IMG/VR virus record: IMGVR_UViG_2619619134_000012
Direction: 5' to 3' (one strand)
DNA length: 35,126 bases
Origin: a virus
Taxonomy: Duplodnaviria; Heunggongvirae; Uroviricota; Caudoviricetes
Shown here: in pieces, positions 1 through 35,126 of the stretch
Layout of the letters: every line of letters begins with the position of its first letter
Numbering within the stretch: the first letter of the stretch is position 1
Position numbers and translations under genes: made by a program
The notes under the pieces: model-generated
Databases searched by the model: none
Told to the model about the DNA's origin: nothing
What the model saw: only the letters and a program-made list of their open reading frames with translations

Positions 1-483
1 ATGACGAAGAAAAAAGCACATAAACCTGGTTCAGCGACCATCGCGCTTAACAAGCGCGCCCGTCACGAATACTTTATCGAAGAAGAGTTCGAAGCGGGAC
101 TTGCCCTGCAAGGCTGGGAAGTTAAATCCCTGCGCGCAGGAAAAGCCAATATCAGCGACAGCTACGTCCTTCTGCGTGACGGAGAGGCATTTCTGTTTGG
201 CGCTAACATCACGCCAATGGCCGTGGCCTCCACGCATGTGGTGTGCGATCCTACCCGTACCCGCAAGTTACTTCTCAACCAGCGCGAACTGGACTCATTG
301 TACGGTCGCGTCAATCGAGAAGGCTATACCGTAGTGGCGCTCTCCCTGTACTGGAAAAATGCCTGGTGCAAAGTGAAAATCGGCGTCGCCAAAGGTAAGA
401 AACAGCACGATAAACGTTCAGATATCAAAGAGCGCGAATGGCAGGTGGATAAAGCACGTATCATGAAAAACGCCCACCGTTAA
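1..483 (+). CDS. smpB: SsrA-binding protein SmpB
   Basis: 160-aa ORF ([47 protein letters not shown]...) recognised as enterobacterial SmpB; lies immediately upstream of tmRNA as in the conserved smpB-ssrA arrangement. Confidence 0.95.
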
Positions 484-697
484 ACCTGCACTCCAATTAT
501 TGACCAGTTCCTCACCGCGCCTCCCTCTCCGGCGGCGCGAATGAACATCTTATTGGCTATCACATCCGACACAAATGTTGCCATCCCATTGCTTAATCGA
601 ATAAAAATCAGGCTACATGGGTGCTAAATCTTTAACGATAACGCCATTGAGGCTGGTCATGGCGCTCATAAATCTGGTATACTTACCTTTACACATT

Positions 698-1060
698 GGG
701 GCTGATTCTGGATTCGACGGGATTTGCGAAACCCAAGGTGCATGCCGAGGGGCGGTTGGCCTCGTAAAAAGCCGCAAAAAATAGTCGCAAACGACGAAAA
801 CTACGCTTTAGCAGCTTAATAACCTGCTTAGAGCCCTCTCTCCCTAGCCTCCGCTCTTAGGACGGGGATCAAGAGAGGTCAAACCCAAAAGAGATCGCGT
901 GGAAGCCCTGCCTGGGGTTGAAGCGTTAAAACTTAATCAGGCTAGTTTGTTAGTGGCGTGTCCGTCCGCAGCTGGCAAGCGAATGTAAAGACTGACTAAG
1001 CATGTAGTACCGAGGATGTAGGAATTTCGGACGCGGGTTCAACTCCCGCCAGCTCCACCA
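698..1060 (+). ncRNA. ssrA: tmRNA (transfer-messenger RNA, 10Sa RNA)
   Basis: 363 nt starting GGGGCTGATTCTGGATTCGACGGG and ending in the tRNA-like ...GGTTCAACTCCCGCCAGCTCCACCA; internal tag reading frame 787-819 GCAAACGACGAAAACTACGCTTTAGCAGCTTAA encodes ANDENYALAA-stop. Confidence 0.95.
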
Positions 1061-1061
1061 A
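1016..1061. repeat. attL: 46-bp att core at the 3' end of ssrA (ATGTAGGAATTTCGGACGCGGGTTCAACTCCCGCCAGCTCCACCAA)
   Basis: Exact 46-bp direct repeat of 33334-33379; sequence diverges immediately on both sides of both copies. Confidence 0.8.
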
Positions 1062-1070
1062 ATAAAACAA

Positions 1071-1103
1071 GGGGTTACGTGAAAGCGTAGCCCCTTTTTC
1101 TTT
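1071..1103 (+). terminator. Rho-independent terminator after the reconstituted ssrA
   Basis: Stem GGGGTTACG / CGTAGCCCC (one G-U pair) with loop TGAAAG, followed by TTTTTCTTT. Confidence 0.6.
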
Positions 1104-1155
1104 GATAGTGGCGACAAAATGGCGGCAAGCATTTATCGATTAAAGGACTACAGAT

Positions 1156-1533
1156 ATGAATAAACCTCTAATAGCCTTATTGCTCATCACCAGCTTCAGC
1201 GCATCTGCTGACAAAATCCCATCTTCTATCCAAAACCTGATTGCTGTTTACGACACCAGGACGCACAGCCTAGAAGATGGTGAGCTTACTATCAGATATA
1301 ACAAACGACTTTTGCTGGTAGATGCAGCTGAATCGATGTTCCAAGGCATCTGTAATGATTATTATATGAACAATTGGAAACCTGGCACGATCAAGAGAAT
1401 TACACTTCTTAATGTCACTAGCGATCAGGGCTTTGAAATCAATGCTGGAGGGGATGAGTGTAGAAAAGCTGGCACAATGAAAGACGAGCAGGCGCGCACC
1501 TATAGAACCAGCTTTATTAAACCTCTTCAATAA
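1156..1533 (+). CDS. Small secreted protein of unknown function (prophage-end cargo)
   Basis: 125-aa ORF with a typical signal peptide MNKPLIALLLITSFSASA|DK; AGGA ribosome-binding site upstream; AT-rich relative to the prophage core; sits between attL and ogr. Confidence 0.5.
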   Translation: MNKPLIALLLITSFSASADKIPSSIQNLIAVYDTRTHSLEDGELTIRYNKRLLLVDAAESMFQGICNDYYMNNWKPGTIKRITLLNVTSDQGFEINAGGDECRKAGTMKDEQARTYRTSFIKPLQ

Positions 1534-1619
1534 TGAAGTTTAATGAAATCCATGATTTTCTTTGGTTTCTTTCGGCATTCCTCCCGTTTCTTTTTGAGGA
1601 AGAATGCCATCAACTTACC

Positions 1620-1838
1620 TTAAAAATTCATGTGCCCTTGCCCACTCACTGTTGGATGTGGAGGAGCGTTATTTACCAATGCTGGCGTAACTATAAAGCG
1701 CACTACCGTTTCATGGGTGACAAAGGTGCTACCACAGTTAATGTTCTGGCACTGGCAGTAACGCTCTTTTGTGCTGTCCGTAACCTGAAAGCTGCTCCTA
1801 GTGTGCGCTGAGTGTCCACACTTTGGACAATTCATCAT
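1620..1838 (-). CDS. ogr: Ogr/Delta-family zinc-finger late-gene transcription activator
   Basis: MMNCPKCGHSAHTRSSFQVTDSTKERYCQCQNINCGSTFVTHETVVRF... shows the C-X2-C-X22-C-X4-C finger and clear similarity to P2 Ogr; start placed at the internal ATG with a GGAG site upstream; lies downstream of D as in P2. Confidence 0.8.
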   Translation of the reverse strand: MMNCPKCGHSAHTRSSFQVTDSTKERYCQCQNINCGSTFVTHETVVRFIVTPALVNNAPPHPTVSGQGHMNF

Positions 1839-1905
1839 TTTAAGTTTCTCCGCCGCCATTAAGTTCTCAATAATGATACACAATAAATTATTATTAAGAA
1901 CTTAT

Positions 1906-3006
1906 TTATTCTATTTCTAAATCATCAATCTTTACCTCAAGCTCCAGACTGGTAGTAAAACCATTATCCGGGCTGACCGTATGCGTCAACGTTGTAATGG
2001 TCCATTCGGCATCGTCGATAGGCTGTTTAAAGCCGCTCACCTTTACTGGCATTTCGGTGTAGAGATCTGCCCGGCCCTCTGCGAGCTGCAGCGAGAATGA
2101 CGCAACCCCACGCTGCAGGCGCTCCCATTGCATTTTTGCCGCACGCTCAGCATTGCTGCGGTTTGCGTAAGTACGATTTAGAACCAGTACGTTTTCATCC
2201 GTTCCCACCAGATAATCACCCTGTTTTGCTTCTGGCTCTTTTGGCGCGGTGGTTTTCTTCCGACGGCGCTTAACCTTGATTGTTTCTTTTTTCTTGGGTT
2301 CGCGGGTATGCAGCCAGCTGGCAATTACGCCGGTATAGGCACCACGATCAGCCAGGGTAAAACGATGACCGTCACCGACTTTACGCTCAATGGTGATAAC
2401 CGGCAGCGGCTTACCGCTCGCCGTTTTTCCCTGCCCCTGCCGGATAAACAACAGGTTTCCATCCTTAACGGAAGCAATCGCCCCATACTGGCGCGCCAGC
2501 TTCATCAGGAAACTGGCATCGCTTTCATTGGTCTGGTCCATGTGATCCAGCGCCTTGTCCGTCAGGTCTTTACCCAGCGCCATTTTGAGGTTATGCCGCG
2601 CTGCGATTTCCTTTACCACATCGCCAACGGTTGTCTGGTGCCATGACTTTTCGCGCCGGGTATTGAGGGTTTCACGGAAATCAGCGCTACGGGCACGGAT
2701 AGTCAGACGATCAGGAGCACCGCTGTGCTCAATCTCATCGACAGTAAACGCCCCTTTCGGGAAAAGCGGCTGTCCTTTCCACCCCAGCGCCAGCTGAATA
2801 ACAGCACCACGTCGCGGCAGAACGATCTGCCCGTCGGCGTCGTCCAGCTCCAGATCAAGTTGGTCAGCCTCAAAACCCCGGTTATCGGTCAGCGTCAGAC
2901 TCATCAGGCGCGCATCCAGCGCGGTTGTCACGTCCTTACCTTCAATAGTGATACTGAAAGCCGGGCTTTTGCTGTTCAGGTCAAAAAGATCAGAGCTAAA
3001 ATTCAC
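1906..3006 (-). CDS. D: Tail protein D (late control gene D family)
   Basis: 366-aa ORF with the gene order and sequence features of P2 gpD; overlaps the U stop codon. Confidence 0.85.
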   Translation of the reverse strand: MNFSSDLFDLNSKSPAFSITIEGKDVTTALDARLMSLTLTDNRGFEADQLDLELDDADGQIVLPRRGAVIQLALGWKGQPLFPKGAFTVDEIEHSGAPDRLTIRARSADFRETLNTRREKSWHQTTVGDVVKEIAARHNLKMALGKDLTDKALDHMDQTNESDASFLMKLARQYGAIASVKDGNLLFIRQGQGKTASGKPLPVITIERKVGDGHRFTLADRGAYTGVIASWLHTREPKKKETIKVKRRRKKTTAPKEPEAKQGDYLVGTDENVLVLNRTYANRSNAERAAKMQWERLQRGVASFSLQLAEGRADLYTEMPVKVSGFKQPIDDAEWTITTLTHTVSPDNGFTTSLELEVKIDDLEIE

Positions 3007-3488
3007 TGCAGCAACCCTCCAACAGTATTTTTAATATTACCTATCGCAGACGTTGCAGAGTCCTGCAGGTTACTGAGCTGATCGCTGAGACTGCCGAACA
3101 TATCAGACAGCGACTCATCAACCCTTTTCAGGGTCAGCGTAAACTCAATACGGCGAGGCATTCCGCTTTCAAAAAATTCCATTTTTGTCTGACTCAGGCT
3201 CTCGATTACAAACATGCCGTAAATGGTCCCGCTACCCTCAATCAGGGGCCATGCTTTGCCCAGCTCTGCCATTTGCTCCAGCGCGAGCAATGACAGCCTG
3301 CCCCCGGTGACTTCCGGCAGCAGTACGCCAGATAACGTCAGCGAGTCATTATCCGGGCCAAGAAACTGCGTTGATGGTCGCCGGTTCACCCGACTGTTGA
3401 CGGCGTGTCGCCAGCTTCGCTGATACTGCAGCTCCTGATATGGCACTGTGCGCAGCATGAAGACATATAACCCCAGCACCATCATCAT
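3003..3488 (-). CDS. U: Tail protein U
   Basis: 161-aa ORF at the P2 gpU position, translationally coupled to T and D. Confidence 0.8.
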   Translation of the reverse strand: MMMVLGLYVFMLRTVPYQELQYQRSWRHAVNSRVNRRPSTQFLGPDNDSLTLSGVLLPEVTGGRLSLLALEQMAELGKAWPLIEGSGTIYGMFVIESLSQTKMEFFESGMPRRIEFTLTLKRVDESLSDMFGSLSDQLSNLQDSATSAIGNIKNTVGGLLQ

Positions 3489-6268
3489 GATTCATATCCC
3501 CCTTGATCACTGAAATTACTGCGCGCTTTAGCCCTGGTCTTGCGCTCGCGTTCGTCAAGCTGTCGGGCAACTTCACGGGCAATATCTTGCGCACTCTGCC
3601 CTGGCTGAGCATAGATAGTGATCGGCGCGTGAGTTTCAAAGTGCATCACTGGCGGCGCGCTGGCAGATTTCGCAGGCTGGCTTTGTTTATATGCCACAGT
3701 AGGCAGACTGTAAGGATGTAGTGGAGCAGCCTCTGCAGGCGCTGCCGCTACGCCCATGACGCCTGCAACGACGGAAGCCAGCGCGGCAGTACGCCGCCTA
3801 CTGGTCACATGTGCGGGGCCGTTCACAATTTCAGGGCCGTTCTCCCCAACAATACCGAACTGACCGCGCGGAATAATCCCACCACTGTCATACATCCCGG
3901 CAAACGGAACCGCAGCAGCCGCTGCTTCACCAACCACCTGCACCTGTGCTTTATTTTGTGTTTTATTATTTCCGGTCATCCAGTCAGGCAGATAATCGGT
4001 GACTGAGGAAAGCTTGCTTTTGAGTGTCTCCCATTTGGCATTAATTCCATTGAGAATGCTGTCAATAATGGCGCTGCCCATGTCCTGAAACTTCGCAGGA
4101 AGCGCGGCAACATCAGCTAGGATCGAATTCCATTTATCACTAATAGATTGTCTGATATTGGCCCACGCCTCAGAAACGCCAGATTTTATTGCATCCCAAT
4201 TTTTAGCTATTAATCCCGGCAAGGTATAATTAAAGAACAGTGACTTAATCCCCTCCCACGCGGCGCTGGCCTTTTCTTTAATCCAATCCCATGCCGTACC
4301 TGTGGCATTACATACGGCATCCCACATGGCCTTGAACTTTGGCCCAAGCGTGTCCCAGTTCTGCCAGATATAAATAGCACCAGCGGCGATCAGCCCTATG
4401 ACAGCCAGTATAGGGTTTGCAAACATCAATCGGCCCAGCCATAAAACTGATTTCCCGATCCCTCCCAGCGCAGCACGAACCAAGCCACCCACCGATGCGA
4501 ACTTCAGGCCCAACATGCCCGCGCTCACTCTGATGATTGCCATCGGACCAAGGATTGATGCCAGCACCAAAGAGATAGCCCCTACAGCCGTTGCAGCAAC
4601 GGCAAATCCTGCAGCCATCTTGAATAAGGCAGACGTAAGCGAGGGATGGCGTTTGACAAAACCGTCCAAACGAGAGGCTAACTCCCCCAGCCAATCGGCG
4701 AGGTTCTTTAATGCAGGTGCTACGGTTTCACCAATACTCGCCATCGCATTAGTGAATGTCCCGGTAGCAGCCTCCCATTTATTCCCCAGGGTGTTCAGCG
4801 ATGCATCAACACGCTCCCTAAGCGATGCCTGATTTTCAAGCTTTGCTGCAGTTTCTCTATATCCTTCAATCCCTTTGGATAGCATAATGTTCAGCGCTTG
4901 TAGCGTTTCCGCATCATTGCCAAACAAATCTTTCATGGTTGCCATTTGGGTTTCTGGATTTAATTTTTTAAGTTTCTCCAGCTGAGCGTACATATTTTCC
5001 AGACCACCAAACCCACCCTTCCCGTCAGAGAAGTTGAATTTAATACCCGCGCCCTTTTCTTTCAGGTCATCGTTAACCGCCTTAATATTGTCAGCATCCA
5101 GAGCGGCCTGAAAAATCTTTCGGTATGCATTACCGGCAGACTCACCAGCCATACTCCCCTGATCAGCCATAACTAACAAAGGCGCGAAAGTTTTGACCGC
5201 TTCCAACCCCTTCTTATTGATGATATTCATCGCGCTGCTGATTTTTGAGAACCCCTGCAGCATATTTCCTGAATCTACCCCCGCGTAGAATCCTTTCTGG
5301 ATCACGTCCATCAGATTCATCATGTCTTTTTCGGAGGTCTGAGTAGCATCTTGTAACTTAGCCGCAAACTCAGCTGCTGCAGTGGGAGCCATCTGTAACT
5401 GCACGCCAAGATAAGCTGCTGACTCTCCCAAGCCGCCCAGGATGACCTGCGCCGACATACCCTGACGGCGTAGCATAGTCATCATGTTCTGAAAGTCGGC
5501 TGTTGTTCCCGGCAGCTTATCGCCCAAAGCAACTGCAAGCCGGTTAATTTTTTCAAATTCAGGCGCTACCTTTCCGCCCGGTCCCATCATTGAACCGGCG
5601 AGCTGATTCGCTGCATTTTCTGATTCTGAATAGGCTTTTACTGGAGCCAACAACGTCATGCCAGTAGTTACCCCAGCCGCCATCGCCCCTGCACCATTAC
5701 CTGCCAGAGAGTTCCTTAACTCGCGGGTCTTTTCAGCCTTGGCTTTGATGGCGTTGAGCTTTCGCTGACGCTCGCCAACTTCACGCAGCCTGCGCTCCTG
5801 CTCAGCCAACTGTCGGTTATACCGCTCAGTTTCTCGTGCAATCCGTGCCGTCTCACGCGCTCCGCCCCCAGCAGATAACCCCAGCCGATAAAGCTCAGCC
5901 CTGGCTGCCGCCATCTGGCGAGTTTCCTGTTGCTGTTTTTGTTCAAGACGTGAAACAGCACGCCACTGAGCTTCCAGCGCCTGCGTTTGTTTTTTTGTCG
6001 GGGATTCCAAAGATGACATTTCGCGCGTCATCATTTGAGCGCGTAGCCTCGCCTGATCCAGTTCGGCACCAGTACGGCTAACACTTTTAGTTAGTTGATC
6101 GAAAGATTTAAGCTGACCTCCAGCATCACTCAGCTTTTTAATCTGATCGCGGGTTTGTCGAATAGCTGATGCCAGCTCCTTAGAGCCAGCCTGTGCATTT
6201 TTAAATGGGCGGGTTAACTTATCCACCGCCCCCAGAACTACCTGCAGTCGCAAGTTATTATCACTCAT
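3485..6268 (-). CDS. T: Tail tape measure protein
   Basis: About 927 aa, coiled-coil-rich middle and hydrophobic segments typical of tape measure proteins; start placed at ATG 6268 (MSDNNLRLQ...) overlapping the E' stop; the ORF track's upstream start 6316 is less likely. Confidence 0.8.
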   Translation of the reverse strand: MSDNNLRLQVVLGAVDKLTRPFKNAQAGSKELASAIRQTRDQIKKLSDAGGQLKSFDQLTKSVSRTGAELDQARLRAQMMTREMSSLESPTKKQTQALEAQWRAVSRLEQKQQQETRQMAAARAELYRLGLSAGGGARETARIARETERYNRQLAEQERRLREVGERQRKLNAIKAKAEKTRELRNSLAGNGAGAMAAGVTTGMTLLAPVKAYSESENAANQLAGSMMGPGGKVAPEFEKINRLAVALGDKLPGTTADFQNMMTMLRRQGMSAQVILGGLGESAAYLGVQLQMAPTAAAEFAAKLQDATQTSEKDMMNLMDVIQKGFYAGVDSGNMLQGFSKISSAMNIINKKGLEAVKTFAPLLVMADQGSMAGESAGNAYRKIFQAALDADNIKAVNDDLKEKGAGIKFNFSDGKGGFGGLENMYAQLEKLKKLNPETQMATMKDLFGNDAETLQALNIMLSKGIEGYRETAAKLENQASLRERVDASLNTLGNKWEAATGTFTNAMASIGETVAPALKNLADWLGELASRLDGFVKRHPSLTSALFKMAAGFAVAATAVGAISLVLASILGPMAIIRVSAGMLGLKFASVGGLVRAALGGIGKSVLWLGRLMFANPILAVIGLIAAGAIYIWQNWDTLGPKFKAMWDAVCNATGTAWDWIKEKASAAWEGIKSLFFNYTLPGLIAKNWDAIKSGVSEAWANIRQSISDKWNSILADVAALPAKFQDMGSAIIDSILNGINAKWETLKSKLSSVTDYLPDWMTGNNKTQNKAQVQVVGEAAAAAVPFAGMYDSGGIIPRGQFGIVGENGPEIVNGPAHVTSRRRTAALASVVAGVMGVAAAPAEAAPLHPYSLPTVAYKQSQPAKSASAPPVMHFETHAPITIYAQPGQSAQDIAREVARQLDERERKTRAKARSNFSDQGGYES

Positions 6269-6697
6269 CGCTTGCCCCGCTTCTCTGAATTGCCTTATGC
6301 CGCCACTCCAGCACATCAGTCAGCGGCATAACGTCAGTGATGGACGGCGACCAGTGAAAGATGGTGGCAATATCTGCCACCAGATCATCAACCGTCAGGT
6401 TGTCGGCAAATCGACAAGCACCGACTTCGGCAACAAAAAAGTCACCACCTCTACAGCCATTGCTGTCAGATCGGCGGGGTCCAGCTCTGCCATTTCCTGC
6501 GCGGTCAGCGTCGGAGTGGAGATTCGCGGGATCACAGTCATCATCGCGCCCACGTCCATATCCATAATGGCCTGCAGACGGGTGCCACGCAGTGCGCCGG
6601 ACTGCGGCTTGCGCAGCACAATTTCGGTAATTTCAGTTTTACCGCGCATGATGGGGGTATCCAGTTTTACGGTCTTTTCAGTCAGCTTGTCGCTCAT
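6261..6697 (-). CDS. Tail assembly chaperone E+E' (predicted -1 programmed frameshift product)
   Basis: After the slippery heptamer the -1 frame stays open for 57 codons (VAEVGACRFADNL...RSGASDE) and stops at TGA 6261-6263, overlapping the T start, as in the P2 E/E+E' arrangement. Confidence 0.5.
6395..6697 (-). CDS. E: Tail assembly chaperone E
   Basis: 100-aa ORF immediately upstream of T at the P2 gpE position; ends ...VVTFLLPKSVLVDLPTT and contains the slippery heptamer. Confidence 0.8.
   Translation of the reverse strand: MSDKLTEKTVKLDTPIMRGKTEITEIVLRKPQSGALRGTRLQAIMDMDVGAMMTVIPRISTPTLTAQEMAELDPADLTAMAVEVVTFLLPKSVLVDLPTT
6434..6440 (-). other. Slippery heptamer T TTT TTG (X XXY YYZ) for -1 ribosomal frameshifting
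   Basis: Minus-strand ACT TTT TTG near the 3' end of E; plus strand reads CAAAAAA. Confidence 0.55.
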
Positions 6698-6751
6698 GTT
6701 CGTATCCTGTTAATGAAATACTGGCGCGGCTGCCCGCGCCGTTAAGGTTAA

Positions 6752-7267
6752 TCAGAGGCCGAGGGCATTACGGTGTTCTTCCATCAGATCCACGCCGTCA
6801 ACGATTTCAACCATGTTGACCAGATCGACCTCATAGAGCACCTCACCGTTAATGGTCAGCTTCGCGTAGCTGTTAGTACTGCTGACCTTGGTGGCGCTAC
6901 TCTCGCCGGTTTTCCACTCGCCGGAATCCACTTCTTTATGACGTCCGCGCACAACCAGCTCAACGGCCTGCACTTCGCCAGTATCGTCACGCTGAATAGA
7001 GCCGGTGAAACGCAGCTGGATGCCGTCAACGGTTGCCTTGCCCATCTGCTTGAATAACAGCAGTTCGGTGCCGCCGATTGAAAATTCCGTGTCCAGTGCG
7101 CCGTCATCCAGCCCCATGTCCACATCCACCGCGCCCGGCATACCGCCGCCGCGATACTTCTCAAACTTGCGGGTGAATTTCGGCAGGGTCAGAGACTCGA
7201 CAATCCCCTGCCAGTTGTTCCCGTCGTTGAACAGGTTCAGGTGTTTTAACTTACGTGGTAAAGCCAT
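6752..7267 (-). CDS. FII: Tail tube protein FII
   Basis: 171-aa ORF recognisably similar to P2 gpFII (MALPRKLKHLNLFNDGNNWQGIVESLTLPKF...). Confidence 0.9.
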   Translation of the reverse strand: MALPRKLKHLNLFNDGNNWQGIVESLTLPKFTRKFEKYRGGGMPGAVDVDMGLDDGALDTEFSIGGTELLLFKQMGKATVDGIQLRFTGSIQRDDTGEVQAVELVVRGRHKEVDSGEWKTGESSATKVSSTNSYAKLTINGEVLYEVDLVNMVEIVDGVDLMEEHRNALGL

Positions 7268-7276
7268 GGTGTCCCC

Positions 7277-8449
7277 TTACGCGCTGACCTGGCTGGAGAA
7301 ATCCAGCAGGTACTGATCGGTGATGCGCTGGCGCAGCATCAGGTTTTCAAGCGGCGGCACCGGCGTGTAGTCGTAGTCGATAGTGAGTTTCCCTGCTTTC
7401 AGGGAGTCTTTATCGTTCACCGACTCATCCAGCCAGCAGTCTGCACCGATGATGTAGCCCTGCGTTTTCAGGCTGCGCAGCTTGGCGCGGATACCTTCGA
7501 TAATGTCACGGGCCAGCGATGGGTTGAGCACGCCATCCACCGCCCACATGTGCGCTTCAGCGATGGTGTCAGCCAGCACCTGCGCCGTGCGGGTGTAGTT
7601 CTCAAAGGCAAACAGCGGATCGTCACTGAGGCAGCGGGAACCCCAGAAGCGGAAGCCGTCTTTGCGGATAAGCGTGGTGACGTCATTCTGGTTGAGCAGT
7701 CCCGCATCAGTTGCCGGGTCCTGCAGATCCCAGAACACATCAGCGGAAATGCCGGTGACACCGTTCACGCCCACGTTGGACAGGGTCTTGTGCCAGCCGG
7801 TCTGCTCGTCAATTTTGGCTCGCAGGCCGAGCGCACGGGCGGAGGCGTAAGCTGTCGCGTCTGCATTCAGCACAGTGTCAAAGTTGATAAAGTCAGGCCA
7901 GATCAGCATCCCCTCGCGCTGGCTGAAATTGTCCCGGTAAGCAATGGCTTCCTCCACCGTCTTGCAGCCATAGGCAGACAGGTAGGCAAACCCGCGCAGA
8001 CTCTGCGCCACGCTCAGCAGCTCAGTGGCAACCGCCTGCGTGTCGTGTCCCGGCACACCGAGAATGCGCGGCTTGACACCGAGCTGCGACTGCGCCGATA
8101 GCAGCGCTTTCATGCCCGTTTTTTTACCGTCAGCAGTCACACCGCCGATAATGTTGGAGGTGGTTTCCGCTTCGGTTTCGCCCTGCGCCACGCGCACAAC
8201 GACGGTCACGGGTTTAGCCTGGTCTGCAATCGCATCCAGCGAACGGGCCAGCGTGCCGGACTCTCCCGCTTTGCCGCTGGCGGTCAGCACATCGGTCAGC
8301 AGAATCGGCTTGTTGAGGGGAAACATGGACGCATCAGCATCATCGCCGGTGCAGACCATGCCCACGATGGCGGTGCTCACCGTGGTAATGGATCGGGTGC
8401 CCTCGTTGATTTCAACAACGCGCACCCCGTGGTGGTAATCCTGAGCCAT
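7277..8449 (-). CDS. FI: Contractile tail sheath protein FI
   Basis: 390-aa ORF recognisably similar to P2 gpFI ([32 protein letters not shown]...). Confidence 0.9.
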
Positions 8450-8525
8450 AGCGGCGAACCTCCTGATTGGAATAGGCTTCGCCCTATGTTGTATTGATTA
8501 CGTCACGCAGACAGCTGTGCGGCGT

Positions 8526-8543
8526 TGTCCTGTTAATCACACA
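8526..8543. promoter_or_regulatory. Candidate Ogr-dependent late promoter element (TGT-N12-ACA) upstream of FI
   Basis: TGTCCTGTTAATCACACA; its centre lies about 85 nt upstream of the FI start codon, compatible with a -55-centred activator site and a ~30-nt leader. Confidence 0.35.
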
Positions 8544-8742
8544 ATGTCGCAGGATCTTTCAGGATGATACTGCCTGGAAAGTATCCACATATCTTCATTA
8601 ATGCTTAACCATACACAAAATGACATAGACATTTTCCGCAATGATCATCCATAATAGTATCTTCCTCTTGCTGCACTTACTTTTAGCACATAGCTAAGTA
8701 GGTTGTTTTTCTCAAATTTACTGTTCATAAAAACACAAGACA

Positions 8743-9930
8743 ATGAATACATATACACTAACAAGCTACAGCATAATTTACTCTATTTTGATTCCTTTTA
8801 TTATATACTTTGCACTATCTATTCTCCCTGTTTTTCGCAGACCAATAATAGAAGATGGTCCAGGGAAATATATTTATCTTGACCCATTAAGAGGCCTTGC
8901 TGCAGTTTTTGTATTTATACACCACTCAATAATGATCTACAATTTACATACGATAGGTACTTTTGCACCAGACGGGGCATTTTCTTACGCATCACAAGCA
9001 GTAACTGTCACATATTACCACTTCGGTCAATCATCTGTGATGATTTTCTTCATGATTACTGGTTTCTTATTTTTTGGGAAAATATTAAATTTCGAAAAAA
9101 AATTTATAAGTGACGACTTCTTTTTATCCAGAATAAAAAGATTATTCCCCGCAATGTGTTCTTGCTTTATCCTTTATATTATCGCATGTTTTCTTTTATC
9201 TGACACCACAGCTAATAACAATTATTTAGAACATGTGTTATCTTGGTTTTCATTTGGTTTTATAAATCTACCAAAAGTTTCAAGCAACATAGATGGTTGG
9301 ATGTTAGTTGCGGGAGTTTTTTGGACGTTAGTTATTGAATGGAAATTTTATCTCATCACCCCTTTATTGAGTTCATTAATTAACACCAAAATTAAATCAA
9401 TTTGTTTTATTCTAATTGCATCTTGCATAACAATACAGTTATTTATAAATAATCAATTAACTGAGAAAGAGGCATCCATATATCTCTGTTTTATTAGCGG
9501 ATTTGTTGCAGCCATAGCCAACAAGTATTATAGAGAGAAATTATCAATGTTATTTACAGGATTTATATCAGCATCATTAATTACTTCCATATACGTATAT
9601 TGTTTTTATAATACCATTGGCTCTTATAACTTCCAAGTTACTGGTGCATTATTTTTGCTGTTTATATCAATAGTATCAGGGAATTCTTTTTTTGGAATCC
9701 TAAAAATTAAAGCTCTGCACTGCGCAGGAAAATGTAGTTATAGTGTATATATAATGCATGCTTTAATATTGAATATTATTTTCTTTGTTATGGCAAAACA
9801 ATATGATTATTACGTTTGTTTTTTAGTGGCTTCTGTAACTCTAGGAGTGCTAACCATTCTTAACTACGTGTTTGTAGAAAGAAAATTCATATCAGGAAAG
9901 CAAGAGAAATTAAAGCAAGCAACTATATAA
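8743..9930 (+). CDS. Acyltransferase family 3 integral membrane protein (OafA/Oac-like O-acetyltransferase)
   Basis: 395-aa polytopic membrane protein with acyltransferase-3 signatures (YLDPLRGLAAVFVFIHH; FFMITGFLFFGK; WTLVIEWKFY); strongly AT-rich; opposite strand to the flanking tail genes; occupies the P2 Z/fun position between G and FI. Confidence 0.8.
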   Translation: MNTYTLTSYSIIYSILIPFIIYFALSILPVFRRPIIEDGPGKYIYLDPLRGLAAVFVFIHHSIMIYNLHTIGTFAPDGAFSYASQAVTVTYYHFGQSSVMIFFMITGFLFFGKILNFEKKFISDDFFLSRIKRLFPAMCSCFILYIIACFLLSDTTANNNYLEHVLSWFSFGFINLPKVSSNIDGWMLVAGVFWTLVIEWKFYLITPLLSSLINTKIKSICFILIASCITIQLFINNQLTEKEASIYLCFISGFVAAIANKYYREKLSMLFTGFISASLITSIYVYCFYNTIGSYNFQVTGALFLLFISIVSGNSFFGILKIKALHCAGKCSYSVYIMHALILNIIFFVMAKQYDYYVCFLVASVTLGVLTILNYVFVERKFISGKQEKLKQATI

Positions 9931-9937
9931 ATAGAAA

Positions 9938-9962
9938 TGGCGCCAATACCGCAATGGCGCCA
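9938..9962 (-). terminator. Hairpin between the convergent acyltransferase and G genes; candidate terminator of the H-G transcript
   Basis: Two copies of the self-complementary TGGCGCCA (9938-9945, 9955-9962) form an 8-bp stem; on the minus strand it is followed by the T-rich ATTTCTATTTATATAG. Confidence 0.4.
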
Positions 9963-9977
9963 CTATGAGATAAAATT

Positions 9978-10409
9978 TCAAATCGGCAATGGCGGCCAGT
10001 AAAATTCAGGCGCAATAGCTGTTTCTACCGGGATAGCCTTAACATCCCGTTTGTAAAGCATCCATTCAGAGAGACTTTTTTTGTTGCCATCACTGATATC
10101 ACCTAACATCAATTCTGTGCGCCAGTCCGCAGTAATACTGTCGGCATATGCCAATAACTCAGCACGACGCGCTTCTGCCGCAGCTATCAGTTCCTCATGT
10201 GTTGGTGGAGTCGGATCGCTCCAGACAGGCAGACCATCCTCACCTGCAATACGAATTTTATCAGGTGGAGACTGAAGAAATGTCTCATAAACATCATCAC
10301 TGATTTCTATGCCATCATCAGGCCAGGAGCCAGCCTGTTCGTAGACTTCCTTAAGTGATAACGGATAAAAAGCATTGTTTTTAGGACCGTATATATAATT
10401 ATTCATCAT
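9978..10409 (-). CDS. G: Tail fibre assembly chaperone
   Basis: 143-aa ORF immediately downstream of the tail fibre gene with a 1-nt overlap, at the P2 gpG position. Confidence 0.75.
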   Translation of the reverse strand: MMNNYIYGPKNNAFYPLSLKEVYEQAGSWPDDGIEISDDVYETFLQSPPDKIRIAGEDGLPVWSDPTPPTHEELIAAAEARRAELLAYADSITADWRTELMLGDISDGNKKSLSEWMLYKRDVKAIPVETAIAPEFYWPPLPI

Positions 10410-12139
10410 TAATATCCAATCGCTATCCAGCGGAAGTTGAAGGTTCCAGTAGATTCAGAACAACGTAATTTGAATGAACTGCTGTTTATCGGAGATGCTG
10501 CTGCGGCTGGTACAACTATCGAACCATTATCAAATACTGCTGATATTGACACCATTTTATTTGCAAAAGCGATGGGAAGATTGACAGTTGTCCCACTTCC
10601 TGACGCTCCACCTGATGCTGCTGCATCATATCCCCATTGCACAATGAACCCATCAGGACCTTTCCTCCACCCCCGGTCAATCCCTGAATATGACCAGCTA
10701 CTCATATCAGGAACCTGCCCTGAACCTGTACCCACATCTCTACTCGCCGCGGTGCCCACAGCCGAGATGTTGACCTTGGTTGCCAGTCCATTGTTGAGAT
10801 CAGTTTGAGTTAATTGCGGGTACCATGGACTCCATTTGGTGTTGGTTTTATCTAACGAAACCCTGATCCAAATATGTCCACCTGTTGTCAGATAAACTTG
10901 TAATCCGTTATATGCCGCAGGAAGAACCAGAAGAGTACCATCATCCTGTTCAGGATAATTTTTCCCTGAAGTGGCGCTGACTGCCACCTCCTGTCCATAA
11001 ATACCAAATGCATCGTCTCCTCCCAGCGCATTGAGGTTTACTGATGCCGGAAGGTATTGTCCTTTAATCAGGAATGCTTTTTCCAGACCAAGGTATTGTA
11101 GAAGGGCAGACACGCTTTTCCCGCTGAGGTTAGTCAAAGTGGCATCAAGGGGCTGTTTTCCCGCCAGCGCGTTCATCACTGTTGTCGCAAAGTTAGGATC
11201 ATTCCCCAGCGCAGCTGCCAGTTCATTCAGTGTGTCCAGCGCCTCCGGCGATGAACCAACCAGCCCAGCAATAGCTGCCTTCACAAATGCTGTAGTGGCA
11301 ATCTGCGTATTGTTCACAGTCTGCGCCGCAGTCGGAGCCGTTGGCGTTCCGGTCAGGGCCGGGCTTGCCAGTGGTGCTTTCAGTGCCAGCGCATTGTTAA
11401 TGGTGGTACTGAAATTCGGGTCATTATTGATAGCTGCCGCAATTTCTTTCAGCGTATCCAGCGTTGCCGGTGCGCCACCAATCAGGGCAAGAATAGCAGC
11501 CTGCACAAAGGCCGTGTTTGCAAGCTGCATGGAATTATTGCCTGCCACCGCCGTCGGCGCTTTTGGCGTACCGGTAAGTGTCGGACTGTCTTTTGGTGCA
11601 TACTGCGAATGAGGATCAACAGCAGCAAGATGCTTTGCCATCAGGTCATCCACATACACCTTAAGCTCCAACACCTTGTCATCCACATATTTGCGAGTTG
11701 CCAGCACCACTGCAGGGTCTATTTTCAGGGTGATGTTATCGGTGCTGCTGGTAATCAGTACCATACGCACGGTCTGCGTACGTCCGCTGCCCTCCGCCAG
11801 CTTCGGCTTGTAGCTCTCCGGGCAGTTTCCCACAGCGATCAGTGCTCCGGTTTCATCAAAAAGGCCGACTTCACGAATCCACCACCCACCCTCATTTTCC
11901 GGGATCACCTGCTCAGCAATAATCTGGCTGCTGTTCTGCGGGTCGATATACAGCATATTCAGCGCTGCGCGGCGCTCCTCTGTAACTAATGCGGTCTGTT
12001 GCGCGTTGGGTGTGGGCAGCGCACCGCCACCGCTACCCACCGCCATATGGGTAATTTTAAGCGGGACACCGAGCGCGGCGGCGCTTGCCAGTTTCGCCGC
12101 GCCGATATCCGTCAGCAGGGTGTAAAATTTTGCGCTCAT
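10409..12139 (-). CDS. H: Tail fibre protein
   Basis: 576-aa ORF with a P2 gpH-like N-terminus (MSAKFYTLLTDIGAAKLASAAALGVPLKITHMAVGSGG...) and internal tandem collar-like repeats. Confidence 0.85.
   Translation of the reverse strand: MSAKFYTLLTDIGAAKLASAAALGVPLKITHMAVGSGGGALPTPNAQQTALVTEERRAALNMLYIDPQNSSQIIAEQVIPENEGGWWIREVGLFDETGALIAVGNCPESYKPKLAEGSGRTQTVRMVLITSSTDNITLKIDPAVVLATRKYVDDKVLELKVYVDDLMAKHLAAVDPHSQYAPKDSPTLTGTPKAPTAVAGNNSMQLANTAFVQAAILALIGGAPATLDTLKEIAAAINNDPNFSTTINNALALKAPLASPALTGTPTAPTAAQTVNNTQIATTAFVKAAIAGLVGSSPEALDTLNELAAALGNDPNFATTVMNALAGKQPLDATLTNLSGKSVSALLQYLGLEKAFLIKGQYLPASVNLNALGGDDAFGIYGQEVAVSATSGKNYPEQDDGTLLVLPAAYNGLQVYLTTGGHIWIRVSLDKTNTKWSPWYPQLTQTDLNNGLATKVNISAVGTAASRDVGTGSGQVPDMSSWSYSGIDRGWRKGPDGFIVQWGYDAAASGGASGSGTTVNLPIAFANKMVSISAVFDNGSIVVPAAAASPINSSSFKLRCSESTGTFNFRWIAIGY
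11153..11587 (-). repeat. Internal tandem duplication in the tail fibre gene (two units of about 70 aa)
   Basis: Residues about 185-254 (SPTLTGTPKAPTAV...DPNFSTTINNALALK) and 259-329 (SPALTGTPTAPTAA...DPNFATTVMNALAGK) are clearly related. Confidence 0.6.
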
Positions 12140-12741
12140 GGGTTCACTCTCATCGTGTCAATAACATGGACCGCCCCGCCCTCATAAGCGGTGCCGCCGG
12201 AAATAATGGTTTCGTTGATATACGGGTAGATCGTGATTTCTTCGCCGGTGTAGGTGGCTGCACTCACAAAATACGGGCCGCCAGTCTGCAGGTTGATGGA
12301 CATACCAACCAGATGACGGCTGCATGGTTTGGCATCACCGATCAGGCGCTCCAGCTCCAGATAGGTTTCTTCTGTTATGCCCTGGTCCTGCACGCCAATA
12401 TCCAGACGGAACGTCCCCGGCGTTTCGCCGGTCTGCCACCACTCAATGATGCGGATCAGGAAGCCAAACGGCTCCACCACACGCCGCACGGCACTGGTTG
12501 TCCCCTTGTGCTGATGGATATAAAAAGCGTCCTGCACAACGCGGCGCTTGACGCTTTCTGTCCAGCTCTCATCCCAACGGTCAACAGAAAACGCCCAGGC
12601 CAGATAGGGCAGGAATCTAATCGGACAGGTTGCCGGATTCCACAAATCACGCAGCGATACCTGCAGATCGGAAATCCCGCTGCAGGTCTGCGCCAGTCTG
12701 CGCTCAAGCGGCGACGAACCCGGCGGCAACAGACTATTCAT
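12136..12741 (-). CDS. I: Baseplate assembly protein I
   Basis: Start placed at internal ATG 12741 (MNSLLPPGSSPLERRLAQT...), which gives an 8-nt overlap with J; the longer track ORF (to 12888) would run deep into J. Confidence 0.75.
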   Translation of the reverse strand: MNSLLPPGSSPLERRLAQTCSGISDLQVSLRDLWNPATCPIRFLPYLAWAFSVDRWDESWTESVKRRVVQDAFYIHQHKGTTSAVRRVVEPFGFLIRIIEWWQTGETPGTFRLDIGVQDQGITEETYLELERLIGDAKPCSRHLVGMSINLQTGGPYFVSAATYTGEEITIYPYINETIISGGTAYEGGAVHVIDTMRVNP

Positions 12742-13642
12742 CTGTGCCCCCGTTGGTGACGCTCCACTCTGTACAGGACGCCGCCTGCGTCTTATCCAGC
12801 ACCACATCCTCCAGCGGGGACGCCAGTTCCACACGCTGGACGCCCTCCACATGCAACGCGGCATAAATGGCGCTGCGGCGGATATCACGTCCCAGCCGCG
12901 TCTGACTGGCGATGTATTTCTGCAGGCTGGCTTTTGCTTCTGCCATCACAGGCTCAGCCTCCGGCCCCGGATAAAGGAAGATCGTCGCATCCACGCTGTA
13001 CGGAATAATTTCAGCGCTGCGCACCGTCAGGCGGTCTGCCACCGGGCGAACCTTTTCACTGTTAAGCGCCTGCTCAACCACTGCCAGCAGGTCAGCCCCT
13101 GCTGTACCGTCACCCTCGCGACTCAGTACGGTAAGCACCACCTCTGCCGGTGCAGGACTGGTTGCGCTGGCATCAGCCACGCGCCCGTCCGCGCTTTTAG
13201 CGTGAAACTCGTAGGCCGCCGTCGGTCCCGCAACGGACAATCCCTCAAACGCAGCCGGAACACGCAGGCGCAACGCCTCATCGCTTTCCATGACGGCAGC
13301 AACCGGCGGCACCGCGTCGTTATCGGCAGGCGTTACCGTCAGGCGTTTCACGTTGTAGTTGGCTGCCAGCTGATCGAGATCGCCGCCGATGGCATACGCC
13401 ACCATAACCGCCTGCGCGGCCTCGTTAATACGCTGGCGCAGCAGGATTTCGCGGTAGGTGCTTTCCTGCAGCAGCTTGGTGACGGGTTCAGATTCCAGTG
13501 CCAGCGTGCGCCGTACCGCGTCCTGCTCAACCGCCGGATAAAGGGCCACAAATGCGGCCTTGCGCTCAGCCAGCAGCGTCTCAAAATCCGGCACGTCCAC
13601 TATCTGCGGCGCGGGCAACTGGGAAAGGTCAATCACTGCCAT
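12734..13642 (-). CDS. J: Baseplate assembly protein J
   Basis: 302-aa ORF at the P2 gpJ position with a matching length. Confidence 0.85.
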   Translation of the reverse strand: MAVIDLSQLPAPQIVDVPDFETLLAERKAAFVALYPAVEQDAVRRTLALESEPVTKLLQESTYREILLRQRINEAAQAVMVAYAIGGDLDQLAANYNVKRLTVTPADNDAVPPVAAVMESDEALRLRVPAAFEGLSVAGPTAAYEFHAKSADGRVADASATSPAPAEVVLTVLSREGDGTAGADLLAVVEQALNSEKVRPVADRLTVRSAEIIPYSVDATIFLYPGPEAEPVMAEAKASLQKYIASQTRLGRDIRRSAIYAALHVEGVQRVELASPLEDVVLDKTQAASCTEWSVTNGGTDE

Positions 13643-13988
13643 TGTCTGCTCCTGTTGATACCGAAAGGGAAACCGGCGCGCCGTTGTTGCGCTGCCCGGT
13701 AAGCTCTACCACCATGGAGCCGTCAAAGCTGCTGCTGATGGTGATGGAATCCAGCGTAAGCCGTGGCTCCCAGCGACTCAGGGCCACATAGACCGCAGAC
13801 ATGACCTGCAGGCGTAGCGCCGGGTTCTGCGGCTGGTCAATCAGGGCAGACAGCAGGGAACCATATTCCCGGCGGGCGATCCGGCTGCCCTGAGGAGTCA
13901 GTAGAATATCCCGCACTGACTGGCGGAGATGGTCCGTATCAGTAATGGCCTTGCCGTTGCCCTGGCTCATGCCGATATACAGCGTCAT
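13629..13988 (-). CDS. W: Baseplate assembly protein W
   Basis: 119-aa ORF between V and J, translationally coupled to both. Confidence 0.8.
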   Translation of the reverse strand: MTLYIGMSQGNGKAITDTDHLRQSVRDILLTPQGSRIARREYGSLLSALIDQPQNPALRLQVMSAVYVALSRWEPRLTLDSITISSSFDGSMVVELTGQRNNGAPVSLSVSTGADNGSD

Positions 13989-14563
13989 ACCGGACCTCCT
14001 GACGTATCGCCGCCTGACTTCACGCCGGTGTGACCGTGTTTATCCACCACGATCCCGTTTGAACTCATCGCGCCGCCGCCCTGGGTGACGCCGCCATTGA
14101 TCACCATCTCGCTGTTAATGCGCGTGGTATCAGCCTCCACCACAAACTCACCGGTTTTGAGGGTGATATTGTCCGCCGCCTCGATCACCATGGATTTGAT
14201 ACCCCGGACATGCCACCGCCCGGTGGCGGGTTCATACTCAAACCAGCCCCCGTCCGGGTACTCCGTCACGCAGCCGTCCACAGAATCCGACGGCGGCGCA
14301 AACTGATTGGAGTAGATGGCGGGCAGCACAAAAGCGGTTTCCAGATTGCCGCCCATGCTCAGCACCACCACCTGCTCATCCGGCGACGGGCACCACCATG
14401 TACGGGCGCCACCGGCACGCAGCGTCAGCCAGTTAATCCAGTTAGTTTCAAGCTCGCCCACTTTCACCCGGCACAGCCAGTTTTCCCGGTCCACTTCGGT
14501 CACGGTGCCGGTGCGGATCAGGTTAGTGATAAGGCGCATGATTTCGGTCAGTTGTGCATTCAT
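13985..14563 (-). CDS. V: Baseplate spike protein V
   Basis: 192-aa ORF at the P2 gpV position, first gene of the V-W-J-I block. Confidence 0.8.
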   Translation of the reverse strand: MNAQLTEIMRLITNLIRTGTVTEVDRENWLCRVKVGELETNWINWLTLRAGGARTWWCPSPDEQVVVLSMGGNLETAFVLPAIYSNQFAPPSDSVDGCVTEYPDGGWFEYEPATGRWHVRGIKSMVIEAADNITLKTGEFVVEADTTRINSEMVINGGVTQGGGAMSSNGIVVDKHGHTGVKSGGDTSGGPV

Positions 14564-14631
14564 AACGAAAGGTTGCCATCAGAGGGGAAAGGGAGGCAGC
14601 GTGGGCGCTTGTGCCAGCGGTGACACAAAGA

Positions 14632-15078
14632 TCACCCCGCCAGCCAGCGCAGCAGAGTGTCACGGGTGATGGTTTCCACCTCATCATTCACGCCTAACAA
14701 GCGGCGCTCTGCGTAGCGGACCTCCGGGCCTTTTCGGCTGACGCTATCACGCAGGCCGTAATGGTGAACACGGGCAATGCGCTGCACCTTGCCATCAAAC
14801 TGCACGCTGGCGGAGTCCGCACTGGCGGCGGTTTTCAGGTATTTTGTGGTGCGAAGCTTTGCAAACATCTGGCGTTTGATGCGCCCCTTCTTGCTGCGGG
14901 CTGTCACCCGTCGCGGCTCATAGCCGCTGCCGTCAGGATTACGCTGTAGCCTGATGTTCTGCTGCTGCGTCCGGCGCAGCTGTTGCGCCAGTTGCCGCAT
15001 CATACGGTTGCGTGCAGCAGGCTCCAGATTTGCCAGCAGCGCCGTCAGCCAGTCATCCGCCCTCTGCAGCTCATCCAC
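14632..15078 (-). CDS. S: Tail completion protein S
   Basis: 148-aa ORF overlapping R by 8 nt, at the P2 gpS position. Confidence 0.75.
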   Translation of the reverse strand: MDELQRADDWLTALLANLEPAARNRMMRQLAQQLRRTQQQNIRLQRNPDGSGYEPRRVTARSKKGRIKRQMFAKLRTTKYLKTAASADSASVQFDGKVQRIARVHHYGLRDSVSRKGPEVRYAERRLLGVNDEVETITRDTLLRWLAG

Positions 15079-15574
15079 GTTTCACCGTCCACATTTCTTC
15101 GGGTTCGTCCGGCTCCGGCACCGCTTCAACGCTCGACACGCTGCCGTCAGTGCTGACCAGCACGCGCTCCGTCAGTTGCAGGTTCAGGCTGATATCGCAC
15201 ACATCGTTGCGCAGAATATCCACTTCAAAGGTGAACAGTTTTTCGCGCAGTTCCGGGTTGTTGATGGCATCCGGCTGGCTGGTACTGAGCCACAGCAGGA
15301 CTGGGGCCATCAGCAGATTCTGGTCGCCGCTGAAATCCTCGATCACCACGTTCAGGGTGTAGCGGTACTCCCATGACATGGAGCTGGCACCGGTTGCCAC
15401 CAGTGATCCGTTATCAACGAAAAGGTGCAGCTTGTCCGGGTTATCGCGGACATAGGCAACCGCTTTATTCAGGGCGCTGCGTAAGGACTGCGGTTTGTTC
15501 ACTGTCTCGCTCCTGACACGCAATAATCGTGTCCACTTTGTCAGCACAGACCGCCCAGGCGGCCTCGGTTTCAT
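15071..15574 (-). CDS. R: Tail completion protein R
   Basis: 167-aa ORF with an internal region typical of P2 gpR (...NKAVAYVRDNPDKLHLFVDNGSLVATGASSMSWEYRYTLNVVIEDFSGD...); the true start may lie downstream of 15574. Confidence 0.7.
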   Translation of the reverse strand: MKPRPPGRSVLTKWTRLLRVRSETVNKPQSLRSALNKAVAYVRDNPDKLHLFVDNGSLVATGASSMSWEYRYTLNVVIEDFSGDQNLLMAPVLLWLSTSQPDAINNPELREKLFTFEVDILRNDVCDISLNLQLTERVLVSTDGSVSSVEAVPEPDEPEEMWTVKRG

Positions 15575-15755
15575 CCAGCACCGTATTCAGATCGCCGTTA
15601 CTGCGCGGCGCTGACCTTTCCAGGCGGCACTGCGTCACTCTGGGACAGCCACTCACGGTAAGCTGCACCTCCGGCGAGGGCTGGACGCTCCCGCAGCCGG
15701 ATAATGTCAGCAGGCAAAGGAGTGTCAGCCCAGCGGCGCAAATCCTCGTTTTCAC
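15465..15755 (-). CDS. lysC: Outer-membrane spanin lipoprotein (LysC/Rz1-like)
   Basis: 96-aa ORF with a lipoprotein signal and lipobox (LLTLSGC); starts inside lysB in another frame and extends past its end (overlapped spanin architecture). Confidence 0.7.
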   Translation of the reverse strand: MKTRICAAGLTLLCLLTLSGCGSVQPSPEVQLTVSGCPRVTQCRLERSAPRSNGDLNTVLDETEAAWAVCADKVDTIIACQERDSEQTAVLTQRPE

Positions 15756-16023
15756 GTTTCAGTTCCTCGATCCGGCGCTGGCGACTTCGCAACAGTGCGG
15801 TGGTCTGCTCCGCTGCCGCATAAAGCCGCGTCTGCTCCCGGCTGTTGGTTTCGGTCAGAATGGACAGGCCGATCAGCTGGCTGTTTTTCTTCGTCAGCTC
15901 CTGCGTTTTGCTTTTCAGCGCCGCACCCTGCGTCTCGATGGTGTGGCTGGCATTGTTAAGCTGCCACGACTGCCAGCCCAGCGCCGCAAGTGCCAGCGCC
16001 AGCACTACCGCCAGCGCACGCAT
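15598..16023 (-). CDS. lysB: Inner-membrane spanin (LysB/Rz-like)
   Basis: 141-aa ORF with an N-terminal transmembrane segment and a charged coiled-coil periplasmic domain; follows lysA. Confidence 0.75.
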   Translation of the reverse strand: MRALAVVLALALAALGWQSWQLNNASHTIETQGAALKSKTQELTKKNSQLIGLSILTETNSREQTRLYAAAEQTTALLRSRQRRIEELKRENEDLRRWADTPLPADIIRLRERPALAGGAAYREWLSQSDAVPPGKVSAAQ

Positions 16024-16400
16024 CAGGCCGCCATCGGCTCATGAAGCTGCGCGCGGGCAATCTGATACAAAACCAGCGTCAGCAGGTAGAAGACCAGGGT
16101 GATCACCCATCCCGAAAACGCCAGGCACAGAACAATAAGCAGCCTGATTACCCATGTACGCACGGGTTTTACGGGGTGCGCCCTGAATTTCAGCAATGCC
16201 GCCCTGACCTCATCGCGCGCCCGATCTCCGGCGAACCACCCGACGGTGCACAGCGCAGCAAGCAGCCAGGCGAGGAAGCATGACACCTGGACAGACGCAC
16301 CAACCAGAACCGGCGCACCGCTGCGCGGATACAGCAGGCTGATAACCAACAGCGCAACCCATGCCAGCTGGAAAAAAACGCTCATGACTTTCTTTTTCAT
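16023..16400 (-). CDS. lysA: Lysis-timing membrane protein (LysA-like)
   Basis: 125-aa protein with several hydrophobic helices, between the endolysin and the spanins as in P2. Confidence 0.55.
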   Translation of the reverse strand: MKKKVMSVFFQLAWVALLVISLLYPRSGAPVLVGASVQVSCFLAWLLAALCTVGWFAGDRARDEVRAALLKFRAHPVKPVRTWVIRLLIVLCLAFSGWVITLVFYLLTLVLYQIARAQLHEPMAA

Positions 16401-16404
16401 TCCG

Positions 16405-16941
16405 TTATGCTCCTTTTAAGCACCAGGCCATTTCCCGCGCGCGGCGGTTCTCCAGACCTTTATTTTTCACACCGTTAACGTAAATCCAGCGAGGTAGCTG
16501 GTTGCATGCCTGCCACCACTGCTGGCGATTGATAAATGACACCATGGTTGACCTGCAGATCGCGCCGGTCCCCACATTGAAACCAATGCTCACCAGCGCA
16601 TCGTAGACATGTTGCGGGGGCTTCACTGTCAGGCAGGCATCCAGCCTTTTTTCAGTCAGCAGCACATTGTTTATTAACCCCTGCGCCGCCTGCCGTTCCG
16701 TGATAGTTTTGCCCGGCACCACACCGGACGTATTGCCGATCCCGTCAGTCCACACGCCCGCGCTGCACTGATAAGGCTGCAGGCGGCATCCCTCGTAATC
16801 GGCGATCAGTTTCAGCCCCTCAACGGAGGTATGAAGCGACTGAAATCCGGGCAGCGTGGCGGCGATAGCCAGCACCGCCCCGACAAGGCAGCGCTTAACG
16901 ATTGAAGGATTCATATTCCCCCCGCGAAATTTTGCCGCCAC
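16405..16941 (-). CDS. K: Endolysin, T4-lysozyme-like with an N-terminal signal-anchor-release segment
   Basis: N-terminal hydrophobic stretch CLVGAVLAIAATLP followed by a lysozyme catalytic region (LIADYEGCRLQPYQCSAGVWTDGIGNT); the start may be the internal ATG at 16914. Confidence 0.8.
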   Translation of the reverse strand: MAAKFRGGNMNPSIVKRCLVGAVLAIAATLPGFQSLHTSVEGLKLIADYEGCRLQPYQCSAGVWTDGIGNTSGVVPGKTITERQAAQGLINNVLLTEKRLDACLTVKPPQHVYDALVSIGFNVGTGAICRSTMVSFINRQQWWQACNQLPRWIYVNGVKNKGLENRRAREMAWCLKGA

Positions 16942-17110
16942 GTAACAATTTGAAAGACTGGTGTTTGTAGTACCAGTTGATAGCCAGCATCAGCACACCA
17001 ATCAGTACGCCGCCAACCGTTGACGCATCCTTGAGCGACAGATCGCCCAGCCATGCCAGCAGCACGGCGATGCAGTAAGTGATAAAGGCGCTGATTCGTT
17101 CAAGCGTCAT
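16895..17110 (-). CDS. Y: Holin
   Basis: 71-aa protein with two predicted transmembrane segments and a charged C-terminus, immediately upstream of the endolysin. Confidence 0.6.
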   Translation of the reverse strand: MTLERISAFITYCIAVLLAWLGDLSLKDASTVGGVLIGVLMLAINWYYKHQSFKLLRGGKISRGEYESFNR

Positions 17111-17113
17111 AAT

Positions 17114-17317
17114 TCAGTCCCATAGCTGGACGGTCTGCGCCGTGGTTGACGCCGTAATGTCCGGCAGTTCCACCTGCAGCCCGTGCGGTAAAAATGGGCC
17201 GTACTCAGCCAGCCCCGGATTAGCCTGCAGAACCTGCTCAGTGACACCCTGCGTGCGCCCGTAATGACGCCAGCAAAGCGCGTCCACCGTGTCATACTGA
17301 TGCGCACGCACTTTCAT
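17114..17317 (-). CDS. X: Tail protein X
   Basis: 67-aa ORF (MKVRAHQYDTVDALCWRHYGRTQGVTEQVLQANPGLAEYG...) recognised as P2 gpX-like. Confidence 0.75.
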   Translation of the reverse strand: MKVRAHQYDTVDALCWRHYGRTQGVTEQVLQANPGLAEYGPFLPHGLQVELPDITASTTAQTVQLWD

Positions 17318-17844
17318 CAGATAAGCTCCACCGTACAGCGCGGCGCATCCTGCACCCTGCTGATAGCCCAGCGAGCATCACGCCACAGATCGCCGCTGGC
17401 CTCCGCCAGCTCCTCCCCTCGCTTCACACCTGACGCCGTGGCGTCATAGTCCTGATAACGCTCATTGAGCACAGCGCGCGCCCAGCAAAAAACAGCGTTG
17501 TGGTAGTGCTGGATACGCTCGCTTTTGCCGTCCAGCATTTCTGCGGGAACCTCAGCAAGTGTCCGCCAGCCCAGCATCTGCTGACGGTTGCGGAAGTCGT
17601 ACAGCTCAGCGTTAACCTCAGAAATAGCCGTCAGCACGACCTGCTTTAAACGCGGCTGCGTCACCGTGCCATCAGTGCGCATCACACTGCGAAATTCCGA
17701 CAGGTCCACATCAGGCCAGAACGGCGTATTTTTTATGACCTCCGCCTGTTCCGGTGCCTGTTCGGGCGCAACAAACTTCATGCGACTTTCTCCTGAATAA
17801 GTGGGCGGTGGACGGGGTTTTGATGTGGCAGTGCCTTTCGCCAC
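17317..17844 (-). CDS. L: Head completion/stabilisation protein L
   Basis: 175-aa ORF following M and N in P2 order. Confidence 0.8.
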   Translation of the reverse strand: MAKGTATSKPRPPPTYSGESRMKFVAPEQAPEQAEVIKNTPFWPDVDLSEFRSVMRTDGTVTQPRLKQVVLTAISEVNAELYDFRNRQQMLGWRTLAEVPAEMLDGKSERIQHYHNAVFCWARAVLNERYQDYDATASGVKRGEELAEASGDLWRDARWAISRVQDAPRCTVELI

Positions 17845-17874
17845 CCCGTGCCGCCCGTGCGCGGGGCACGTTCT

Positions 17875-18525
17875 TTAGCGGCTGTCATTGCGCAGTCTGC
17901 GCTCCAGCTGCTGCTTTTCTTTTTTCACGCCACAGCGGGGATCGAGCTGCAGCGCATGGGTAAGGTGATTCAGGGCAGATGCCGGGTTGCTTTCGCTCAG
18001 TACAGCGCCGATGGCTTTATGCAGGCGCGCCCGCGACTGGTCCGGCATATCCAGATCGGTTGTTAGGTCCAGCGTCTGCAAGAGCAGATCGGCATCAAAA
18101 ACGGCAGCGGCTAGCAGAGCGCTTTGCGCCGCGTCTGCCATTTCTTCTGCCAGCACGGTTTGCACGTTACGGTTGCCCAGCGGCATCACCCAGCCATGGC
18201 GCAGTGCATGACGCCCGATTTCCAGCGCACCGGCATAATCACCGGCGTCGATACGCCACAGCATCACGTACATCAGCACGTCATCCTGCTGCGCACCTCC
18301 GGCAGCCAGCACGCCCTCCGCCCAGGCGGAATATTTCGGCAGCAGCTCCACCTTGATTTCCGCCTTTTTCACCGTGGACTGGACGCCCTTGAGGCGGCGA
18401 CGGTCTTCTGCCAGCTGCAGCAGCATCAGGTCATAGCCCGACGCATGGCGAACACTGCCGCCCTCACGGGCGGCCTGTTCGGCCTGAATGCGCAGGCGGT
18501 GCTGCCGTGCGGGACTCAGGCTCAT
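17875..18525 (-). CDS. M: Terminase small (endonuclease) subunit M
   Basis: 216-aa ORF at the P2 gpM position. Confidence 0.8.
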   Translation of the reverse strand: MSLSPARQHRLRIQAEQAAREGGSVRHASGYDLMLLQLAEDRRRLKGVQSTVKKAEIKVELLPKYSAWAEGVLAAGGAQQDDVLMYVMLWRIDAGDYAGALEIGRHALRHGWVMPLGNRNVQTVLAEEMADAAQSALLAAAVFDADLLLQTLDLTTDLDMPDQSRARLHKAIGAVLSESNPASALNHLTHALQLDPRCGVKKEKQQLERRLRNDSR

Positions 18526-18528
18526 GCG

Positions 18529-19590
18529 TTATTCCCCTCCTTCCGGTGCCGCAGGCGCGCTGAAATCACCGATTTCGATGTTTTCAACCAGCGCCGCGCA
18601 GCGGTAGTCCTCGACCACATACGCCTCGTTGACGGACTCAAAGTTTTCAATCCGGTCACGTTTCGGGTTGTCGATAACAGAACGGCGGCGGGTATCTTCC
18701 TGCCAGTAGATGGACAGGTTATCCAGACGGGTGATCAGCAGGGCATTTGCCGGGAAGTAAGGCGCACGCACGGCCTGCAGGCCGCCCATACGTTTCTGGC
18801 TGATGATCAGATCGGCGGCAATTTTCTCGCTGTTGTCCTGCTCTTTGTTGACCAGCGGGAAATACTTGTCAGACAGCAGTTCACGTCCGCAGACGACAAC
18901 CAGATCGTCATCATCCTGATAAACCGCGTCGATCAGCTCGTTGACGGCATCCATCACCACAGCGTCCAGGTTGGCATAGTCGCCGCCCTTGCCCACTTTG
19001 ACCGCGCCTGCAGTCGTTGCACCGTCTTTTGTGGTGCTGCCCATGACGTGATCCGGCGCGTCTTCGCGGATTTTCTGCAGCCAGCCTTTTTTGACGTCCT
19101 GCAGCAGCGGGTTTTCAGCACGGTTGGAGGTTTTGGCACGCTTCACGCCGTTAAAGCCGATCATGATGCGGTCCAGCGCCTGACGCTTGACGATGGCGTT
19201 GCGGATACGCACCTGGAAGTCCTGGAACTTCGCCCACAGGTCCAGTTTTGCGTAGGTCAGCACCGTGTCAAAGTTGGTCTGCTCGCATTTGTATTCCACG
19301 TCTTCCATCAGCGTCGGATCGGTAGGCTCGCGCTCTTTGGTGGTGGTATCGGTGGTTCCGGCAATGGTGCTGCCAACGCCCAGCCCCAGCAACTGACCGG
19401 ACTGCTCAGTGACCGGCGTGATGTTAATAACCGTCAGGAAAGCGGCGGACTGCTGGATCTGGTCTTCCAGCGTCTGCTGCACGGACGGCTCCACGGTAAA
19501 CTTGCTGGACAGTTCTTCAACTTCCACACCGTTCAGGCGCGCCAGTTGCTGCAGGTAAGCGTTAAAGGCAAAGCGGGTTTTCTTTTTCAT
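18529..19590 (-). CDS. N: Major capsid protein N
   Basis: 353-aa ORF at the P2 gpN position with a matching length. Confidence 0.9.
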   Translation of the reverse strand: MKKKTRFAFNAYLQQLARLNGVEVEELSSKFTVEPSVQQTLEDQIQQSAAFLTVINITPVTEQSGQLLGLGVGSTIAGTTDTTTKEREPTDPTLMEDVEYKCEQTNFDTVLTYAKLDLWAKFQDFQVRIRNAIVKRQALDRIMIGFNGVKRAKTSNRAENPLLQDVKKGWLQKIREDAPDHVMGSTTKDGATTAGAVKVGKGGDYANLDAVVMDAVNELIDAVYQDDDDLVVVCGRELLSDKYFPLVNKEQDNSEKIAADLIISQKRMGGLQAVRAPYFPANALLITRLDNLSIYWQEDTRRRSVIDNPKRDRIENFESVNEAYVVEDYRCAALVENIEIGDFSAPAAPEGGE

Positions 19591-19606
19591 CGGGTTTTAT
19601 GCTCCA

Positions 19607-20440
19607 TCAGCAATTGGTCAGGGTGCCTGCCGGTGCGTCACCGCCCGGCGCGCGCTGGCGGTAATCTTTGCGGCTGTCTTCACGGCTCAGCTGCTGCTGT
19701 AATTCGGCAAAGGCGGTCTGCTGCTCCTGCAGGGAGGACTCCAGCTCAGAAAGGCGCTGGTCCTGATCGGACAGGGATTTATCAGTGCGCTCGCTCAGGA
19801 TCTGCTGCTCAGTAGCGACCAGCTCCACGGCTTTATGCACATCAGAGAATCGCGCATCGTCGGTCTGCTCTTTTTTGGTGAACAGCGCGGTGACGCGGGC
19901 AAAGAGGGACGGCTTTTCGTCCTGGGCTTCTTCCAGTTCAATCAGCGTTTCAACCGCTTCCGAAAACAGGTTTTCAGGGTTCAGCTTACGGTTTGCCAGC
20001 GGGTTATGTGCTGCACTGGCGCTGAAAGCCAGCATTTCGGTGCCCAGGCTCGCAGGATCGTCCGTCGCACCCAGCCCCACAAGATAGGCTTTGCCGGTGT
20101 CGGCAAACTTCGTGCTGACCTCCATGGAGGTGAAAAGCTTCTGGCCTTTCTTCACCAGTTCCACCAGGGCGTCCGTGGGTTCGATATCGGCATAAAGCGC
20201 CATCTTGCCCGCCAGCGGGCCGTCCTGGATTTCTTCTGCAACCAGCCCCGTCACCCTGCCGTAGCGGTTAAAGGTGCTGTCCGGCAGATAAGACTTGATG
20301 TGCTCAAGGTTAATCAGCGCGGTATAGACCGTCGGGTTGTAGCTGGCAGCCATCTGTACCAGCCATTCACGCTGGATCTCGCGCCCGTCAGTGGTGGCAC
20401 CTTCCACCCCGATACGGAAACGCTTTGCTTTCACTGTCAT
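19607..20440 (-). CDS. O: Capsid scaffolding protein O
   Basis: 277-aa ORF with an acidic, coiled-coil-rich C-terminal half, upstream of N. Confidence 0.85.
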   Translation of the reverse strand: MTVKAKRFRIGVEGATTDGREIQREWLVQMAASYNPTVYTALINLEHIKSYLPDSTFNRYGRVTGLVAEEIQDGPLAGKMALYADIEPTDALVELVKKGQKLFTSMEVSTKFADTGKAYLVGLGATDDPASLGTEMLAFSASAAHNPLANRKLNPENLFSEAVETLIELEEAQDEKPSLFARVTALFTKKEQTDDARFSDVHKAVELVATEQQILSERTDKSLSDQDQRLSELESSLQEQQTAFAELQQQLSREDSRKDYRQRAPGGDAPAGTLTNC

Positions 20441-20488
20441 GAGCCGTGCTCCGTTAGAAATAACTTACTGGAGCCTTATGTTTGCGGT

Positions 20489-20536
20489 GATGGGGGGAGT
20501 GAGACAACGCGCTGTATTTGTACGGTAAACCACACA
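20489..20536. promoter_or_regulatory. Divergent late promoter region between O and P with TGT-N12-ACA activator element(s)
   Basis: Perfect TGTACGGTAAACCACACA at 20519-20536, centred about 87 nt upstream of the O start; a degenerate GAT-N12-ACA at 20489-20506 sits at the equivalent distance from the P start. Confidence 0.35.
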
Positions 20537-20582
20537 AACCGCAGCCGGGGAAAGCCTCCATCCAAGGCCGTATGTTTGGGCC

Positions 20583-22349
20583 ATGAACACGACACTGATC
20601 CCCGCAGACCTCGATCCCCGTCGGCAGGCCATGCTGCTGTACTTTCAGGGATACCGCGTAGCCCGCATTGCTGAAATGCTGGGCGAGAAAGTTGCAACCG
20701 TTCACAGCTGGAAGAAGCGCGACAAGTGGGGCGACTATGGGCCGCTGGATCAGATGCAGCTCACCACCGCCGCACGTTACTGCCAGCTCATTATGAAGGA
20801 GCAGAAAGAAGGGAAAGACTTCAAGGAAATTGACCTGCTGGCGCGCCAGTCAGAGCGCCACGCCCGGATCGGTAAATTTAACGATGGCGGGAACGAAGCA
20901 GACTTAAACCCGAACGTTGCCAACCGTAACAAAGGGCCGCGCCGCCAGCCCGAAAAGAATGTTTTCACCGATGAACAGACCGAAAAGCTGGAAGAAATCT
21001 TCCGCAACGGCATGTTTGAATATCAGCGCCACTGGTGGCAGGCAGGCGTAAAACACCGCATTCGCAACCTGCTTAAATCACGTCAGATTGGGGCAACATA
21101 CTTTTTTGCCCGCGAAGCGCTGATTGATGCCATCACCACCGGGCGCAACCAGATCTTCCTCTCAGCCAGTAAGGCGCAGGCGCACGTCTTTAAGCAGTAC
21201 ATCATCGACTTTGCAAAAGAGGTGGATGTTGAGCTGAAAGGCGACCCGATGACGCTCAGCAACGGCGCGTGCCTGTACTTCCTCGGCACCAACGCCCGCA
21301 CGGCGCAGAGCTACCACGGCAATCTGTACCTTGATGAATATTTCTGGATACCGAAATTCCAGGAGCTGCGCAAGGTTGCCTCCGGTATGGCCATTCACAA
21401 GAAATGGCGACAAACCTACTTCTCCACGCCGTCCAGCCTGACCCACAGCGCCTATCCGTTCTGGTCCGGCGCGCTGTTTAACCGGGGCCGTGCCAAAGCG
21501 GACAAGGTGGATATTGACCTGACCCACAGCAACCTTGCGCGCGGCCTGCTCTGCCCTGACGGACAGTACCGCCAGATCGTCACCGTGGAGGATGCGGTGC
21601 GCGGCGGCTGTAACTTGTTCGACCTCGACCAGCTGCGCATGGAGTACAGCCCGGACGAATACCAGAACCTGCTGATGTGCGAATTTATTGACGATCTGGC
21701 GTCAGTATTCCCGCTCAGCGAACTGCAGGCGTGCATGGTGGACAGCTGGGAAGTCTGGACCGATTTTCATGCTCTGGCGCTGCGCCCGTTTGGCTGGCGC
21801 GAAGTCTGGATCGGATACGACCCGGCGAAAGGCACGCAGAACGGTGACAGCGCCGGGTGCGTGGTGGTGGCACCGCCAACCGTGCCAGGCGGCAAGTTCC
21901 GCATTCTGGAGCGACACCAGTGGCGCGGGATGGACTTCCGCGCCCAGGCTGACGCCATTAAAAAACTGACACAGCAGTACAACGTGACCTATATCGGCAT
22001 CGACTCGACCGGCGTCGGTCACGGTGTCTACGAGAACGTGAAAGCGTTCTTTCCTGCCGTGCGGGAGTTTGTCTACAACCCCAACGTCAAAAACGCCCTG
22101 GTGCTCAAGGCCTACGACATCATCAGCCACCGCCGTCTGGAGTTTGACGCCGGGCATACCGACATTGCGCAGTCCTTTATGGCTATCCGCCGGGCCACCA
22201 CCGCCAGCGGCAACCGCCCAACCTATGAAGCCAGCCGCAGCGAAGAAGCCAGCCACGCAGATTTGGCCTGGGCAACGATGCACGCACTGTTTAACGAACC
22301 GCTGCAGGGCGAGGCCGCCAATACCAGCAACATTGTGGAGATTTTCTGA
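20583..22349 (+). CDS. P: Terminase large subunit (ATPase plus nuclease)
   Basis: 588-aa ORF with a lambda-gpA-type deviant Walker A candidate KSRQIGAT, Walker B LYLDE and a C-terminal nuclease region (VWIGYDPAKG...IGIDSTGVGHG). Confidence 0.9.
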   Translation: MNTTLIPADLDPRRQAMLLYFQGYRVARIAEMLGEKVATVHSWKKRDKWGDYGPLDQMQLTTAARYCQLIMKEQKEGKDFKEIDLLARQSERHARIGKFNDGGNEADLNPNVANRNKGPRRQPEKNVFTDEQTEKLEEIFRNGMFEYQRHWWQAGVKHRIRNLLKSRQIGATYFFAREALIDAITTGRNQIFLSASKAQAHVFKQYIIDFAKEVDVELKGDPMTLSNGACLYFLGTNARTAQSYHGNLYLDEYFWIPKFQELRKVASGMAIHKKWRQTYFSTPSSLTHSAYPFWSGALFNRGRAKADKVDIDLTHSNLARGLLCPDGQYRQIVTVEDAVRGGCNLFDLDQLRMEYSPDEYQNLLMCEFIDDLASVFPLSELQACMVDSWEVWTDFHALALRPFGWREVWIGYDPAKGTQNGDSAGCVVVAPPTVPGGKFRILERHQWRGMDFRAQADAIKKLTQQYNVTYIGIDSTGVGHGVYENVKAFFPAVREFVYNPNVKNALVLKAYDIISHRRLEFDAGHTDIAQSFMAIRRATTASGNRPTYEASRSEEASHADLAWATMHALFNEPLQGEAANTSNIVEIF

Positions 22350-23074
22350 TGCACTCAACCCCAACTAACCTCATGACCACCGCCAGCCTGCCTGTAGATC
22401 GCCCTTTCTTTGCTTACCAGCATGAATGGAACAGCGGCGCACGCAGCAGAAACCGTGTGCTTACAAAAATGCGTCAGGCTGGCGCAGATTTCTTTTTCGC
22501 CTACGAAGCCCTGAACGATGCACTGCATACCGGACGCAACCAGATTTTTCTGGGCTGCACCCCGGCATCCGCCCTGACAGTCAAAACCTATATGTCAGCC
22601 TTTATAGATCAGGCTGCAGCCTGGACACACCTTGGAAAAATAAAATCAGGCAAAGCGCATCTGGAACTACCAAACGGTGCAGTCATTTATTTTATCGGGC
22701 CGGAAAGCCTCGCCGCCGCGCTCCATGGAAACGTCTACGTGTCAGAGTATGCCTGGGCGGACTCCCCGAAAAATATGATTGCGCTCGCCAAAAGCCTGTC
22801 CATGCACGCGCGCTATCACGCTACCTACTACACCACCCCAAGCCCCAGCCCGGAAGCATGGCGGGAATACAAGAAGCTGATTGCCCGCAACAGCACAACC
22901 AGCATGACCTTTACCGCTGATGACGCTGCAGCATCCGGGGCAACGCTCGCAACCGGAGCCGCGCTCTTTGATGATGAATGGCTGAATGACATGAAAAAAG
23001 AATTATCAGCAGCGGACTGGAGAATGTTGTTTATGTGCGAATGGCCCCAGTTTGACAAGGAGCAGATGGCATGA
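22349..23074 (+). CDS. Terminase-ATPase-domain-only paralogue (truncated, motif-degenerate terminase large-subunit-like protein)
   Basis: 241-aa ORF overlapping the P stop (TGATG) and the Q start (ATGA); aligns by eye with the ATPase core of the adjacent P protein (KMRQAGADFFFAYEALNDALHTGRNQIFL vs KSRQIGATYFFAREALIDAITTGRNQIFL; LFMCEW vs LLMCEF) but lacks the N-terminal and nuclease regions. Confidence 0.7.
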   Translation: MHSTPTNLMTTASLPVDRPFFAYQHEWNSGARSRNRVLTKMRQAGADFFFAYEALNDALHTGRNQIFLGCTPASALTVKTYMSAFIDQAAAWTHLGKIKSGKAHLELPNGAVIYFIGPESLAAALHGNVYVSEYAWADSPKNMIALAKSLSMHARYHATYYTTPSPSPEAWREYKKLIARNSTTSMTFTADDAAASGATLATGAALFDDEWLNDMKKELSAADWRMLFMCEWPQFDKEQMA

Positions 23075-24123
23075 GCAAACGCAAAAACCGGAATAACCGC
23101 GCAGCGGTAGATCACAAAGCTAAACCGCACGGTGATGCGGTGGCTGAGGCATTCAGCTTTGGCGACCCGGTGCCGGTGCTGGACCGGCGCGAGCTTCTGG
23201 ACTATGTGGAATGCGTGCAGATGGACCGCTGGTATGAGCCGCCGGTCAGCTTTGACGGGCTGGCGCGAACCTACCGCGCCGCCGTGCACCATAGCTCCCC
23301 GATTGCGGTTAAACGTGACATTCTCAGCAGTACGTACATCCCGCACCGCCTGCTCAGCCAGCAGGCTTTTGCCCGTTTCGTCCAGGATTATCTGGTGTTC
23401 GGTAACGCCTATCTGGAAAAGCGCACCAACCGGCTCGGCGGCGTTCTCTCACTGGAGCCAGCACTGGCGAAGTACACACGCCGTGGCGTGGACCTCGACA
23501 CCTACTGGTTTGTGCAGTACGGCCTGACCACGCAGCCCTATGATTTTACACAGGGCAACATTTTTCACCTGATGGAGCCGGATATTAACCAGGAGATTTA
23601 CGGGCTGCCCGGCTATCTCTCCGCCATTCCGTCAACCTTGCTCAACGAGTCCGCCACGCTGTTCCGCCGGAAGTATTACATCAACGGCAGCCACGCGGGT
23701 TTCATCATGTACATGACCGACGCAGCACAGAACCAGGAGGATGTGAACAATATCCGCCAGGCAATGAAAAGCGCCAAAGGACCTGGTAACTTCCGTAACC
23801 TGTTTATGTATTCACCCAACGGTAAAAAGGACGGCATCCAGATCATCCCGTTATCGGAGGTTGCTGCAAAGGATGAGTTTCTGAACATCAAGAACGTCAG
23901 CCGCGATGACATGATGGCAGCGCACCGCGTACCGCCACAGATGATGGGTATTATTCCCAACAATACCGGCGGCTTTGGTGATGTGGAAAAGGCCAGCCGT
24001 GTCTTTGTTCGCAACGAGCTGATGCCGCTGCAGAAGCGACTGCAGGAGCTTAACGACTGGCTGGGCGAAGAAGTGATCCGCTTTGAGCCTTACGACCTGG
24101 GTTTAAAAAGCAAGCGCAACTAA
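23071..24123 (+). CDS. Q: Portal protein
   Basis: 350-aa ORF with clear P2 gpQ similarity (FGDPVPVLDRRELLDYVEC...WYEPPVSFDGLA...AVHHSSPI...); AAGGAG ribosome-binding site. Confidence 0.9.
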   Translation: MSKRKNRNNRAAVDHKAKPHGDAVAEAFSFGDPVPVLDRRELLDYVECVQMDRWYEPPVSFDGLARTYRAAVHHSSPIAVKRDILSSTYIPHRLLSQQAFARFVQDYLVFGNAYLEKRTNRLGGVLSLEPALAKYTRRGVDLDTYWFVQYGLTTQPYDFTQGNIFHLMEPDINQEIYGLPGYLSAIPSTLLNESATLFRRKYYINGSHAGFIMYMTDAAQNQEDVNNIRQAMKSAKGPGNFRNLFMYSPNGKKDGIQIIPLSEVAAKDEFLNIKNVSRDDMMAAHRVPPQMMGIIPNNTGGFGDVEKASRVFVRNELMPLQKRLQELNDWLGEEVIRFEPYDLGLKSKRN

Positions 24124-24160
24124 CCTACTTCAGCACCATTTCAAAGAGATGCCCATTCAC

Positions 24161-24197
24161 AGCGCCCCGGCAGCATTCTGCGGGGCGCTTCTTTTTT
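24161..24197 (+). terminator. Rho-independent terminator after Q
   Basis: AGCGCCCCG ... CGGGGCGCT stem followed by TCTTTTTT. Confidence 0.55.
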
Positions 24198-24284
24198 GCT
24201 GCTGCTCCCTTTCCCTTAGAGATTGAATCCGCCAGCGTGCCTGATATTGTGCCGGATTTTCACCATTTCACCCCATTGCGCGCG

Positions 24285-24303
24285 CTCGTATCCCCGCCAC
24301 GCC
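24285..24303. other. Candidate cos (cohesive end) site
   Basis: Minus strand reads GGCGTGGCGGGGATACGAG, resembling the P2/186 cohesive-end sequences as I recall them (GGCG[A/T]GGCGGGGAAAGCA...); next to Q where cos lies in P2. Confidence 0.4.
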
Positions 24304-24345
24304 TGCCCGCTTTATGTAGTGGTTTTCATGCACCTGCATGAGACA

Positions 24346-24374
24346 GGCAAAAGCCCGCCAGTTCTGGCGGGCCT
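24346..24374 (-). terminator. Candidate terminator of the SOS cassette transcript
   Basis: Perfect GCCCGCCAG / CTGGCGGGC inverted repeat followed on the minus strand by TTTTG. Confidence 0.4.
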
Positions 24375-24438
24375 CAGCATAAACGATCCTTAAACGATCA
24401 TGCGTTTTCATGCGGCATAGTCATGCACTACGACGAAA

Positions 24439-24729
24439 TCAGTCAAACAGAGAATAATTTGCATCAAATTCATGACTTGTGGCTTCGACTTTCGTAATAA
24501 CTATCAAGTAACCAAGTCCATCAGATAAAGACACCGGATACTCCAGCTCAAGCCAGAAACAGTCATCATAAGTTCTTCCCATCCAGTATCCGCCGCCGCA
24601 CTCTTTTGGGCGTTGAAAGAAAACCCACTGACCTGGAATGATTGTTTCCAGCGTTTGACCGCGATATACAATTTGATACTTGTTGTCTTTAGACCCCATA
24701 GCTAACGCCTCGCATAGCTCGTTGTTCAA
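24439..24729 (-). CDS. Hypothetical protein (96 aa), last gene of the SOS cassette
   Basis: ORF in a lower-GC stretch 43 nt downstream of the DinI-like gene on the same strand; no family recognised. Confidence 0.5.
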   Translation of the reverse strand: MNNELCEALAMGSKDNKYQIVYRGQTLETIIPGQWVFFQRPKECGGGYWMGRTYDDCFWLELEYPVSLSDGLGYLIVITKVEATSHEFDANYSLFD

Positions 24730-24772
24730 CCTTGCGAGCGCCAGAACTACGTTCTGCCTCTCACAACGTTAT

Positions 24773-25006
24773 CTAATGTAACCAGCTGTCGTCCTCCCAG
24801 ACCTGCTGCATAATTTCCATCACTCGCTTTTTGTCTTCATCCAGTTTTAACCCGCTCAGTTCAACACCATTGGCACTGCCCTTACGGATACGAATTGCTG
24901 TTTTGGGATACAGAGGGCGCAAATTACGGTAAAGCTCGGATTCAAGGGCTTCCAGTGTGGCCTGGCTAATCTTCTGCTCTTTATCGATCATTATTTCAAT
25001 GCGCAT
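24773..25006 (-). CDS. DinI-family protein
   Basis: 77 aa (MRIEIMIDKEQKISQATLEALESELYRNLRPLYPKTAIRIRKGSANGVEL...KKRVMEIMQQVWEDDSW) with the DinI pattern MRIE...K...AL..EL.R...P...R...K.R..EI.Q..WE...W; own AGGGAA ribosome-binding site. Confidence 0.8.
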   Translation of the reverse strand: MRIEIMIDKEQKISQATLEALESELYRNLRPLYPKTAIRIRKGSANGVELSGLKLDEDKKRVMEIMQQVWEDDSWLH

Positions 25007-25017
25007 ACAGATTCCCT

Positions 25018-25206
25018 TTAACTGGTAACGTCCATTGACCGGCTGTATTCATGGCTGCGAATTTTCGCCATCAACTCGTCTGTCAGTTCGGACACCCACT
25101 GGATAGCCAGCCGCTTTTCTTCGTCGCTGCACTCACTAGCCGCTACAAGCTTGATAAAAAAATCAATACGCTGGAGCTTCAATGACTCCAAAAGATAGTC
25201 CTGCAT
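25018..25206 (-). CDS. Hypothetical small protein (62 aa), first gene downstream of the LexA box; possible Tum-like antirepressor component
   Basis: Start chosen at ATG 25206 (MQDYLLESLKLQRIDFFIKL...) because of a strong AGGAGG site 6 nt upstream; the longer track ORF (to 25383) would run through the promoter and LexA box. Confidence 0.5.
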   Translation of the reverse strand: MQDYLLESLKLQRIDFFIKLVAASECSDEEKRLAIQWVSELTDELMAKIRSHEYSRSMDVTS

Positions 25207-25254
25207 CTTCCCTCCTATCATTACACGGATACACAAGCACTGTATATATACCCA

Positions 25255-25270
25255 CTGTTTATATAAACAG
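25255..25270. promoter_or_regulatory. LexA box (SOS operator)
   Basis: CTGTTTATATAAACAG is a perfect CTGT-N8-ACAG palindrome with an AT-rich spacer, about 50 nt upstream of the 62-aa gene; a second, imperfect half-box (CTGTATATATACCCAC) starts at 25240. Confidence 0.6.
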
Positions 25271-25364
25271 TATAGTAGGAAAGAAAAAATGTAAAACTCT
25301 TTTTTGTCAGTTAATTGGATGTACTGACGCCAGTCAATAAAGCACGAAATGTTAAACAGCATCC

Positions 25365-27764
25365 TTAGTACCATTGACGCCATTTGTCATCTTCCTGCAG
25401 CCTCTGGTTACGGTAAAAAATACGTAAACCGGCACCGGATGGAATGCTGCCGCCACGCAGAAGCAAATCAATCTCAGATGCACTACCTTCAAACCCTCTG
25501 GCAGTCAGTTCTGCCTCAAGCTGCAGGCGCTGCTGCTCCGAAATACTCTGTATGTATGCTTTTTTCCGCTTCGGTTTTACCAGTCTCAACCTGGCTGTCA
25601 GCTCCCGCCGTTCCTTCTGGCCCATGTTGTGGAGATATTCCTGCAGCTCCTTCTCATCCATGGTTTTAATATCGGGTAAATCACCCCCTGATTTGTTCAG
25701 ATTTTCAACAGGGGGACAGTTATTGCCACGAGTCCAAGGGGCGCAAGCGCCCTGGTCGGCTGCCGCCTCCTGAACGTCAACGGCCTTACGAACCTTTTTC
25801 CACTTCATCGCGTGCGTGCAAATCTTGCCCTCTGCAATCGGGGACCAGATGCCATAGATACGGATACCGTGATCGCCGTAGGCGCTCGGTTCGTCGTTAA
25901 GCTCATAAGCAGTGCGGACAAGGTGATGTTTGCGGGGAACCAGTACACCGCCCTGCTTCATGATGTAGGTGGCAAAGCAACCCGCATCTGCAGCCGCCAG
26001 TACCGCATCCAGACGTGGATTATCCAGTACAGGCGCACCCGCTTTGCGTTCGCCCTGTACTCTCGCCGCCTGACCAGCCAGCAAGCGCAGCTCGCGGTAT
26101 GCCTGGCGCCCCGGAATACCAAAGAAACGAAATTGCTGGACACGGTGCAGTGACGCCCAGGCGCTGACATGCTCGGCGCTGTCACGCAGTGATCTGCCGG
26201 TTTCTTTGCTGATTTCTTTAGCCAGCCCGCGCCCGTCGATGTTCTTACTGATGTATTTGGCGATGTAGCTTGTCGGTGTGCCCTTGCGCGGGTTGATTAG
26301 CTCGGACTTGAAGCGCGGTCCGGTATTGGTGCCCAGCTCCTCGCGGTCTTCACGGATGGCAAACTTTCGCAGCAGCGCGGTGATGGAACGACGGTCTTTT
26401 TTGCGCATAAAGCACAGAAGATGCCAGTGCACAGTGCCGTCATGGTGCGGCTCTGCAACGCGGACGCCGTACCAGCGCAGCCCGGCTTTGTGCATGGCCT
26501 TGCGGAAAGCGGCGAATGTATCAACCAGATAGTCACTGCTCTGCCGGACCGTGGCGCTGGTCCATTTCGGATTAGGTCTGCCGTTGTTGAGGGTTGCGTG
26601 GAAGCGTGACGGGCAGGTGATGGTATAGAACACGGCGCAGTCTCCGCGCATTTCCGCGATCAGCTCCAGCCCTTTAACACAGGCCATCATTTCATTACGG
26701 CGGTGCGCCGGGTTGCTGTTGCTGGCGTTCACCACATCTTCCATATCCAGCGTGTCACCGTCTTCGTTGACCAGTTCATGCGAGCGGAAGAACTCCAGCG
26801 ATTTGCGGCGCTGCTCGCGTTTGTGGATCACGGCTTCATAGCTGACATACGGGGACGCTTTCTTGTTGACCAGGCAGACGGCGCGCAGCTGCCCCCCCCG
26901 CCACTCGCAGCGCATCTGCCACAATTTGCGATACCACCAGTCCGCGCACAGCATGCGAGCCAGCGACGGTGGGATCAGTTCATAAGGCACCGACTTGCGG
27001 CGGCGCTTTTTGCGGCGCAACTGCTCAAAGGCAGGCGGGATGACCTCAAGGCGCATGGCTTCTGCTGCAACCCTTTCCCATGCCTGGCGGATTTCTTCTG
27101 GTTTAACATCGTCACTGACAAACAGATCACTGCAGGCCGTATCAAGACACATGCTCATATGTGCCGCAACCAGCGTGGAAAGGCGCTTTACCTGCTCCTG
27201 ATTCATTTCAGGCAGTACCAGCAACCCCTCCAGCCCGTCCTGGATCGCCATGAACCGGAAAGACGCAGACACCTGGCTGTCACGCACGCGCTCCAGCCGC
27301 TCCAGACAAGGCCTGATTGTTTCGCGCAGATAGCGGGAATAAGCTTTAGCCCTGCCCAGGCTATGGAAGTATTTAATCCGCTCCAGCAAAGGCTTGCTGA
27401 TATGGGCAGGCATGGCGCTAACATCGGCAATAATCACCAAATCGGGATTAACGCGCTGCTGTTCGCGGGCCATTTTGGCATGGCTAATCAGCCGATCCTG
27501 CTCCATTTCACGCTGGACAGGATCGCGGGATTCATTAAAGAAATAGAGTTCCCAAACCTCATCACTCAGCGCCTCACGGCGCAGATGCTCCTGCTCGTTA
27601 TCCGCAGCATACAGAGTGATGAGGTTTGAAAGCGCAGACTCCGGCGCAACGTCCGCCGGTTCCAGATACGGATTAACCGCTTTTTTTGTGGTATTCCATG
27701 GAAAGGCTGCGGCGGCCTCATTCGAGCCGCCGGTCGCCGCCATTTCGAAGCTGGTCAACTTCAC
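25365..27764 (-). CDS. A: Replication initiation protein A (rolling-circle nickase)
   Basis: 799-aa ORF with P2 gpA-type motifs ([22 protein letters not shown]; [12 protein letters not shown]); exact start uncertain. Confidence 0.85.
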
Positions 27765-27816
27765 AGGCCAGCCCCCATCATGTAAGACTTGACGAATACT
27801 ACTGCCGCCTCTGCGT

Positions 27817-28761
27817 TTAAGGCGTTTCCGTAGGTTCGAATTCGTCCCACTCTGGAGGCAGCCCCATTAACCAAAGGCTCAAGGCCGGATTTAACTGGCC
27901 TCCATTTTCCATCTGTGCATTTGAGCCAGTCAGCATCTTTCCAGAAGCCGTTAACCGGACCGGGCCTGCAATCTGTGCCACCACATCCAGACGATCTGTC
28001 GATATTTTCCCTTTGCGAATCCTCCCCCCAGGATCCCCCCCCCCTTGTGGTCGCTGGCTGTTGGCGTGGGCCAGCCAGCCATTTTTACCTGTTGCGCAAG
28101 GCTGCTGCCGGACATGCCCTCGGTAATCCCTCGCCCTCCCCGCCTGCTGTCGCTGGCACTCGGAGTTGTCCAGCCCGAAAGCTGCGCAGCTGTCTGCAAG
28201 TTCAATCCTCCCTGACGGCCCGCGTTGCTGGGATGCTTCCAGGCATTCGCTGTTGGTGTGGACCACCCAATAAGTTCTGTCCCGGATGTTCGGGGCACCG
28301 ACGCTCGCAGCCGGAAACGCACTCGCCCCGAAGGCATAACCCAAGGCTTCCACGTCAGTCTGTACAAGGTCGATCCAGTCATTTGCGTCAGCACTTGCAG
28401 ATTGCTCGCCAAAGACAACGACAGGGCGACGCTGCCCGACCAACCAATGCATGGCGGGCCATAAGTGCCGCTCGTCAGCAAACCCTTTTCCTTTGCCTGC
28501 CGCGCTGAAAGGCTGGCATGGGCAGGAACCTGTCCAGACTTCTCTGCTGTCTTCCCAGCCCACACGGCGCAGGGCATATGACCAAATGCCAACCCCTGCA
28601 AAGAAATGGACCTGAGCAAATCCTCGTAAATCATCGGGTCTGACATCTTCAATACTCCTTTCATCTACAACACCCGGCATAATGCGACCGGCAGCCATGT
28701 GTACGCGCAGCCGCGCAGCTGCAAACGGGTCTATCTCGTTGTAATAAGCCCACGCACTCAC
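27817..28761 (-). CDS. DNA (cytosine-5) methyltransferase-like protein; coding frame ambiguous (possible frameshift or phase-variable gene)
   Basis: Frame starting at GTG 28761 carries C5-methyltransferase motifs I ([12 protein letters not shown]), IV ([15 protein letters not shown]), VIII ([13 protein letters not shown]) and a motif IX-like C-terminus ([19 protein letters not shown]); an overlapping second frame and a G10 tract complicate the call. Confidence 0.45.
27951..28664 (-). other. Alternative-frame ORF (237 aa) fully overlapping the methyltransferase-like gene, with three tandem GW[STP]TP[TS]A repeats
   Basis: Open across about 700 nt in a second frame; tandem repeat units start near 28279, 28175 and 28077 (period about 100 nt); passes through the G10 tract. 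Confidence 0.3.
28035..28044. repeat. Homopolymer tract C10 (G10 on the coding strand) inside the methyltransferase-like gene
   Basis: Plus strand ...GGATCCCCCCCCCCTTGTGG...; a second C6 run lies at 28024-28029. Confidence 0.9.
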
Positions 28762-29615
28762 GCCTGCACCTCATACTTAACGCAGCAATCAGGACCGCCA
28801 GCAGGATCAAAACCAATCCAGTGATGAGGTTTAGAAGTAGCGATGATTTCCACGGCGGACTTACCATCACCGGCAGCCACACCCATGCTGCGCTTTGCCG
28901 TCAGCCGATAGCGGGAGAAATTGCGATAAAGAGAACGGGTCAAAGATGTATCACTGTTGGACACAATGACCGGATGACCTTCTGATGAACGACGCTCAAG
29001 AATAGACGCCAGATGATACTGATCATCCTCAGTAAATCCGGCGGTGTGATAACCGGTAAACGTTCCGTCATATGGCGGATCGCAATAAACCACATCACCA
29101 GTCTTCAGCAGTGCCAGTGTTTCCTCATAGCTGGCACAGATAAACGTTGCACGTTGTGCCTTTTCTGCAAAAGCGCGTATTTCGTTTTCGGGGAAGTACG
29201 GATTTTTATAATTACCGTAAGGAACATTAAAGTGACCACTCAAGTTATAGCGGCACAGTCCGCGATAACAATGGCGATTAAGATAAATAAACATGGCTGC
29301 GCGGCAATCCACAGGCCAATCACGTCCATGGTTAAATTCTTTTCGAATATCGTAGTAATCCTCTGCCGATTTATTTTTAGCAAATAAATCCTTGCCAATT
29401 GAGATTAATAATTCAGGTCCGCTTTTAATGGCATTGTAAAGACTTATCAGATCTGGATTAATATCCGCGACAAGATAATGAGGATAGTCTGTCTCCATCA
29501 TCACAGCGCACGAACCCGCGAAAGGCTCAACCAGTCGCGGGCCTGCTGGAAGGTGTTTTTTCAGTTCTGGCATTATGGCGGTTTTATTACCCGCCCATTT
29601 CAGGATGGTGCTCAT
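28758..29615 (-). CDS. DNA adenine (N6) methyltransferase, Dam/D12 class
   Basis: Start at ATG 29615 ([18 protein letters not shown]...); motifs KWAGNK, FAGSCAV and DPPY; stop overlaps the start of the cytosine methyltransferase-like gene. Confidence 0.85.
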
Positions 29616-29839
29616 ACAGCCCCCCCTACGTAATGTTTGCCTTTCAGCTCTGCGATTTCCTGACAGGTGACGCAACACTGCACGCCCGGAATAGCGCGGC
29701 GGCGAGCTGGCGGGATCGGTGCATCGCAATCAATGCAGAGCACACGGGAAACGCCCGGTGTTCTGTTGCGGGCGGTGTGGATGTGGCGCTGACGTTCTTC
29801 TTCAACGCGCTGCTGTACAAGGTCCATTGAATCAGCCAT
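29612..29839 (-). CDS. TraR/DksA-family C4 zinc-finger protein
   Basis: 75 aa with CIDCDAPIP...CCVTCQ, a Cys4 arrangement typical of phage TraR-like proteins. Confidence 0.7.
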   Translation of the reverse strand: MADSMDLVQQRVEEERQRHIHTARNRTPGVSRVLCIDCDAPIPPARRRAIPGVQCCVTCQEIAELKGKHYVGGAV

Positions 29840-30072
29840 CAGTGGATCTCCTGTGCTTCGTTCTGAATGTTTTCAGCCGCAATACGCAGCAGCTCCGCCG
29901 CTTCAACGTGGTTAAGCTGACGTGACGTGATATGGCAAGCGAGGCTATCAAGACGGGCTGCCATTGCCGCGGCCCGTGCACGACGTTCTTCCATGCGTGC
30001 ATCAGTCTGCATCTGGTTAAGGCCAGCATCATCTGGTCCTGTTTTGGTGATACGGGTTTCAATATTTCGCAT
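29839..30072 (-). CDS. Hypothetical early-region protein (77 aa)
   Basis: ORF translationally coupled to the TraR-like gene; no family recognised. Confidence 0.4.
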   Translation of the reverse strand: MRNIETRITKTGPDDAGLNQMQTDARMEERRARAAAMAARLDSLACHITSRQLNHVEAAELLRIAAENIQNEAQEIH

Positions 30073-30139
30073 TGTTGTTTCTCCTGAATTTGGGCAATAA
30101 GAAGCCCGGCGGGGTTACGCCTTTAATTTCGGTTGTTTG

Positions 30140-30481
30140 TTAATTCGGCATGGCTAGCCGATTTGGAAATAAACTCACCACTGTACGGAAATGGTTCATT
30201 GCTTTAATCAGCTCCCGCTTTTCGTCAGTCGTCAGCTCACTAACATTGACGCTATGACGTTCCGCCGGAATCTTTGCCATAAAGAATATTGCGGCTAGTG
30301 CGCGTTTATTCTGCTCATGGTTAATATCCCGTTGGTCCCGCATATCGCTAATAAAGCGCTCCAGTTCTGAATCAATATTTAAGCCAAACACTTTCGCCCT
30401 TAATTCCGCGATGTGGTTTAACCCATTAAGGCGGAGGCCAGCGCTTAGCGGAACAGTCGCTGCATCGCCTTCAATAGCCAT
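30140..30481 (-). CDS. Hypothetical early-region protein (113 aa)
   Basis: ORF on the early (pR-side) strand; no family recognised. Confidence 0.4.
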   Translation of the reverse strand: MAIEGDAATVPLSAGLRLNGLNHIAELRAKVFGLNIDSELERFISDMRDQRDINHEQNKRALAAIFFMAKIPAERHSVNVSELTTDEKRELIKAMNHFRTVVSLFPNRLAMPN

Positions 30482-30651
30482 GGTTTCCTCTGCTTTTTAG
30501 TAGACAGTTCAGCCAGCAGCGCATCCTGAGAGCGGCACGGGTGCCAGCGCTTGCCATCCTTCCCCATAATCCAGCCATGACCGCAGTGCATTGCAGGACT
30601 TTGCTTAACGAGCAGTGATGCAAAAGATGGTTCTTTAGTCAGCATAACCAC
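30445..30651 (-). CDS. Hypothetical small protein downstream of cII (68 aa)
   Basis: ORF directly after cII where phage 186 carries small early genes; not recognised with certainty. Confidence 0.35.
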   Translation of the reverse strand: MVMLTKEPSFASLLVKQSPAMHCGHGWIMGKDGKRWHPCRSQDALLAELSTKKQRKPWLLKAMQRLFR

Positions 30652-30652
30652 C

Positions 30653-31162
30653 TCAGATCAGACCGAACGAAGCGCCGAGGCCCGTCACGGTATCTACTGC
30701 GCTTGCCATCGCCGGATTAGCCTGCAAACGCGCATGCAATGAAACTGCAGTGAGTGCCATAAGGCGCGTAACAGAGTTGATGCTATTGATCACATCGCGG
30801 CGGCCTGCACTGGTTTTCACATCACCGGATACTGCGCCTGCAGCTACACGCCCAATCTCCGCAGTTGCACTCATGACGTAATGCGGCAGGTTCTCTTTTG
30901 CCACTTCATTCAATGGCACGCACGGCAGGCAATGGATTTGAGCCAGAAAACCGTCAACCAGCGTGGAGTCCTCAGTAAGATCGGTAAGCAGCCAAATTTC
31001 CGACGGCGTGAGCTGATGCGGTTGCTCCGGGTTCAGTTTGTTACGCAGCGTCTGGACGTTCATTCCCGCACGTTCTGCCAGCTTCGCCATGTTGTGACGC
31101 AGCGCAAAAGCCCGGCAGGCTTCATCAAAATGCGGATGTTTGGAAATCTTATAATCAAACAT
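30653..31162 (-). CDS. cII: CII-like transcriptional activator (phage 186 CII family)
   Basis: 169 aa (MFDYKISKHPHFDEACRAFALRHNMAKLAERAGMNVQTLRNKLNPEQPHQ...) recognisably 186 CII-like with a helix-turn-helix region. Confidence 0.75.
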   Translation of the reverse strand: MFDYKISKHPHFDEACRAFALRHNMAKLAERAGMNVQTLRNKLNPEQPHQLTPSEIWLLTDLTEDSTLVDGFLAQIHCLPCVPLNEVAKENLPHYVMSATAEIGRVAAGAVSGDVKTSAGRRDVINSINSVTRLMALTAVSLHARLQANPAMASAVDTVTGLGASFGLI

Positions 31163-31194
31163 GCAAGCCCCTTAGAAAGTTCTCATAATTGAAC

Positions 31195-31437
31195 TTACAG
31201 ACCAACAATGACGCGAAAGTTGGAATGACCGAGGGATTCACGAACCTGATCCGTTTTGTACATCAGGTAACGCAGGCTTACGCGCCCCTTGTTTTTATCC
31301 TTTTTAACCATGTATTTAGCCAGCTTACCATGGTGGATTTTTTGATAAACAGAACCGCGTGAAATGCCTTCCCATTCGGCGAATTCTGCAGGCGTAGCCA
31401 TCTCTTTTGGTACACGAATTGAAATATCAGTGCTCAT
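31195..31437 (-). CDS. apl: Apl/Cox-like excisionase and switch regulator (helix-turn-helix)
   Basis: 80-aa helix-turn-helix protein (ATPAEFAEWEGISRGSVYQKIHHGKL), first gene of the rightward early operon, divergent from cI. Confidence 0.6.
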   Translation of the reverse strand: MSTDISIRVPKEMATPAEFAEWEGISRGSVYQKIHHGKLAKYMVKKDKNKGRVSLRYLMYKTDQVRESLGHSNFRVIVGL

Positions 31438-31556
31438 AGTGCAGTATCTCTCAGTTAAGGTTTGGTTTATGTCGTTTTATCTTGTTTTATACGATTCAAT
31501 ACTTGAACAATCGAGATACTACGATCCAATATTTGATACGTCAATAGGATTAAAAA
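31438..31556. promoter_or_regulatory. Lysis-lysogeny switch region (face-to-face promoters and candidate operators between apl and cI)
   Basis: AT-rich 119-bp intergenic region between divergent apl and cI, with short direct repeats (GTTTTAT x2) and inverted repeats (TTCAA-TACT-TGAA; ATCG-N8-CGAT). Confidence 0.4.
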
Positions 31557-32189
31557 ATGATACAGGTGAAAGCTGGCGAGAATACAGGGGGTAGAGAGGC
31601 TATCCATAGGTTGATGGCGGCCTATGATTTCAAGTCCAGACAGCAGCTATGCGATCACCTAGGCGCATCTAAAAGCACCATGGCAAACAGATACTTAAGG
31701 GACAGCTTTCCTGCAGAATGGGTGATCCAATGCGCTCTTGAAACAGGCGTTTCGTTACTCTGGCTAACCACAGGGCAAGGCGAACCAGGAGCAAAAATTG
31801 ATGATAAAAAAAGTATCAATATCGTGAACTCCAGCAAGGTTAAACCTCTTTCTGAACTTATATCGCCAGAGATCGACAAGGCTACCCTTATGGGAGGTTC
31901 GTTGGTTGAAGCCGGGAAGGCCATCATTGATAGCAGCCTGCTTCCCCCTGACTCAAACGAGCTGCTTCTCGTAAATACCACTGGCGATTCATATTTAGTT
32001 GACCGTAACCAGACACCACCAGTGAATGGGATGTGGTTGGTCGATATCGACGGGATAAAAAGCATTGTTAAGCTAACTCGCCTTCCGGGAAACAGATTAG
32101 TTGTGCATCAAGATGACTCTTCGTTTGAGTGCAGCCTGGATGATATCGAGGTTGTTGGCCGCGCATTGAAAATTATTAAGAGCCTTTGA
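31557..32189 (+). CDS. cI: CI-like immunity repressor (phage 186 CI family)
   Basis: 210-aa ORF with helix-turn-helix region AAYDFKSRQQLCDHLGASKSTMANRYLRD and CALETGVSLLWLTTGQGE; immediately upstream of int as in the 186 cI-int operon. Confidence 0.75.
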   Translation: MIQVKAGENTGGREAIHRLMAAYDFKSRQQLCDHLGASKSTMANRYLRDSFPAEWVIQCALETGVSLLWLTTGQGEPGAKIDDKKSINIVNSSKVKPLSELISPEIDKATLMGGSLVEAGKAIIDSSLLPPDSNELLLVNTTGDSYLVDRNQTPPVNGMWLVDIDGIKSIVKLTRLPGNRLVVHQDDSSFECSLDDIEVVGRALKIIKSL

Positions 32190-32190
32190 T

Positions 32191-33216
32191 ATGACCATCA
32201 GAAAACAGCCGAACGGAAAATGGTTGTGCGAGTGTTACCCGAACGGGCGTGACGGTAAGCGCGTGCGCAAGCAATTTGCGACAAAGGGCGAGGCTGTAGC
32301 ATTCGAAAACTTCACCATGGATGAAGTGAACAAAAAGCCGTGGCTGGGTGAAAAGGAAGATCGGCGGCGTTTGTCAGAATTGATTGAGCAGTGGCATTCA
32401 CTTTATGGGCAGACGCTGGCTGACCCCAAACGCCTTATGGCAAAACTCAGCATTATTTGTAATGGCCTTGGTGATCCCATCGCCTCAGAGTTAACCGCAG
32501 GCGATTTTACGAAATACCGGGAAGCACGTCTAAAAGGTGAAGTAAAAAATGAAGATGGCGTGCTTATGTCGCCAGTTAAACCCCGCACGGTAAACCTTGA
32601 GCAACGCAACCTATCCTCTGTTTTTGGCACGCTGAAAAAGCTGGGCCATTGGTCAGCCCCAAACCCGCTAGCCGGTCTGCCAACATTCAAAATTGCCGAA
32701 GGTGAATTGGCGTTCCTAGCCCCGGAAGAAATTAAACGCCTGCTGGATTCCTGTGCTGAATCTCAAAGCCCCAGCTTACTGATGATTGCAAAAGTATGCC
32801 TAGCCACTGGTGCACGATGGAGTGAAGCAGAAAACCTACAAGGACACCAGCTGTCGAAATATCGCATCACCTACACCAAGACCAAAGGCAAGAAAAACAG
32901 AACCGTGCCAATATCACAAGATCTGTATGACGAACTACCCAAGAACAGAGGGAAGTTATTCACGCCATGTAGAAAAGCCTTTGAGCGCGCAGTGAAGCGG
33001 GCCGGAATCGATCTGCCAGAGGGTCAATGTACTCATGTGCTGCGCCATACATTCGCCAGCCATTTTATGATGAACGGCGGAAACATACTGGTGCTGCGCG
33101 ATATTCTAGGCCATGCCGATATAAAAATGACAATGGTATATGCTCACTTTGCACCCGATCACCTCGAAGATGCAGTGACAAAAAACCCGCTTCACAATCT
33201 CAACTGGAAGCGCTAA
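32191..33216 (+). CDS. int: Tyrosine integrase of the prophage
   Basis: 341 aa with the C-terminal catalytic region HVLRHTFASHFMMNGGNILVLRDILGHADIKMTMVYAH; adjacent to the right att repeat. Confidence 0.9.
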   Translation: MTIRKQPNGKWLCECYPNGRDGKRVRKQFATKGEAVAFENFTMDEVNKKPWLGEKEDRRRLSELIEQWHSLYGQTLADPKRLMAKLSIICNGLGDPIASELTAGDFTKYREARLKGEVKNEDGVLMSPVKPRTVNLEQRNLSSVFGTLKKLGHWSAPNPLAGLPTFKIAEGELAFLAPEEIKRLLDSCAESQSPSLLMIAKVCLATGARWSEAENLQGHQLSKYRITYTKTKGKKNRTVPISQDLYDELPKNRGKLFTPCRKAFERAVKRAGIDLPEGQCTHVLRHTFASHFMMNGGNILVLRDILGHADIKMTMVYAHFAPDHLEDAVTKNPLHNLNWKR

Positions 33217-33333
33217 TTTATGGCGGCATTTTGGCGGCAGAGCATTAAAAACGCATAAAACGGACAAACACCAAATAACACTAACCCACTGTTTCTAAAG
33301 GTAACTCACTGTTTTTATTATACTAAAAATGGT

Positions 33334-33379
33334 ATGTAGGAATTTCGGACGCGGGTTCAACTCCCGCCAGCTCCACCAA
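33334..33379. repeat. attR: displaced 3' end of ssrA (46-bp core repeat)
   Basis: Identical to 1016-1061; followed by a terminator hairpin and a second integrase. Confidence 0.8.
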
Positions 33380-33412
33380 TTTTTGATATATTGAAGTTCA
33401 GTGAAGTCTATC

Positions 33413-33447
33413 AAGCCCGCATGGAACCAGCCTTGCGGGCTTTTTTA
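33413..33447 (+). terminator. Rho-independent terminator after the displaced ssrA 3' fragment (probably the ancestral ssrA terminator)
   Basis: GCCCGCA ... TGCGGGC stem followed by TTTTTT. Confidence 0.55.
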
Positions 33448-33544
33448 CGTCTATAGTAGTCTACCGAGAATTGCTAGAATCTACTCGTTATGGCACCCTT
33501 TTTGGGACCCAACACAAAGGGTCCAAAACATGAGGGTCCCAAAC

Positions 33545-34774
33545 ATGGCAAAAATCGCTAAGAAGCTCACTGACACTGAAATCAAAAGCACCAAACCTGC
33601 CGAGAAAGAGGTTAACCTTTTTGACGGCGATGGTTTGCTCCTGCGAATCGCCCCCTTAGCGAAGGGAGGAAAGAAAAATTGGTATTTCAGATATGCAGTG
33701 CCTGTGACCAAAAAGCGAACTAAGGTGAGCTTAGGAACCTATCCTCACCTTACACTTGCGAAGGCACGAGCTTTACGTGATGAGTACTTGTCGTTGCTTG
33801 CAAATGGTATAGACCCACAAGTTCATAACACCCACAAAGCCAATGCCCTTAAGGATGCAACGGAACATACATTTCAAGCAGTAGCCAAGAAGTGGCTTGA
33901 TGAGAAAGTCAAAACGTCAGGCATCTCCCAGGATCATGCTAACGACATCTGGCGAAGCCTAGAGAGAAATATCTTTCCAACGTTGGGTGATACCCCCATT
34001 AAGGAGATTCGCCCTAAAATGCTTAAACAGCATTTAGACCCCATAGAAAAACGAGGTGTCCTTGAAACACTTCGCCGCGTCATATCCCGCCTGAATGAAA
34101 TTTTCCGCTATGCAGCAACAGAAGAACTCATAGAATTCAATCCGGCTGACAACCTGGGGCAACGGTTCAGCAAGCCAAAAAAACAGAATATGCCAGCATT
34201 ACCCCCTTCCGAACTCCCCCGCTTCCTGGTTGCTCTAAACAATGCTTCTATCCGTTTAGAAACAAGGCTACTGATTGAGTGGCAACTTCTCACATGGGTT
34301 CGCCCTGGTGAAGCTGTTCGCACAAGATGGTCAGATATTGATATAGAAACCAGCATGTGGAACATCCCGGCGGAGTTTATGAAAATGAAGAAGCCTCACA
34401 AAGTTCCACTGAGCAAAGAATCTTTGCGAGTCTTGGATTCAATGAAAGCCATCAGCGGGCATAGAGAGTGGGTTTTTCCCAGTATCAAAGCTCCACTCAA
34501 TCACATGCATGAACAAACAGCTAATGCGGCTATAATCCGTATGGGCTTCGGAGGTGAGCTTGTAGCTCATGGTATGCGATCAATCGCTAGAACGGCGGCT
34601 GAGGAGTGTGGCAAGTTTAGAACTGATGTCTTAGAAGCCGCCCTTGCCCACTCGAAAAAAGATGAAATAATTGCAGCCTACAATCGTGCAGAGTATCTCA
34701 CAGAACGTGTGGTTCTCATGCAATGGTGGAGTGACTATGTTTCGTCTCAAAAATACAAAGTTATTGCCGCATAA
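33545..34774 (+). CDS. P4/CP4-57-family tyrosine integrase of a second, tandem integrative element
   Basis: Start at MAKIAKKLTDTEIKSTKPAEKEVNLFDGDGLLLRIAPL..., clearly related to E. coli CP4-57 IntA (LTDTEIK, DGDGL, DIWRSLER, HGMRSIA, LAH); sits directly 3' of the ssrA-derived repeat. Confidence 0.85.
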   Translation: MAKIAKKLTDTEIKSTKPAEKEVNLFDGDGLLLRIAPLAKGGKKNWYFRYAVPVTKKRTKVSLGTYPHLTLAKARALRDEYLSLLANGIDPQVHNTHKANALKDATEHTFQAVAKKWLDEKVKTSGISQDHANDIWRSLERNIFPTLGDTPIKEIRPKMLKQHLDPIEKRGVLETLRRVISRLNEIFRYAATEELIEFNPADNLGQRFSKPKKQNMPALPPSELPRFLVALNNASIRLETRLLIEWQLLTWVRPGEAVRTRWSDIDIETSMWNIPAEFMKMKKPHKVPLSKESLRVLDSMKAISGHREWVFPSIKAPLNHMHEQTANAAIIRMGFGGELVAHGMRSIARTAAEECGKFRTDVLEAALAHSKKDEIIAAYNRAEYLTERVVLMQWWSDYVSSQKYKVIAA

Positions 34775-34795
34775 CTCTTCCATGATGGGTTAACT

Positions 34796-35126
34796 GGTAA
34801 TGGTGCCAACTTACTGATTTAGTGTATGATGGTGTTTTTGAGGTGCTCCAGTGGCTTCTGTTTCTATCAGCTGTCCCTCCTGTTCAGCTACTGAAGGCGT
34901 GGTGCGTAACGGTAAAAGTACTGCCGGACATCAGCGCTATCTCTGCTCTCACTGCCGTAAAACATGGCAGCTACAGTTCACTTACACCGCTTCTCAACCC
35001 GGTACGCATCAGAAAATCATTGATATGGCCATGAATGGCGTTGGATGCCGGGCAACCGCCCGCATTATGGGCGTTGGCCTCAACACGATTTTACGTCACT
35101 TAAAAAACTCAGGCCGCAGTCGGTAA
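34796..35126 (+). mobile_element. IS1 insertion sequence, partial (truncated by the window end)
   Basis: IS1 terminal inverted repeat GGTAATGGTGCCAACTTACTGAT at 34796 followed by insA; begins 21 bp after the integrase stop. Confidence 0.9.
34851..35126 (+). CDS. insA: IS1 transposase component InsA
   Basis: 91 aa [91 protein letters not shown], essentially identical to IS1 InsA as I remember it. Confidence 0.9.

Follow-up and report, generated by a model that had tools for sequence, protein, structure and literature searches.

Does the integrase gene directly beyond the right end of a prophage at ssrA head a complete second element, integrated in tandem, or is it what remains of an older one? 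The stretch of DNA analyzed here (the window; 35,126 nt) runs from the start codon of smpB (1-483) to the stop codon of insA, and an earlier sequence-only reading of it proposed that a P2-like phage integrated into an ssrA gene already occupied by a P4-like or CP4-57-like element, placing a potential helper and satellite side by side, with IS1 possibly truncating or rearranging the second island. We consider it very likely that the locus preserves the int-proximal stump of an E. coli ssrA island that is old and widespread, and that this stump, beside a younger 186-like prophage, was cut off by an IS1-mediated rearrangement. What survives of the island would then be an att half-site, arm-type repeats and an intact integrase of the IntA/CP4-57 family.

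To define the layout of the locus, we located the tmRNA gene and its partial copies. ARAGORN identifies a single intact ssrA gene in the window (698-1060, + strand, tag ANDENYALAA), and its 3' end (72 nt) is that of K-12. The last 45 nt of the gene and one following base constitute the attL copy (1016-1061) of a repeat that recurs in direct orientation, with 46 of 46 positions matching, at 33334-33379 (+ strand); the chance expectation for such a match is effectively zero. This second copy, the only displaced tDNA fragment in the window, serves as attR of the prophage and was originally the end of ssrA that adjoined the older island; prophage-free strains have these bases within an intact ssrA. 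Displaced ssrA fragments vary in length with the element to which they belong (window 33341-33379 compared with L004, L006, L007 and L010; L numbers designate related loci), although all end in CCACCAA. They measure 46 nt for the 186-like prophage and, as judged from BLAST match starts, ~33-39 nt for lambdoid prophages and ~24 nt for P4-like satellites, which suggests that different crossover sub-sites may be used among ssrA elements.

The interval between the two repeat copies (1062-33333) is occupied by a 186/P2-like prophage, recognized by its Pfam matches (Phage_GPD, Phage_portal, Phage_GPA, Phage_CI_repr and Int_N + Phage_integrase) and by the gene tables of near-identical loci. Its genes cover tail (including the baseplate hub), capsid, terminase, portal, replication gene A, Dam and C5 methylases, cII/Fil and a 186-type CI repressor; the repressor gene (31557-32189, Phage_CI_repr) is followed by the prophage integrase gene (32191-33216, Int_N + Phage_integrase). 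Several further features of the prophage were observed. A gene for a 395-aa acyltransferase of the Acyl_transf_3 family (8743-9930, + strand) sits among the tail genes, on the strand opposite to theirs; probably a moron, it may encode an LPS/O-antigen acetyltransferase. An extra 241-aa ORF with a Terminase_6N domain (22349-23074, + strand), unusual among P2/186-like phages and present also in L013, L016 and L020-L022, separates the gene for the 588-aa terminase ATPase from the portal gene. Beside replication gene A, neighboring genes for a C-5 cytosine methylase and a Dam-type N6-adenine methylase (27817-29729, - strand) take a position that holds other genes in related prophages, for example PAPS_reduct in L014 and L019. 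Just inside attL, a 125-aa ORF (1156-1533, + strand) has a signal-peptide-like N-terminus (MNKPLIALLLITSFSASA) and no match in Pfam. At the other prophage end, the integrase-attR interval is a cargo hot spot: in a related ssrA prophage of strain 300709 it holds an annotated anti-phage dCTP deaminase gene (L027, 487-2244).

Beyond attR, the window contains the series that the sequence-only reading described, namely a displaced ssrA fragment (33334-33379), a P4/CP4-57-type integrase gene (33545-34774, + strand) and, 21 bp past its stop codon, IS1 (from 34796). The order in which these parts came together can be read from other strains. In six prophage-free loci (L001, L003, L005, L008, L009 and L012), an intact ssrA runs with 100% identity into the sequence corresponding to 33334-34795 of the window. 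Since prophage-free strains thus carry ssrA with the identical spacer and integrase, the 186-like prophage entered an ssrA that was already occupied, which upholds the earlier proposal on this point. The same island integrase also stands behind other insertions at ssrA, including lambdoid prophages (L004, L007), P4-like satellites (L006, L010) and 186-like prophages (L002, L011), and, conversely, ssrA can hold this 186-like prophage (Int protein identical) without the island (L013) or with other neighbors (L014, L018-L020). The island was therefore resident first, and the attP of the 186-like phage later recombined with the ssrA 3' end; through this integration ssrA was rebuilt with downstream sequence from the phage, and its original 46-nt end was moved, together with the island, 32 kb downstream.

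The proximity of the two integrase genes, at most 330 bp apart and on the same strand, might suggest that the second is simply another recombinase of the 186-like prophage. We regard the likelihood of this as negligible: the gene lies beyond the 46-bp att repeat, it is present at ssrA in prophage-free strains, and it is missing from loci that carry the same prophage (L013, L014 and L018). Position outside the repeat and occurrence in prophage-free strains led us to reject 33545-34774 as a prophage recombinase gene.

To characterize this integrase, we compared it with domain and family models and with integrases of known elements. The ORF begins 165 bp past the 46-bp repeat and ends in a stop codon at 34772-34774; it is intact and encodes 409 aa. 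Pfam resolves three domains, Arm-DNA-bind_3 (PF13356; 2.6e-23, residues 8-95), Phage_int_M (PF22022; 2.2e-25) and Phage_integrase (PF00589; 1.4e-18), an architecture shared with P4 integrase. The arm-DNA-binding domain (DUF4102/Arm-DNA-bind_3) has PDB relatives 3ju0 and 3jtz ("CP4-like integrase"), and the NCBIfam model NF007246 is matched over its full length (residues 1-401) at 445.1 bits, above its cut-off of 434. In an alignment with IntA and two satellite integrases, R253, K280, H342, R345, H369 and Y379 are invariant. Domains, catalytic residues and family model together place the protein among the P4/CP4-57 (IntA)-type tyrosine integrases. Its identity is 49% over 401 aa to IntA of K-12 CP4-57, 35% to P4 Int and 50% to the integrases of two P4-like satellites resident at ssrA. 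The exact protein occurs in 10,467 indexed collection blocks; at the DNA level, 94 of 5,426 complete E. coli genomes carry an allele at least 99% identical, and a further 530 genomes of that set carry one that is 90-95% identical. Every match in these complete genomes lies on the chromosome, and the median number of places per genome is one.

The 165 bp between repeat and ORF, and the first bases of the gene, resemble the corresponding region of CP4-57. A terminator-like hairpin (AAGCCCGC...GCGGGCTTTTTT, 33413-33447, + strand; inverted repeat I3 and terminator scan) lies where K-12 CP4-57 has one 3' of ssrA, and in strains without the prophage it would be the ssrA terminator, supplied by the island. 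It is followed by copies of the motif AGGGTCC(A/C)AAACATG (33496-33547, + strand; repeat search D1, I1), of which two are in tandem over the int start codon (AGGGTCCAAAACATG and AGGGTCCCAAACATG) and one is inverted, 23 bp upstream (CCCTTTTTGGGACCC). We propose that these repeats are putative arm sites of the island integrase because the same layout is seen in the annotated arm repeats of P4 attP, which also comprise two tandem copies and one inverted copy at the int start, and in the CP4-57 repeats at the int start (motif TAGGCCCA).

We then asked what kind of island this integrase belongs to. In the complete genome of strain 300709, whose integrase region is 100% identical, ssrA and ypjA are separated by an island of ~21 kb. 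Besides a MobA/VirD2 relaxase (PF03432, 1.6e-22) and an AlpA-family regulator (1.4e-19), its products are a large serine recombinase, a RelA/SpoT-like protein and two ParB-like proteins, a NACHT/NA-iREase2 protein, an ankyrin-repeat protein, a DUF6387 protein and a fragment of a type II REase. Across relatives, the domains found after the integrase are Resolvase/Recombinase, ParB_N/RepB, RelA_SpoT, NA-iREase2, Relaxase and AlpA; PADLOC assigned no defense system to the intact island cargo beyond the type II REase fragment. The intact island looks like a mobilizable integrative element of ~21 kb, as far as can be judged from its gene content, and searches of intact relatives for an oriT, a distal att site or evidence of excision found none. 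A further att copy downstream, which the sequence-only reading had suggested seeking, was likewise absent from L017 (described below) and from the other relatives scanned: exact k-mers of at least 11 nt gave no distal ssrA 3' repeat downstream of int in L001, L002, L005 or L012, nor did mismatch scans and blastn-short in L027, and the only match in these scans was the unrelated ileY tRNA 3' end, on the other strand.

These contents bear directly on the suggestion that a helper and its satellite lie side by side, in which the integrase would head a P4-type satellite mobilizable by the adjacent P2/186-like prophage. The P4-type architecture of the integrase would fit such an arrangement, as would L015 and L016, where true P4-like satellites adjoin this same prophage at ssrA. 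However, the genes psu, delta, sid, epsilon and alpha are found neither in the window nor in the intact island relatives, and every relative with the exact integrase has non-P4 cargo, as do L002 and L027, whose integrase is annotated WP_001384082.1 (gene 99-100% identical). Moreover, the integrases of the satellites are no closer than the 50% identity given above, and in the window the integrase is all that is left before IS1. We find a mobilizable satellite scarcely credible here, and P4-like identity of the second element was rejected on the non-P4 cargo of its relatives. The earlier alternative of a P4-like or CP4-57-like element is thereby narrowed, in that the CP4-57-like half is retained, and the island is CP4-57-like in its integrase and AlpA module rather than a P4 satellite. 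Since the island is not of the P4 type, no helper-satellite relationship with the prophage is expected.

Genuine helper-satellite tandems of the kind imagined in the sequence-only reading do occur at ssrA. In L015 (11373-20658) and L016 (11384-16811), the same 186-like prophage, with identical Int, is followed directly at ssrA by P4-like satellites carrying Psu and Delta, and that of L015 carries AlpA, Ash, epsilon and the alpha primase as well. Psu, Ogr_Delta, Derepression and primase domains are found in L006, L010, L015 and L016, together with other integrases. The locus in the window is a useful negative control for the prediction of helper-satellite pairs by integrase adjacency, integrase type alone being non-diagnostic.

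The window departs from the intact islands shortly after the integrase gene. The 21 bp past its stop codon (34775-34795, + strand) equal the int-downstream sequence of intact islands up to 34795. After the last 9 bp of this remnant (GGGTTAACT, 34787-34795), intact islands go on with ATCTTGATTT..., whereas the window switches to IS1. The left 331 bp of this IS1 (34796-35126, + strand) begin with the IRL GGTAATGGTGCC... (GGTAATG...) and contain insA (34851-35126, + strand), which is matched by Zn_ribbon_InsA (1.5e-21) and HTH_Tnp_IS1 (4.7e-31); the window ends at the insA stop codon, with 331 of the 768 bp of IS1 present. This part is 100% identical to IS1 in L021 and to both IS1 copies of L017, which are full length (768 bp, with IRL and IRR), and 93.75% identical to the IS1 of strain YPE10. 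The junction of int, 21 bp and IS1 is itself 100% identical in at least two independent assemblies, the draft contig L021, which ends inside IS1 and has further similar places on record, and the complete chromosome L017 (CM127658.1, GCA_052766285.1), and therefore the join is not an assembly artefact. No complete RefSeq E. coli genome holds the exact junction, which had no single-piece match in the 5,426 complete E. coli genomes and none in GTDB representative genomes, IMG/VR or JGI metagenomes. The 3' end of int is a recurrent IS target: several complete E. coli genomes have IS1 near it at positions other than that in the window, and in L022 (12572-12968) an IS3-family element (end TGAACCGCCCCGGG...) lies 13 bp before the stop codon of the same island integrase.

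To follow the sequence beyond the window, we used L017 as its proxy, the two being 100% identical over 3.9 kb and 99.9% identical over 7.7 kb. In this chromosome, two identical 768-bp IS1 copies of opposite orientation bracket the segment corresponding to 31239-34795 of the window, which is inverted (L017 8281-13373), and each of the new junctions carries the 9-bp target CACGAACCT (window 31239-31247), the duplication being an inverted one. The second IS1 and the inverted duplication of CACGAACCT are the signature of IS1 intramolecular replicative transposition, with which L017 shares the inverted IS1 pair around an inverted segment. As a side effect, the inversion breaks the 186-like prophage of L017 apart between cII and the apl-like gene, so that the lysis-lysogeny switch of this prophage should be inactive.

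When this event is worked backwards, the IS1 beside int proves to have had an original right junction of IRR-TGTGCACAG, next to which lies the 3' flank of proX. This flank is 100% identical to K-12 but inverted relative to ssrA, and beyond it come proW, proV, nrdE, nrdI, nrdH, ygaM and ygaC. In this closest complete genome, then, IS1 is followed by ordinary chromosomal genes, with no further island content or att repeat, and a continuation of the second island past IS1, as the sequence-only reading envisaged, is not found there. The target-site duplication that might have been expected is lacking too: the left flank of the int-adjacent IS1 in L017 is GGGTTAACT, the right flank is TGTGCACAG, and a 9-bp direct repeat is absent, as is also the case in intramolecular IS1 transposition. 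Because the flanks are unlike and no target was duplicated, this IS1 marks a rearrangement. The part of the earlier proposal in which IS1 truncated or rearranged the second island accords well with the missing duplication and with a right flank of inverted proX DNA.

The int-IS1-proX arrangement of L017 would be explained most simply by an inversion of roughly 50 kb, which would bring the proX 3' flank next to IS1. The IS1 joined 21 bp past the integrase stop codon would accordingly represent the boundary at which an IS1-mediated rearrangement, and not a simple insertion, separated the integrase from the remaining island. The IS1 of the window presumably has the same right flank, which is known only from L017, a relative in which IS1 has caused at least one more rearrangement. 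A search of the genome contig collection for the partner junction that the inversion predicts (IS1 end-GGGTTAACT-ATCTTGATTT) gave no matches, and complete E. coli genomes showed no IS1 beside the 3' flank of proX; the remainder of the island may have been inverted elsewhere or lost. If the inversion took place and the island was retained, a further IS1, AGTTAACCC and the inverted serine recombinase gene should lie ~50 kb away, beyond proX.

A simple insertion of IS1 would have left a different arrangement, in which the island continues for ~20 kb after IS1 with a 9-bp duplication of GGGTTAACT, the right end of IS1 joins GGGTTAACTATCTTGATTT instead of the proX flank, and a complete second element stands in tandem with the prophage. 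Several observations are compatible with it: the left junction falls exactly where intact islands continue, IS insertions near the 3' end of int are common and often leave the island in place, as in YPE10, and the DNA of the window itself ends inside IS1. We nevertheless consider it improbable, since in L017, where alone among complete genomes the identical junction is seen, the IS1 lacks a direct duplication and originally had proX DNA on its right. In addition, even the intact relatives are without a distal ssrA repeat, and no complete excisable element is evident anywhere. Severance of the island by an IS1-mediated rearrangement remains the reading that we prefer.

The stump can be compared with several known systems. 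With CP4-57 of K-12 (intA-alpA) it shares the target, the ssrA 3' end, and the position and orientation of the integrase, and the intact relatives of the island share the AlpA-family regulator as well. The cargo is unlike, consisting in K-12 of yfj genes, rnlAB and abpAB and in the relatives of the serine recombinase, ParB-like, RelA/SpoT-like and NACHT-type proteins and the MobA/VirD2 relaxase; the window, for its part, keeps the integrase alone. P4 integrates at a leucine tRNA gene. Its target differs from that of the island, another attP core being annotated in its record (X51522), and its genes sid, delta, psu, epsilon and alpha have no counterparts in the window or the intact relatives.

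Closer precedents are found beside other prophages. In the record of the Stx1 prophage CP-1639 (AJ304858), a "remnant integrative element" whose intA is 78% identical is annotated beside phage genes, and papers discussing CP-1639 mention ssrA; phi467 (LN997803) has the same arrangement, with an intA 86% identical to the integrase of the window. All three have a prophage, then the IntA-like integrase of an older element, with an IS at the boundary. In CP-1639 and phi467, however, the small-island cargo includes a histidine-kinase-like ATPase, the IS is IS629 instead of IS1, and the prophage is lambdoid instead of 186-like. More generally, tandem arrays of islands at tDNAs have been catalogued, the tmRNA gene showing the strongest enrichment as a target of integration (PMC4383910). 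As in these arrays (Islander/TIGER), successive integrations at a regenerated tDNA push older islands downstream. Of the two features by which Islander recognizes array members, each member here has its own integrase (prophage, 32191-33216; island, 33545-34774), whereas no displaced tDNA fragment of its own was found for the older island in the window or in the relatives scanned. Given the CP-1639 and phi467 records and the catalogued tDNA arrays, the locus, a prophage with a remnant integrative element at ssrA, is of an ordinary and already known type.

It is conceivable, if decidedly doubtful, that the orphan integrase is still active in trans on the ssrA-derived att copies of its neighbors, or that it has been kept through domestication for such a role. 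If so, the 186-like prophage, or P4-like satellites arriving at ssrA, may be excised, lost or captured with its help, and this would explain why the same int gene is found beside ssrA in many assemblies despite differing cargo and frequent downstream truncation by IS elements. For annotation, the limits of the 186-like prophage should be set at 1061 and 33334, and the integrase at 33545-34774 should not be counted as a prophage or satellite gene. The significance of the locus beyond such correct annotation is small; it is one more case of ssrA acting as a stacking hot spot and of IS1 reshaping the borders of an island.
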